Below, piece by piece: positions 1-64,000 of a DNA stretch of 64,000 nucleotides. Position 1 is the stretch's first letter. Each line of letters begins with the position of its first letter. The notes beneath the pieces are model-generated. The model was not told where the DNA came from. It saw only the letters and a list, made by a program, of their open reading frames with translations, and ran no database searches. The position numbers were made by a program, and so were the translations under genes. Source of the stretch: Candidatus Eiseniibacteriota bacterium. Its GTDB lineage: Bacteria; Eisenbacteria; RBG-16-71-46. The stretch covers positions 416,001-480,000 of the forward strand of contig OY970342.1 in assembly GCA_963717505.1 (NCBI GenBank), written 5' to 3'.

Positions 1-610
1 CCGTCGGCTTGGCGCGGACGATCTCGCGCACCAGCACCCGAGTGTTCTCGAGCAGCCGATCCTCGGTGAACGAGGCCTTGCCGACCGGAGCATGGATGTT
101 GGCGCCCTTGTCGACGCGGAACTCGATCTTGCCGGACTTGAGCTCGCGCACCGCCTTGGCGACGTCGAACGTCACCGTGCCGCTCTTGGGATTGGGCATC
201 AGGCCGCGCGGGCCCAGGACGCGCCCGAGCTTGCCGACCTCACCCATCATGTCGGGGGTGGCGACGATCGCGTCGATGTCCAGCCAGCCTTCCTGGATCT
301 TCTTCACGAATTCGTCCGCTCCGGCGAAGTCGGCGCCAGCCTCGCGCGCCTCGCGTTCCTTGTCGCCTTTGCACAGGACGAGCACGCGCAGGCTCTTCCC
401 GGTGCCGTGCGGCAGCACGACCGTCCCGCGCACCAGCTGATCCGAATGCCGAGGATCGACACCCAGGTGCGAGGAAATGACGATCGTTTCGTCGAACTTG
501 GCCCGGGCGGTTTCCTTGACCAGCTTGACCGCCTCGGCCAGGGACCGCACCGGCCCGGCGCGCCGCGCCAGCTCCGCCGCCGCGCGATAGCGCTTACCTT
601 GCTTCATCAT
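1..610 (-). CDS. rplA: 50S ribosomal protein L1 (3' end runs off window)
   Basis: Manual translation MMKQGKRY...[36 protein letters not shown]...[11 protein letters not shown]; GGAGG SD; follows rplK. Confidence 0.97.
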
Positions 611-616
611 TCCTCC

Positions 617-650
617 CGTGGTTCGAGCGTGGCGTTCCGCCACTCCCACG
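617..650 (-). promoter_or_regulatory. L1-binding autoregulatory mRNA leader
   Basis: Minus strand CGTGGGAG-tggcggaacgcca-cgCTCGAACCACG hairpin with GGGAG/GAA internal loop directly before the rplA SD; matches the known L1 leader shape. Confidence 0.75.
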
Positions 651-749
651 TCGTGGACGCGCGATCACCGCGCGCCCTGCGCTCCAGCAGTTCGCGACCC
701 ATCGCTCCGATGCGGCGGGCCTGCAACGGCTCCCGCCGAGAACCGGACG

Positions 750-950
750 TCAGGCGCCCTCGTCCTCGACCGCTTCCAACTCGGCCTCGGTGGCGTAGCC
801 TTCGTTCACCACCCAGTCGAGCGTGTCGAAGAAGTCGTTGATGCTCGCGCCTGGCGCTTTCGCGACCCGTTCGCGGACGATCTCGTAGATCTCCCGCGGA
901 GTCTTGCCGCGGAGCAGAACTTCAGCGTCTTCCTTGTCCAGACGAACCAT
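750..950 (-). CDS. Small acidic hypothetical protein (66 aa) between rplK and rplA
   Basis: [29 protein letters not shown]...AVEDEGA; AAGGA SD; GC3-biased codons; natural protein-like composition. Confidence 0.75.
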
Positions 951-966
951 CCGGTTCCTTCCCCCC

Positions 967-1392
967 TTAGCCCTCGACCTCGATTCCCATGCTGCGGGCC
1001 GTTCCCGCCACCATTCGCTCGGCCGCATCCAGCGTGGCCGAGTTGAGATCGGGAGCCTTGAGCTCGGCGATCTCGCGCACCTGTGCGCGAGACACCTTGC
1101 CCACCTTGTTCCGATTCGGTACGCCCGAGCCCTTGGCCAGGCCCGCCGCGCGCTTGAGCAGCACGGCGGCCGGGGGCGTCTTGGTGATGAACGTGAACGA
1201 ACGGTCGTTGTACACGGTGATGACGACCGGGATCACGAGCCCCGCCTGTTGCTGGGTTCGAGCGTTGAACTGCTTGCAGAACTCCATGATGTTGATGCCG
1301 TGCTGGCCGAGCGCCGGACCCACCGGCGGCGCCGGCGTCGCGTTGCCGGCGTTGCACTGCAGCTTGACCACCGCGGTAATCGGCTTCGCCAT
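967..1392 (-). CDS. rplK: 50S ribosomal protein L11
   Basis: [26 protein letters not shown]...GTARSMG. Confidence 0.99.
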
Positions 1393-1419
1393 CGGAACGC
1401 CCCTCGCCTGAGCCGGTCG

Positions 1420-1980
1420 CTAGACCGGCTGCACCTGCAGGAAGTCGAGCTCCACCGGGGTCGCGCGCCCGAAGATGCTCACCATGACCTTGACCTTGCC
1501 GCGCTCGTTGTTGACTTCGTCCACCACGCCGTTGAAGGCGCTGAACGGTCCGTCGACCACCTTGACGTGATCGCCGACGCGGAACGTGACGGTCGGAACC
1601 GGTTTCGATCGGGTCTGTTCGATCTGACCCAGGATGCGGCGAACTTCGTTTTCCTTGAGCGCGATCGCGCTCTGACCCGATCCAATGAAGCGCGTCACGC
1701 CCGGCACGTTCTGCACCAGATGGCGCGTTTCGTTGTTCAGGTCCATTTCGATCATCACGTACGAAGGAAAGGTCTTGCGCTTGGAGGTCTTGCGCTTGCC
1801 GTCCTTCATCTCGACGTAGTCCTCGGTCGCCACCAGGATCTGGCCGAACATCTCCTGAAGTCCGGCGCTGGCGATCGCCTTCTCGAGGTTGGTCTTCACT
1901 TTGTTCTCGTGCCCCGAATAGGTGTGAATCACATACCACTTCTTTTCCATGGTCATTCCCGATGCGTCGCTCGTGCTCAT
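1420..1980 (-). CDS. nusG: Transcription termination/antitermination factor NusG
   Basis: [12 protein letters not shown]...DGPF...[14 protein letters not shown]; start either 1980 (ATGA overlap with secE) or 1950. Confidence 0.98.
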
Positions 1981-2165
1981 CGGAACAACAACTCGACGCC
2001 GCGGGACAGAACCTGGTCGACGATCCCGACGAACACCGCGACGATGATCACCGTCACGATGACGACGATCGTCGAATCGCGCAGCTCGTTCCGGGTCGGC
2101 CAGCTCACTTTCGTGGCCTCGACACGGACGTCCTTGACGAACTCTCTGATTCGATCGGTCACCAT
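1977..2165 (-). CDS. secE: Preprotein translocase subunit SecE
   Basis: [13 protein letters not shown] motif plus one TM helix; canonical position. Confidence 0.97.
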
Positions 2166-2229
2166 GCGTTTTCCTGACCCTCGACCCACCCATGGCCGGA
2201 CGCGCCACACCGGCGCTCCCGCCCGACAC

Positions 2230-2307
2230 TGGCAGGCCTGGAGGGATTTGAACCCCCGACTCCCGGTTTTGGAGACCGGTGCTCTAGCCAGACTGAGCTA
2301 CAGGCCT
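2230..2307 (-). tRNA. tRNA-Trp(CCA)
   Basis: AGGCCTGTAGCTCAG...CTCCAAA...GGTTCAAATCC...GCCA cloverleaf. Confidence 0.97.
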
Positions 2308-2367
2308 GCCTCGTCATTGCAGACCGCGGCTGCCGTCCGGTCTGCCCGGGCGCCGGCCTCGGTCCGG

Positions 2368-2517
2368 TCAGCGCGTCTCCTTGTGCGCGGTGTGCTTGCG
2401 GCACGCCGAGCAATACTTCTGGCTCTCCATCCGATCCGGATGCAGGCGCTTGTTCTTCTTCGTGATGTAGTTGCGGCGCTTGCAATCGTTGCAGGCGAGC
2501 ACAATCTGGTCGCGCAT
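2368..2517 (-). CDS. rpmG: 50S ribosomal protein L33 (Zn-ribbon type)
   Basis: Manual translation [49 protein letters not shown]. Confidence 0.97.
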
Positions 2518-2529
2518 GATTCCCCCGCG

Positions 2530-3729
<1,200 letters not shown>

Positions 3730-3837
3730 TGCTCAGGTCCCCTGATCGAAGTTGCGGTTTTGGAGCTCCTACACCTTCACGCTGCTGTGGCCGGCGGCCG
3801 TCCCTCACTCCTGCCGGGAACGGCGCGCCCGTGCAGG

Positions 3838-3913
3838 TGGAGCCCACGAGCGGAATCGAACCGCTGACCTTTTGCTTACCATGCAAATGCTCTACCGACT
3901 GAGCTACGTGGGC
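3838..3913 (-). tRNA. tRNA-Thr(GGT)
   Basis: GCCCACGTAGCTCAG...ATGGTAA...GGTTCGATTCC...TCCA. Confidence 0.96.
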
Positions 3914-4076
3914 TGACGACTGGCCAACCGGACGCGTCACCGTGGGATGAAACCGACGAGATGGGTGCGCCGCCCTGGAAACTCGCGACGTCGCTCAGCG
4001 TGAAGGAACAGAAGACGCACTACCCCGAGGCGACTTCCCTCGGTGGAAAGTCGTCGGGGATGCGCGTGAGCCGGGA

Positions 4077-4105
4077 AACATAGTGGCGCGAATCGCCTAT
4101 GTCAA
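4077..4105 (-). promoter_or_regulatory. Sigma70-type promoter for tRNA-Thr/tuf operon
   Basis: TTGACA-17 nt-TATGTT. Confidence 0.75.
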
Positions 4106-4264
4106 CGCGGAATCGGCAGTTTCGGGTCATTTCAGGTCACGGGCCGAGGCCCGGCCCAAGGCCCGACCGCTCTTGGTTGGCTCCGAATCCAGCAGCCGCC
4201 GAGAAGTCAGGTTTGTGCAAAACCTGCTGCTGGCGGGGCTAGGGACCGTGCGGCTTTGAGGAAA

Positions 4265-4340
4265 TGGAGCGGGAGACGGGACTCGAACCCGCGACATCCA
4301 GCTTGGAAGGCTAGAGCTCTACCAACTGAGCTACTCCCGC
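4265..4340 (-). tRNA. tRNA-Gly(TCC)
   Basis: GCGGGAGTAGCTCAG...CTTCCAA...GGTTCGAGTCC...TCCA. Confidence 0.97.
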
Positions 4341-4371
4341 CCGGGAACTACCGCAAAGACCCCAAACCGAA

Positions 4372-4456
4372 TGGTGGAGGGGGGAGGATTCGAACCTCCG
4401 AAGGCTACGCCGACAGATTTACAGTCTGTTCCCTTTGACCGCTCGGGAACCCCTCC
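4372..4456 (-). tRNA. tRNA-Tyr(GTA)
   Basis: GGAGGGGTTCCCGAG...CTGTAAA, long variable arm, ...ACCA. Confidence 0.97.
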
Positions 4457-4507
4457 AGAACCAAGCGCGCAGCGCGGGCCAGCCGCCCATCACCACACGG
4501 GGCAACG

Positions 4508-4580
4508 AGCTGGCGAAGGGACTCGAACCCCCAACCACCTCATTACAAATGAGATGCTCTACCAATTGAGCTACGCCAGC
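4508..4580 (-). tRNA. tRNA-Thr(TGT), CCA not encoded
   Basis: GCTGGCGTAGCTCAA...TTTGTAA...GGTTCGAGTCC...CCAGCT. Confidence 0.95.
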
Positions 4581-4606
4581 ACCGATCGAGCGCCGGACCG
4601 GAGCGA

Positions 4607-5083
4607 CTAGCCCGGGTACGGAGGAACCGCCAACGACCGAACGTGCTTCAACACGGCCTGGATCTCGGCCTCCGAGAGCACACTCTTCCACGCCGGCATG
4701 GCGCCCTTGCCCTCGTGAATCACCAGGAGCACCGCCTCGTCGGATAGCGCGTTCATGTAGGCGCCGTCCGTGTGATTCCGAGGCTTCGGATTGAGGCTCG
4801 CCGACGCGGGGCCATCTCCCTTGCCTTCCGGGCCATGACAAAGCGCACAGCGCTGCGAATAGATCTGGGCGCCATCGAGAACCACCGTCGTCGTACCGGT
4901 TTGGGTCGTCGTACCACCATCTGCGGGTTGGTTGGTCGCGTTGTCCGGCGCCGGCGTCGACTCGGACGAGCCACCGCCGCAACCAACCAGGACTGCGTGA
5001 CCGAGCGCCAGAGCGACGAACAACGCCGCCAGCGCGGACATCGGGCGGGCGCGAAACGCGCTTACAGCTGAAGGGGTTTTCAT
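4607..5083 (-). CDS. Monoheme cytochrome c (class I), probable lipoprotein
   Basis: CALCH heme motif, G..GDGP..ASLNPKPR, MPAW axial Met; hydrophobic signal ending LVGC. Confidence 0.92.
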   Translation of the reverse strand: MKTPSAVSAFRARPMSALAALFVALALGHAVLVGCGGGSSESTPAPDNATNQPADGGTTTQTGTTTVVLDGAQIYSQRCALCHGPEGKGDGPASASLNPKPRNHTDGAYMNALSDEAVLLVIHEGKGAMPAWKSVLSEAEIQAVLKHVRSLAVPPYPG

Positions 5084-5090
5084 GGGCGGC

Positions 5091-5120
5091 AACATAGCAT
5101 CGCCGTCCGATGGGCTTCAA
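5091..5120 (-). promoter_or_regulatory. Sigma70-type promoter, leaderless start at cytochrome c ATG
   Basis: TTGAAG-18 nt-TATGTT, then 7 nt, then ATG (5083); no SD. Confidence 0.55.
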
Positions 5121-5143
5121 CAGGGCGGGGGTGCCCAAAATCG

Positions 5144-5176
5144 AAAAGGCAGCCGAGGAATCTCTTCTCGACTGCC
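5144..5176 (-). terminator. Intrinsic terminator of putative sRNA
   Basis: GGCAGTCGAG-aagagattc-CTCGGCTGCC followed by TTTT. Confidence 0.8.
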
Positions 5177-5518
5177 TCTTCCCGAGAGTACAGGGAGTGA
5201 CCGGGATGAACCCCACTGTCCTCCCGGCTTCGTTGACCGGGCGTATTTAGTTTTGTGTGCAAACTACAAGCGAACGAACTGCTCCACTTCGAGAAGACTT
5301 TTCCTTGCTGCGCTCACCCCCCTTGGTTCACTTGCACCTAAGTGGGCCACGAGCCTCGGAGCTCATCGCTCCGACATCGAGCCGTCACGATCCGGGGGGG
5401 CCTGGACGATCGCTCCGCCGATGGAGGTGCCAACCTTGCGGTGCGAGGTCCAGGCTTCCGAGCCCCTCTTCCCCCTATGGGCAACCCCTGAACCGTGAAC
5501 TAAAACCCCGTATCCGGC
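5144..5518 (-). ncRNA. Putative sigma54-dependent structured sRNA (~370 nt)
   Basis: Bounded by -24/-12 promoter and terminator; no credible ORF; stems GCCTGGAC/GTCCAGGC, TCGGAGC/GCTCCGA, ACC-GCAA-GGT; SD-like purine tracts. Confidence 0.65.
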
Positions 5519-5527
5519 GGATGACTA

Positions 5528-5544
5528 AAGCACCCGCCGTGCCG
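5528..5544 (-). promoter_or_regulatory. Sigma54 -24/-12 promoter
   Basis: CGGCACGGCGGGTGCTT: GG-N10-GC with GGCACG. Confidence 0.75.
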
Positions 5545-5583
5545 AGTCCTTCACGTCGTCCAAACAAAACTGCGTTCTCTGCA

Positions 5584-5596
5584 CAACTCGTTGATA
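5584..5596 (-). promoter_or_regulatory. IHF binding site
   Basis: TATCAACGAGTTG is an exact match to WATCAANNNNTTR, between promoter and enhancer. Confidence 0.7.
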
Positions 5597-5664
5597 AGCA
5601 ACGCTATGCGTGCCGTGGAGCCGATCACCGAATGCCGCCGATTACGAGGGGTCGAGTGTTTCGT

Positions 5665-5682
5665 TGTTACGGGGAGGTAACA
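5665..5682. promoter_or_regulatory. Upstream activating sequence (bEBP enhancer)
   Basis: Perfect inverted repeat TGTTAC-N6-GTAACA about 150 bp upstream of predicted TSS; extra TGTTAC half-site at 5747-5752. Confidence 0.65.
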
Positions 5683-5851
5683 GCTTCGGGGGGCTCGTCC
5701 GAGGTGGCGGATGGCTTATCGATTGTGCGACAACGAATTGTAGGCTTGTTACCCGCGGGCAGGCGGAACCGCTCGAGGAAACGAAACCACGGAGCACCAC
5801 GAGCGTCAGGTTGTTGGCCGGAAAGAAGTCGCCGGTGGGGCCGCGAGCGCT

Positions 5852-8242
5852 CTAGTTCAGCTCGATGCCGAGCCGGCGCAGCCGCGCGTAGAGCGTCTTC
5901 CGGCTGACGCCCAGAATCTCGGCGGTGCGGCTCTTGTTGCCCGCGGCTTCGGCGAACGCGGAAAGAATGCGAGACCGCTCACTCTCGACCGGACGGCCGG
6001 TCGAATCGCCGGGCTCCAGGTATGCGAGCAAATCGAGGGCTTCGATCGCCTGATTGCCGGCGGACAGAGCCGCGACTCGCTTCATCACGTTCTCGAGTTC
6101 GCGAACGTTCCCGGGCCAGGCGTAGGACGCCAGAATGGCCTCGGCGCCCGACCCGAGGCGCGGCCCGTCGATGCCTCCGTAGAACGCGAGGAAATGCCGG
6201 GCGAGCGGGACGATATCCTCCCGCCTTTCGCGCAGTAACGGCACCTGGATTTCGATCTCGTTCAAACGGAAGAGAAGATCGCGGCGGAATGAAGCCTCGC
6301 CGCGCGAGCCACGTAGCTCGCGGTTGGTCGCCGAGATCACCCGCACGTCCGACCTGCGAACCTGCGTCTCGCCCAGCCGGATGTACTCGCCGCTCTCGAG
6401 GAAGCGGAGCAGCGTGACCTGGACGTCGTGCGGCAGCTCGCCCACTTCGTCCATGAACAGGGTGCCGCCATCGGCGGCTTCGACCAGCCCGATGCCTTCG
6501 GCGTGGGCGCCGGTGAATGCACCCTTCCGGTGTCCGAACAACTGCGAAAGGGCCAGGTCCGGTCGCAGTGCGCCGCAGTTCACCGCCAGGAACCGCCCGG
6601 TCTGCCGCGCCGAGAGCCCGTGGATCGTGCGCGCAATGAGCTCCTTCCCGGTGCCGGTTTCGCCGGTGATCAGGACGCTGAGCTCGGTGGCCGCGGCCCG
6701 CTGGGCCAAGGCTTCGACCCGGCGCATCCCCTGGGAACAGGCCACCATGCCGGGAGCACGATGGCGTCGGCCGTTGGTCGACACTGCCTCGATGGCTGGC
6801 GCTTCGCCCGCCTGAGCCTGGCGGCGCAATTCTTCTTCCGCCTGGTCCACCCAGTGGGTGGTGCCCAGGTCCGAGAACAATGCGACGGAGCGATAGAGCG
6901 CGCGCCGTCCCTCGTCGGTGTTCGGCGTGATGCGCCCCAGGTCGAGCAGGCTCCGGCCGAGTTCGAAACGCTCGTTGCACGCCGTCACCAGGTCGACGCA
7001 TCTGCGGGCGAAGTCCCGCGCCTCATCGCGACGGTCGCGGGCGCGGGCCAGCCAGGTACGCGCACGGAACGTCAGGGCATGCTCGAGCCGGTCTTCGATC
7101 CGATCCGCCAGACCCGCGGCACGCTCGCACGCGGCACCGGCCTCGTCGAGACGTCCGAGCTGAATCAGAACCTCGGCGCGCCGGCGCTCCAATTCGACGA
7201 CCAGATCACCTTCGCCGGCGATCCGCTCGGCCCGCGGCAGTGCTTCGTCGTAGCGGGCCAGTGCCGCCTCTGGCCGTCCGCGTTCGGCGTCGAGCTCGCC
7301 CAGGAACTCGAGCGCCAGGCACTCTTCCCGCTGCGCCGACTGCTCCCGTGAGCGACGCAGGGCGTCGAGCAGCCGCGTCTCGGACTCCACGAAGCGTTGG
7401 CGCAGCCGCGCGAGGTTGGCGAGTCCGATGTCGACCGCGGCCAGCCGGAGCTGGTCGCCGACCTGCTCGAACACCTGTCGCGCCTGCGAATAGCAGACTC
7501 CGGACTCGTTCCAGTCGCCGCGCTTCTGGTGAACGATTCCCAGGTGGAGCAGCGCGGTGCCGGTCTCGGCGAAACGTCCGGAGCGCCGCCGGATCTCGAG
7601 CGCACCGGTGAACTGCTGCACCGCCTGGTCCCATTCGCAGCGGTTCTTGTGGATCAGGCCGAGATTGCCGCGCACCACGGCACAGCTCAGCTCATCGCCG
7701 GCGCGCGTGTGGAATGCGAGGGCTTGCTCGTAGTTGGAACGGGCCGTGTCGAGGTCGCCTTCGCGATAGGCAACCCGACCCAGGAGGTTGAGCGCCTGCC
7801 CCATGAGCGTGAAGTCCGCTGCCTTCTGAGAACGCTCGAGGCCAGCCCGAGAAGCGTCGGCAGCCTCGGGTAGCCGGGACAGCCGGAACAGGGCCTCGGC
7901 CACCAGGAGGTGCAGGCGGCCGCGGGTTGCGAACGAGCCGATCGCCGGCTCGTCCCTCAAGGCCTCGCGACCATGCGCGAGTGCCCCTTGGGCGTTGCCC
8001 TGTGCGAGTCGGCAGGTAATCGCCTTGCAATCGAGGATCGCCCGGCGCGCAGCCGACAGCCCACGCGCCTCCGGCAACTGGAGCAGACGATCGATCGTCT
8101 CCAGGGCGGGCACGTAACTGTCCGCCTGCAGGTACAGATCGACCAGCATGCTCAAGTCCGCGACGCGCCCATCAGTGCGCGGCGCCTCGAACGCGAGCCG
8201 CTCCTCGAGCGATACAATGCGATCGTGGTCGTATCCCGGCAC
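5852..8242 (-). CDS. TPR-domain sigma54 enhancer-binding protein (TPR array, AAA+, Fis-type HTH)
   Basis: ~480 aa of TPR-like helical repeats (LNLLGRVAYREGD, NLGLIHKNRCEW, LGIVHQKRGDW); GETGTGKE, SQLFGHRKGAFTGA, FMDE, WPGNVREL, NKSRTAEILGVSRKTLY. Confidence 0.95.
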   Translation of the reverse strand: MPGYDHDRIVSLEERLAFEAPRTDGRVADLSMLVDLYLQADSYVPALETIDRLLQLPEARGLSAARRAILDCKAITCRLAQGNAQGALAHGREALRDEPAIGSFATRGRLHLLVAEALFRLSRLPEAADASRAGLERSQKAADFTLMGQALNLLGRVAYREGDLDTARSNYEQALAFHTRAGDELSCAVVRGNLGLIHKNRCEWDQAVQQFTGALEIRRRSGRFAETGTALLHLGIVHQKRGDWNESGVCYSQARQVFEQVGDQLRLAAVDIGLANLARLRQRFVESETRLLDALRRSREQSAQREECLALEFLGELDAERGRPEAALARYDEALPRAERIAGEGDLVVELERRRAEVLIQLGRLDEAGAACERAAGLADRIEDRLEHALTFRARTWLARARDRRDEARDFARRCVDLVTACNERFELGRSLLDLGRITPNTDEGRRALYRSVALFSDLGTTHWVDQAEEELRRQAQAGEAPAIEAVSTNGRRHRAPGMVACSQGMRRVEALAQRAAATELSVLITGETGTGKELIARTIHGLSARQTGRFLAVNCGALRPDLALSQLFGHRKGAFTGAHAEGIGLVEAADGGTLFMDEVGELPHDVQVTLLRFLESGEYIRLGETQVRRSDVRVISATNRELRGSRGEASFRRDLLFRLNEIEIQVPLLRERREDIVPLARHFLAFYGGIDGPRLGSGAEAILASYAWPGNVRELENVMKRVAALSAGNQAIEALDLLAYLEPGDSTGRPVESERSRILSAFAEAAGNKSRTAEILGVSRKTLYARLRRLGIELN

Positions 8243-8283
8243 AACGGTCTCCGGTCAACGCTGACTACGTCGATGGATTCGGC

Positions 8284-8628
8284 TTACAGCTGGAGCCAAA
8301 GCCCTCGCTGCCACAGCCGAATCAGGTACAAACGCCACATCCCAAAGCTCTGAGCCAGCGAATCGTCACCCGCGATTCCCGAACCCAGATGCTGCGATCC
8401 GATCGCCACCCGCCCCTGGTTGACCTTGCTGGACTTGCCCGAGCCTTCGGGCTGGTCCGGATCACCCAAGCCGTTTCCGCCTCCCGCACCTGGATCGTCG
8501 TACGTGATCCCTTGGAACGGGTCGGCTGAAACGTGTGCGGGTGCCGCGGCACAGACAACCAGTGCCGCGAGCAGCGTCAGGATGATGGCTCCCCGCCTAT
8601 TCGTTTTGAACCAGGACATGAAACCCAT
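8284..8628 (-). CDS. Small secreted protein / putative signalling-peptide precursor
   Basis: Sec signal (TNRR-GAIILTLLAALVVCAAAPAHVSA), Gly/Asp/Pro-rich core with DDP..GDPDQP, aromatic amphipathic C-terminal helix; 41 nt upstream of bEBP; start 8628 or 8619. Confidence 0.75.
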   Translation of the reverse strand: MGFMSWFKTNRRGAIILTLLAALVVCAAAPAHVSADPFQGITYDDPGAGGGNGLGDPDQPEGSGKSSKVNQGRVAIGSQHLGSGIAGDDSLAQSFGMWRLYLIRLWQRGLWLQL

Positions 8629-8778
8629 CCTCACTTCCCAGAACGACACCGCGGCCGACATTCAGCCGCATGGTCAAATGCGAATGCCCCTGCGACACGA
8701 CCGGCCTGCGGACGGAATACTGGATACGGGGTGACCGCAAGCCACCGGGTCTGAACAGGGGGGATCCGCTCGAAAACG

Positions 8779-8807
8779 AGGCTAGACCCGTGACTGCGGT
8801 ACGTCAA
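8779..8807 (-). promoter_or_regulatory. Sigma70-type promoter for secreted protein-bEBP operon
   Basis: TTGACG-17 nt-TAGCCT with upstream T-tract. Confidence 0.65.
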
Positions 8808-8941
8808 GAAAAAGGAAGGCCGCCCGGACTGGTTCCAGCCCAGGGACCTTGGCGCCGGCGCCGAGTGGGAATGGACCGGGCTCATCCCTGACAACTCCTT
8901 GACGAAACCGCTTGGGGGTCCTATCAGTCCGTCAGGAGCAT

Positions 8942-10333
8942 CTACTTCCGGCGGATCTTGGGACCCTGGGCGCCGTCTTCGACCACAGCCCCCAACCGCG
9001 CCAGCTCGTCGCGCAGGGCATCGGCCCGTTTCCAGTCCCGGGCCTTGCGGGCCGCCTCGCGCTGGTCCACCAGCTGGAGGATTTGGTCGTCCCAGGTATC
9101 GGCAGCCGGCCGCTTCCAAAAGAGACCCAAAATTCCACCCAGCTGGAGCAACGTCCCGGCGCCGGCACGGGCCTCGGGGTCCCGGCCCTCGTCGAAGGCG
9201 CGATTGACGTGGCGGGAGAAGTCGAACAGGGCGCCGATCGCCTTGGCGCTGTTGAAGTCGTCGTCCATGGCATCCCGGAATTCACGACCGGCCTGGGCCG
9301 CAGCGTCGGCGATCGATCCGGCGACCGGGGGCGCTTCCTTCGCATCCCAGAGATCGGCCCGCTCGAGGGGCGAGCGCAGCCTCTGGTAGGCCACTCCCGC
9401 CTCGGCCAGACGCTCCTCGTTGAAGTCGATCGGACTTCGATAGTGCGTCGAGAGCAGGTAGAAGCGGACCACCTCAGGATCGACGCGGGCGGCAATGTCC
9501 TCGGCGAAGAACAGATTCCCGGTGCTCTTCGACATCTTCTCGCCGCCCAGGTTCACCATACCGTTCTCGCACCAGAAGTGGGCAAAGGACTTACCGGTCG
9601 CCCCCTCGGACTGGGCGATCTCGTTCTCATGGTGGGGGAAGATCAGGTCCTGGCCGCCACCGTGAATGTCGAATGTCTCCCCCAGGTACTTCATCGCCAT
9701 CGCCGAGCACTCGATGTGCCAGCCGGGTCGACCCGGACCCCACGGAGAATCCCAGGCCGGCTCCCCCGGCTTGGCGCCCTTCCACAGGGCGAAATCGAGG
9801 GCGTCGCGCTTCGCCTCCCCCGGCTCGATGCGATAGCCCTCGCGCATGTCGTCGACCCGGCGTCCCGAGAGTTTGCCGTAGTCGGCTTTGCTGCGGACGT
9901 CGAAGTAGACGTCGCCGCCGGCCGCGTAAGCGTGGCCGCGCTCGATCAGCTGCCGGATCATCGCGTGCATCTCGGGAATGTGCTCCGTCGCCCGCGGATA
10001 GTGCGTGGCCGGCTTGATGTTGTGCAGGGCGGCGACCTTGAGGTAGGCGTCGATGTTGCGTTGGCTCACCGACTCGTAGCCCAGCCCCTCTTCGTTCGCG
10101 CGCGCGATGATCTTGTCGTCGACGTCGGTGAAGTTGTAGAGGTAGGTCACCTCGTATCCCAGGAACTCGAGATAGCGGCGCATGATGTCGCCCGACATCG
10201 ACGAGCGAATGTGGCCGACGTGCGGCCGATTCTGAACCGTCATGCCGCACACGTACATGCCGACCTTCCCCGGCGTGACCGGCGAGAACTCCCGCTTGTC
10301 GCGCGACAGGGTGTCGTAGATCCGCAGCGTCAT
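8942..10333 (-). CDS. cysS: Cysteine--tRNA ligase
   Basis: [33 protein letters not shown]. Confidence 0.99.
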
Positions 10334-10370
10334 CGGCCCCCCGGTGGCCGGTGCCTGGTCGACGAAACGG

Positions 10371-11429
10371 TCACGTCAGGCTTGCGACTGTCTTCTGGTC
10401 GAGACGCTTCACCAACGCGACCAGCAGTTGGACGGTCTTCTCGAAGTCGCGGTAGTCGATGATGCTGACGTGGCTGTGGATGTAGCGGGTCGCACAGCCC
10501 ATCGCGATCGACGGCACACCCTCGCCGTGCAGGTGGATGCGGCCGATGTCGGTGCCTCCCCGCTCGACGGACTCGAATTGGAGCGGAATCCGCAAGCGGC
10601 GCGCGGTATCGATCACCAGATCGAGCAGTCGGCGGTTGGGAATCGCGGTCGCGTCGTAGATCACTACCAGCGGGCCGCCGCCCAGCTTCTCGTCGCCTTC
10701 GGTGCCCGGCGTGTCGTGGGCGATCCCGGTGTCGAGTGCGATCGCCACGTCGGGTCGGGTCTTGAACGCCGCCGTCTGAGCACCCCGCAGCCCGACTTCT
10801 TCCTGGGCGGTCGCGACCGCAAGCAGCGTGTTGGGATGCTTCACGCCTTTGAGCCGGCGCGCGGTCTCGGCGGCGAGCGCGCATCCGAGGCGGTTGTCCC
10901 ACGCCTTGGCCAACAGCAGGTCGGGGTTGGCCATGACGGTGAACGACGAATCGGGAACGATCGGGTCGCCGGGGCGGATGTCGAGCTTCTTCCTCACGTC
11001 GAAGTCCGAGGTCGCACCGACGTCGAGGTAGAGCTCGCGAATCTCGAGCACCTTCTTGCGGTCCTCATCGCGCAGCTCGTGCGGCGGCTTGGACCCGGCG
11101 ACCGCCAGCACATCGCCTTTTCGCGTCTTGATGATGAAGCGCTGCGCGAGCACCACGTGTCCCCACCAGCCCCCGAGCTGGAGGAACTTGACGAAGCCGT
11201 CCTTGGTCACCGACTTCACCATGAAGCCGACTTCGTCCAGATGTCCGGCGAGCATGACCCGCGGCCCGGAACCGCCGACCTTCTCGCAGACGAAACTGCC
11301 GAGCCGGTCGCGCGTGATCGCGCCAATGCCTTTGAGGTGCCGCGCCATCACCGCGGCGACTTCGTGTTCGAATCCCGGCACGCCGTGGGCTTCGACCAGC
11401 TCCTTGAGAAACTGCGTCGTCCGATCCAT
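10371..11429 (-). CDS. M42 family aminopeptidase
   Basis: AGHLDEVG, KAWDNR, QEEVGLRGA, GGTD, RYIHS. Confidence 0.95.
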   Translation of the reverse strand: MDRTTQFLKELVEAHGVPGFEHEVAAVMARHLKGIGAITRDRLGSFVCEKVGGSGPRVMLAGHLDEVGFMVKSVTKDGFVKFLQLGGWWGHVVLAQRFIIKTRKGDVLAVAGSKPPHELRDEDRKKVLEIRELYLDVGATSDFDVRKKLDIRPGDPIVPDSSFTVMANPDLLLAKAWDNRLGCALAAETARRLKGVKHPNTLLAVATAQEEVGLRGAQTAAFKTRPDVAIALDTGIAHDTPGTEGDEKLGGGPLVVIYDATAIPNRRLLDLVIDTARRLRIPLQFESVERGGTDIGRIHLHGEGVPSIAMGCATRYIHSHVSIIDYRDFEKTVQLLVALVKRLDQKTVASLT

Positions 11430-11476
11430 GAATGCTCCTGCAGCAGGGTGGGTGCGGGACGGGGGAGCCCGCGGGG

Positions 11477-12517
11477 TCAGGTGGCGGGGTCGACCTCGTG
11501 CGTGTCCTCGCGGACGCGGCGGTGGCGGCGGCGCCAGTCTTCGATCGCCAGGTCGAGCATGCGCGCGACCAGCTGATCGTAGGACATGCCGCACGCACGC
11601 GCCGCCATCGGCACCAGACTGGTCGGGGTCATGCCGGGAACCGTATTGACTTCCAGACACCACGGGGCGCCCGCCGGATCGAGCCGGAAGTCCGTGCGCG
11701 AGACCCCGCGGCATCCGAGCACGCGCGACGCGCGCAGGCCCAGTTCGCGGACCCGCTCGGCGAGTGCCGCCGGCAGATCCGCCGGACAGAAGTACTCGCT
11801 CTTGCCCGCGGTGTACTTCGACTCGTAGTCGTAGTGGCCGCCCTGCGGCCGGATCTCGACGATCGGCAGCGCCTCGTCACCCAGAACCGCGACCGTCAGC
11901 TCGCGGCCCGGGATGTACTGCTCGATCAGGACCTCGGGGCCGTGCTCGAAAGCCAGATCCAGGGCTTCGGCCAGATCGTCGGCGCGGCTGACGATGGTCA
12001 ATCCGACGGTCGAGCCTTCGGCGTTCGGCTTGACCACGAGCGGGTAGCCCCCCAGCGCCGTGGCATCGACCAACGTGTCGCCGGCGCGCACCAGGCGCCA
12101 CCGAGGCGTCGGGACGCCCTCGCGTTCGAAGACGCGCTTGGCCATCGCTTTGTCCATGGCCAGAGCACTCGCGAGCACGCCCGAGCCGGTGTACGGACGG
12201 CCGGCGAGCTCGAGCAGGGCCTGGACGGTGCCGTCCTCCCCCGCGCCACCGTGCAACGCGACGAATACGACGTCGGCCTCGCCGAGCGCCGGCGCTTCGG
12301 CCAGCGCGGCCGCCGAGCGCTCGGGCAGGCGGCGCACGGCTTCGGCGGGCAGCGCGGCCTTGGCTTCGTCGCCCGGCGGCAGCAGGCGGCCATTCGCCGC
12401 ATCGATCGCCAGCACCTCGTGGCCGAGATGTTTGAGCGCCTGAACCACGCCCTGGCCGGTTCGGAGCGAGATCTCGCGCTCGGCCGATCGGCCACCCATG
12501 AGGACTGCGACTTTCAT
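11477..12517 (-). CDS. ddl: D-alanine--D-alanine ligase
   Basis: GGRSAEREIS, LHGGAGEDG, YDYESKY, LEVNTVPG. Confidence 0.98.
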   Translation of the reverse strand: MKVAVLMGGRSAEREISLRTGQGVVQALKHLGHEVLAIDAANGRLLPPGDEAKAALPAEAVRRLPERSAAALAEAPALGEADVVFVALHGGAGEDGTVQALLELAGRPYTGSGVLASALAMDKAMAKRVFEREGVPTPRWRLVRAGDTLVDATALGGYPLVVKPNAEGSTVGLTIVSRADDLAEALDLAFEHGPEVLIEQYIPGRELTVAVLGDEALPIVEIRPQGGHYDYESKYTAGKSEYFCPADLPAALAERVRELGLRASRVLGCRGVSRTDFRLDPAGAPWCLEVNTVPGMTPTSLVPMAARACGMSYDQLVARMLDLAIEDWRRRHRRVREDTHEVDPAT

Positions 12518-13968
12518 CGAGGCCTTTCGGTTGACGGCGACCGCGCGGCCGCAGCGCGCAATCGCGCGACGCAGCGGTCACGACCCAGCGCTTCGGCGAT
12601 TCGCGGCAACTCGGGTCCATGCGTGCGCCCGGTCAACGCCGCGCGCACCGGCTGGTGGAGTTCGCGGCCTTTGACGCCCAGTCGCGCGCCGGTTTCGTGA
12701 AGGGCGGATTTAATCCGCTCGGGACTCCACTCCGCAAGCGAGCCGAGGGCCTCGGCCCATGCCGCGCAGACCTCGGGCGCGCGAGCGGCCTCGAGGCTCG
12801 CGCGCGCTTCGGGCTCGAACGCGGGCGGATCGGTCATGTAGGGCTCGAGCTCGCGATCCAACTCCGCCAGGGTGGTCACGTTGCCCCGCACCAGCTCGAG
12901 CCAACGGCGCACCTCCTCGGGAGAGCGGCCCTGGAGCCCGGCCGGAAGCAGCTCGCGGCTCCAGCGTTCCAGCTCCTCGCCGCTCGCGTGATGCAGGTAG
13001 TGGGCGTTGACCCAGCGCAGCTTGTCGGGATCGAACACCGAGCCGCTGGCGCCGACACGATCGAGGGTGAACGCCTCGAGCAACTCGGTGCGCGTGAGGA
13101 TTTCGCGGTCGTCCCCCGGATGGAACCCGAGCAGGGCCAGATAACTGAGCAGCGCTTCCGGAACGAACCCATTGCGCCGGTAGTCCCCGACCGCGACCGC
13201 GGCCTCGCCCTCGCGCTTGCTCATCTTGCTGCGGTCGCGGTTGAGGATCAACGGCACGTGCGCATAGGTCGGAGGCGTTTCGCCCATGGCCTCGAGCAGC
13301 ATGAGCTGCCGTGGCGTGTTCGGGAGGTGCTCCTCGGCGCGGATCACGTGGCTGATGCGCATCGCGGCGTCGTCCACGGCGCACGCGAAGTTGTACGTCG
13401 GCAGCCCGTTCGAGCGCAGGAGGACGAAGTCCCCGACCATGCCCGCCGGGAAGCGAACTTCGCCGCGAACCCGATCCTCGAGCACCCAGTCGCGGTCGGG
13501 CACCGTGAATCGAATGCTCGCCGGGCCGCCGGCCCCGCGCGCAGCGCGCTCGGCGGCCGAAAGCGCGCGACAGCGGCCGTCGTAGTGCGGCGGCCGGCCG
13601 GCCGCGAGGGCGGCGCGCCGGCGTGCCTCGAGTTCCTCATCGGTGCAGAAGCAGGGATAGGCCCGCCCGCGGCCGACCAGATCCTCGGCGCGCGCGCGAT
13701 AGAGATCGAGTCGCTCGCTCTGCCGGTAGGGCCCATAGGGACCGCCGCGATCCGGGCCCTCGTCCCATTCGAGGCCGAGCCAGCGCAGGTCGTCGAGCAC
13801 CCCCGACTCGCTCTCGGCGCTCGAGCGAGCGAGGTCGGTGTCCTCGACCCGGATCACGAACACGCCGCCGCTCTGGCGCGCGAACAGCCAGTTGAAGTAG
13901 GCGGTGCGGGCGCCCCCCACGTGCAGCCATCCGGTCGGGCTGGGCGCGAAGCGAACACGAACGCTCAT
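12514..13968 (-). CDS. gltX: Glutamate--tRNA ligase
   Basis: RFAPSPTGWLHVG, KMSKR, anticodon-binding domain. Confidence 0.97.
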   Translation of the reverse strand: MSVRVRFAPSPTGWLHVGGARTAYFNWLFARQSGGVFVIRVEDTDLARSSAESESGVLDDLRWLGLEWDEGPDRGGPYGPYRQSERLDLYRARAEDLVGRGRAYPCFCTDEELEARRRAALAAGRPPHYDGRCRALSAAERAARGAGGPASIRFTVPDRDWVLEDRVRGEVRFPAGMVGDFVLLRSNGLPTYNFACAVDDAAMRISHVIRAEEHLPNTPRQLMLLEAMGETPPTYAHVPLILNRDRSKMSKREGEAAVAVGDYRRNGFVPEALLSYLALLGFHPGDDREILTRTELLEAFTLDRVGASGSVFDPDKLRWVNAHYLHHASGEELERWSRELLPAGLQGRSPEEVRRWLELVRGNVTTLAELDRELEPYMTDPPAFEPEARASLEAARAPEVCAAWAEALGSLAEWSPERIKSALHETGARLGVKGRELHQPVRAALTGRTHGPELPRIAEALGRDRCVARLRAAAARSPSTERPR

Positions 13969-14029
13969 TGCGAGCGGGACACGACGCCCTGGGTGCGGCG
14001 CATCGTGGATCGCCGCGGCCGGAGCGGAG

Positions 14030-14509
14030 TCATGGGATCTCGATCATCGCCACCGCGGCGGCCGCGATGCCTTCGCGACGTCCGACCGAGCCGATGGTCT
14101 CGTGGGTCGTCGCCTTGACCGACACGTTCTTGTCGCCGATCCGCAGCACCCGGGCGATGTTGACCCGCATCGCGTCGCGGCTCGGCGCGATCCTCGGCTC
14201 CTCGGCGATCACGGTGGCGTCGACATTGACGATCTTTGCACCCGCGCCCTCGAGCATCGAACGTATGGTGCTCAGCAGGTCCAGACTGGAAGCGTCCTTC
14301 CAGCGCGGATCGCTCGGGGGAAAGTGCGTGCCCAGGTCGCCGAGCGCGACCGCGCCCAGCAACGCATCGCCGATCGCGTGACAGAGCACGTCGGCGTCGC
14401 TGTGGCCGACCAGGCCCCAGTCGGTCTGGAAACGCACGCCGCCCAACACCAGCAGCCGCCCCTGGGCGCGCTGGTGCACGTCGTACCCGAATCCCACGTG
14501 CAGCGGCAT
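14030..14509 (-). CDS. ispF: 2-C-methyl-D-erythritol 2,4-cyclodiphosphate synthase
   Basis: GFGYDVH, GHSDADV, KATTHE. Confidence 0.97.
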   Translation of the reverse strand: MPLHVGFGYDVHQRAQGRLLVLGGVRFQTDWGLVGHSDADVLCHAIGDALLGAVALGDLGTHFPPSDPRWKDASSLDLLSTIRSMLEGAGAKIVNVDATVIAEEPRIAPSRDAMRVNIARVLRIGDKNVSVKATTHETIGSVGRREGIAAAAVAMIEIP

Positions 14510-15189
14510 CAGGTCCTCGATGTTCGTGACGCGAGCAAGGCGGCGGCCATCTCCAGATCGGCCGGCGTCGTGATCTTGAAGTTCAGCGGGTCCCCCGGCG
14601 TGACCCTCACCCGATGCCCCGCGGCTTCGACCAGTGCCGCGTCGTCGGTGGCATGCGCCGACGCCTGCCGGTGCGCCGCTTCGAGCCAGTCGCGACGAAA
14701 CACCTGCGGCGTCTGCGCCCGCCACAAACCGGCGCGCGGAACCGTCGACTCGACGACACCGACCGAAACCCGCTTGATCGTGTCGTCGAGCGGGATCGCG
14801 GCGAGCGCGGCCCCGCATTCCATCGCATCCGCGATACAGCGCGCAACCAGCTCGGGCGTGACCAGAGCCCGCGCGGCATCGTGGATCGCCACCAGGTCGA
14901 ATCCGGGCGGCAGGGACGCGAGCCCGCGCGCGACCGAGTCCTGGCGCTCGGGGCCGCCTTCGCACCACGCCACGACGCGATTCGGGGCGGCACCCGAGGC
15001 CGCGTGCGCCGCCCGCAGTGCGGCGACCGGACCGACCACCACGATGCCGGTGATGGCGGGGGTCCGATCGAGTGCATCAAGACTCCAAAGAAACAGCGCT
15101 CGACCGGCGAGCGGCGCCAGGGCCTTGCCGCCCGACGATCCCAGGCGCTCGCCCCGCCCGGCGCAGAGCAGAATCGCCGCGGTGGTCAC
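14509..15189 (-). CDS. ispD: MEP cytidylyltransferase
   Basis: AGRGERL, RQDSV, HDAAR, QTPQ, TDDA, KITT. Confidence 0.97.
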   Translation of the reverse strand: MTTAAILLCAGRGERLGSSGGKALAPLAGRALFLWSLDALDRTPAITGIVVVGPVAALRAAHAASGAAPNRVVAWCEGGPERQDSVARGLASLPPGFDLVAIHDAARALVTPELVARCIADAMECGAALAAIPLDDTIKRVSVGVVESTVPRAGLWRAQTPQVFRRDWLEAAHRQASAHATDDAALVEAAGHRVRVTPGDPLNFKITTPADLEMAAALLASRTSRT

Positions 15190-16619
15190 GACGTCGCGGG
15201 AGCGCGCACCGGTTCGGCCGCCGGACGCGGTCCGAGCACCAGCTCGAGCGCATCGCGCAGGTGGGCGACCGGCAGGATCTCGATCCCGCCGATCTCGGCC
15301 TCGGTCGCCTGGGAGGCCGGCACCGCCGCGCGCACGAACCCGAGTTGCCGGGCCTCGCGCACGCGCAGGTCCAGCCGCGGCACGCGCCGCAGCTCGCCGG
15401 ACAGCGAAACCTCGCCCGCCAGCAGCGTGCGCTCGAGCACCGGACGCTGCAGGAACGACGAAGCCACCGCGATCGCCACCCCGAGGTCGGTGCCCGGCTC
15501 CTCGAGCCTGAGTCCGCCGGTCACGGTCACGAACACGTCGTGACGGCCCAATCGGAGCCGGACGCGGCGCTCGAGCACCGCGAGCAGTACGGCCAGTCGC
15601 TTGGGATCGAACCCGCTCGTCACCCGCTGGGGAACGCCGTAAAAGGAGGACGAAACCAGCGCCTGGACCTCGACCAGCAGGGGTCGGGTGCCTTCGAGGC
15701 TGGCGACCACGCTGGTGCCGGGCGAGGGTGCGCGATCCTCCCCGAGGAACGCGGCACTGGGATTCGGCACGCCGGCGAGCCCCGAAGCATCCATCTCGAA
15801 GACGCCCAGCTCGTGGGTCGAGCCGAATCGGTTCTTGGCGGCGCGCAGCGTGCGGTAATGCTGATAGCGCTCACCCTCCAGGTAGAGCACGGCGTCGACC
15901 AGGTGCTCGAGTACCCGCGGCCCCGCGACCGCTCCGTCCTTGGTGACGTGCCCGACCAGGAACACCGCGGGCCCGCCCTGCTTGGCGTACTGCATCAGCG
16001 CCAGCCCGCATTCGCGCACCTGCGACACCGAGCCGGGCGCCCCGTCGACGTCGGAACGAGAAATCGTCTGGATCGAGTCGACGACCACCAATTGTGGCTG
16101 GAGTCGCGTCGCCGCCTCGAGCACGGCTTCCAGCTCGGTTTCGCACAGGATCAGCAGCCGCTCGGGAATCGCACCCAGGCGTTCGGCCCGCCCGCGCACC
16201 TGCTGCTCGCTCTCTTCGCCGGCGACGTAAAGCGCGGTCAGTCCGCGCCCGGCGACCGCGGCCGCGAGCTGGAGGAGCAGCGTGCTCTTGCCGATCCCGG
16301 GATCGCCGCCGACCAGCACCAGCGAGCCGGCCATGATGCCGCCACCGAGCACGCGATCGAGCTCGGCGATGCCGGTCACCTGGCGCTCGTCACTGCGGTT
16401 CGCGACCTCGGCGAGCGGACGCGGCGTGGCAGGAGCGGCCGCGCTCCGCCAGCCCCGTCGCGTCGCAGTACTCCGACCGCCGGTGCGCGCTCCCGATTCG
16501 GACGGCGACTCGGCCGCCGTGTTCCAGGCGGCGCACGCCTCGCAGCGCCCGAACCAACGGGGCGATTCGTGTCCGCAGGCCGTGCAGAAAAACGAGGTCT
16601 TTGCCGACTTCACTTTCAC
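15186..16619 (-). CDS. radA: DNA repair protein RadA/Sms
   Basis: C4 zinc finger, GDPGIGKST, KNRFG. Confidence 0.98.
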   Translation of the reverse strand: MKVKSAKTSFFCTACGHESPRWFGRCEACAAWNTAAESPSESGARTGGRSTATRRGWRSAAAPATPRPLAEVANRSDERQVTGIAELDRVLGGGIMAGSLVLVGGDPGIGKSTLLLQLAAAVAGRGLTALYVAGEESEQQVRGRAERLGAIPERLLILCETELEAVLEAATRLQPQLVVVDSIQTISRSDVDGAPGSVSQVRECGLALMQYAKQGGPAVFLVGHVTKDGAVAGPRVLEHLVDAVLYLEGERYQHYRTLRAAKNRFGSTHELGVFEMDASGLAGVPNPSAAFLGEDRAPSPGTSVVASLEGTRPLLVEVQALVSSSFYGVPQRVTSGFDPKRLAVLLAVLERRVRLRLGRHDVFVTVTGGLRLEEPGTDLGVAIAVASSFLQRPVLERTLLAGEVSLSGELRRVPRLDLRVREARQLGFVRAAVPASQATEAEIGGIEILPVAHLRDALELVLGPRPAAEPVRAPATS

Positions 16620-16651
16620 GTGGGCTCACTCCGCCCGGGGACGGGACTGAC

Positions 16652-17545
16652 TCAGAACACGCTGACTTTGAAGTACTTCTTCGGGTTGGCTTTGACGTCC
16701 TCGATCAAGGCGCGCAGCGCTTGCACCGAGGCCGTGAGGTCGGTGTAGAGCTGGTCGTCCTGCACCAGTTTGCCGAGCGTGCCGTCGCCGCGGTCGATCC
16801 GAGTGGCGAGCCGCTGCACCACCATGCGCAGCGAGTCGAGGCGACCGCTCAAGTGGTCGAGCTTTTCCGCCGCGCTCGAGAAGTGTTCGAGGCTCTTGCG
16901 CAGCTCGGCCTCGCGATCCGTGGTCAGGGCCTTGGCGGTCTTCGACGCCGCCGCGAAGTTCTCGAGCGTGCTGCGTAGCAGGGCGCGGTTCTCGGACACC
17001 GCCAATCGCAACTCCTCGCTGGTGGCGCTGAAGTTGTGGATCGTGTTCTGCAGCTGCCCTTCCGCCGAAATCGAGGTCGCCAGGCGCCCGAGCTGGACCG
17101 AGAGCGTGTTCACCGCGTCCACGGTGGTCCCGAGCTGGCCCATGACCTCGCCCATTCCGGGCTCGTAGACGCCGGGGACCACTTCGTCGGCCCCGTAGCG
17201 CCGGCCGCCGGTGCGCAGGTCGACCGCAATCACGCGCTCGCCCATCAGCCCGACGTTGCGGATCGTGACCCGACTGTCGGTGGTCAGCACGACCGCACGC
17301 TCGAGCTGCAGCTCGACCTCGACGTGGTCCTCGACCAGATGCATCGACTTCACCTGCCCCTTGCGAATGCCGTTGACGTGGACTTCGTCGCTGGCTGCGA
17401 GTCCGCCGACTTCCGGGAAGCTGATCCTGTAGACGTGGGTGTCGTGCTGGAGCGTGTATTCCTTGAGCCAGCCCACTCCCGCGATCAAGACCACCACGGC
17501 CACGATCACCGTGACGCCGACCTGGATCTCGGTCCTACGACTCAA
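16652..17545 (-). CDS. mlaD: MCE/MlaD family protein
   Basis: N-terminal TM, MCE domain, helical tail GTLGKLVQDDQLY...NPKKYF. Confidence 0.9.
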   Translation of the reverse strand: MSRRTEIQVGVTVIVAVVVLIAGVGWLKEYTLQHDTHVYRISFPEVGGLAASDEVHVNGIRKGQVKSMHLVEDHVEVELQLERAVVLTTDSRVTIRNVGLMGERVIAVDLRTGGRRYGADEVVPGVYEPGMGEVMGQLGTTVDAVNTLSVQLGRLATSISAEGQLQNTIHNFSATSEELRLAVSENRALLRSTLENFAAASKTAKALTTDREAELRKSLEHFSSAAEKLDHLSGRLDSLRMVVQRLATRIDRGDGTLGKLVQDDQLYTDLTASVQALRALIEDVKANPKKYFKVSVF

Positions 17546-17596
17546 CCCAACCTCCTGAGTTTCAATGGAATGCGATGGCTTGGCACGGGCTTCGTG

Positions 17597-18343
17597 CTAG
17601 ACCGGCTGGATCGGTCCCTCGCTGGATCCATCGAGGAACTGTCGCACGTACGGATTGCGGGTCTCGCGCACTTCCTCGGCAGTCCCGGAAAATACCACCT
17701 TTCCGCCGTAGAGCATGGCGAGACGGTCGGCGACCTTGAACGTGCTCTGCAGATCGTGGGTCACGACCACCGAGGTGACGCCGAGACGTTTCTGCATGCC
17801 GCGAATCAACTGGTCGATCACGTCGGCAGTGATCGGATCGAGGCCGGTGGTCGGCTCGTCGTAGAGCACGAACTGCGGATCCATGACGATCGCGCGCGCC
17901 AGCCCGACCCGTTTGCGCATGCCGCCCGAGAGTGCTGCGGGCTTCATGTGCTCGACGCCCTTGAGTCCCACCCATTCGAGGCGTTCCCGCACGCGATTCT
18001 CGACTTCAGTGCGCGCCAGCCGTTGGTGCTCGACCAACGGCAGGCCGACGTTCTCGCCGACGGTCATCGAATCGAAGAGCGCCGAACCCTGGAACAGCAT
18101 CCCGAAGCGCCGCCGCACCCGGTTCAACTCGTGCTCCCGGCGTCCGACGACTTCCTCGCCGTCGATCTTGATCGAACCCTCGTCGGCGTCCATGAGTCCG
18201 ACGATGTGCTTGAGCAAAACGCTCTTCCCGGTGCCGCTCGGGCCCAGGACCACCACGGTCTCGCCCGAAGCGACGTCGAGGTCGACCCCGTCCAGGACCC
18301 AGCGGTCTCCAAGGCGCTTGCGCAGTCCGCGGATCTCGATCAT
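17597..18343 (-). CDS. mlaF: MlaF-type ABC ATPase
   Basis: GPSGTGKS, LSGGMRKR, YDEPTTGLDP. Confidence 0.92.
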   Translation of the reverse strand: MIEIRGLRKRLGDRWVLDGVDLDVASGETVVVLGPSGTGKSVLLKHIVGLMDADEGSIKIDGEEVVGRREHELNRVRRRFGMLFQGSALFDSMTVGENVGLPLVEHQRLARTEVENRVRERLEWVGLKGVEHMKPAALSGGMRKRVGLARAIVMDPQFVLYDEPTTGLDPITADVIDQLIRGMQKRLGVTSVVVTHDLQSTFKVADRLAMLYGGKVVFSGTAEEVRETRNPYVRQFLDGSSEGPIQPV

Positions 18344-18346
18344 GCG

Positions 18347-19156
18347 TCAGTCCGCAAAGATGATCCGGAACAGGACACTGGCCAGGAAGTAGTCGCTGAC
18401 CAGCACCAGGACGCACGACGCGACCACTGCGTGGGTCGTCGCCCGGCCGACGCCCTCGGCGCCGCCGGAGGTTGCGAATCCGAAGTAGCAACCCATGGTG
18501 CCGATGATGTTGCCGAACACCACCGCCTTGATCAGCCCCGACCACAGGTCCTTCACGTAGAAGAAGTTCTTGAGTCCATCGACGTAGGTCGCCGGGCTCA
18601 TGCCGATCGTGGTCACTGCGACCAGGAAGCCACCGAAGATCGCGATCGCGTCCGCCAGAATCGTGATCACCGGCAACATCACGGTGGCCGCGACCACCCG
18701 CGGCACGATCAGGTAACGGATCGGGTTCACGCCCATGGCGCGCATCGCATCGATCTGCTCGGTGACCTTCATGCTGCCCAGCTCGGCCGCGATCGCGGCG
18801 CCGACCCGCCCACCGACCACCAGCGCGGTGAGCACCGGCCCGAGCTCGATGATCACCGAACGCAGGATCACCGCGCCGAGGTACTTGAGCGGCACGACGC
18901 TGGAGAACTGGTAGGCGGCCTGCACCGCGGCAACCGCGCCGGTGAACAGGCTGACCACGATCACCAGGCTGAGCGATCCGACGCCGATGGTGTTCATCTG
19001 GTCGACGACCAGGCCGATGCGTGGACCACGCCGGACGGTCGAGACCAGCATGTCGCGGACCAGGAACGTCACGCGGCCGACGTGCGCCACCAGGTCGAGC
19101 AGTCGATCCACCGCCAGGCGCACGCCGGCGATGGCCACCGACGGCGGCGAGTTCAA
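18347..19156 (-). CDS. mlaE: MlaE-type ABC permease
   Basis: ELGPVL, GRVGAAIAAELGSMKVTEQIDAM, GAEGVGRATT. Confidence 0.93.
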   Translation of the reverse strand: MNSPPSVAIAGVRLAVDRLLDLVAHVGRVTFLVRDMLVSTVRRGPRIGLVVDQMNTIGVGSLSLVIVVSLFTGAVAAVQAAYQFSSVVPLKYLGAVILRSVIIELGPVLTALVVGGRVGAAIAAELGSMKVTEQIDAMRAMGVNPIRYLIVPRVVAATVMLPVITILADAIAIFGGFLVAVTTIGMSPATYVDGLKNFFYVKDLWSGLIKAVVFGNIIGTMGCYFGFATSGGAEGVGRATTHAVVASCVLVLVSDYFLASVLFRIIFAD

Positions 19157-20550
19157 AACTCGGGCTCCGTCTCGCCCGGCATGATCGGGCTATAGGGAAC
19201 GAATTTGGTGCATTCGCGCAGGAACGTCAGGTCGATCTCGCCGGTCGGGCCGTTGCGCTGCTTGGAGATGATGATCTGCGCCTTGAGCGGCTCGGGCGTG
19301 TCGCGCTTGTAGACCACCTCGCGATAGACGAACAGGACAACGTCGGCATCCTGTTCGATCGATCCCGATTCACGAAGGTCGGAAAGCTGCGGGCGCCCCA
19401 TACGATCGCGGGTCTCGACCGCGCGCGACAACTGCGACAGCGCGATGATCGGCACGTTCAGTTCCTTGGACAGCCCCTTGAGCCCGCGCGTGATCTGCGA
19501 GATCTCCTGCACGCGGTTCTCCGCATTGCCGCTCGGCCGAATCAGCTGCAGGTAGTCGATCAGCACCAGCCCGAGTCGGCCCTCGGACTTGAGGCGCCGG
19601 CACTTGGCGCGGATTTCCATCACGGTGAGCATCGCCGAGTCGTCGATCATGATCGGCGCCTGCTGCAGCAGACCCGCGGCGGTGGTCAGGCGCGGCCAGT
19701 CCTCGTTCGCCAGGTAGCCGTTGCGCACCTTGTGCAGGGGCACTTCGCTTTGCGAACAGAGCAGGCGCTGGACCAGCTGCTCCTTGCTCATTTCCAACGA
19801 GAAGACCGCGACCGGCACCGGCGAGCGGTCGCGTTCGCGCGGGATCGCTGCGTTCTCGGCGATGTTGAGCGCGAAGCTGGTCTTGCCCATCGACGGGCGG
19901 CCGGCGACGATGATCAGGTCCGAGTTCTGGAAGCCCGAGGTCCGCTTGTCGAGATCGTCGTAGCCCGACGGCACCCCGGTCACGAACACCTTGCGCTCGT
20001 ACAGCGTCTGGATGTGCTCGAACGCCGGCTTGAGCAGGTCGCGCAGGGCCACGAATCCCTGGCGCACGCGCTGGTCGGTGATCTCGAAGATGCGCTGCTC
20101 GGCGCGGTCCAGGATCTCGACGGTCTCGGCCTCGCCGGCGTAGCACTCCTGCTGGATCTCGGTCGAGGCGCGAATCAGTGCGCGCAGCACGCCCTTGGCG
20201 TGCACCAGTCGCAGGTGCTGTTCGAGATTCGCCGAGGTGGTCGCATAGTCGAACAGCTGCGCGAGCGCCGTTGCGCCGCCGACCGATTCGAGATCGCCAC
20301 GCTTGCGCAGCTCCTCGACGAGCGTGACCAGATCGGCGCGCTCGTTGCGGTTGTAGAGGGCCGTGATCGCAGCAAAGATGCGCTGGTGGGCGACGCGGTA
20401 GAACAGGCCGGGCTCGATCATCTCGATCGCGCGCCCGACTGCCTCGGGATCGAGCAGCATGGCCGCCAGGGCGGCGCGCTCGGCTTCGACCGCCTGGGGC
20501 GGGATCGGGCCCTGCCCGACGTCCGCGCTGCGGGTGAGTACTTCGGTCAC
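19153..20550 (-). CDS. dnaB: Replicative DNA helicase
   Basis: GRPSMGKT, IDYLQL, LSQLSR, SDLRESGSIEQDAD, KQRNG; no intein. Confidence 0.99.
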   Translation of the reverse strand: MTEVLTRSADVGQGPIPPQAVEAERAALAAMLLDPEAVGRAIEMIEPGLFYRVAHQRIFAAITALYNRNERADLVTLVEELRKRGDLESVGGATALAQLFDYATTSANLEQHLRLVHAKGVLRALIRASTEIQQECYAGEAETVEILDRAEQRIFEITDQRVRQGFVALRDLLKPAFEHIQTLYERKVFVTGVPSGYDDLDKRTSGFQNSDLIIVAGRPSMGKTSFALNIAENAAIPRERDRSPVPVAVFSLEMSKEQLVQRLLCSQSEVPLHKVRNGYLANEDWPRLTTAAGLLQQAPIMIDDSAMLTVMEIRAKCRRLKSEGRLGLVLIDYLQLIRPSGNAENRVQEISQITRGLKGLSKELNVPIIALSQLSRAVETRDRMGRPQLSDLRESGSIEQDADVVLFVYREVVYKRDTPEPLKAQIIISKQRNGPTGEIDLTFLRECTKFVPYSPIMPGETEPEF

Positions 20551-20680
20551 GAGATCATTCCTTCCGGCGGGGGCGGGTCAAGAACGACGGATCCGCGAGG
20601 TGCCCTACCTTACCCCTGGCGTCCACGCGGGCGCCAGATCCGGATGGAACGTCCGACATCGTTTTGTGGAGAAGCGGCGG

Positions 20681-21637
20681 CTAGGCCAGGTACTCGCGCG
20701 CGAGCAGCTGCATGTCTTCCCACACCGGCCGCTTGTAGCCGGGATTCCGCAGGCAGGCCGCCGGATGGTAGGTGACGATCAGCTTGGCGCCCTGATAGCG
20801 GTAGATCGTGCCGCGCATTCCGGCGATCGTGCCCTTGACGCCGACCAGCAGCTCGGCCGCGAACTTCCCGAGACAGCAGATGATCCGTGGCTGGAGCGTT
20901 TCGAGCTGGCGCTTGAGGTAGGGCGAGCACATCTCGATCTCGTGCGGCAGCGGATTCCGGTTCTCGGGCGGCCGGCACTTGAGCACGTTGCAGATGTAGA
21001 CCGTGTCGCGGTTGAGCGGGATGCCCGGGATCAGCGCCTTCTCGTCCATCGCCTTGATGATCTGGGTCAGGAGTTGCCCGGCGCGGCCGACGAAGGGCTC
21101 GCCCTGGGCGTCTTCGTCGGCGCCCGGCGCTTCGCCGACGAAGACGATGCCGGTGCGAGCCGAACCCACCCCGGGCACGGCCTGCTTGCGCGTTTCGCAC
21201 AGGCCGCACTTGCGGCAGGCGCGGACTTCGGCGGCGATCGCATCGAGCACCGGCAGCGCCACACCGTGAATCCGGGCGCGGGTTTCGGCGTCGTTGGGAT
21301 TGAGCGGCGGATGCGCGGGCGGCAGCTCGAAGTTGTAGTCGGCGAAACGATCGGCGGTCTTCGGCGCGCCCTCGAACAGCAGCAACGTGTCCGCAGCACC
21401 GGTCACCGTTGCACCCGAGGCAGCGGGGGCGGGTACAGGCGCGGTTCTCTCCGCAATGCGCGGCGCGTTCCCGGTTTCGGGCTCGACTCGAGCCACGGGC
21501 GTTTGGGCGGCGGGCTTGGTCGCCCGCGCAGTGTGTGCCACTAGGTCGCCGGCGCCCGAGGCCTCTTCGCGCTCGAGGTAGCGACGCACGCTGGCCGTGA
21601 TGTCGGCCAGTTCTTCGCGTGGATCGCGCTCGCTCAT
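20681..21637 (-). CDS. Uracil-DNA glycosylase family 4 (4Fe-4S) with N-terminal extension
   Basis: CRKCGL, GEAPGADED, PFVGRAG, KCRPPENR, YHPA. Confidence 0.93.
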   Translation of the reverse strand: MSERDPREELADITASVRRYLEREEASGAGDLVAHTARATKPAAQTPVARVEPETGNAPRIAERTAPVPAPAASGATVTGAADTLLLFEGAPKTADRFADYNFELPPAHPPLNPNDAETRARIHGVALPVLDAIAAEVRACRKCGLCETRKQAVPGVGSARTGIVFVGEAPGADEDAQGEPFVGRAGQLLTQIIKAMDEKALIPGIPLNRDTVYICNVLKCRPPENRNPLPHEIEMCSPYLKRQLETLQPRIICCLGKFAAELLVGVKGTIAGMRGTIYRYQGAKLIVTYHPAACLRNPGYKRPVWEDMQLLAREYLA

Positions 21638-22917
21638 GTCGCCTTTCTCGAGCGTGATCCTGCTCGTTTGCCGGGCGTGCGGCGCGCGCCGGCGAGGCGC
21701 AGCTCCAGAGCACGCTCGAGGATCCGATCGGCCAGCTCGCGCTTGCGCATCTCGGGCAGACGGCGGGCTCGGCCCGCCTCGACCAACGTCGCGCGATTGG
21801 TTTCGCGGCCGAGCGCGTCCTCTGGCGTATTGAGCACGATCAGGTCGGCGCCCTTGGCGCGCAGCTTCTCGCGAGCGCGGGCCACGCCGCCCGACGTTTC
21901 GAGCGCGAAGCCAACGATCACCTGCCTCGGGCGAGCCTTGCCGCGCCGCTGGCGGGCTCTGCCCAGCCGTTCCAGTATGTCCGCGTTCGGCTCGAGCGCC
22001 AGCGTGCGCGGGCCACTGCCGCGCCGGATCTTCTCGGCGGCGGCGCGCGCCGGACGAAAATCCGCGACCGCCGCGGCCATCAGAATCGTGTCGGCGACGG
22101 GCGCTTCGGCCTCGAGCGCCCGCGCCATTTCGGCTGCGGTCCCGACCTGGACCACGCGAATCCCGCCCGGGGGCTCGACGTCCATCGGCCCCGCGACCAG
22201 AACCACCTCGGCGCCGCGATCGCGCGCCGCTTCCGCCAGCGCGGCTCCCATCCGCCCGCTCGAGCGGTTGGTCAGCACGCGCACCGGATCGATCGGCTCT
22301 TCCGTGCGGCCGGCGCTGACCAGAACGCGCATGCCGGTCATGGTTCCGCGATGCGCGAGCACGCCTTCGAGGGCGGCGCCGATGGTCTCGGGCTCGGACA
22401 TGCGGCCCGGGCCGGCGAGTCCGGAAGCCAGCGATCCGCGCTCGGGCCCGACGATGGTCGCCCCGCGACTCCGGAGCGTCGCCAGACTCTCCTGCGTCGC
22501 CTTCTTGCGCCACATCTCGAGGTCCATGGCCGGGCACACGACCAAAGGTGCGCGGCTCGCGAGCAACACCGAGGTCAAAGCGTCCGGGGACTCCCCGTGG
22601 GCCATGCGCGCCATCAGATCGGCAGTCGCCGGCGCCAGCACGATGAGATCCGCCGATTCGGCCAGGTCCACGTGCGCGACGCGTCCTTTCACTCGGCGAT
22701 TCCCCTCCTGCCCCAGCGCCAGGTGCGGCGCCTGATCGCCCCACAGATTTGTGATCACCGGATTCCCGGACAGCGTCTGGAACGTGAGCGGGGTGACGAA
22801 CTCACACGCCGCCGGGGTCATCACCACCACCACGTGCGCACCGCGCGTGGTGAGCCAGCGTACCAGCTCGCAGGTCTTGTACGCGGCGATTCCGCCCGAC
22901 ACGCCGACCAGGATCAC
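21634..22917 (-). CDS. coaBC: Phosphopantothenoylcysteine decarboxylase/ligase
   Basis: GGIAAYK, APATAD, PAM, IDPVRVLTNRSSGRMG, GFALE; exact start uncertain. Confidence 0.96.
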   Translation of the reverse strand: MILVGVSGGIAAYKTCELVRWLTTRGAHVVVVMTPAACEFVTPLTFQTLSGNPVITNLWGDQAPHLALGQEGNRRVKGRVAHVDLAESADLIVLAPATADLMARMAHGESPDALTSVLLASRAPLVVCPAMDLEMWRKKATQESLATLRSRGATIVGPERGSLASGLAGPGRMSEPETIGAALEGVLAHRGTMTGMRVLVSAGRTEEPIDPVRVLTNRSSGRMGAALAEAARDRGAEVVLVAGPMDVEPPGGIRVVQVGTAAEMARALEAEAPVADTILMAAAVADFRPARAAAEKIRRGSGPRTLALEPNADILERLGRARQRRGKARPRQVIVGFALETSGGVARAREKLRAKGADLIVLNTPEDALGRETNRATLVEAGRARRLPEMRKRELADRILERALELRLAGARRTPGKRAGSRSRKAT

Positions 22918-22960
22918 GCGGCCATGGACCGGTGACCCCGGAGCCGGGGCGCGGCGGGAG

Positions 22961-23161
22961 CTACTCGACCGTTTCGTCGAAATAGAACGGCACCTCGGCG
23001 CGGATCACGCGCTCGAGCGCGGTCGCCGTCACCTTGCCCTTGACGATTTCGGCGCCGCGACGCGACCAGTCGTTGAGTCGGCGCGCTTCGCGCGACGCAA
23101 TGATCGCGAGCTCGTACTTGTTGGTGCCCGGAGGCGGGATCAACGATGCCAGCTTGGTCAT
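22961..23161 (-). CDS. rpoZ: RNA polymerase omega subunit
   Basis: NKYELAIIASREAR..KVTATAL; gmk-rpoZ-coaBC synteny. Confidence 0.88.
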   Translation of the reverse strand: MTKLASLIPPPGTNKYELAIIASREARRLNDWSRRGAEIVKGKVTATALERVIRAEVPFYFDETVE

Positions 23162-23181
23162 GCTTGGACTCCTCTTTCGGA

Positions 23182-23844
23182 TCAGGTTCTCGGCAGGTCG
23201 GGACCCGCGCGCAGCCGACGCACGCGCGCGCGTTCCGCGTCGACGATCGCCACCAACCGCTCGATGGCCCGGTCACGATCGTCATTCATCACGACATAGT
23301 CATAGTCTTCATATTGCTTCAGCTCGGCGGGTGCGGCGGACAGACGCCGCTCGATCGAGGCCTGGCTCTCGGTGTTGCGCGCGGCCAGTCGCTCGCGCAG
23401 TGCGCCGATCGACGGCGGCAGAATGAATACCGACACCGAGTCGGGACGCGCCCGCCGCACGCTGGCTCCGCCCTGGACGTCGACGTCGAGCACGACCACG
23501 CGGCCGGCGCGCACGTTCTCATCGACGAATCGGGCCGGGGTGCCGTAGCGCTCGCCGTGGACTTCGGCCCACTCGAGAAACCACTGCGCCGCGATCCGGC
23601 GGTCGAATTCTTCACGCGAGACGAACTCGTAGTCGACGCCTTCGCCCTCGACGGGACGCCGCATTCGGGTGGTGGCCGACACGGCGAACATGCACGCGGG
23701 CCGGGCGCTGGTCAGGCCGCGCACCAGGGTGCCCTTGCCGACCCCGGAGGGCCCGGACACCACGAGCAGGAACCCGCCCGGTTCGAACTGGAACGCGCTA
23801 CCCGCCGTCGTCGTGGTCATGCCCTCGCTCGCCTCGCGCATCAT
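23182..23844 (-). CDS. gmk: Guanylate kinase
   Basis: SGPSGVGKGT, SATTR, EGVDYEF, YGTP, DVDVQG. Confidence 0.97.
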   Translation of the reverse strand: MMREASEGMTTTTAGSAFQFEPGGFLLVVSGPSGVGKGTLVRGLTSARPACMFAVSATTRMRRPVEGEGVDYEFVSREEFDRRIAAQWFLEWAEVHGERYGTPARFVDENVRAGRVVVLDVDVQGGASVRRARPDSVSVFILPPSIGALRERLAARNTESQASIERRLSAAPAELKQYEDYDYVVMNDDRDRAIERLVAIVDAERARVRRLRAGPDLPRT

Positions 23845-24719
23845 TCCACGTTCTGCACCTGCTCGCGCAGGCGCTCGATTTCCTCCTTGATCACGATCAC
23901 GGCCCGGGTGATCTCGACGTCGTTCGACTTGGAGCCGATGGTGTTCGCCTCGCGGTTCATCTCCTGGAGCAGGAAGTTGAGCTTGCGCCCGGCCAGCTCG
24001 GGGCCGTCGATCAGGCTCTGGAACTGGTCGAGGTGGGCGGCGAGGCGCACGCACTCTTCGGTGCAGTCCAGCCGGTCGACCATCAGCGCGACTTCCTGGG
24101 CCAGGCGGTTGGGATCCAACTCGACGTCGGCCAACAACGCGTTCAGCCGATTCATCAGCCGATCCTTGGCCTCCGCCGGCCGAGAGGGCGCGCGCGTGCT
24201 GACGCAGCGCAGCTGCTCGCCGACGATGCCGAGCCGATGCTGGAGGTCGCGGCCCAGCGCCAGCCCCTCGCGCTCCTTCATCGCCGCCATGTTGTCGCAC
24301 GCGTCGCCGACCACGTGTTTGACCATGTCCCAGGTCTGCTCGTCCGACAGCTCGGTGTGCTCCCACGAGAACACGTCGGGAAGCTGGGCGAGGGTCCGCA
24401 GGTCGAGGCCCGACTCGAGGTTGTAGCGGGAGCGAAGCTGGTCGAGCAGCGAGACGTAACGATCGACGACCGATTCGTTGACCCTAAGGACCTCGCCCTC
24501 GTCGCCGGCGCCGGCCCAGGTGATGGTCAGGTTGAGCTTGCCGCGCGAAAAGCGGTCCTGGATCAACATGCGGATCTTTTCTTCGAACAGGCTGACCAGC
24601 TTGGGGGCGCGAATCGAGATGTCGGCGAAACGATGATTGACTGACCGGATTTCGGCGGAAAGACGCTGGCCGTCGCGCTCGAGCTCGGCGTGCCCGTAGC
24701 CGGTCATCGAGCGGATCAT
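23841..24719 (-). CDS. yicC: YicC/YloC family endoribonuclease
   Basis: MIRSMTGYG, SVNHRF, GRKLNFLLQEMNREANTIGSK, REQVQNVE. Confidence 0.96.
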   Translation of the reverse strand: MIRSMTGYGHAELERDGQRLSAEIRSVNHRFADISIRAPKLVSLFEEKIRMLIQDRFSRGKLNLTITWAGAGDEGEVLRVNESVVDRYVSLLDQLRSRYNLESGLDLRTLAQLPDVFSWEHTELSDEQTWDMVKHVVGDACDNMAAMKEREGLALGRDLQHRLGIVGEQLRCVSTRAPSRPAEAKDRLMNRLNALLADVELDPNRLAQEVALMVDRLDCTEECVRLAAHLDQFQSLIDGPELAGRKLNFLLQEMNREANTIGSKSNDVEITRAVIVIKEEIERLREQVQNVE

Positions 24720-24840
24720 CGTTGCCACCCGTGGCGAACGGTCATGAAAAGGTCTCGGGCCTGCAAAGGTCGGAGGTCTGCGAGGGTGCGCCCCCCCGCC
24801 CGGACGCGGATGAGCCGGCAACGGCGTCCCGGAACCAGCC

Positions 24841-24869
24841 AAGGTAGCCACGGCCGGCGGGCAAGTCAA
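24841..24869 (-). promoter_or_regulatory. Sigma70-type promoter for yicC-gmk operon
   Basis: TTGACT-17 nt-TACCTT. Confidence 0.6.
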
Positions 24870-24889
24870 AGTGCGACCGTGCTGGAACT

Positions 24890-25270
24890 TCAGTCGTCGC
24901 CGGTTGCCTCGGGTTTGCGAAACAGATCGTCGAGCTTCTTGCGCGCATCCCCCGCCCGATCGGCGGCGGGTTTCCCACCGAACAGTCCCTCGAGCTTGGC
25001 GCGGGCGTCGGCGGCGCGCGGGTCGGTGGGCGCCCCACGCCGGACCTTCGCGCGCGTGAACGAGAAGAACTCGCAGAAATTGCGGCGTTCCTTCTCGGGC
25101 ACCGGATCGGCTTCGGTTTCACGGCAGGCGTTGTTGTACGACGGATCGTAGTGGCGGCAGTTGCGGCAACAGCGCAGGTCGCGGCCGCACTCGGAGCACT
25201 CGGCGTCGCGAGGGATCGGCTCGTCGAACGGAGACGCCGTGCCGCACTTCTGACATTCCAACGCCGGCAT
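24890..25270 (-). CDS. Cys-rich (Zn-binding) hypothetical protein
   Basis: CQKC..CSEC..CCRNCRHYD..C..NFCEFF; C-terminal repeated DARxKLxxLF. Confidence 0.8.
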   Translation of the reverse strand: MPALECQKCGTASPFDEPIPRDAECSECGRDLRCCRNCRHYDPSYNNACRETEADPVPEKERRNFCEFFSFTRAKVRRGAPTDPRAADARAKLEGLFGGKPAADRAGDARKKLDDLFRKPEATGDD

Positions 25271-25355
25271 GAGTAGAGCCTGCGCGGAGCCTCGGACCCT
25301 AGTCAAGAAGAAACCGGGTTTGCTGGACTCTTCGGGTTTGCCTACGGTGACGCGC

Positions 25356-26402
25356 ATGATCCCGGAAACGCAGGCCAGCCCCGAAGTCGTCCGTGCGTCG
25401 GCGATCCTGCGTGCGCTCAAGCAGCATCGGAAACGGCACGCGCGCAAGCTCGAGGCGATGCGCGGCGACCTCGCCGAGGCGGAGCGCGCTCCGGAATTCC
25501 GGCGTTACGGCGAGGCGCTGCTCGCCTACCTCGGCCAGGTGCCGGCGCGCGCCGCGAACGTCACGCTCCCCGATCCGGCGGATCCGCATGGCGCGCTCGA
25601 GATCGCCCTCGACCCGCAGGTCAAGCCGCAGGTCAACGCCGCGCGTTACTTCAAGCGCGCCGCCAAGGCCGAGCGCGCGTTGGCCGAGATTCCGCCGCGG
25701 ATCGCGGCCGCCGAGGCCGAGCTGCATGCGCTGGCGAACCTGGTCGAGCGTGCCACCGCCGCACTCGAGCTGCCTTCGCCGCGCGAGCCGCGTCACCCGA
25801 GACGGCGCGGCCCGCGTGGGGAGTCGGATGAGCCCGGTGAGGCCGTCACGCCGATCATCCCCGAGGCTGAGCCGGCGGTCGCACTCGACACCGCGATTCT
25901 GGATGAGCTGGAACGGGCCTTCGCAGCGCTGCCCCCGGTGCTGAGACGCGAGGCCGGGGTTGCGCCCAAGCGAGTGTCGACTGGAAAGCGCGAGCCCGAG
26001 ATCCCTGCCCGGCTTCAACCCCGCCGGTTGCGCACGCGCGAAGGCTGGGACGTGCTGATCGGCCGCTCCAACGAGGGCAACGATCATCTGACGCTACATT
26101 TGGCTAGGCCTGAAGACTACTGGTTTCACGTCCATGGCGCGGCCGGCTCGCACGTGGTCCTGCGCCGCGGCAAGGGCAAGAATGAGCCGTCCAAGCAGAC
26201 GCTGCTCGAAGTCGCGTCGTGGGCGGCGTTCTACTCGCAGGCGCGCACGGCCGGCACCGTGCCGGTGATCGTCACGCGCAAGAAGTACGTGCGCAAACCG
26301 CGCAAGGCGCCGGCCGGGACGGTGACCTGCGAGCGCGAGAAGACGCTGATGGTGCGTCCGAAGGAGCCCGGACGCGAGTCGCTGGCGGACAGCGGGTCCT
26401 AG
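25356..26402 (+). CDS. NFACT RNA-binding (DUF814) protein, RqcH-like C-terminal part
   Basis: IALDP..NAARYFKRAAK coiled-coil region; IGRSNEGNDHL, DYWFHVHGAAGSHV, AAFYS, YVRKPRKAPAG. Confidence 0.88.
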   Translation: MIPETQASPEVVRASAILRALKQHRKRHARKLEAMRGDLAEAERAPEFRRYGEALLAYLGQVPARAANVTLPDPADPHGALEIALDPQVKPQVNAARYFKRAAKAERALAEIPPRIAAAEAELHALANLVERATAALELPSPREPRHPRRRGPRGESDEPGEAVTPIIPEAEPAVALDTAILDELERAFAALPPVLRREAGVAPKRVSTGKREPEIPARLQPRRLRTREGWDVLIGRSNEGNDHLTLHLARPEDYWFHVHGAAGSHVVLRRGKGKNEPSKQTLLEVASWAAFYSQARTAGTVPVIVTRKKYVRKPRKAPAGTVTCEREKTLMVRPKEPGRESLADSGS

Positions 26403-26414
26403 GGAACCATCGCC

Positions 26415-28418
26415 CTACAGCCGCCCGCGTTTCCTCTCGTCACCCGCCCTAACGGTCCAGCCGACGCGGTCGCTGTGTTCCAGCAACGGCACCGCCCACT
26501 TGCGGCTCACGCCCGCGAGATCCTTGAATCCGGAAACATCGATGGTCGGTGACTTCACGAAGTGCGCGGCCAGACGCGCCCGCAAGTCCTCCATCTGGCG
26601 CGCGGTGTAGCAGTACTCCTGGCTTACGCGCACCAGCCGTCCGAGGAACTGACCGAGACCGCCGACCTCGGCGGCGAACGCCGCACCGGCCGGACCGCCG
26701 CCTCGTGCGTGCGACACCGCGGCCAGCCAAGTGGCGGCTTCCGGAACGGCGAAGCCGGCAGCCTCGAGATCGGTCTCGACCTTGGACAGCGCCTGAGCCA
26801 CTTCGGCCGGAGGCTCCCACGGCGAACCCGCCGGGCGGACGCGATCGGCACGCATCTCCAGCGCGCCGCCGCCGAGCAACGCGTCGAACGCGGCGTCGAA
26901 CAACGCCGAATCGATGGCACTCTTGAGGCCGCTCTTGAGTTCGCCCTTGGCGATGCCGTAGCGCGCCGGATGGCGGGTCGCGTATTCCGAGATCACGTGC
27001 GCGATGGCGGCGCGCACTGAATTCCAGCGCTCCGCGGTCACCCAGCGGCCGGGCACCGGCTGCGCGACTTCCCCGCTCGCACTCATCCCCTCGAGCGCCC
27101 GAGCCGCCGAGGCCTCGGGCTCGGAAACCAACTGGGCCAGATGCGCGGTCGCGAGCATGCGCGGATTGGCCCCGAGCGTTTGCAGCAATCGGGCCTCGAT
27201 CGAGCCCGACTCGTGCACCACGAGCTGGGCGACGCTTTCGCCACGCCGGCGACGCTTTCCGGCCATCGGGTCGATCACCACGCCGCCACCGATCGTTCGC
27301 TGCGGCGAGTACGAGCGAATCACGAAGCGATCGCCGCGCGCGGCGACCACCGGACGTTCGAGCCGGAGCTGCGCCAACGCGCTGGTCCCGGGCCGAACGT
27401 GCAGGCGAGACGGAGCGTCCTTCCCCCCGGCTGGCTCCGGATCGCGCGCGGCCGGCGTCTCGCCTTCCAGCAGGACCAGGCGACCGAGAATCTCGCTCGC
27501 GCCCAGGTGCATGCGGACGCGCCGATTCGACGGCCACGCCTTGGGCACGTCATCCAGGAGCTCGAAGCGCACGTCCACCGCTTGCGACGGTTTGAGCGAG
27601 TCGGGCGCCACCAGCCAGTCGCCACGCTCGACCCGGTCGCGCTCGACGCCGTGGATGGCGAGCGCGGTACGCTGCCCGGCGCGAGCCTCCTCGACCGTCT
27701 TGCCGTGAACTTGAACGCGCCGTACGCGAACCTCGACGCCGCGCGGCAGCAATTCCAGAGTGTCGCCGGTGCGCACGCGCCCGCGCCACAGCGTGCCGGT
27801 GACCACGGTGCCGAAACCCTCGACGCTGAACACGCGATCCACCGGCAGGCGCGCGGGCTCGTCACCGGCTCGGCCCGGCAGATCCGCGAGCTGTCGATCC
27901 AGCTCGGCGAGCAAGAGGTCGACCCCGGCTCCGGTGACCGCCGAGCACGGCACGATCGGCGATTCGGCGAGCGGTGTGTCCGCCAGCAGCGCGCGCACGT
28001 CGCGGGTCACCATCGCGATCCACTCGGGCTCGACCAGGTCACTCTTGGTGAGCGCCACGATCCCGCGGCCAACGCCGAGCATCTTGACGATCGACAGATG
28101 CTCTCGGGTCTGCGGCATCACGCCTTCGTCGGCGGCGACCACCAGCAGCACCAGGTCGATCCCACCGACGCCGGCCAGCATGTTCTTGACGAAACGCTCG
28201 TGGCCGGGAACGTCGACGATGCCGACCTGGACGCCACCCGGAGTCACCAGCGGGGCGAAGCCCAGGTCGATCGAGATCCCGCGCCGCTTCTCTTCGGGGA
28301 GCCGATCGGTGTCGACGCCGGTCAGGCGCCGGACCAGGGCGGTCTTGCCATGGTCGATGTGGCCGGCGGTGCCGACGATCGCGAGTCGGGTCGCGTGGGG
28401 TTCCGTGCTTGGGGTCAT
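26415..28418 (-). CDS. selB: Selenocysteine-specific elongation factor
   Basis: [37 protein letters not shown]-terminal [10 protein letters not shown] winged helix. Confidence 0.97.
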
Positions 28419-28452
28419 CGGCGCGGATTCTAGCGCCAGAGAACGGAAGTGT

Positions 28453-29061
28453 TCAGAGCCGGCCGCGCTCGAACTCCATCAGATCCGCGGCGCGCTCGGC
28501 GCCCACCCAAAAGTGCAGCCCGGCATAGTGCAGCCCGACCTCGTGGAGACATCGCATCCACCAGGTGAGCGAACGGGGGAACATCGACACCGTGTCGCCG
28601 ACCAGGTCGTCGCGATCGGTGAAGATCTCGAGGAAGGCGGCGCCGCCCAGCAGGCCGGCGATCGTCCGAAGCCCCGGGCCAAGCTCGGCGCCGTCGATAT
28701 AGTAGAGGGCGCCGGAGCAGACGATCAGGTCGAACGGGCCGTTCAGGCCGACGCGGTCCAGTTCACCGAATCGGCCGAGACGCAGGTTGCGACGGGCGCC
28801 GAATCGCCCGACCGCGTACGCGCTCGCGTCGACCCCGACATAACGGGCCCGCGGCCGGATGCGCGCGACCAGCGGCTGCCAATCGCCTTCGCCGCAACAC
28901 AGGTCGAGCACGCTGCGCACCGGGCGCTCGATCAGGAACTCGGCCCCGGCGATCACGAACGCCACCCGGCGTTCGACCTCGGCCGGCGCGTAGACGCGCG
29001 ACTTCGGTGAACGATACCAGCGATCGAAGTAGCTACGGTCGTAGAGGGGATCGCGCGCCAC
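28453..29061 (-). CDS. Class I SAM-dependent methyltransferase
   Basis: [26 protein letters not shown]. Confidence 0.85.
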
Positions 29062-29065
29062 CGGG

Positions 29066-30319
29066 CTACTCGCGCACGCGCTCGATCCGGGCACCCAGCT
29101 TCGCGAGCTTGCGATCGAGTGCCTCGTAGCCGCGATCGAGATGGTAGATGCGCGAAATCCGGGTCTCGCCCTCGGCGGCGAGCGCCGCGATCACCAACGC
29201 CGCGCTCGCGCGGATGTCGGTCGCCATCACCGGCGCCCCCGAGAGCTTGGGCACGCCGCGGATGGTGGCGACGTTGCCGTCGAGCCGAATGTCGGCGCCC
29301 AGGCGCCCCAGTTCGGGCACGTGGGTGAATCGGTCGAGGTAGACGGTGTCGGTGATCGTGCTGGTCCCGTCGGCGATCGAGCACAACGCCATCATCTGCG
29401 CCTGCATGTCGGTCGGGAATCCCGGGAAGGGATCGGTCTCGAGCTGGATGGCCGCCGGGCGCCGCGGCCCGCGCAACGTGACCTCGCGCGGGCCCTCGTG
29501 AATCTCGCAGCCGGTCTCCTCGAGCGTGCGCAGAGCGGCGCGCATGTGGTCGGGCTCGCAGCGCCCGAGCGTCAGGCTGCCGCCGGTGATCGCCCCGGCC
29601 GCCAGATAGGTGGCGGCTTCGATCCGGTCCGGGATGATCTCGGTGTCGATCGGGCGCAGCGCGGTCACACCGTGAATCGTGAGCGTGCGCGTGCCCAGGC
29701 CGTCGATGCGTGCGCCGCAGGCATTCAGGACCTCGCCGAGCACCGTGATGTCCGGTTCGAGTGCGACGTTGCCGAGCGTGGTCGTGCCCGAAGCCAGCGA
29801 CGCCGCCATCATGAGCTGGGCGGTCGCGCCGACCGAGACGATCGGGAACGTGTAGTTCGCGCCGCGCAGTTTCACGCCCTTGCCGACGATGTAGCCGTGG
29901 TCGATGTCGAGCGTGGCATTCAGCGCCTCGAGCCCTTCGAGGTGCAGGTTCACCGGGCGGGGTCCCCAGGCGCAGCCCCCGGGCAGCGACACCCGGGCCG
30001 CACCATGACGCGCGAGCAGGGGCCCGAGCACGTAGATGCTGGCGCGCATGGTGCGCACCAGATCATAAGGGGCTTCGATCGCCGAAGCCTTCGTGGTGTC
30101 GACGATGCAGGTGCCGTCGCGGAACTCGACGACGGCGCCCAGGACCTCGAGGACGCGCGCCATGGTCCTGGTGTCGAGCAGCTGCGGAACATTGCGCAGC
30201 GTGTGTACCCCGGGCGCCAGCAGCGTCGCCGCCATCACCGGCAGCGCCGCGTTCTTGCTGCCGCTGACTTCGATCCGTCCGGCCAGTGGCTGGCCGCCGC
30301 GGATCACGAGCGCGTCCAT
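29066..30319 (-). CDS. murA: UDP-N-acetylglucosamine 1-carboxyvinyltransferase
   Basis: GSKNAALP, MRAS, LPGGCAWGPRP, PGFPTDMQ, HLDRGYE. Confidence 0.98.
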   Translation of the reverse strand: MDALVIRGGQPLAGRIEVSGSKNAALPVMAATLLAPGVHTLRNVPQLLDTRTMARVLEVLGAVVEFRDGTCIVDTTKASAIEAPYDLVRTMRASIYVLGPLLARHGAARVSLPGGCAWGPRPVNLHLEGLEALNATLDIDHGYIVGKGVKLRGANYTFPIVSVGATAQLMMAASLASGTTTLGNVALEPDITVLGEVLNACGARIDGLGTRTLTIHGVTALRPIDTEIIPDRIEAATYLAAGAITGGSLTLGRCEPDHMRAALRTLEETGCEIHEGPREVTLRGPRRPAAIQLETDPFPGFPTDMQAQMMALCSIADGTSTITDTVYLDRFTHVPELGRLGADIRLDGNVATIRGVPKLSGAPVMATDIRASAALVIAALAAEGETRISRIYHLDRGYEALDRKLAKLGARIERVRE

Positions 30320-30639
30320 GTGGGGTCCCTGAGCGTCGGTATCGGTGAGTGCGGATTGGTCCCTGGCGTCTTCCCTGAGCTTCTTCACGCGGATCCTTCC
30401 GGGCGAGATGTCGGATGGGGCTGCGCGCCTGGCGCACAGCGGATCGCGGCCCGCGGGGCCGGCATCAATGTTCGGATTATCGGCGGGCCCTCGGCCCGAA
30501 TCAACCGTTCGACCGGTTTTTTTGCGATCCGGGCGAACCGCGAGTTCCGCGGATTTGGCATCGTCCTGAAGTTCAGTACTCTGCCTCGGCGTAAGATCAT
30601 TGACCCGCTGCCACTCGAGACCATCCGGAGAGTCGTTCC

Positions 30640-31632
30640 GTGCGGAGACTGCTGCACCTCATCGTTGCCCTGTGGGCACTACTCTCGTCGGCGGCCACCG
30701 CCGCGGCGGCCGCCCCCGACACCACCGCCCCCAAGACTCCAACGCCTTCCCAGCCCTCCGAAGCCGTGAAGGAGCGGACCATACAGACGATCCTTCGCGA
30801 GCGGGGACGCACCGAGGAGTTCATCCGGTACAACTCCATGTCGCACCTGGCGGCGGTCCAGCGCGTGGAGTTCGGCGACAAGAAGAGCCTGCTGATCGGA
30901 CGCAATCCCGAGTGCGACCTGCGCATCGACGACCCCATGATCCTGCCCAAGCACCTACGGATCACCCTGCTCGGTGATTCCTTCCACGTTCAGACCCTGA
31001 ACGACAGCGCGACCTTTCGCGTCGACCTGCGCGAACCCCGCGACACGACACTGGCGCCGTCGAGCCTGAGCCCCGGCCGGGTCGGCGAGCTGATCGGGCG
31101 CTACAACATCCGCCTCTCGCATCAGAACGCGCCCGCGCTGATCCTGTTCGACGCGCGTAGTCCCCGTTTCGGCACGTTCCGCGGGCTCAAGTACTACACG
31201 GTCAATCTCGCCTACCGTTACACGATTCCCCTGACCGAGGATGCCGACCCCGACACGGTGCAAATCGCCTCGACTCGCAGCCGTTCGCGGCGGGCGCTGC
31301 GCGTCGGATGGTTCGATTTCAAGGTCGAGGGCAAGCCGTGCCGGCTCGAAGCGCTGCGCATGCTCGAGCCGGGTGCGCCCACCGATGTCCTCGCCGTGTT
31401 CTTCAAGGACGCAACGAACGGCGGCGAAACCTACGCGCAGGGCCGCTACGTGGATGCCCGGCCCCTCGGACGGAGCGGCAACTGGCTGCTCGACTTCAAC
31501 GCCGCGTACAACCCGGCGTGCGCGTTCACCGAGTACTACAACTGCCCCCTGCCACCGGCCGCAAACACGCTCAAGGTGGCGATCCCCGCAGGCGAGAAGG
31601 ACTCCAAGTACCTGAGCGCCGAAGGCAAGTAA
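30640..31632 (+). CDS. DUF1684 family secreted protein
   Basis: Signal peptide; FKDATNGGETYAQGRY, LDFNAAYNPACAF..YNCPLPP..N.L..AGEK. Confidence 0.88.
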   Translation: MRRLLHLIVALWALLSSAATAAAAAPDTTAPKTPTPSQPSEAVKERTIQTILRERGRTEEFIRYNSMSHLAAVQRVEFGDKKSLLIGRNPECDLRIDDPMILPKHLRITLLGDSFHVQTLNDSATFRVDLREPRDTTLAPSSLSPGRVGELIGRYNIRLSHQNAPALILFDARSPRFGTFRGLKYYTVNLAYRYTIPLTEDADPDTVQIASTRSRSRRALRVGWFDFKVEGKPCRLEALRMLEPGAPTDVLAVFFKDATNGGETYAQGRYVDARPLGRSGNWLLDFNAAYNPACAFTEYYNCPLPPAANTLKVAIPAGEKDSKYLSAEGK

Positions 31633-31671
31633 TCGCCGGGGTCGTGCCGCGCTTTGCTCCTTGGGAGCGTC

Positions 31672-31688
31672 GTTCCCGGCAAACATCG
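31672..31688 (+). repeat. 17-bp target-site duplication, left copy
   Basis: GTTCCCGGCAAACATCG, identical to 33028-33044. Confidence 0.92.
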
Positions 31689-33027
31689 TGTTGAGAGCAA
31701 GCCATCTGACCGTTTTTGAGCAGCGATCTGACCGCTGGTCCTAAGCAACGGCGGCCTGAACTGCAGCCGCCGGGTGAACGATGGGTTCAACGCTGAGGGC
31801 ACGTCCCTGGGCCGAGTAGCGACCGAAGAGCTTGGTGCCACAGGTGATGGTGTGGGTTCCGTCGAGATGACGTCGCAGCTCGACGGTGAGGCCCGCACAG
31901 GTCCTGTGGAGCGTGAGGCCATCCAGGGTGACCGTGTTGTCGCGCTGCACGGTCCTGGACTCGAGGTGACAGAAGATCGCATCGAGGTCCGCCCCGCCGA
32001 GAGGTGCAAACCCGGATGCGTCCTCGGCCGGGGTGCGGGCGAACTCGCGGTTGTACTCGGGCACGAACCGCTCGCGCAGGTAACGATTGGCGCGGTCGAC
32101 CGTGCGGATGTGGTGGGTCTGCAACTCCTTGATCAACCGGTCCTGGAGCGTACGGTTGACGCGCTCGCTGCGGCCCCGGGCCTGCGGCGAGTAGGCCATG
32201 ATGTGTTCGACGCCGAGATGGTGAAGCGCCCGTCCGACCTGAGTGTGCCGCGATCGGTCGACGACTTGGCCGGCACGGGCAGTGAAGGTGGCCCACGCAG
32301 CACGGTCGCTATAGACGCTCTGGGGGATGCCGTGTTCACGGACCACGGCCGCCAGTGCGGTCATGATCGTCGTCGTCGTCTCGCTCTCGACGAGTTGCGC
32401 GTACAGCAGGTGCTTGGTCGCATCGTCTACGACCGCAATCAGGCACTGCCATTGGTCCGGCAGCAGCGTCAGCCAGCGGTGTCGGCTGCCGTCGATGTGG
32501 ATGAGCTCGCCACGGCACGGACGCGGTTCGCGCCGGATGAAGTGCCGTCCGCGCGGACGCTTCTTCTTCACCAGGCCGGCGTGCTGGAGCGCGCGTCGCA
32601 CCACCGTGTACGACCAGCGACAGCCACCCTGCTCACGCTTCATCACCGCGTAGAAGTGCCGCACGTTATAACCGCGGCAGTGCCGCTCGTAGAGCTTCAT
32701 CCAACGTTGGATCTCCGCTTCTGGAACCCCATTCGGGGCCCGATCCACGCGACGCCCGTCCTGCAGTCCCCTGACTCCGTACTTCTGGTAACCCACTCTC
32801 CAGCGACGCAAGGTCCGCGGACTGATGCCGAGCACTTCGGCGGCTTGCCACCACGAAATCTTGCCGCGTGTCGCCTGCAAAATGACCTCCTGAAATCTCA
32901 TGGCCCGCTCCTGGGCGGCTGCGGTCGCTGCCATCGCTGGACCCTCCTTGGCGTCCAGTCTTAGCAGCCCCACCCGCCCGGCGGTCACTTCGCTGCTCAA
33001 ACGCGGTCAGAAGCCTGCTCCCTTACA
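31689..33027 (-). mobile_element. IS1202-family (formerly ISNCY) insertion sequence, 1339 bp
   Basis: TGT...ACA ends; imperfect IRs containing TCTGACCG..TTTGAGCAGCGA..TGACCGC at both ends; 17-bp direct repeats; single DDE transposase. Confidence 0.9.
31741..32934 (-). CDS. IS1202/IS481-like DDE transposase
   Basis: HTH (QAAEVLGISPRTLRRW), IHIDGSRHRW, VDDAT, YSDR, SPQARGRSERVNRTLQDRL; AAGGAGG SD. Confidence 0.93.
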   Translation of the reverse strand: MAATAAAQERAMRFQEVILQATRGKISWWQAAEVLGISPRTLRRWRVGYQKYGVRGLQDGRRVDRAPNGVPEAEIQRWMKLYERHCRGYNVRHFYAVMKREQGGCRWSYTVVRRALQHAGLVKKKRPRGRHFIRREPRPCRGELIHIDGSRHRWLTLLPDQWQCLIAVVDDATKHLLYAQLVESETTTTIMTALAAVVREHGIPQSVYSDRAAWATFTARAGQVVDRSRHTQVGRALHHLGVEHIMAYSPQARGRSERVNRTLQDRLIKELQTHHIRTVDRANRYLRERFVPEYNREFARTPAEDASGFAPLGGADLDAIFCHLESRTVQRDNTVTLDGLTLHRTCAGLTVELRRHLDGTHTITCGTKLFGRYSAQGRALSVEPIVHPAAAVQAAVA

Positions 33028-33044
33028 GTTCCCGGCAAACATCG
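33028..33044 (+). repeat. 17-bp target-site duplication, right copy
   Basis: GTTCCCGGCAAACATCG immediately after terminal ACA. Confidence 0.92.
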
Positions 33045-33170
33045 TTGCCGCATGGGCCAAGGAGGGCGTAGCCTTGCAGCCGCGCGGGTCGCGAGGACCT
33101 GCGCCCGGACGGCCCTAGCCCCCGTCCGACGACGATCCCGATACACCCCCCTCATCCCCCGGGAGGCAGC

Positions 33171-33785
33171 TTGGGAGAGCCGCGGAGCGAGTCGCCGCCG
33201 CATTCGGCGCCTGCCGACCTGGAGTCGACCGCCCTGTTGCTCAACCGCGCGCGGCGCGGTGACGACCTGGCGCGCGAACACCTGGCCTCGCGCTATTACA
33301 AGATCCTCCTGCGCTTCGCTCACGGCCGCCTCCCCAACAACGCTCGCGGCCTGCTCGAGACCAACGATCTGGTCCAGGTCACGGTCATGCGCGCGCTCGA
33401 CCATCTCGACAAGTTCGAGCCGCAGCGCGAAGGCGCCTTCCTCGCGTACCTGCGCCGGATCCTGATCAACCAGATCCGCGACGAGATCCGGCGCGCGGCC
33501 CGGCGGCCGGTTCAGGAGTCGGAGCTGGAGACGTTGCCCGACGACCGGCCGAGCCCGCTCGAGGAAATGGTCGGCAGGGAGTCGCTCGAACGCTTCGAGG
33601 CCGCGCTCGCCGCCCTGCCGGACAAGCAGAAGGAGGCGATCATCATGCGCGTCGAGCTGGGCTTCTCGCACCAGGAGATCGCCGACGGACTCGGCATCAA
33701 GACCGCCAACGCGGCGCGCATGTTCGTCGCGCGCGCGATCGCGAGCCTGGCGGAGCGCATGAAAACCCCGGAGCCGACTCCGTGA
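33171..33785 (+). CDS. ECF RNA polymerase sigma factor
   Basis: Region 2 (DLVQVT..AFLAYLRRILINQIRDEIR) and region 4 (ALAALP..FSHQEIADGLG); overlaps kinase start. Confidence 0.92.
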   Translation: MGEPRSESPPHSAPADLESTALLLNRARRGDDLAREHLASRYYKILLRFAHGRLPNNARGLLETNDLVQVTVMRALDHLDKFEPQREGAFLAYLRRILINQIRDEIRRAARRPVQESELETLPDDRPSPLEEMVGRESLERFEAALAALPDKQKEAIIMRVELGFSHQEIADGLGIKTANAARMFVARAIASLAERMKTPEPTP

Positions 33786-36700
33786 CCCCACCCCGCTCGC
33801 GCGCCGTCATTCGACTCGCGAACGCGGTCTCCAAAGGTCAGCCGATCGACTGGCAGGAAGAGAAGACCGCGAGCCCCGAGCTGAACCAGACGCTGGACTG
33901 CCTGAAGGTGGTCGAGAACGTCCTGCGCGGCTACCGGTCGCTCGCCGAGTCCGAGGCCGACCCGCGCCTCCAGCGAAGCAGGAAGGTCGCCGAGCGCGAC
34001 GCCCCCGCGACCGGCGGGCCGGTCGTCGCGCGAGCGTCGACGCCGGCGGTCGCCACGCCGGCGCCCACGGGGTCTGCGGGCCAGCCCCGTTCACCGCTCT
34101 TCCGCTGGGGCCTCCTGGATGTGCTCGAGAAGATCGGCCAGGGAGCGTTCGGCGAGGTCTATCGCGCCTACGATCCCGCGCTCGATCGCGAAGTCGCGCT
34201 CAAGCTCTGGAATCGCGCCGCGTTCCCTGGAGCCACGGCCGACTCGTTCCTGTCCGAAGCACGCCGGCTCGCGCGCGTGCGCCACCCGAACGTGCTCGTC
34301 GTCCACGGCGCCGACGAGCACGACGATCGGGCCGGCATGTGGACCGACCTGATCCGCGGCCAGACGCTGGAGAACCTGCTCGCGCAGCAAGGGGCGTTCG
34401 GGGCTCAGGAAGCAGCACTCATCGGGACCGAACTGTGCCGCGCGCTCGCGGCGATGCACGCCGTCGATCTCGTCCATCGCGACGTCAAGACCACGAACGT
34501 CATGCGCGAGGAGGGCGGCCGGATCGTGCTCATGGACTTCGGCGCCGCCGCCGTGCTCACGCCGCACGGCTCGACCAATCCCGACGAGCCGGCCAAGGGC
34601 ACCCCGCTCACGCTCGCGCCCGAGCAGCTGTTTGGATCACCGGCGAGCCCGAACACCGATCTCTACAGCCTCGGGGTCCTCCTCTATCGGCTGCTCACCG
34701 TCCACTATCCGGTCGAGGCCCGCACGTTCGACGAGCTTTGCGATCGACACCGTCACGGGGAACGCACGCCGCTGCGGGAACACAGGCCCGACCTGCCGAC
34801 GCGACTGGTGGTGGCGGTGGAGCAAGCACTCGAGTCGGAGCCCGACCGTCGCTATCGGAGCGCGGCGACCATGGAGCGGAAGCTCGCCGCCTCGCTCGGC
34901 GCGTTGGGGGCCGTGAGCCGGACGCCGCGCGTGTCCGCCGCCAGTCCCAGCCGACTGCCGCCGCACAACCTGCCGCTGACGCTCACCGGCTTCGTCGATC
35001 GCGAACGCGAGATCGCAACCTGCGCTCAGTTGCTCGAGAAATCGCGCTGGCTGAGCCTGACCGGGCCCGCGGAGCGCGGCAAGACAAGGCTCGCCCTAGG
35101 GCTCGCCGAAATGCTCTGGGAGTCGTTCCCCGACGGCATCTGGCTGATCGAGCTGGATGCGCACCCCACGAATGGCGGCGTGGCGCGGGCCGTGGCCACC
35201 ACGCTGGGCCTGGCGCCGACGACGAACGAGCAGGCGCTCGACATGATCGTCGATCGCGTGAAGTCGGCGCGCGCGCTCCTGATTCTCGATCACGGCGACT
35301 CGGTGCTCGAGGACGTGACGCGAACCGGCCAGGCATTGCTGGCGGCCTGCCCGAATCTCAAGATCATCGCGACCAGCCGGGAGCCGGTTGCGTTTCCTCG
35401 CGGGGAGTCGTTCGAGGTGCCGCCGCCTTCGCCTTCGGCGGCCGCGGCCGACGCGGCGGACGCCGACCGCGCCGCCACCCCGCTCGCCACCGTTCCGTTC
35501 GTTGGACGCCGGGCGGAATTCGACCTGCTCCGGGACTCGCTCGAGCGCGCACGCCAGGGAGCCGGCCGAACGATCCTGCTGGGCGGCGAGGCCGGCATCG
35601 GCAAGTCCCGCCTGATGTCTGAGTTCAGGACCTACGCCGAGTCGCGCCACGTCGTGTGCCTCCAGGGGCGATGCGCGTATCACGGCGGCCGCAACTTCGA
35701 ACCCTTCGTGGAAGCCCTCGAGGAGCTGGCCCGCCGCACGCGGCTGCCGACCATGGCCCTGGTCGCCGAATCGACTCGCGGCCGCCCCGCGCTCGGCGCC
35801 CTGTTCTCGATGCTCCACATGCTGCTCGACCCCGGAGCGCACGGTGCGGTCCAGCTGCGCACGCGCGAGCAGGTCTGGTATCTGCTCGATGCGCTACTCA
35901 AGCGGATGGCCCAGCACGAAGCATTGGTGTTGTTCCTCGACGACCTGCACTGGGCCGACGAGGGAACCCTGTCGCTTCTGAATCACGTGACCCGGAGCGT
36001 CGGCAACTCCCGGTTGCTGATCGTCGGCTCGTATCGACCCGAGGAAATCGGCGCTTCGGCCGGACAGGAACACCCGCTCGAAGACGTGATGCGCCTGCTC
36101 TCGTCGGTTCCGGCCTTCCAGCGGCTGCCGCTGGCGCCGCTCGACGGCGCCGAGACCGCGGCATTGCTCGAGCAGACGATTCGCGATCCCGACCTGGGCC
36201 GCAGACTGGCCACGACCATCCACGATCGCGCCCAGGGGAACCCGTTCTTCACGGTCGAGATCGTGCGCGAGCTGCTGAGCGAGAAATCCGGATTGCGGAC
36301 GGACGGCACGACCCGCCAGGACCTGGTCCTGCCGCAGACGGTGACCGACGTGCTGATGCGCCGCCTGTCGCGGCTGTCGCAGGAGGAGCGTGACCTGGTC
36401 GACCTGGCCGCCGTCGAGGGCGAACGATTCCGCACCGACACGCTGGCCGCCGGCACCGGGCTCACGCGCATGCTGCTGCTCAAGCGCTTGCGCGGGCTCG
36501 AACAGACGCACCAGCTGATCGCCACCGCCGAGGGCGGCTACCGATTCGCACACGGCCTGATCCGCGAGGTGCTCCTGCGCGACATTCCGATCGAGCTGCG
36601 GCGCGAATACCACGGCGTGGTTGCGGCCCATCTGACCGAGGTGTTCGGCGAGCGGCCGAACGAATCCGGCCGCGTCGGCTACCACCTGTTCGAGGCGCAG

Positions 36701-38446
36701 CGCTTCGACGACGCGGTGCCGTTCCTGCTCGGCGCCGCGCGCGAGGCACGCCGACTGTTCCTGCACGATCGTGCGCTGCAGTACCTCGATCAGGCACTCG
36801 AAGCGCTCGGGCGGTCCGCACAGCCCGCCTTGAACCCGGGCGAGATCCGGCGGTCCAAGTCCGAGGTGCTGCTGTTGCTCGGCCGACCCGAGGCGGCGCG
36901 CGCGGCCGCCGAACGCGCGCTCGAGGAGGATGTCCGGCGCGGTGACGAATCCGGGCGAGCTGCCTCACAGGAAGCGCTGGGTGAGGCGGCGCTCGAGCAG
37001 GGCGATCTGGTCGCCGCCGAGTCCCTGCTCACCGACGCTCGCAACCGGTTCGCAGCTTCAGGGGACCGCCAGCAGATCGCGCGCTGCGAGCACAAGCTCG
37101 GGGCCCTGGCCGCGCGTCGCGGCGACTTCGAGCGCGGACTGCACCTGCTCGAGACCGCGCTCGCCACGGCGCGCGCGACCGGGGTCGAACTGGGCGTCGC
37201 CCGCATTCTGCTCGACGTCGGCGATCTCTGCTATCGCCGCGGCGACTACCCGCGCGCGCTCGAGACGTTCGAGGCGGCGGTCGGTGATCTCCAGCGCCTG
37301 GGCGAGCGACTCGAGCTGGCACGCGCACTCAACCGACTGGGGAACGCACTGTTCCAGAGCGGCCGAACCGACCAGGCGCTGGTGCGCTACGAGCAGGCGA
37401 TGGCGCCGACCATCGAGCTGGGCGACCTGCAGGGCATGGCCAAGCTCAAAGCCAACCTCGGCAACGTGCACCTGGTGCGCGGCGACTCCGAGCGCGCGCT
37501 CGACTGCTACCGCGACGCCTTCCGGCGCTTCGAAGAGATCGGCGACAAGGGCGGCATGGCCCAGGCGCTGGTGGCGCTCGGGAACGCCTCGTTCACCCGC
37601 GGCGACTTCGGCGAGGCTGCGCGCTGCTACACGTCCTCGCTCGGACCGCGCGAGGAGATGGGCGATCGCTGGGGCCTCGCGAACTCGCTCGACAATCTGG
37701 GGGTGGTCGAATACCACCTCGGCCGCTGGCGCCTGGCGCTCGAGCACCAGCAGGCGGCCTTCCGGCATCGACATGAACTCGGGGATCGTCCTGGCTGCAT
37801 CGAGTCGACCTTGAATCTGGGTTCTCTCATGGCGGTCATGGGCGACGTCGGGGCGGCCGAGCGGCTCTACATCGAAGCCGAGCGCATGGCGGCTGAAATC
37901 GGGGACCCACGCCGCCGCGCGCGCATCCTGCTCGCTCAGGCCTGCCTCAAGCTCTGGGCGGAGGATCTGGACGGCGCCTCGGAGCTGCTGGAAACCGCCC
38001 GGTCGCTGGCGGCCGACGAGTCGCTGGTCCGATCCCGGCTGTTGTTGCTCGAAGGCCTGGTCGGGATGGCGTCGGCGGCGAGCGACGCGGAGTCGGTGCT
38101 CAACGAGGCGCTTGCCGAGTCGCGCCGGACCGAGTCCATCCCGGACGAGACCAGCGCCCTGCTGGCCCTGGCCGAAATGATGGGTCGCCTCGGACGCCAG
38201 GAAGAGGCGTGGATACGAACCGAGGAGGCCCTGGATCGGGTCGGCGAGGGTCGAGTTCCATTGCTGGAACTCCACGCCCTCAGGTTGAGGAGAGAGAAGG
38301 TGGCAGTAGGTGCTCCCGGGGAGGCCGCGGAACGCTCGGCCACGGAGCACAGGATTCGGACTCTGGTCGAGGGCATTGACGCTGGCCTGCCGCCGGGCCT
38401 CGACAACCGGATGGATCTCGAAAGGCCCCGATTTCCGCTTCCCTGA
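33782..38446 (+). CDS. Hanks Ser/Thr kinase fused to two P-loop NTPase modules and TPR array
   Basis: IGQGAFGEVY, VALK, HRDVKTTN, DFG, APE; degenerate GPAERGKT; intact GEAGIGKS and LDDLHWAD, GNPFF; ~500 aa TPRs. Confidence 0.93.
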   Translation: MTPPRSRAVIRLANAVSKGQPIDWQEEKTASPELNQTLDCLKVVENVLRGYRSLAESEADPRLQRSRKVAERDAPATGGPVVARASTPAVATPAPTGSAGQPRSPLFRWGLLDVLEKIGQGAFGEVYRAYDPALDREVALKLWNRAAFPGATADSFLSEARRLARVRHPNVLVVHGADEHDDRAGMWTDLIRGQTLENLLAQQGAFGAQEAALIGTELCRALAAMHAVDLVHRDVKTTNVMREEGGRIVLMDFGAAAVLTPHGSTNPDEPAKGTPLTLAPEQLFGSPASPNTDLYSLGVLLYRLLTVHYPVEARTFDELCDRHRHGERTPLREHRPDLPTRLVVAVEQALESEPDRRYRSAATMERKLAASLGALGAVSRTPRVSAASPSRLPPHNLPLTLTGFVDREREIATCAQLLEKSRWLSLTGPAERGKTRLALGLAEMLWESFPDGIWLIELDAHPTNGGVARAVATTLGLAPTTNEQALDMIVDRVKSARALLILDHGDSVLEDVTRTGQALLAACPNLKIIATSREPVAFPRGESFEVPPPSPSAAAADAADADRAATPLATVPFVGRRAEFDLLRDSLERARQGAGRTILLGGEAGIGKSRLMSEFRTYAESRHVVCLQGRCAYHGGRNFEPFVEALEELARRTRLPTMALVAESTRGRPALGALFSMLHMLLDPGAHGAVQLRTREQVWYLLDALLKRMAQHEALVLFLDDLHWADEGTLSLLNHVTRSVGNSRLLIVGSYRPEEIGASAGQEHPLEDVMRLLSSVPAFQRLPLAPLDGAETAALLEQTIRDPDLGRRLATTIHDRAQGNPFFTVEIVRELLSEKSGLRTDGTTRQDLVLPQTVTDVLMRRLSRLSQEERDLVDLAAVEGERFRTDTLAAGTGLTRMLLLKRLRGLEQTHQLIATAEGGYRFAHGLIREVLLRDIPIELRREYHGVVAAHLTEVFGERPNESGRVGYHLFEAQRFDDAVPFLLGAAREARRLFLHDRALQYLDQALEALGRSAQPALNPGEIRRSKSEVLLLLGRPEAARAAAERALEEDVRRGDESGRAASQEALGEAALEQGDLVAAESLLTDARNRFAASGDRQQIARCEHKLGALAARRGDFERGLHLLETALATARATGVELGVARILLDVGDLCYRRGDYPRALETFEAAVGDLQRLGERLELARALNRLGNALFQSGRTDQALVRYEQAMAPTIELGDLQGMAKLKANLGNVHLVRGDSERALDCYRDAFRRFEEIGDKGGMAQALVALGNASFTRGDFGEAARCYTSSLGPREEMGDRWGLANSLDNLGVVEYHLGRWRLALEHQQAAFRHRHELGDRPGCIESTLNLGSLMAVMGDVGAAERLYIEAERMAAEIGDPRRRARILLAQACLKLWAEDLDGASELLETARSLAADESLVRSRLLLLEGLVGMASAASDAESVLNEALAESRRTESIPDETSALLALAEMMGRLGRQEEAWIRTEEALDRVGEGRVPLLELHALRLRREKVAVGAPGEAAERSATEHRIRTLVEGIDAGLPPGLDNRMDLERPRFPLP

Positions 38447-38528
38447 TCGACAAAACCCCCGTCGCCGCAAGCCGGGCCGGGTATAATGCCGCGCTGACGG
38501 CGCTCGAAATCCCAGGCAATAGAACCTC

Positions 38529-39047
38529 ATGAGGTCTCACATGAAACGGTTCTGTATGGCGCTGCTTGTGGGTCTGGCAGTACTGGCACTTCACACCTCG
38601 CGATCCGATGCTGCCTCCCGCTACGTCGGATCCTCCGGCACTTCGAGCGGATCGGGCGGCTGCTCGATCACCATCGAGTCGTTCGACCCGAACGGAGAGC
38701 CGGGCATTCACCCGATGGTCGTGATTCCGGTCGCGATCCCGAATGCGAGCACGCCGGCCAATTCGGCCTCGCTGATTCGCGCGGCCCTGGCCGCGGGACT
38801 GAGCCCCGATTTCGAGGCGACGCTCCCCTCGGGGCTTCCCGGAGTCGTGAGGATCAATCACAAGGCCGGCGGGTTCAGCATGGCGATCTCGGAAGACGTC
38901 CCGGGGCAGACCATTCAGGAGGTTTCGCTGAACGTCCCGGCGTCGAATCCGGTCGGGATCTACCTGCTCGGGCTGCTGCTGGCCGCGGGCGGGCTGTTCG
39001 CGCTCCTCTGGCGCCGCAAAGGCGCGGCCACGGAAGCCTCCTCGTAG
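38529..39047 (+). CDS. Secreted protein with IPTL-CTERM-like sorting tail
   Basis: Signal peptide; C-terminal VPASNPVG + TM helix + RRK. Confidence 0.8.
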   Translation: MRSHMKRFCMALLVGLAVLALHTSRSDAASRYVGSSGTSSGSGGCSITIESFDPNGEPGIHPMVVIPVAIPNASTPANSASLIRAALAAGLSPDFEATLPSGLPGVVRINHKAGGFSMAISEDVPGQTIQEVSLNVPASNPVGIYLLGLLLAAGGLFALLWRRKGAATEASS

Positions 39048-39309
39048 AAACGCTACTCCTCTAACGACTTGCCGGCGTCCGTCTCGGGCCGGGGACTCGC
39101 TCCCCGGCCCGAAGTGTTTCCCCTCCCCTCCAGCGATGTGCGGTTTCTCCCGGGGCGTCGTTGGAACTTGTGTCGCGCGATACACGCGCAGCGGGTCCCA
39201 AACCGAAACCCGCCCAGGGGGGCGGCAACGGAAGACCCAGGTGGAGCCCGGGGGTCCGGGAAGAACAAGGACCCGAACCCCAGGCGCTCCGGATCAAGGG
39301 GAGGAAGTC

Positions 39310-40173
39310 ATGTTCCGCAATCGTATCGCTGTCGCAGCCCTGATGGGCGTCTCGGTGCTCCCGATGTCCGCGTTCGCAGCCAATCCCACCAACCTGACCT
39401 GGACGCCGGCGTCGGAGAGCGAACGTCGCAGCTCGTGCACGTTGTCCTCGGCTGGGGCGCTCACCGGAAGTCTGGCGTTCCGCGTCGGCGCGGTGTTCGC
39501 GTGTGGCGCAGAGACCGTGATTCGCCCGGGACGCGCCTCGTCGCTGGCCGCCGACTTCGGCGTCGGCTCCCACGCGTTCGCCGTCCTCCAGGACTACGAG
39601 TTCCCCGATGAGTTCCGTTACGCCTCGGGCGCCAACGAAGCCTGCGAGACCTGGATCACCTACGACTACTCGACCGTGCGTCCGTGGAACGTCCGCCACT
39701 ACGCGAACTGCTGGGGCGCGCCGTACAACGTGTACGAGATCGACCTGGGGACCCCCCGCGTCGTCGCGACCTGCGAAACGCAGGCGTGCCGCCGGGGCGA
39801 GTTCGGCGACCCCGCCGCGGGCCTCGACGAGCCGCTGGTTTCTCCGAATCTGGGCATGGTGTTCATCGACCGCCGCATCGACGTCCTGCCGGACGGCAGC
39901 GTCGGCAACGATGACTTCATGATCGCGCTGCGCAACCGGGTCGCCACCGAGGCCACGATCGGCCAGGTCGCCGCGATCTGGCGCGAGCTCGACGGCCGGC
40001 TCTTCTACCTGAGCTCCGAAGACCTGGCGAAGATTCCGCCCAGTGCGTGTGGCGACGGCGGTGGCATCGGCGATCCGCGGCTGAAGAAGCCCGCCGCCGG
40101 CGAAGTCGCGGCCGGTGACGACATCCGCCGGAGCTGGGGCCAGATCAAGAAGGCGTGGAGCGATCGGCCGTAG
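39310..40173 (+). CDS. Secreted Cys-containing hypothetical protein with SWGxIK tail
   Basis: GAGG SD; signal peptide ending AFA; C-terminal RRSWGQIKKAW. Confidence 0.8.
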   Translation: MFRNRIAVAALMGVSVLPMSAFAANPTNLTWTPASESERRSSCTLSSAGALTGSLAFRVGAVFACGAETVIRPGRASSLAADFGVGSHAFAVLQDYEFPDEFRYASGANEACETWITYDYSTVRPWNVRHYANCWGAPYNVYEIDLGTPRVVATCETQACRRGEFGDPAAGLDEPLVSPNLGMVFIDRRIDVLPDGSVGNDDFMIALRNRVATEATIGQVAAIWRELDGRLFYLSSEDLAKIPPSACGDGGGIGDPRLKKPAAGEVAAGDDIRRSWGQIKKAWSDRP

Positions 40174-40228
40174 CCACCCCCCAGAAGCCGGCTCCGAGGG
40201 GCGGAGCCGAGGATCCGGTCGGGTTCCG

Positions 40229-40257
40229 AAGCTGGAGCCCGGCCGGTCCAGCTTTTT
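40229..40257 (+). terminator. Intrinsic terminator
   Basis: AAGCTGGA-loop-TCCAGCTT followed by TTT. Confidence 0.6.
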
Positions 40258-40318
40258 GGCATGTTCGCGGCCGCGACCATGACGGCCGACGCACGCGGAC
40301 GAACGCGCCTCGGTGGGT

Positions 40319-41218
40319 CTACTCCTCGCGCCACTGCATCGGCGCGATGGCCGGCCCGGGGGCGCGGCGCGCAAGCAGTACTCGCGGCCGTCCCGAGAGG
40401 TCATCGCGCAGCTCGACCTCGGAGAAGTCGTGGGCGCCCTCGAGCCACGCGGCAACCTCGGCCGCCCGGTGCTCCGACAGCTCGAGCGCCAGGAGTCCGC
40501 CGGCGATCAGATAACGCGGCGCCTGGTCGACGATCTCGCGCAGCGCGTCGAGGCCGCTCGCTCCCGAGAACAAGGCTTCGTGGGGCTCGAAGCGCCGGAC
40601 GTCGTCGGGCAGATCGTCCCACTCCGCGGTCGAGAGGTACGGCGGGTTGGACACAACGACGTCGAACCGTTCGTCGCCCAGCGCCTCGAACCAGTCGCCA
40701 CGACGAAACTCGACCCGCTCCGCCAGTCCGAGCCGGGCCGCATTGCGGCGCGCGACGTCGAGTGCGGCCGGGCTCTGGTCGGTCGCCACCACCCGCGCCT
40801 CGGGCAGCGCGTGTGCAATCGCGAGCGCGATTGCCCCCGACCCAGTTCCCAGGTCGAGAATACGTGGCCCACGCTCGAGCGACCGCAGCGCCTCGATCAC
40901 GGCCTCGACCAGGCCCTCGGTTTCGGGTCGTGGCACCAGCACCGCCGGGCCGACCTCGAGATCGAGGTCGAGAAACGCCGCACGTCCGGTGATGTACTGG
41001 ACCGGTTCGCCCGCCCGCCGGCGCGCGAGCCAGCGCTCCAGGCACTCGAACTGCTCACCGGTAACTTCCGCCCGCGGGGTGAGATGAACCTGGGTCCGGG
41101 GAACCCCGAGGAGCCGGCTCACCAGTTCCACGGCATCGGTGGATGCCGACGGGCCGGCGTTCAGGCGATCGAGCGCCATCTTCAGCGCATCAGCGACGGT
41201 TCGTGGACTCGGGGGCAC
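40319..41218 (-). CDS. prmC: Release factor glutamine methyltransferase
   Basis: GEPVQYI, LVPRPETE, DLGTGSG, SNPPY. Confidence 0.96.
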   Translation of the reverse strand: MPPSPRTVADALKMALDRLNAGPSASTDAVELVSRLLGVPRTQVHLTPRAEVTGEQFECLERWLARRRAGEPVQYITGRAAFLDLDLEVGPAVLVPRPETEGLVEAVIEALRSLERGPRILDLGTGSGAIALAIAHALPEARVVATDQSPAALDVARRNAARLGLAERVEFRRGDWFEALGDERFDVVVSNPPYLSTAEWDDLPDDVRRFEPHEALFSGASGLDALREIVDQAPRYLIAGGLLALELSEHRAAEVAAWLEGAHDFSEVELRDDLSGRPRVLLARRAPGPAIAPMQWREE

Positions 41219-41282
41219 GCAAACGAGCGTACTCCAACCCGGCGGGGCGCGGCGCCCATGCCGGCCGCGCCCCGGCCGCGCA

Positions 41283-41570
41283 TTACCAGGGAAAGTCGAA
41301 GAGCCCGTCCAGCATCATGTACGCACAGGCCGCGATCGCCGCCGAGACCACGCCGGGATTCATGCCGGTGCTGGCCGCGACCCGACTCATGCCGCCGCAG
41401 ATGATCGCGGCGGCGATTCCCGAACCACCGTTCGCGACCGCGCGACCCGACTCCGAGTCGGTTTGGAGGACGTCATCGAGGGGTGGGTCGGCGGCGAAAG
41501 CCGGGGCCGTCGCGCCGCCCGCAGCGATGCAGACCGCCAGCAACAGGGTGCTCGTGGTTCCGAGCTTCAT
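41283..41570 (-). CDS. Secreted hydrophobic di-cysteine peptide precursor (95 aa)
   Basis: Signal peptide (AFA-A), acidic pro-region ending NGG, Gly/Ala-rich core with C58 and C82; GGAG SD. Confidence 0.75.
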   Translation of the reverse strand: MKLGTTSTLLLAVCIAAGGATAPAFAADPPLDDVLQTDSESGRAVANGGSGIAAAIICGGMSRVAASTGMNPGVVSAAIAACAYMMLDGLFDFPW

Positions 41571-41598
41571 GTCGTCTTCTCCACGGAGGCGATTGGAA

Positions 41599-41727
41599 CT
41601 ACGCGTCGTGACTCGGAATCGTGAGGCAGCCCATGATCGCCACCGGCAGATGCGAGGGCGGGGACGCGAACACTGCCCAGGCGCAGCCGATGAGCTTCAA
41701 CAATCTCCGCCAGTCGTTGGTTTCCAT
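41599..41727 (-). CDS. 42-aa hydrophobic di-cysteine peptide (absent from ORF track)
   Basis: Manual translation METNDWRRLLKLIGCAWAVFASPPSHLPVAIMGCLTIPSHDA; strong SD GGAGGTGA. Confidence 0.7.
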   Translation of the reverse strand: METNDWRRLLKLIGCAWAVFASPPSHLPVAIMGCLTIPSHDA

Positions 41728-41763
41728 GCTTCACCTCCATGTGAGAAGGGGCGCACGGGGACT

Positions 41764-42273
41764 TCAGTGATCGTCGGGCGGCACGCCGTAGCCCTCGCTC
41801 ACCCGGGCGACCTCGGCGCCCGGCGACATCGTGGTCAACAGTCGTCCATCGCGATCGAAGACCAGGGTTTCGCCATAGAGTCGATGCCCCCAGATGTTTC
41901 GCCAGATTCCGGTCGAGTCCCACCAGACCCCGTCGACTCGGGCGCTGCCGAACACGTCGCGCGCCGGACGCAGGCGCTGGTCGACGACCAGGGCCTGGAC
42001 CGTGACGCCGGCGCGCCGGCGGGCCGCGGCTCGCTCGAGGTGTCCCGAGCAGTGCGGGCAGTCGGGATTCACCGGAACCACCCAGTGCTCGTGAGTCGGA
42101 ACCGGATCGCGATCACGAGTGTCGAGCGGCACGAACACCGCGGGATCCCAGCGAGGCTCCCCCCAGTCGCGCTGGCGATCGGCCATCCACGCCGCACCGA
42201 GGGCCCCGACCAGGAGTACCAACGGCGCCGCAAGCGCCCAGCGGCCGATCTGTTGCCGAACTCGCGCGCTCAT
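41764..42273 (-). CDS. Membrane-anchored thioredoxin-like (TlpA-like) CxxC protein
   Basis: N-terminal TM, VNPDCPHC, TLVFDRDGRL; ATGA overlap with upstream gene. Confidence 0.7.
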   Translation of the reverse strand: MSARVRQQIGRWALAAPLVLLVGALGAAWMADRQRDWGEPRWDPAVFVPLDTRDRDPVPTHEHWVVPVNPDCPHCSGHLERAAARRRAGVTVQALVVDQRLRPARDVFGSARVDGVWWDSTGIWRNIWGHRLYGETLVFDRDGRLLTTMSPGAEVARVSEGYGVPPDDH

Positions 42274-42869
42274 GCGGGGCTCATGCCGCGCATCAGGTCG
42301 AAGCTCCACCACGCGATCAGCTTCACGATCAGCCAGACGATGACCGTGAGCACTAACGGGCGGCGCAGCCGACGGCCGGTTTCCCGGGCCTGAATCGCGG
42401 CAGTCCCCAGTATCCGAGCGAGCGCGAGTAGTCCCACGTCGCCGAAGGCTGCCGCCAGCCCCGGCACCAGGGCCTCGCTCGGCTCGAAATGAACACCCAC
42501 GCCCGCGAACACGGCGAGGACGGAGACCCACGGCTCGGCAACGTCATTCGCGATCGAGCGCAGCGTGCCGGCCCAGGCGTCGGCGAGCGTCAAGGTCGCG
42601 AACCAGGGCAGAGCCGAGACGAACGAGAATCGTTGACCCGAGCTTCGCCACCACAGGAAGTAGAAGAGCGTTTCGCAGGCCGAACCGGTCAGACGCAGCC
42701 CGGCGAGGGCCAACGGCAGCGCGGCGCGGATGGCGTGATCGCCGGCTGCGGGCATCTGGTCGAGGCGGCTCGAACCTACGAGCCACCAGGTTGCGGCGAC
42801 ACCGAGCAACCAGCCGATGCGCACGGCGGGCATGGGAATCGTGGGGCGCGGTATGGCGGCGACGTGCAC
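42270..42869 (-). CDS. Multi-pass membrane protein (Yip1-like layout, tentative)
   Basis: About 5 hydrophobic helices; GGAGG SD before GTG. Confidence 0.65.
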
Positions 42870-42917
42870 GGGTCCTCCCGGCCGAAGTCCACGCGGGGGC
42901 GGCGAACGCCGGGAATG

Positions 42918-42933
42918 AGCACGCGACGTGCCG
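42918..42933 (-). promoter_or_regulatory. Sigma54 -24/-12 promoter for peptide cassette
   Basis: CGGCACGTCGCGTGCT (GG-N10-GC); candidate UAS TGT-N11-ACA at 43007-43023. Confidence 0.65.
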
Positions 42934-43085
42934 GAGCATGTGTACGGGAATCGGCGCGGAATTCGCGAACCGAGGGCCGTGAATCGCGTCCACGGCAGGG
43001 CGCACCTGTCGCCCGCGTGGACACACCGGAGGTCGGACGTTGGCGGCGGCGCGACGACGCGCGTTTCGGCCGGGTGAATCGAGTT

Positions 43086-44159
<1,074 letters not shown>

Positions 44160-44162
44160 GGC

Positions 44163-45151
44163 TCAGGACCCCGCGGGCGCCGGCTGCGCAGGACTCACTG
44201 GACGAAGGCGATCTCGGCCGGCCGGCCGGCGGCGCGCTCCAGCGCCACCACCTGTCTCGTCGTTGCGCACGCGCTCGAGCGCCGCGATCGCGACCTCGCA
44301 CATGGTCAGGTCGGGCTCGCGCGTGGTCAGCCGCTGGAACTGCATGCCCGGCCAGGTCAGCACCCGGACCCACGGCCGATGCGCGTGACGGCCCGAGAGG
44401 CGGATGAACTCGAACGCCACCCCGGCGATCAGCGGCATGCAGGCGATGCGCAGCAGGTGGTCGCCGATCCCGCGCGGCTTGCCGATGAACGTGAACACCA
44501 CGATGCTGACTACCACCACCAGGAACAGGAACGACGTGCCGCAGCGCGGATGGAAGCGCGAGAAGCTCTGGACGCTCTCCGGCGTCGAGCGGCGCGCGGT
44601 TCTCGAGCGCATGGATCGCCTTGTGCTCGGCGCCGTGGTAGCCGAGGACCCGCGCCATCTCCTTCCACTGGCTGATCAGCAGTCAGGTAGAGCAGGAACG
44701 CGAGCAGGCGAAACAAGCCGTCGACCAGACCGAAGCCGATCCGGTCGTGAAACCCGAGCCAGCCGGTGATCTTCGCGGGCAACACCACGAACAACAGCAG
44801 TCCGAGGCCGAAGGCGATCACCAGCGACAGGATCTGTGCGGCCGCACCCAGGCCGCTTTCCTTCTTGGGCTCGGCAACGCCTTCGGCCCCCGCAGGAACC
44901 GTCTCCTTGGCCGCTTCGTCGGCGCTGAAGTTGAGCGCGGTGATGCCCAGATAGAGCGTCTCGAACAGCGAGACGGCGCCGCGCAGCACCGGCAGCCCGA
45001 GCAGCTTGAAGCGACGCGTGATCGAAGCGTACGGCTTCTCGAGAAACGCGATCGTGCCGTCGGTGCGCCGCACGGCGACCGCGATCCGCGACGGCGAACG
45101 CATCATCACGCCTTCGATCACGGCCTGGCCACCAACGGGCAGGAACGGCAC
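44163..45151 (-). CDS. DUF1385 (YqhQ-like) membrane protein, frameshifted
   Basis: GGQAVIEGVMMR; YHGAEHK; HPRCGTSF; QRLTTREP in different frames; rpmE-DUF1385-prfA synteny. Confidence 0.88.
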
Positions 45152-45221
45152 CAACGACCTCCAGGGCAGCGCAACGGCCTCCACCGGGATGCGTTTCCCG
45201 GGGAGGCCGCATGGAACGAAG

Positions 45222-45468
45222 CTAGGACGCGGCGGCTTCGGCCTTCTCGTCCTTCTTGTCATCCTTCTTCAGGTAGCGCTTGCGGAACCGCTCGACGCGT
45301 CCCGCCTTGTCGACCAGCTTCTGCTTGCCGGTGAAGAATGGATGACAGCTCGGCGCAGATTTCGACGTGCATCTCGTCCTTGTCGTAGGTCGAACGGGTT
45401 TCGAACGAATTCCCGCACACGCAGACGACCTTGACCGGCTTGTAAACGGGGTGGATTCCAGCCTTCAT
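45222..45468 (-). CDS. rpmE: 50S ribosomal protein L31 (one apparent frameshift)
   Basis: [18 protein letters not shown] / [25 protein letters not shown]. Confidence 0.93.
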
Positions 45469-45608
45469 GGGAGTTCCTTTCTGCATTCGAATGACCGGGG
45501 CACTGTCCTCGGTCCCGAAGCGAGTGCCGGCCCCGCGAGGGAGGCCCGGCGTCAAACGGCCGAGTACCCTATCACAGGTGTGGAAGTCCGGCCACCCGGC
45601 GTCTCGGA

Positions 45609-46646
45609 TCAGTACGTCCAGCCGATCGTGAACTTGAGTGTCCAGTCGTTGTTGGTGCCGCCGACCGGCGGGTCGCTGTCGTAGCTCTCGGAGGCGATGA
45701 GCCCGACGGTGAAGTCCTTGATGATCTCGCGTTTGGCGTTGATGTCGCCTTCGGCGCGAACTCGATTCTTGGTCAGGTTTCGGTACCCCGTCGCGTATAC
45801 GTTGATGTTGGCCTTGGGGAAATCGTAGCCGAACAACGACCAGCCGAGTCCGATCACCGCTTCGGTGTTCCAGCGACTGTCATCCCGATTGGGGTTTTCC
45901 ACGTTGCCGCTGATCCCCGCCCCGACTCCCAGCAGGCTCGAGTTCGTCTGAACCATGTAGCGTCCGCCGAACAAGCCCAACGAGGCACGAAGGTCGAGGG
46001 CCAACTCGCTATTGCGTTCGCTTTCGGTCGTCGCTTGAGCGAACCACCGGTTGGTGAGCACCTTGGCGTATCGGAGCGTCAGGTTGGAACGGTCGACGTC
46101 GGCGATGCTGTCCTGGTGGGTCACCTGCGAGCTTCCCGAGAGCGACGCAATTCGCTCGGCGGTGCGGTACTCGATCGAAAAATCGAACGACATCTGCACC
46201 AGATGATTGGCTCGCGCCAGGTAGAGGCCGAGGTCCACGCTGCCGTCGAGCTGTTTGAGGAAACTCTGTTCGAGCGGCCGGATGTGAATGATCGACAGCA
46301 CCCCGACCAACGCGGAGTCCGAATATCCGACGATGCGCAGGAGGCCGACGCTCGGCGCCGCGAGCAGCGCGCCATAAACGCGGCGGCCGGTGTCCAGCTC
46401 GACGTCGAAGATGCGAGCCGCCGTCAGGCTCGCGACTTTCGTCCACTCGACGTAGATAGTGCCGGCATCGTCGGTGCTGTACTCGAGCTGACCGCGGTCG
46501 AGTCCTTTGACCTCACCGGTGATCCGGTCGCCGTTCCGGAGCACCAGGACGTCGGTCTTGGCCGCGAGGGCCGTTCCGGACCCGGCCGCGCTCAGGAATA
46601 GCGCGCAGGCGACGGCCGTGGCGGCGCGCCTCAGTCGATCTCCCAC
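45609..46646 (-). CDS. DUF481-like outer-membrane beta-barrel protein
   Basis: Signal peptide, [15 protein letters not shown]-domain, amphipathic strands, C-terminal FTIGWTY. Confidence 0.8.
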
Positions 46647-47191
46647 TCTCCCGCCGCCAGGCGGGGCAGCAGGGGGCTCAGGATCCGGTAGCTGGCGCCC
46701 CACAGTCGGTGCGCGCCGACGCGGTAGTATGGAATGCGGCGTCCGGGCAGCAGGAGTTCAGTTTCGTCGTGCGCTTCGGGCGCCAGCAGGTCGCTCACCG
46801 CCACCTCGAGGATTTCAGCGACTTCGGACGGTTCCGGCCGCCACGCCGCGGGACGGACGATGCGGCCGAGGAACGGCGCGATGCGATAACCGGTGGTGAA
46901 AGTCTCGATCACGTCCAGCGATTCCAACATCGTGACCGCGTCGCGCGCAAGTCCGACTTCCTCTTCGGCCTCGCGGAGCGCGGTGTCGAGCAGCGTGGCG
47001 TCGCCGGGCTCGCGGTTGCCACCGGGGAACGCGAGCTGTCCGCCGTGGATCCCGCGTTCGGTGCGCCGGACGATCACCAGCCGCAGGTCGCCTTCCGTGT
47101 CACGATACACGGGAACGAGCACCGCGGCATCGCGCAGCGACGGCTGGCGCGAGCGGCGCGCCTGCGATTCACTCATGGGTGTAGAACTCAC
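46631..47191 (-). CDS. Nudix CoA pyrophosphatase
   Basis: AAVLVP, HGGQLAFPGG, ALREAEEEVG, LWGAS. Confidence 0.9.
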   Translation of the reverse strand: MSSTPMSESQARRSRQPSLRDAAVLVPVYRDTEGDLRLVIVRRTERGIHGGQLAFPGGNREPGDATLLDTALREAEEEVGLARDAVTMLESLDVIETFTTGYRIAPFLGRIVRPAAWRPEPSEVAEILEVAVSDLLAPEAHDETELLLPGRRIPYYRVGAHRLWGASYRILSPLLPRLAAGEWEID

Positions 47192-47242
47192 GACCGCACT
47201 ATGCCACGGCCGCCGACCGGATGCAGGCCGTCTACAGATGTC

Positions 47243-48115
47243 CTACGGCGTGGCGGCCTCCGCCATGCGATCCGTGATCACCGTTCGCTCGTGGAGCGGC
47301 TGGACTGGTCGGCTGTTGCCGTCGAGGATCGCGCGGAACGTTCGGATCTGCTCGCTCGAAAGCTGGACCGGGGTGGTGAGCACCAGCCACTTCACGCCCT
47401 CCGAGCACGGCGGCGTGGTGAATGAGCCCTCGTAGCGGTAAGTCGAGCGATCGGCGGGCAGCAGGTCGTCGATGTCGATCTGAACGTGCTCGAGGTGGGT
47501 CTCGACGCTCTTCTCCTTCGGCAGGTTCGCCCACACCGGATCGAATGCGGCATTGTGAGCGCCCTCTTCGATGAACACCCCGACGACCGCGAGCCCGCCG
47601 GTGGCGGACATGTGCGCCAGGTGCATCTCCATCGGGAAGTGTTTTCCCTTCACCGTGTGCTCGCTCGGGCTGTGAAAATGGTACTGAACCAGCGCAAAAG
47701 CCTCGCCGCCGACCGTGAGCGTGTCTCCGCCCGCGACATTCACCTGAATCGAGTGCCCGGTGTTCACAACGTCTTCTTGATGCTCGTGGTGCACGATTCG
47801 CAGCGTGGCCGGGCCGTACTGCATGCGAGGCTCCGGCGTCTTGCCGGCGGCCGCGGCGCCGAAATCGATTGGCGACTGGTGCTTGCCCTCGGCGCAGTCG
47901 ATGAACTCGGGGCTCAAGCCACCCCAGGAAGCAGGGCCATGCTCCGGGCCGTAGTCCCAGTGCGGAGCTTCCGGCTGAGACGCGTTCGAATGCGTTTGGG
48001 CCTGTGTGGCTTCCGGCGGGGAGGATTTCTGCGACCTTCCACCGCACGAGGTGGCCGCCACCAGCAGAACACCGGTGAACAGCGCCAAGAAACCTGAAGC
48101 CAGCGAACGATTCAT
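47243..48115 (-). CDS. Alpha-class carbonic anhydrase, lipoprotein
   Basis: [39 protein letters not shown]; lipobox ATSC. Confidence 0.95.
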
Positions 48116-48146
48116 GGTTGTGGCGGCCGCGAGCCCGATGGGGATG

Positions 48147-49463
<1,317 letters not shown>

Positions 49464-49688
49464 GGGATTGAACGAGTGAGAGGGCGGTATCGGGGCTCGG
49501 CGCCGGATCCTCCGGTGCCTGGAGTCTGAGGGTGTTGGACTGCCGGGTGCGGGCGGCCTCCTGCCTGCCTTAGAGATGGATTTCGATGATGACCTGCGTG
49601 CCTTGAACGGCGAGGAAGGCGGTCCCGGGGACTTGGGTCCGCTCGTTACTTTGGGGCGGGATTTGCGGCCGACCCGAAGCTGGAACCA

Positions 49689-49717
49689 AGCCTAGGGGTG
49701 CCTTCGAGCAGTGTCAA
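49689..49717 (-). promoter_or_regulatory. Sigma70-type promoter of rho, followed by long C-rich leader
   Basis: TTGACA-17 nt-TAGGCT. Confidence 0.75.
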
Positions 49718-49765
49718 GACCCGAGTTGGAGCCCCATTTGGCCGTCGTCGATCCGAATGCCAGGG

Positions 49766-49801
49766 AAAAAGGCCGCGCTCCGGCCCGTGGGACCGGAGCG
49801 C
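49766..49801 (-). terminator. Intrinsic terminator of second putative sRNA
   Basis: GCGCTCCGGTCC-cac-GGGCCGGAGCGC then ggccTTTTT. Confidence 0.75.
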
Positions 49802-49887
49802 TGTTCAGGGAGATTGGGCGGGGTCGAGATCACGTCGGAGATGGCAGGCTGGGCTGGGTAGGACGCGACCTCAGGGCCCCCGCTTGA
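49766..49887 (-). ncRNA. Putative sigma54-dependent sRNA (~120 nt) with C-rich loop
   Basis: Between -24/-12 promoter and terminator; 11-bp stem GAGGTCGCGTC/GACGTGATCTC closing a 25-nt C-rich loop; repeated ATCTCC. Confidence 0.65.
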
Positions 49888-49897
49888 TCCAGTACAC

Positions 49898-49914
49898 GGC
49901 AACCCATGTGCCAG
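49898..49914 (-). promoter_or_regulatory. Sigma54 -24/-12 promoter
   Basis: CTGGCACATGGGTTGCC, a near-perfect TGGCAC-N5-TTGC. Confidence 0.82.
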
Positions 49915-50120
49915 CGGACGTCGGGTCGTTCGACCCGGTTCCGGGCGCGCTCTGACAGGACTTGGAGCGGGGTGGTCTCGCAGCCGTGCAAAAACGTGGT
50001 GCTGCACATGATTCATTCCGCATCGGCGTGCACCCCGATTCGCAACGATGAACATCCGGCGGCGGTGCGGTCCGCCTTTGGACCACGCCTACTTCGCCTG
50101 GGTCTCTCGGCGCCGCGCGG

Positions 50121-50807
50121 TCAGGGGCGACCGTTCGCCGTCGGCAGTCGCTCGAACGGGACGGTCAGCGCGATCTCGGTGGACTCGGCCTCGCAGCCAA
50201 AAGGCAGGGAATCGACCTTCGTGGTGATCTGAAGGGTCTCGGCCCGGCCGTCGATCCGGATCGGAACCAGCCTCAGGCTGTCGAGACGGTCTACTTCGTG
50301 TCGGGGGCCGCGAACCATCACCCGTTCCGGCGCCACCTTGAAGGCGCCCGACCAGGTCCATCCCGCGCGCGGTGCACCCGAGATGCGTGGCGCCACCGGA
50401 AACGAGCGCTCAACGGCGCCGTCGATCTCGAGGCTGATCACCCGTGGACTGATCACTCGCTGGACCTCGATCTGCTCCTCGACCAGCAGGGGAAGGTCGT
50501 CGGCCACGATCGTGCGTTCGTAGCGCCCGGGCCCGACCCCCGAGAGCGACACTTTGAGACGCGGCTCGGTGAGCCGGATGCGCAGGAGCTGCTTGCCGGT
50601 GCCCCGTAGCTCGGCGCGCACGGGCTCGTGCGGCGGGCCGACCAGGGCCAGGGTATCCGCGAGGCCGATGATCTCGAGCGGGAAGCTGACTTCCATGACC
50701 GCCGGCCGCTCGGTGTAGACGTGGAGGTAGAGCGCCAGCGCAAGCAACAAGGCGACCAGCTTGATCCCGAGGTTGTCGAACAGGAGACCGCGCAGGAAGG
50801 AGAGCAT
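50121..50807 (-). CDS. YbbR/CdaR-like membrane-anchored protein
   Basis: DNLGIKLVALLLALALYLHV N-terminal TM followed by YbbR-like beta repeats (V.P..V.V.GP). Confidence 0.75.
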   Translation of the reverse strand: MLSFLRGLLFDNLGIKLVALLLALALYLHVYTERPAVMEVSFPLEIIGLADTLALVGPPHEPVRAELRGTGKQLLRIRLTEPRLKVSLSGVGPGRYERTIVADDLPLLVEEQIEVQRVISPRVISLEIDGAVERSFPVAPRISGAPRAGWTWSGAFKVAPERVMVRGPRHEVDRLDSLRLVPIRIDGRAETLQITTKVDSLPFGCEAESTEIALTVPFERLPTANGRP

Positions 50808-50816
50808 CGGCGGATA

Positions 50817-52247
<1,431 letters not shown>

Positions 52248-52248
52248 G

Positions 52249-53634
52249 TCAGTCCCTTCGGCGCGGCAACCGTACCACGCAGCGTGTGCCGCGCCCGGGC
52301 TCGCTGTCGATCGCGAGCGAGCCGCCGCCCGACTCGACCAGTCGCCGGCTCAGGAAGAGACCGAGCCCGCTGCCCTGCGCCTTGGTCGTGTAGAACGGAT
52401 TGCCGAGGCGCGCGAGGACTTCTTTCGGAATTCCCGGCCCCTGATCGGTGATCTCGATCTCGAAGTGCCCGCCGCGCTCGGCGCGCTGGAGGGTCAGTCG
52501 GCCGCCCTCGGGCATGGCATCGGCGGCATTCAGGATCAGGTTCAGGAACACCTGCTTGAGCGACTCGGCGTCGAGCCGGACCGGCGCCGGTTCGAATGTC
52601 GCCGGACGGACCACGTGGATCTTACGAGCCTCGAGCTCGCCCTCGAGCAGGTCGAGGGTCGCGGTCAGCGCCGCCGCGGCGTCGCTCCCCGCTTCGGCCG
52701 CCGGGTCCGTGCTGCGTGCGAAGTCCAGGTAACGATTGACCGTGCGACTGAGACGGTCGACCTCTTCGACGATGAACTGGTTCATGCGCTCGGCTTCGGG
52801 CTCGAGCTTCCCCAATCGCGCCGCGGAGCCGCGAATGATCGCGAGCGGGTTCTTGATCTCGTGCGCGAGGGTGGCGGTCATGCGTCCCATGGCCGCGAGG
52901 TTCTCGGCGCGCGACAGCCGGTGCTCGAGCCGTGCCGCCGACCACGCGGCCCGCGCCAGCAGCAACCCGAACACGCCCATCGCCGCCACCAGCACCGCGG
53001 TGATCAACGCCAGCGAACGCCGGAAATCGCCGAGCGCCGGCAGGTAGTCGACCTGGGACTCGACGGTGACCACGCCGGCGACGATTCCGGTTTCGCTCAG
53101 GACCGGCGTCAGCGCGTGCTGGACGAGCCGGCGCCCGGCCAGTCGCGGATCGGTGACTTCGGTCTTCCCCTCGAGTGCGCGCCGGAGTTCCCCCGGAAAC
53201 GATTCCGCGAGCGGACTCGGCTGCCGCTGCTGGACCGGCTCGACGCAGTCGTAGATCACGATCCCGGCGGTATCGAGCACGGTGGCGTTGGCCACGCCCG
53301 AGGTCGCGCGCAGCTCCTCGAGCAGGACCTGAAGGTTGCCGTAGCCGACGCCTTCGTCGCCCAGACGGCGCGCGTCCTCGATGTCGAGTGCGCTGACCTG
53401 GGAGGCCAACGTGCCGGCGACACTGGTCAGGCGGCTGCGGAACTCGTTCGCCAGCGCGTCGCGCACCGCACGATACGAAAACCACGACAGGAGCACCGTG
53501 ACCAGGACCGCAAAGGCCGCGAACGCGAATGTGGCCAGGACCGAGCGCTGCAGGTTCCCTCCCTGGGAGGTACCGGGCGTGCTACGAAGCGTCCTGCTCC
53601 CGGAGGATCGGGTCGCCGACGCCGAAGGCGCCAC
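52249..53634 (-). CDS. Sensor histidine kinase
   Basis: Two TMs flanking periplasmic domain; LAHEIKNPL, NLILNA, DQGPGI, GSGLGL. Confidence 0.95.
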   Translation of the reverse strand: MAPSASATRSSGSRTLRSTPGTSQGGNLQRSVLATFAFAAFAVLVTVLLSWFSYRAVRDALANEFRSRLTSVAGTLASQVSALDIEDARRLGDEGVGYGNLQVLLEELRATSGVANATVLDTAGIVIYDCVEPVQQRQPSPLAESFPGELRRALEGKTEVTDPRLAGRRLVQHALTPVLSETGIVAGVVTVESQVDYLPALGDFRRSLALITAVLVAAMGVFGLLLARAAWSAARLEHRLSRAENLAAMGRMTATLAHEIKNPLAIIRGSAARLGKLEPEAERMNQFIVEEVDRLSRTVNRYLDFARSTDPAAEAGSDAAAALTATLDLLEGELEARKIHVVRPATFEPAPVRLDAESLKQVFLNLILNAADAMPEGGRLTLQRAERGGHFEIEITDQGPGIPKEVLARLGNPFYTTKAQGSGLGLFLSRRLVESGGGSLAIDSEPGRGTRCVVRLPRRRD

Positions 53635-54049
53635 CCTGGACGACGCGAACGAACCGTCCGCGGCGGCCCTCGAGTATCTCGAGCAAGCCGGGGCGGATCT
53701 CGTTCATGCGCTCGCACGGCGCGCACGGGCCGCCGACTTCGAACAACGCCTCGCCGATTCTCAGCTTCTGACCGTCGGCGAGATCGTCGAGACGCAGGCC
53801 ACGCACCGTGACCTGCTCGCGAATGCTCCCGGGCGCCAGGCCGAGCGAATCGAGCACTTCCTGCTCGACCAGGAGGACCTGACGATGGTGGCCCTTGCGT
53901 GCGTGGCGGTCGCCTTCGATCCCCTGATTCTCGAGAGCCCGCGCGCGCGCCATCGGGCGCGGCACCGACCGGCTGCCGGGACCGGGACTCACGTGGAGCG
54001 CGACCACCTCGCCCACGCCGATGCGCGACTCGGCTTCGCGCGCGCTCAT
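53582..54049 (-). CDS. MOSC domain protein
   Basis: GIEGDRH, RQVLL, CAPCERM, GDPI. Confidence 0.85.
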   Translation of the reverse strand: MSAREAESRIGVGEVVALHVSPGPGSRSVPRPMARARALENQGIEGDRHARKGHHRQVLLVEQEVLDSLGLAPGSIREQVTVRGLRLDDLADGQKLRIGEALFEVGGPCAPCERMNEIRPGLLEILEGRRGRFVRVVQGGAFGVGDPILREQDAS

Positions 54050-54780
54050 GACGCCCCCTGGTAGCGCGCGAGGATCAACGTGATGTTGTCGGGGCCGCCG
54101 CGCGAGCGCGCGAGCTCGATCAACTCCCGGCACGCGCGATCGAGGTCGGGTCCTGCTGCATGCGATGCCAGCTCGTCGTCGGTGGCCAGTCCGTGCAGGC
54201 CGTCGGTCGACAGGACCAACGTATCGCCCGACGCCAGGGCCAGCGAGCCGCCGTCGACCTCGATGTTGGGGGAGACACCGACACTGCGGGTGACCACGTT
54301 GCGCCGCGGGTCCGAGCGCGCCTCTTCGGGTGTCAGGTGGTTCGACTCGAGCAGTTGCGCGACCAGCGAGTGGTCGCGGGTGATCTGCGAGATCGCCCCG
54401 TTGCGCACCAGGTACAGCCTGCTATCCCCGACGTGCGCAAAAGTCAGCTGCGGACCATGGACCGCGACTACGGTGCAGGTGGTGCCCATTCCACGGTGGT
54501 CGCTGTCGGTCTGACTCTGGTGGTGGATGATGCGGTTCGCACCCTCGATCACATTGCGGAGCCCGTCGGGGGTCACGCCGTCCAGGACCGGGGCCTGCTC
54601 CATGACGTGATCGACCGCCAATTGGCTGGCGATCTCGCCCGCGCGCGCCCCACCCATGCCGTCGGCGACGACCAGTACCGCCCAGGACGGGTCGCGATCC
54701 GAAACCCACGAGGCGAACCGATCCTCGTTTTGCGGGCGTTTGAGGCCGACGTCGGTAAGGGAGGAGACGACGAGGGTCAT
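54046..54780 (-). CDS. PP2C-type Ser/Thr phosphatase (Stp1/PrpC)
   Basis: TDVG.KR..NED, VADGMGG, MGTT, HVGDSR, TDGL, GGPDNIT. Confidence 0.95.
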   Translation of the reverse strand: MTLVVSSLTDVGLKRPQNEDRFASWVSDRDPSWAVLVVADGMGGARAGEIASQLAVDHVMEQAPVLDGVTPDGLRNVIEGANRIIHHQSQTDSDHRGMGTTCTVVAVHGPQLTFAHVGDSRLYLVRNGAISQITRDHSLVAQLLESNHLTPEEARSDPRRNVVTRSVGVSPNIEVDGGSLALASGDTLVLSTDGLHGLATDDELASHAAGPDLDRACRELIELARSRGGPDNITLILARYQGAS

Positions 54781-54873
54781 GGCTTTATTGTGTCCAGACC
54801 GGCTCCGAATTTCAACGCGGCGGGGCAGCCGATACTCGGCCGCCCCGCACACGACATCTCGACGACATCGGGA

Positions 54874-57800
54874 TCAGTTCAGCGTGACGATCTTGCCCAG
54901 GTAGGCCTTGCCCTGGACTTCCATGCGTGAGTAGTAGACACCCGGACCGACGATCCGGCCCGCGTGGTCGGTCCGGTCCCAGGGCACGCTGTGGAGGCCG
55001 GCCGTCGCGTCGGCATCGTAGAGCATTTTCACCCGACGACCCGCCACGTCGTAAATGCCGAGCCTGACCCGTGCCTGGGCCGGCAGCGCGAAGGTGACCA
55101 TCGTGCGCCCGAACACAGGATTCGGCGCGGCCCCGCGCAGCTCGATGGCCGCCGGCAGATTCTCGGGCGTCGAAGCGACCGGATCGCCATTGACCACGAC
55201 TTCGATGGTCGCGGCCGGACCCCAGTTGCCGGCGGCATCCTGCGCCCGCACGTGGATCTTGCGCGTCCCCGGCGGGAAGATGCCGGTGGTCAACGCGCCA
55301 CTGACCGCGACGGTCTGCGACGCGAACGCGCCCGACATGGGATTCCCGGTTCCGGCCGGCGCCGGGTTCGTGCCGTGGCTCCATTCGGCCGCCATGATGT
55401 TCGAGCCACCGCGCACCACGTCGGTCGCAGTCGCCGACACCGTGGCGGCGACCTGGTTGTTGATCGGATTCGGGCTCGTGGTCACCGAACCGGCGACGAT
55501 TGCCGGACCGAGCACGTCCCCACCGGTGCGCTGGATCGCGAACACGGCGTTGCTGGCGTCGTTGCCGGTGAAGGACGGCGTCCCGTTGTCGGCCACCCGG
55601 ATGCGCACCAGACCCTGAGAGGTGTTCGGCACACCCGCGAAGTCCCAGTTGTAGGGGCTGGCACCGGCGCTGCTGGTCAGGACGGTCCACGACGTGCCGC
55701 CATCCAGCGAGTACTCGATGGTCCGCGACCCGACGCCCGCACCATCGGTGGCTTCGCTCCACGTGATGTCCGCGGTGGCGGTGGTGATCACCTCGCCCCC
55801 GTTGGGGGACGTCACGGTCACGTTCGGCTTGTCGCGGCCGAGCAGCCAGGTCAGCGTCTTCTTCATGATGTCGGTGCGCGTTGCATCGCCGACGACGCTT
55901 GCCGGGCTGATGTTGGTCCAGTCGAAATACATGCCGACGAGTCGTGATGGCGCACCACCCCAAACACCGCTGCCCACCGTCCCCTGATTGGAGCCGCTGT
56001 CCCAGCGGATGCCGGCGTCGTCCGGCGAGCCATCCCCGCTCATCCACGCGGTGACCGCGCCGCCCAGTGGGTTGATCTCGTCTCCCGAAGCTCCGGCCCG
56101 TGGCTCACCATAGGGTACGCCGAGGGTATACGAGCCCGAGATCGGATCGCTGGCCACGCCGAACACGTTGGGCCAGGTCGGCGGATCGAGCACGTACTGC
56201 GCCTTCAAGGTGTTCTGCGTCCATAGGTCGCGTGCCACCGAGTAGTAGGGTGACGTGGGATCGGAGTTCGACCACACGATGTCGTGGCCGGTCACCGCCA
56301 GGCGGCCGCCGCCCCCGAGGTACGCCGTGATCGAGTCGCGGGCCGCATCGGGAATCGGCGGATACTGCTCGAGATCCGGCTGCCACCAGATGACGTCGTA
56401 GGAGCGCATGCCGCTGGTCAGATTGCCGAGCGGTGGGTTGGTGTTGAGCGGCGGGCCGGTCCATACGTCGTAGAGCCAGCCGAGCTGATTGAGGGCGTGA
56501 TCGTAACGAACCGCGCGATCGAAACCGTCGCCGTAGACCAGCAGCAGGTCACCGGGCGGTCGCGCGCTGACGCGGTAGTGCTCGCCGCCGTTGTCGTCGC
56601 GGGTCGTGTTGCCGTTCAAGTCGGTGGACTCGACGTCGAAGTAGTAGGTGATCCCGGAGGACAGGCCGGAAAGCAGGGCCCCGTGGCTGAACACCGCGGT
56701 GGGATCGAACGGCGAGCTGGACCCCAGGGCCGGCGTCTCGCCGTAGTAGACGCGCGACGAGGCGTTCGCGTTCGTGCTCCACACGATGGTCGCGGTGCCG
56801 CCCGCTCCCGAGAGCGCGCCGACATTGGTGATCACCGGCGCGTTCATCGACACGGTCGCGGTCTGCACCAACGATGCCACCGGGCTCGCGTCGTTGTAGG
56901 TCGCGGTCAGCACGTCGCCGTGCGACACCTGCAGCGTGCCGTCACCGCCGCTGCCCTCGACCGGTGACAAGGCCAACAGACCGGTGTAGATCCCGTTCGA
57001 TCCGGCAAGCGTCACGGTTTCACCGCCGGGCTCGGTGGTCGAGCCGACGGTGACGTTCACGCTCGGACCGCCGTTGGTGTCGGTGACCTGCAGCTCGACC
57101 GTGCTGGTCGAGCCATAGTCGGCGCGATCCAGCGACAGCATGCCGGCGCTGGTGCCGACGCCGCCGGTGATGCACAGCCCGAACGGCTGGGGTCCGGACG
57201 GCACGTTCACGCCCTCGATGCGCACCGTCCACAAGCCCGGAGGGCAGTTCCTGATCAGCACGCATTCCTCGACGTTGCGGATGTCGTAGCTGCCGCTGTT
57301 CGGGAACGAGAAGCCGCCGGTGTAGACGTTGCCCTTGTAGGTGGTAGCGCCGTTGGACACCGTCAGGTCGAGGTTGTTGACCAGCTGGACGGTCGAGGTC
57401 GGGTTCGCCGGGTAGTCGGTCCAGACCAGCGACACCTCGAGGTGCGACGAATCGTTGACCACCTGCACCTTGTATTCGATCGCGTCGCCGTGGCCGAGAC
57501 CCTCGGTGAAGTCCACGAGCAGGAGCCGCTTGACGTCGCCGACGAAGAACAACGCGGAGTCCGCCGCCACGCGTCCCCAGCCGACGTTGAAGTCCGGCGC
57601 GATCGTGCTGGTCACACGGTTGGTACCGGAGTTGACCACGATCGCCTTGAGCAGCGCGGCCGACGGCGTGAAGCCGTTGGCGGGCACTTTGGCGCCGGTC
57701 GGATACCAGCCTTCGGTGCAGTACTGGCGCATCAGTCCGGCCATGCCCGCGGTCGCCGGGCACGACATCGAGGTGCCGGCGAGCGCGACGTAACCGGCAG

Positions 57801-59589
57801 GGCCCGCGTTCGCGGAGGTCAGCGACGACGCCGGGGCGACCACCGTGGGCTTGCGGCGCGCGTCATCGGTCGGGCCGCGGCTCGAGGAGGCATACATGGA
57901 ATTCTGACCGGTTCCGTTGAGCGTGCCGCCGACGCTCACGCAGTTCTTGGCCGAGGCGGGCGAACCGACCGTGTTGCCGGCCGGGCCCGAGTTGCCGTTC
58001 GAGAAGAACACCAGGAAGTCGGGGTGGTCCCACATGAACTGGTCCAGGTTCGCCGAATCGACCGTGTACGCACCGCCGACCGGGGCGCCCCAGGAGTTCG
58101 TCGAAATCCGCGCCGCGCCGCCGGCGTTGCCGGTGTAGGCGGGCTGGAACAGATCATTGAGATCGACCGGCGGCGCGAGCCCGTTGCCGAGCGCCGCACC
58201 GGACAGGTCGGTGTGCCAGATCTTGCCCTCGCGGCTCAGGCCCTCGAACGAGGACGCCGGCGGCACGGGATCGCGCCCGGCCGTGGTGCCGCTGGTGTGG
58301 GTGCCGTGCCACGCGCCATGGTCGCCGAACTGGATGTCGGGAGTCGTCCCCGCGTTCTCGTAGGCAATGACCTTGCGGTGGGTCGGATACTGGCCGAACG
58401 TGGTGAGCGGTACCGCCGGGTCGTTGAACAACTCGTGCGTCAGGTCGATGCCGCTGTCCGAGTGATGGAAGACCTGGCCTTCGCCGTTGAGCCCCAGTGT
58501 CCAAAGCCTGCGATTGTTGGTCGCACCGGTCTGCACCACCCACTGCGCGTTGATGTTGTCCATGATCGGCTGCACGTAGGGCTCGATCCACTGAACGTCA
58601 TCGTGCGCGGCGATCGCGGGGACCGCGGCGCCGGACAAGCGAATTCGCAGGATGCGGTTGATGCCATTGTCGGACCGCGCCAGGACCTCACCGCCGGCCG
58701 CCCGGACCGCGGCCTCGATCGAGGCGAGATCGCCGTCGGCGAACGCCAGCACCGTGGCCACGCCGGATTCAGGCGAGCGATCGAGCCGATCACTCAACTT
58801 GTAGTCGGCGACGTACTCTCCCGTCCACGCGATTCCGCCGTCGGCAATGACTCCGCGTCCCGGCGAGACACGGACCAGGAACGTCTGATCGGGAACGTAG
58901 GCGACGATCTGGCCACCGGACCGAAGGATGGACTCGCGAACCTGGTTCGGATCCTCGTCGCCATAGTGAACGAGCACGTTGCGCGGCGAGCGCGGGGTTT
59001 CGCCGGGACGCGAGGCGGCGAGCGGGGCCACCGCCGAGCCTGCACCCGTTCGCGGATCGATCTCGAAGCCCGATGCCAGGCGGATCCGCTTGGGTTCGGA
59101 GGCCGCGCGCGGGGTCATACGCGCGATCGGCGAAGCCTGCAGGTAGGGCGTCGGTGTGAGGCGATTCGCGAACTTGGGCAACACGTGGACGCGCCGGGTG
59201 TCGCTGAACGACATCTGACGCTCGGTCCCCGAGCCTACCGCCCAATAGAGGTCGCTGGCGGAGTCGACCGTGATGCCCAGCTCGGACAGCGACGCCACCG
59301 GCTGGGTGACTTCGATCACCCGATAGTCGGCGCCCCCCGGGGAGCGCGACCAGGCACGAGCGTCGAACGGCGTCCGGCTGACCACCACGACGTGCCGGTC
59401 TGCGCCGGCGACCGGCAACCAGGCCAGGCGAAGACCCGATTCGGTCGCGACGGCGCCGGGCTCGGGGCTCACCGGCGTCGGAGCCTTGAGCTTGCCCCCA
59501 GGAAGAGCCGCCCATGCCGCGGCGGCATTGAGCGCAAACGCGACGAGCAGCAACGAAGCTCGGACTGTGTTCGTTCGGCGCGAAGTCAT
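54874..59589 (-). CDS. Large secreted S8 subtilase with Ig/Fn3-like modules and C-terminal FlgD-Ig-like domain
   Basis: Catalytic DSG, HGTH, GTSM; oxyanion NGN; jelly-roll LVWTD..LVNNLDL; C-terminal PNP..IYDVAGRRV..WD..GVYY. Confidence 0.93.
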   Translation of the reverse strand: MTSRRTNTVRASLLLVAFALNAAAAWAALPGGKLKAPTPVSPEPGAVATESGLRLAWLPVAGADRHVVVVSRTPFDARAWSRSPGGADYRVIEVTQPVASLSELGITVDSASDLYWAVGSGTERQMSFSDTRRVHVLPKFANRLTPTPYLQASPIARMTPRAASEPKRIRLASGFEIDPRTGAGSAVAPLAASRPGETPRSPRNVLVHYGDEDPNQVRESILRSGGQIVAYVPDQTFLVRVSPGRGVIADGGIAWTGEYVADYKLSDRLDRSPESGVATVLAFADGDLASIEAAVRAAGGEVLARSDNGINRILRIRLSGAAVPAIAAHDDVQWIEPYVQPIMDNINAQWVVQTGATNNRRLWTLGLNGEGQVFHHSDSGIDLTHELFNDPAVPLTTFGQYPTHRKVIAYENAGTTPDIQFGDHGAWHGTHTSGTTAGRDPVPPASSFEGLSREGKIWHTDLSGAALGNGLAPPVDLNDLFQPAYTGNAGGAARISTNSWGAPVGGAYTVDSANLDQFMWDHPDFLVFFSNGNSGPAGNTVGSPASAKNCVSVGGTLNGTGQNSMYASSSRGPTDDARRKPTVVAPASSLTSANAGPAGYVALAGTSMSCPATAGMAGLMRQYCTEGWYPTGAKVPANGFTPSAALLKAIVVNSGTNRVTSTIAPDFNVGWGRVAADSALFFVGDVKRLLLVDFTEGLGHGDAIEYKVQVVNDSSHLEVSLVWTDYPANPTSTVQLVNNLDLTVSNGATTYKGNVYTGGFSFPNSGSYDIRNVEECVLIRNCPPGLWTVRIEGVNVPSGPQPFGLCITGGVGTSAGMLSLDRADYGSTSTVELQVTDTNGGPSVNVTVGSTTEPGGETVTLAGSNGIYTGLLALSPVEGSGGDGTLQVSHGDVLTATYNDASPVASLVQTATVSMNAPVITNVGALSGAGGTATIVWSTNANASSRVYYGETPALGSSSPFDPTAVFSHGALLSGLSSGITYYFDVESTDLNGNTTRDDNGGEHYRVSARPPGDLLLVYGDGFDRAVRYDHALNQLGWLYDVWTGPPLNTNPPLGNLTSGMRSYDVIWWQPDLEQYPPIPDAARDSITAYLGGGGRLAVTGHDIVWSNSDPTSPYYSVARDLWTQNTLKAQYVLDPPTWPNVFGVASDPISGSYTLGVPYGEPRAGASGDEINPLGGAVTAWMSGDGSPDDAGIRWDSGSNQGTVGSGVWGGAPSRLVGMYFDWTNISPASVVGDATRTDIMKKTLTWLLGRDKPNVTVTSPNGGEVITTATADITWSEATDGAGVGSRTIEYSLDGGTSWTVLTSSAGASPYNWDFAGVPNTSQGLVRIRVADNGTPSFTGNDASNAVFAIQRTGGDVLGPAIVAGSVTTSPNPINNQVAATVSATATDVVRGGSNIMAAEWSHGTNPAPAGTGNPMSGAFASQTVAVSGALTTGIFPPGTRKIHVRAQDAAGNWGPAATIEVVVNGDPVASTPENLPAAIELRGAAPNPVFGRTMVTFALPAQARVRLGIYDVAGRRVKMLYDADATAGLHSVPWDRTDHAGRIVGPGVYYSRMEVQGKAYLGKIVTLN

Positions 59590-59789
59590 GACTCCTCCAA
59601 AGATGATCAGCCTGGCGGTCGCAGCGAGCCAGGCACGCCGAAGGGGTGGCGCACCGGAGGGGACTCGAGCGAACGTTATGAACGAGGCGGGGATAACCCG
59701 ACCCCGTAGCCCTGCATGCGATTGAACGGGGGCATTATCTCAGACTCCCCAGCCCCGGCGGGATGGGTTTTTTGGGACGTCACCAGCCC

Positions 59790-61215
59790 CTAGCGGGCGG
59801 CCCGGGCCTCTTGGCGCATCAGGTGGACCGCCAGCCCCTCGGCATCCTCGGCGGCCTCGCCGATCGCCTCGGAAAGGGTTGGGTGGGCGTGGATCGCCAG
59901 CGCCAGATCGCGCACGTTGAGGTCGGCGGCGATCGCCAGCGCGCACTCGTGGATCAGCTCGCTGGCCTTGGCGCCAATGATGTGGGCGCCGAGCACCTGG
60001 TCCGGTCTGCTGCGTCGCCGACGATCTTGACGAAACCGGCCGTCTCGCCGTCGGCGATGTTGCGGCCGTGCGCGCGGAACGGGAAGCGGCCGACCTGGAC
60101 CGTGCGTCCCTGCGCCTTGGCCTCGCGCTCGGTCAGTCCGACGCTCGCGATCTCTGGATTGGTGAAGGTCGCCGCCGGAACCGCGCGCCAGTTGGTCTGC
60201 GCCGGATGGCCGGCGATCAGCTCGGCCGCCGCCTTGCCCTGAGCCGAGGCGAAGTGCGCGAGCTGCTTGATGTCGGTGACGTCGCCGATCGCATAGACGC
60301 CCTTGACCGAAGTCTGCAACCGGTCGTTGACGATGATCTTGCCGCGATCGCCGCGCGCAACCCCGAGCGTCTCGAGGCCCAGACGTGTCGGCGTACGGCC
60401 GTCGCCCGGTGGCGACCAGCACTGTGTCGACCGTGACGCGTCGTACCGCCGGTCAGCGTCAGTACCCGCGTACCGCCGTCGCCGTCCTTCATGTCTTCGA
60501 CCTTGGTGTTGAGATGGAGGTCGATCCTCTGCTTCTTCATCTCGCGCTCGAGCGTCTGGGCGATCTCGTCGTCCTCGGCCGGCACCAGTCGCGGCAGCAT
60601 CTCGATCAGCGTGACCTGGGTACCGATCGCCGCGAAGAAACAGGCGAACTCGGTGCCGACCACGCCGCCCCCGAGCACCGCGATCCGCTTGGGTTGCTTG
60701 GACAGATCGAGCGCTTCCTTGCTGGTAATCACGCGCTCGCCGTCGAGCTTGAAACCGGGCGGCATGGTGGCGTCGGCGCCGGTCGCCACGATCACGTGCT
60801 CGGCCGGGATCTCGGTCTTGCGGCCATCGGCCGCCGTGACCACCACACGATTGGCGGAGGCGAGCCTGGCGGTGCCGCGATGGATGTCGACGCCGCGACC
60901 GGCGAGCAGCGCCTTGACCCCGCCGGTGAGCTGCTTCACCACTTTGTTCTTGCGCTCGACCAGCATCGGCCAGTTGATCTTGGGCTCGCCGACGTCGATG
61001 CCGAACTCCTTGGCACGCCGGATCTGCTCGTAGAGGTGGGCGGTGACGATCCACGCCTTGGTCGGGATGCAGCCCCAGTTGAGGCAGGTGCCGCCCAGTT
61101 CATCCTTCTCGACCACGGCGGTCTTCAAACCGAGTTGCGCAGCCCGGATCGCGGCGACGTAGCCGCCCGGGCCGGTACCGATCACGACAACCTGATATTG
61201 GCTGGTTTCGGGCAT
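59790..61215 (-). CDS. lpdA: Dihydrolipoamide dehydrogenase (apparent frameshifts near 60010 and 60380-60445)
   Basis: GTGPGGY, GGTCLNWGCIP, GGGVVG; YAIGDV; HAHPTLSE found across frames. Confidence 0.93.
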
Positions 61216-61261
61216 GACCGAATCTCGCGTTGGAGTGGGAAGGGCTGGCGGATGACGGGCA

Positions 61262-61291
61262 ACAGTAGGAACGTGGGTGCGTGGGTGTCAA
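61262..61291 (-). promoter_or_regulatory. Sigma70-type promoter of lpdA
   Basis: TTGACA-18 nt-TACTGT. Confidence 0.6.
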
Positions 61292-61350
61292 CGCAGGCCG
61301 ATGCGAACGCCTGGGACCTCGGGCCCGCATTCCTCTAGATTCGCAGCGTC

Positions 61351-62010
61351 ATGCGCCAGGTTGCGGTTTTCGCCAGATGGCCGGTCGCCAGCGCGGTCAA
61401 GACTCGGCTCCACTCCGTGCTCGGTCCCGAACTGGCGGCGCGCCTGCACACCGGCATGCTGCACGACGCTTTCGCCGCCGCGACCGGGGCAACTGTCGAG
61501 CGCTCTTTCATCTACTGGGCCGATCGGCCGGCCGGCGCCCCGCCGTTTCCTTCGCCCGCAGGCATGATCGTTCGCGAGCAACGTGGGGCGAACCTCGGCG
61601 CGCGAATCGAGTCGGCATTCAATGAGCTGCTCCCGGACGCAGTGAGTCGAGCGGTGGTGATCGGCGCGGATTGCCCCGAGCTGACCGCTGCCCACCTCGA
61701 TCAGGCGTTCCGCGAGCTCGAGCATCGCGAGCTGGTGCTGGCACCCGCCGAAGATGGCGGCTACTCGCTGATCGGTCTCTCCCGGCGCGCACCTGAGTTG
61801 TTCCGCGAGGTCGCCTGGGGCACGGAATCGGTGCTGTCCGAGACTCTGGAACGCGCCGAACGGTCTCGATTACGTGCGACTCTGCTCGCACGCACGCGGG
61901 ACCTCGATCAGCCGGCCGATCTGTTGGCGTTCCTCGCGCGCGCGTCTCGCGCGCCCGACCTGGCGCCCCACACACGGACCGCGTTGCGGGCGATGAATCT
62001 TCTTCCCTGA
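61351..62010 (+). CDS. DUF2064 / TIGR04282-type glycosyltransferase-like protein
   Basis: VKTRL, QRGANLGAR, IGADCP, PAEDGGY.LIG, WGT, DLD..DL. Confidence 0.88.
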   Translation: MRQVAVFARWPVASAVKTRLHSVLGPELAARLHTGMLHDAFAAATGATVERSFIYWADRPAGAPPFPSPAGMIVREQRGANLGARIESAFNELLPDAVSRAVVIGADCPELTAAHLDQAFRELEHRELVLAPAEDGGYSLIGLSRRAPELFREVAWGTESVLSETLERAERSRLRATLLARTRDLDQPADLLAFLARASRAPDLAPHTRTALRAMNLLP

Positions 62011-62052
62011 CGGCGGAACCGCCTGCCCAGTGCCACTGATCGCTGCAGGGCG

Positions 62053-62853
62053 CTAGGGCGAATTCCCCGGGAGCGGCGTCGGCGTGCGTCCGGTCGCCTG
62101 CTGCAGTCGCTTCATGGCGTCGATGATCACCGGCTTCATGTCTTCGGGCGGGTTGCTGGCCAGTGCGCGGTGGAAGTACTTGAGCGACTCGTCGTACTCC
62201 TTGCGCCGCTCGTGCAGGATGCCCAGGTTGAACAGCGCGACCGGCTGAGTCGGATCGCGCGCCAACGCCAGATGGAACAGTCGTTCCGCCTCGACGCCTT
62301 CGCCCAGGTTGTAGTAGCAGACGCCGAGATCCACGAGTGCGGTCACCCGGGTCGAGTCCTGAGCTACCGCTTTCGAGTAGTGGACAGCGGCCTGCTGCCA
62401 GTTGCCGGTGTCGTAGAGCACGTCGGCGAGCGCGATACGAGCCTCGATGTTGGTCGTGTCGCGTTCGAGAACGGTCAGCAGCTCGTCCGCGCGTTGCTGT
62501 TGCTCGGGGGCTGCGCCCTCGACCGGCTCGCGCCCGCGGTCGATGTTCGCCTTGACCCCGGTGTAGATCACGACCGCGGCCGCGATCCCGGCGAACACGA
62601 GCCACAGGCTCGTGGCCTGCTGCTGCATGCGCGGTCGGGGCCGGCGGGGTCGAAACGGCGGCAGAGGCGAAGTTCCACCGGACGCCGGAGCCACGCTCGA
62701 AACCGGTTCACTCGCCGGCGCCGGGTCCTCCGGGCGCGGCGGGTCCGATTCTGCGCCCACCGGGGCGGACAGCGGAAAGTTGCAGCGGGCGCAGCTCGTG
62801 CTGCCCGCGGGGTTGGCGTGCCCGCAATCGGGGCAGCGGAGTTCGTCGCTCAT
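62053..62853 (-). CDS. Zinc-ribbon, TM and TPR protein
   Basis: CPDC..CARC, Pro-rich linker, TM helix, 3-4 TPRs. Confidence 0.85.
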   Translation of the reverse strand: MSDELRCPDCGHANPAGSTSCARCNFPLSAPVGAESDPPRPEDPAPASEPVSSVAPASGGTSPLPPFRPRRPRPRMQQQATSLWLVFAGIAAAVVIYTGVKANIDRGREPVEGAAPEQQQRADELLTVLERDTTNIEARIALADVLYDTGNWQQAAVHYSKAVAQDSTRVTALVDLGVCYYNLGEGVEAERLFHLALARDPTQPVALFNLGILHERRKEYDESLKYFHRALASNPPEDMKPVIIDAMKRLQQATGRTPTPLPGNSP

Positions 62854-62933
62854 CGGCGCGATCCTAGGAGGCGATCGTGCTCGAGGCAAGCGATTGCCGC
62901 CCGGGGACGCGTTTGTTAGCGTCGGCGGACTTC

Positions 62934-64000
62934 ATGACCACCTCCCGAACCGCGCTCCTCGCGTGCGCGCTTGCGTTGTTCCTCGCGGCGGCCGCCCGCG
63001 CGGACGACACGACCCGAGTCGTCCTGCTCCACACGACCGATCTGCACGGATCGCTCATGGCCTGGGACTACGCCCAGGACCGAGCCGCCGAGCGCGGGCT
63101 CGCCAAGCTCTCGTCGGTGATCAAGGCCATACGGGCCGAGCAGCACCCGACGATTCTGGTCGACGCCGGGGACGCGCTCGAAGGCGGCATCGAGACCCTC
63201 CGGCGTCCCGGATCCGATCTGGGGCCCGATCCGATGATCGTGGCCATGAGTGCAATCGGCTACGACGCGATGATCCCCGGCAACCACGAGTTCGATCAGG
63301 GCGTCCAGATGCTCGAGGAGAGTCGGAAGGAATCCGCCTTCCCCTGGATCTCGGCCAACGTGTCGAACGCCAAGGACGGCCGGCTCTCGTTCCTGCCGTC
63401 GAAGGTGATCGAGGCCGGCCCGGTTCGCATCGGCATCGTCGGCGTGACCACGCCGGCCACCCCGAGATTCCTGCCCGCCTCGGCCGTCGATCGATACCAC
63501 TTCGACGATCCGGTCGAGGCCGCGCTCGCCGAAGTCGAGCGCCTGCACAAGTCCGAGAATTGCGACGCCGTGGTGCTGGTCGCGCACATGGGCCTGGCTC
63601 GCGATCCAGCGACGGGTGGCCCGCGCGGCGGGGACGCCCCCGGCGAGAATCAGGGGGAAGCGCTCGCGGCGATTCCCTACGTCGACGTGCTGGTGCTCGG
63701 CCACACGCACGCGACCATCGACTCGATGTCGATCGGCGGGGTGCTGGTGGCGCAGGCCGGCGCGCGCGGCGAGCGACTCGGGCGCATCGATCTGACCTTC
63801 ATCCGCTCGGACACTTCGGGCAGCTTCCGGTTGCGGTCGAAGCAGTCGCGCACGATTCCGGTGACCGCGTGGAATGCCGAAGATCCGGTGATCACCTGGG
63901 AGGCTAGGGGACCACACGAGGGGACCCGAAAGGCACTGGCGCAAACCGCTGGGCGTACATCACGACCGCTGACCTCGCCGCGCGGCCGTTACGCTCCGGG
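62934..64000 (+). CDS. Secreted metallophosphoesterase / 5'-nucleotidase (CpdB-like), runs off window
   Basis: Manual translation: signal peptide, HTTDLHG, DAGD, GNHEFD, AHMG, GHTH. Confidence 0.92.
   Translation, partial: MTTSRTALLACALALFLAAAARADDTTRVVLLHTTDLHGSLMAWDYAQDRAAERGLAKLSSVIKAIRAEQHPTILVDAGDALEGGIETLRRPGSDLGPDPMIVAMSAIGYDAMIPGNHEFDQGVQMLEESRKESAFPWISANVSNAKDGRLSFLPSKVIEAGPVRIGIVGVTTPATPRFLPASAVDRYHFDDPVEAALAEVERLHKSENCDAVVLVAHMGLARDPATGGPRGGDAPGENQGEALAAIPYVDVLVLGHTHATIDSMSIGGVLVAQAGARGERLGRIDLTFIRSDTSGSFRLRSKQSRTIPVTAWNAEDPVITWEARGPHEGTRKALAQTAGRTSRPLTSPRGRYAP

Follow-up and report, generated by a model that had tools for sequence, protein, structure and literature searches.

A new family of structured non-coding RNA beside a sigma-54 activator gene in Candidatus Eisenbacteria

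The intergenic stretch between a cytochrome c gene and an activator gene near the beginning of the 64-kb window analysed here (64,000 nucleotides of contig OY970342.1) is the gene for a structured non-coding RNA, whose family is new and whose regulatory kind is already known. On the minus strand, its predicted transcript runs from about 5518 to the terminator at 5137–5138 and measures roughly 380 nt, compared with the ~370 nt of a first-pass annotation of the same DNA, the 5' end being placed by the spacing from the -12 element and the 3' end by the terminator; in relatives, the RNA has a length of 319–546 nt. We consider it somewhat probable that the parts belong together as a trans-acting regulatory RNA with an adjoining activator, a sigma-54 promoter, base-pairing, and feedback. 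The new sRNA family proposed by the first-pass annotation was supported, as no Rfam match was obtained, promoter, upstream activator sequence (UAS), and synteny are kept, the helices covary, and contigs from RNA libraries are confined to the predicted transcript.

Rfam comprises families for Qrr, CrcZ, GlmY/GlmZ, CsrB/Rsm, 6S, tmRNA, and RNase P. A search by E-value of positions 1–12000 of the window against 4227 families revealed only tRNAs and two weak matches over a tRNA cluster, with none over the RNA locus, as had been predicted. A housekeeping RNA was rejected based on the missing Rfam match, on ARAGORN, which reported tRNAs only, and on the tmRNA, 6S RNA, and RNase P RNA genes, each of which was located elsewhere in the same genome. 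In the literature searched, we found no published work on RNA regulators of Candidatus Eisenbacteria, and a conserved 16-mer of the RNA gave 0 occurrences in literature text.

The RNA was detected in roughly 58 genomes, and its distribution covers two families within a single order of Candidatus Eisenbacteria, a group represented here only by metagenome-assembled genomes. Among 93 related loci, which are not independent of each other, 73 were fetched by an exact match to a 19-mer of the proposed seed segment, so that its invariance there is given by construction and the test rests on the 20 BLAST-found loci only, in all of which (20/20) the 19-mer is unchanged. Locus L053, from a metagenome-assembled genome labelled Phycisphaerae, was discarded as a chance match, since the 19-mer lies inside a 1008-aa ORF and the locus reached 18 bits with the covariation model R1 described below.

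A -24/-12 box of the sigma-54 type (cGGCACG-N4-gTGCT) is present at 5544–5529 on the minus strand, where the window reads CGGCACGGCGGGTGCT; this is one base off the earlier annotation, which had placed its boundary at 5528. The box has GG at -24, GC at -12, and the fixed spacing typical of sigma-54 promoters (TGGCACG-N4-TTGCW). Since the sigma-54 pattern with up to two mismatches occurs five times in the 64-kb window against 4.93 expected, the box is not significant alone, and its weight derives from conservation: one TGGCAYG-N4-NTGCW box was identified in 20/20 BLAST-found loci and, at a distance of 173–446 nt upstream of the conserved RNA core, in 90 of the 93 related loci. Of the three loci lacking it, two have a flank shorter than 320 nt on the upstream side and one is a chance match. 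The genome also encodes rpoN (Sigma54_DBD at 3872746–3873223 of the genome, read in two frames), and transcription of the RNA would be expected to depend on sigma-54.

Further upstream, 138 nt from the -24 box, the palindrome TGTTAC-N6-GTAACA (5682–5665) was confirmed as a predicted UAS. Palindromes of the type TGTYAC-N-GTRACA are found near -139 and -210 in relatives, the proximal copy in 59, the distal copy in 53, and either of them in 61 of 65 main-class loci, compared with 2 of 1300 shuffles. In the whole genome of 4.16 Mb, the exact form (TGTYAC-N5-12-GTRACA) has a single occurrence, which is the one at the RNA locus; with up to one mismatch 20 sites were counted, and only the site at the RNA locus has a sigma-54 box within 300 nt. 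We infer that the palindrome is the putative binding site of the adjoining activator. Between UAS and promoter lies an IHF-like site, TATCAACGAGTTG (5596–5584, minus strand), which equals WATCAANNNNTTR; the exact IHF consensus gave one match in the 64-kb window against 0.08 expected. IHF sites between enhancer and sigma-54 promoter are frequent, though not obligatory. The exact consensus noted in the first-pass annotation is thus present in the window, but an exact match was seen in only one of 65 relatives. With up to two mismatches, it was detected in 36/65 loci compared with 163/1300 shuffles, i.e., a degenerate, AT-rich version is enriched, and the promoters of relatives revealed an AT-rich peak at -70 to -40.

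The adjoining activator gene (5852–8242, minus strand) encodes a protein of 796 aa with N-terminal TPR repeats (TPR_12, 5.1e-29), a sigma-54 interaction AAA+ domain (Sigma54_activat, 4.8e-60, followed in the Pfam results by AAA_lid_14), and a Fis-type HTH (HTH_8); a receiver domain was not detected by Pfam. All 71 distinct loci for which 1000 nt or more of flank was available carry a homolog with the same TPR-AAA+-HTH architecture, located upstream of the RNA and on its strand. In the single genome harboring two copies of the RNA, an activator gene lies upstream of each of them.

The RNA is present in RNA libraries from three or four studies. Contigs match the window at 5150–5396 and 5272–5490, both with 100% identity, and at 5242–5510 with 11 differences; two runs gave identical contigs. 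With respect to the metatranscriptome evidence called for earlier, contigs were found and all lie within 5150–5510, but contigs give no information on strand, ends, or level, and DNA may be present in RNA libraries. The positions below 5150 and above 5510 are without contig cover, which we do not take as absence. Contigs were seen even in small libraries of 42–134 million letters, and the RNA is apparently abundant.

Covariation in the homologous regions, suggested earlier as a check, was strong. Compensatory changes were identified in 17 of 29 pairs, 95.2% of the cells are paired compared with 46–57% in slid controls, and none of 500 shuffles reached the observed values. The resulting model R1 matches the window at 5136–5257 with 130.3 bits. 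Its helix 1 is a core hairpin (5182–5227, minus strand) of 16 pairs, 11 of them changed on both sides (95.3% of cells paired), with a 12-nt loop displaying the second copy of CCCGGUCA (5198–5205). Helix 2, with 13 pairs, six changed on both sides, and 95.0% of cells paired, is the terminator (5137–5181, minus strand), in which the stem GAAGAGGCAGUCG...CCUCGGCUGCCUUUUC is followed by GAUUUU. The intrinsic terminator of the first-pass annotation could be recognized as a long GC-rich hairpin (5181–5143) and a subsequent GATTTT (5142–5137); its U tract reads UUUUCGAUUUU, and a simple terminator scan missed the hairpin because the T run is interrupted. Directly upstream of the core hairpin, the conserved segment AAUACGCCCGGUCAACGAAG (5228–5247, minus strand), preceded by an A-rich linker, is single-stranded in the covariation-supported model and is our proposed seed, so that the RNA displays two copies of the octamer CCCGGUCA, the first in a linear single strand and the second in a hairpin loop. 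The fold of the predicted transcript has a z-score of -3.03.

An alignment of the whole 5' domain with MAFFT was too poor for RNAalifold. The SD-like tracts pointed out previously proved to be conserved islands in the alignment of 20 loci. The 5'-end motif CGGAUACGGGG (5506–5516, minus strand), which in most loci keeps a constant offset of 29 to the T of TGGCAC, is the proposed 5' strand of a long-range helix P1, for which RNAalifold pairs UACGG with CUCGUA of the island GAGGCUCGUGGCCC (consensus GGGGCUCGUACCC; 5344–5357, minus strand) as the proposed 3' strand; covariation in P1 is low because both strands are conserved. In relatives, a short hairpin recognized by eye has its loop and 3' arm formed by a conserved G-rich island, AUAGGGGGAAGAGGGG (5463–5478, minus strand). 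Folding and partial covariation (compensatory changes in 6 of 7 alifold pairs) indicated a long hairpin at 5401–5454 of the minus strand with GCACCUCC (5423–5430) in its apical loop; the 7-mer CACCUCC of this motif recurs at the 3' end of the genome's own 16S rRNA. When constrained to be unpaired, the motif is enclosed by at least 10 pairs in 44/44 sequences (median of 24 compared with 14 in shuffles) and is predicted to be unpaired with a probability above 0.5 in 93% of these 44. A further SD-like island, AAGGGGGGUGAGCG (5311–5324, minus strand), is conserved not only in the main class but also in part of the short-class RNAs, a number of which display GGAGGUGA; it is mostly paired (mean unpaired probability of 0.25) and is not followed by a start codon. 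The idea that the CACCUCC loop covaries with this island was dropped, as their variants do not track each other.

The proposed seed has a predicted counterpart in the mRNA of the activator. In the 5' leader, the predicted target site CGUUGACCGG (8251–8260, minus strand) overlaps the SD GGAG (8252–8249), which lies 7 nt ahead of the GTG start (8242–8240), and represents a perfect 10-nt complement of CCGGUCAACG in the conserved single-stranded segment of the RNA; the leader letters GUUGACCGG are the predicted partner of CCGGUCAAC. Complements of at least 7 nt were found in 21 of 31 distinct main-class TIRs, compared with 28/1550 shuffled targets and 78/1550 shuffled seeds, and the remaining 10 showed at most 6 nt. 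The mean duplex energy of seed and TIR was -16.7 versus -11.3 kcal/mol (sd 2.6), in the majority of main-class loci the best duplex of the 20-mer lies at -22 to +3 relative to the start of the activator, and among 14 complements of at least 10 nt over all loci, the four recurring at one place are those in the activator TIR. We estimate the probability that one conserved motif matches another by chance at roughly 1e-2 to 1e-4. Since TTGACCGG is also a common -35-like box of the genome with 187 copies (CGTTGACCGG was observed 51 times compared with 17.9 expected), the TIR motif could be conserved for another reason. In the five short-class TIRs, no complementarity to the seed was seen; as the seed is kept in this class, feedback cannot be the sole reason for its conservation.

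Other pairing partners were also considered. The top hit of an energy-ranked scan of 18,917 candidate starts, located before a HAD hydrolase gene and complementary at 16 of 19 positions, was rejected because 24 orthologous loci showed no conservation of it (-17.4 versus -17.7 in shuffles). A genome-wide search for long antisense targets of six conserved segments with up to two mismatches yielded only the RNA's own opposite strand or uninformative sets, and the CACCUCC loop paired with the leader of the activator no better than shuffles did. The motif GUGACCGGAG additionally occurs before the start codon of three more genes, for a kinase-STAND protein (motif internal), a FlgD_ig protein, and an L,D-transpeptidase, which have no common theme.

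Judged from motifs, fold, and gene order, the circuit may operate as follows. The TPR-AAA+-HTH enhancer-binding protein would bind one or two palindromes of the type TGTYAC-N-GTRACA, located roughly 140 and 210 bp upstream, and, together with the sigma-54 holoenzyme, fire the -24/-12 promoter. Transcription would stop at the conserved intrinsic terminator, and the RNA would fold into several hairpins around the conserved islands, exposing the single-stranded AAUACGCCCGGUCAACGAAG and the second CCCGGUCA in a hairpin loop. The AAUACGCCCGGUCAACGAAG stretch would then act as a base-pairing seed, with the ribosome-binding region of the activator mRNA, (U)UCGUUGACCGGAG-N7-GUG, as one predicted target. 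Pairing there would hide the activator SD, and the complementarity suggests a negative feedback as exerted by Qrr sRNAs on luxO; further targets of the seed are to be expected.

The first-pass annotation had left the choice between a sponge and a base-pairing regulator, to which a specific predicted base-pairing target can now be added. That the RNA mainly titrates an RNA-binding protein via the twin CCCGGUCA or its G-rich GGA loops is the less likely of the two, though it deserves to be taken seriously. Known RNAs of this kind are CrcZ, which titrates Hfq/Crc, GlmY, which titrates RapZ, and CsrB, which titrates CsrA, and the 319–546 nt of our RNA are in the range of CrcZ and CsrB. Its detection even in the small libraries mentioned above, the twofold display of the conserved octamer, the conserved G-rich and GGA-containing islands, and a CsrA encoded in the genome are consistent with a decoy, and sigma-54-driven decoys are described in passages of the literature for CrcZ/CbrB (PMC8657755) and GlmY/QseF (PMC7073468). 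However, the octamer has two copies only and conserved GGA sites are few by eye. Of 151 genomes from the phylum, CsrA was identified in 132, and families devoid of the RNA are among these (3/3 in f2, 30/32 in f10, and 10/10 in f13), which leaves no specific co-occurrence. A Pfam search for Hfq gave no match in the genome, a single contig of 86.68% completeness, and the locus has no linked candidate for a partner gene, an upstream ORF of 125 aa being conserved in 0/32 loci. Finally, the complementarity of seed and activator TIR is left unexplained by a pure sponge.

Docking on the 30S subunit or RNA polymerase via an anti-SD mimic, SD-like tracts, and T-loop-like hairpins appears improbable to us. 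It would draw on the exposure of GCACCUCC in the apical loop of all 44 RNAs having the motif, on the CACCUCC shared with the 16S 3' end, on SD-like islands kept without any ORF, and on the very strong conservation of the islands in an apparently abundant RNA. The seed is, moreover, the exact complement of TTGACCGG, the apparent extended -35 box of the lineage, and 6S RNA acts on the sigma-70 holoenzyme. On the other hand, the CACCUCC hairpin is missing from 8 of 52 representatives and from the short class, SD use is weak by a crude count (17% compared with 12% in a control window), and the T-loop likeness is a judgement by eye. We give equally little credit to the broader version, in which a large multi-domain RNA docks on these machines and reprograms global expression once the TPR activator senses its signal.

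That the RNA serves the cytochrome c gene downstream of it (4607–5095) as a cis-acting leader or attenuator is very improbable. The gene has the same orientation as the RNA, and 29 of 56 distinct loci have a homolog within about 950 nt on the downstream side, but 27/56 lack it, the covarying terminator closes the RNA, and no contig bridges RNA and gene. With the cytochrome c leader, neither the seed nor loop 2 nor the CACCUCC loop paired better than shuffles (for the seed, -15.95 versus -16.04). There is hardly any probability left for an mRNA of one or more small proteins, since, despite SD-like tracts and ORFs of 48 and 60 codons in the window, the three frames stay open across the core in 31, 43, and 30 of 52 sequences with inconsistent starts, in agreement with the earlier view that no convincing ORF exists, the mini-ORFs proposed at the same time are not conserved in these 52 sequences, 19 nt are unchanged at all codon positions across 20 genera, and the helices covary.

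The reading as a base-pairing regulator next to its activator can be compared with several known systems. Pxr of Myxococcus, which lies beside an NtrC-like regulator gene, was named as an analog by the first-pass annotation; the Eisenbacteria RNA has no Rfam match. The closest parallel is Qrr1/LuxO of Vibrio, in which an sRNA gene with a -24/-12 promoter sits beside an NtrC-family activator gene: passages of PMC8043402 place qrr1 next to luxO, and passages of PMC3730234 report that phosphorylated LuxO and sigma-54 activate the qrr genes and that Qrr RNAs repress luxO translation, a translational feedback of sRNA on activator that is only predicted for the Eisenbacteria RNA. In contrast to Qrr1/LuxO, the Eisenbacteria activator has TPR repeats and no receiver domain found by Pfam, Hfq was not found, and the RNA shows no likeness in sequence or structure as judged by Rfam. 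It is also about four times longer than Qrr RNAs. CrcZ has about 400 nt, and crcZ is located directly downstream of cbrB. This layout is the same as in the Eisenbacteria locus. CrcZ, CrcY, and CrcX of Pseudomonas and Azotobacter are described in passages of PMC8657755 as ncRNAs dependent on RpoN and an enhancer-binding protein. Unlike CrcZ, in which several A-rich motifs sequester Hfq/Crc, the Eisenbacteria RNA possesses a single A-rich linker, lacks an Rfam match, and belongs to a genome in which no Hfq was found. GlmY of Enterobacteria likewise has a sigma-54 promoter, which is under the control of an enhancer-binding protein, QseF/GlrR, and is a decoy RNA according to passages of PMC7073468; it differs as a decoy for RapZ without a base-pairing site and shows no homology to the Eisenbacteria RNA by Rfam. 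Typical base-pairing sRNAs are much smaller and less structured. With Hfq-dependent sRNAs, the RNA has the terminator and the A-rich linker in common, but Hfq itself was not found.

Altogether, the locus represents a complete candidate circuit, in which a one-component TPR sensor-activator and its unique enhancer are combined with a sigma-54 promoter, an apparently abundant structured RNA, and a putative feedback site. Annotation of the Rfam type gains a new family, and the layout of Qrr/LuxO and CrcZ/CbrB is now seen in a distant, apparently Hfq-less lineage. For Candidatus Eisenbacteria, the RNA may serve as a marker transcript of their activity in soil metatranscriptomes.

The activator gene on the minus strand of the window (5852-8242) encodes a protein of 796 aa that combines TPR repeats with an AAA+ domain for sigma-54 interaction (4.8e-60) and an HTH of the Fis type. 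Past its 3' end, and exactly in the order claimed by the first-pass annotation, come the palindrome TGTTAC-N6-GTAACA (5682-5665), the IHF consensus TATCAACGAGTTG (5596-5584), a sigma-54 box cGGCACG-N4-gTGCT (5544-5529), a stretch of about 380 nt lacking any convincing ORF, and a long hairpin with GATTTT directly behind it (5181-5137). Our analysis showed that the RNA gene at this locus is real, conserved, and transcribed, and that its non-coding product belongs to a new family. The proposed transcript region was retained, with a predicted length of about 380 nt (~5518 to ~5138) instead of 370 nt. As expected beforehand, a search against 4227 Rfam families resulted in no match for the RNA, and tmRNA, 6S, and RNase P RNA were located elsewhere in the genome that contains the window (G000, 4.16 Mb). 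Likewise, no conserved reading frame was found across the RNA.

The locus is flanked by housekeeping genes, namely gltX, ddl, an M42 peptidase gene, and cysS further upstream and a tRNA cluster and tuf further downstream. The activator gene was found upstream of the RNA in all 71 distinct loci with sufficient flank, as proposed for an sRNA beside its own activator, and cysS followed further upstream in 18/18 loci, while the cytochrome c gene downstream (4607-5095, minus strand) was present in just 29 of 56 distinct loci. Directly past the latter, tRNAs for Thr, Tyr, Gly, and Thr, tuf, and tRNA-Trp were noted (2230-4580, minus strand). An ORF of 125 aa between cysS and the activator gene (8284-8661, minus strand) revealed no Pfam match and no homolog in 32 related loci, and is possibly not a real gene.

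BLAST analysis detected the conserved core (window 5254-5172) in 30 of 41 related genomes, and scanning an exact 19-mer of this core against the genomes of 185,579 species led to 73 stretches, nearly all labelled as Candidatus Eisenbacteria MAGs. One of these (L053) was discarded as a chance match within a large ORF. Four others, labelled Terriglobales, Saccharimonadaceae, Verrucomicrobiia, and Limnocylindria (L041, L062, L070, and L074, respectively), carried the full Eisenbacteria RNA (124-143 bits) and, where the flank permits, also the activator; mis-binning or mislabelling of these MAG contigs is the probable cause. Altogether, 93 loci were obtained, representing 74 distinct sequences. 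A search of 151 genomes sampled over the phylum with model R1, which matches window 5136-5257, detected the core in 58, with matches in 51/59 genomes of family f1, 6/6 of f3 (including the unpublished G026), 0/3 of f2, and 0/82 of the remaining families. Genomes carried one copy, with a single exception: G012 (loci L011, L052, and L084) harbored two copies of the entire module on separate contigs, both with the activator gene upstream of the RNA. The loci fall into a main class, with an RNA length of 319-546 nt (median 453; 52 representatives out of 64 distinct sequences), and a short class of nine distinct loci without the middle islands (R1 scores of 39-69 bits vs. 124-143 bits).

Although the sigma-54 pattern (up to two mismatches) was not above chance in the window alone (5 matches vs. 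4.93 expected), the claimed -24/-12 promoter was borne out by the relatives, since 90 of 93 loci possessed the box, and all 20 fetched BLAST loci displayed a single TGGCAYG-N4-NTGCW box 213-385 nt upstream of the RNA core. The exact palindrome occurs only once in G000, at the RNA locus. Using the pattern TGTYAC-N5-12-GTRACA with at most one mismatch, 65 main-class loci revealed a proximal copy (~-139) in 59 and a distal copy (~-210) in 53 cases, with either copy in 61 and both in 51 (shuffles 2/1300); the window itself has the proximal copy only. Of the 20 palindrome sites in G000 at this threshold, only that of the RNA locus has a sigma-54-like box no farther than 300 nt away, so the RNA gene looks like the dedicated target of the activator. 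The IHF site fared differently: the exact consensus stood in the window (1 match vs. 0.08 expected) but not in the relatives (1/65 main-class loci), where a degenerate match (up to two mismatches) was found in 36/65 loci vs. 163/1300 shuffles, together with an AT-rich peak at -70 to -40. G000 encodes RpoN, the DNA-binding domain of which is split over two overlapping frames (G000:C1:3872746-3873223, minus strand; profile positions 2-44 and 43-160), a frameshift or assembly error in the sole sigma-54 gene found. With about 30 activator domains for sigma-54 and 153 sigma-54-like boxes over its 4.16 Mb, the genome appears to use sigma-54 unusually heavily. We infer that a sigma-54 promoter, served by a dedicated enhancer-binding protein with TPR repeats, drives the RNA gene.

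Alignment of 20 loci showed conserved islands alternating with variable hairpins. From the predicted 5' end onward, these are CGGAUACGGGG, then a G-rich island, GCACCUCCAUC, GGGGCUCGUACCC, the SD-like GAAAGGGGUGAGAG, an A-rich linker and the 19-mer, followed by a hairpin and the terminator. The 19-mer was identical in 20/20 loci; in the other 73 it is invariant by construction, because it served to fetch them. Covariation clearly favored the 3' core structure, with 95.2% of cells paired over 29 pairs and 17 pairs changed on both sides (0/500 shuffles attained these measures; slid controls 46-57% paired). In this model, AAUACGCCCGGUCAACGAAG is single-stranded and a second CCCGGUCA lies within a 12-nt loop. 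The motif GCACCUCC, sharing CACCUCC with the 16S 3' end, lay at the tip of a long hairpin, in its apical loop, in all 44 RNAs having it (median of 24 enclosing pairs vs. 14 with shuffled flanks), with partial covariation. In the RNAalifold model, the motif at the 5' end and the GCUCGUA island form a helix that covariation cannot test because both strands are conserved. By eye, GGGCUCGUACCC (5344-5357), replaced by GGGCUCGAAUCCC in one relative, and GGGGUUCAUCCC (5198-5216), both on the minus strand, resemble a tRNA T-arm/T-loop.

Parts of the RNA stretch were present in 20 public runs, 18 of them recorded as RNA, and four were compared with the window. Runs X1 and X2, probably one data set filed twice, contained a 247-nt contig (5150-5396) and X3 a 219-nt contig (5272-5490), all 100% identical, while a 271-nt contig of X9 (5242-5510) showed 11 differences; shorter pieces from relatives also covered the core. 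No contig in these four runs extended beyond 5150-5510, which fits the predicted transcript, though contigs cannot prove its ends or strand. They also suggest high abundance, without proving the level.

Hfq was not found in G000. CsrA is encoded there and in 132/151 genomes phylum-wide, including lineages without the RNA. Shine-Dalgarno use in G000 looks weak in a crude count. Folding a conserved 20-mer of the RNA against the activator leader locus by locus placed the best predicted duplex at -22 to +3 of the start codon in most main-class loci, on the conserved leader motif cgTTGACCGGAG-N7-GTG. The window itself carries CGUUGACCGG (8260-8251), which complements the RNA perfectly over 10 nt and overlaps the activator SD. 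Complements of at least 7 nt to the seed, the conserved single strand at 5228-5247, occurred in 21/31 distinct translation initiation regions (TIRs) vs. 28/1550 shuffled targets and 78/1550 shuffled seeds, with a mean duplex energy of -16.7 vs. -11.3 kcal/mol; related by descent, these loci are not independent counts. Over all loci, complements of at least 10 nt recurred at one position only, in the activator TIR (4/14). A stronger-looking match upstream of a HAD hydrolase gene in G000 was not conserved among orthologs, so the conservation test is able to reject candidates. The seed is also the exact complement of TTGACCGG, with 187 copies in G000 (e.g., window 12626-12638, minus strand), which is often followed by TAnnnT 17-18 nt on and thus looks like an extended -35 box of this lineage; CGTTGACCGG occurred 51 times vs. 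17.9 expected, and a 13-nt complement, CGTTGACCGGGCG, lies inside the gltX 3' end, ~7 kb from the RNA gene. Since pairing was weak in 10/31 main-class TIRs and not seen in five short-class TIRs, the loci are not independent, and TTGACCGG is -35-like, the seed must have other partners. A decoy function like that of CrcZ or GlmY is a less likely alternative. Most likely, the RNA is a base-pairing riboregulator with predicted feedback on its activator, following the same logic as Qrr-luxO. The regulatory kind is already known, while the RNA family, its architecture, and the lineage are new.
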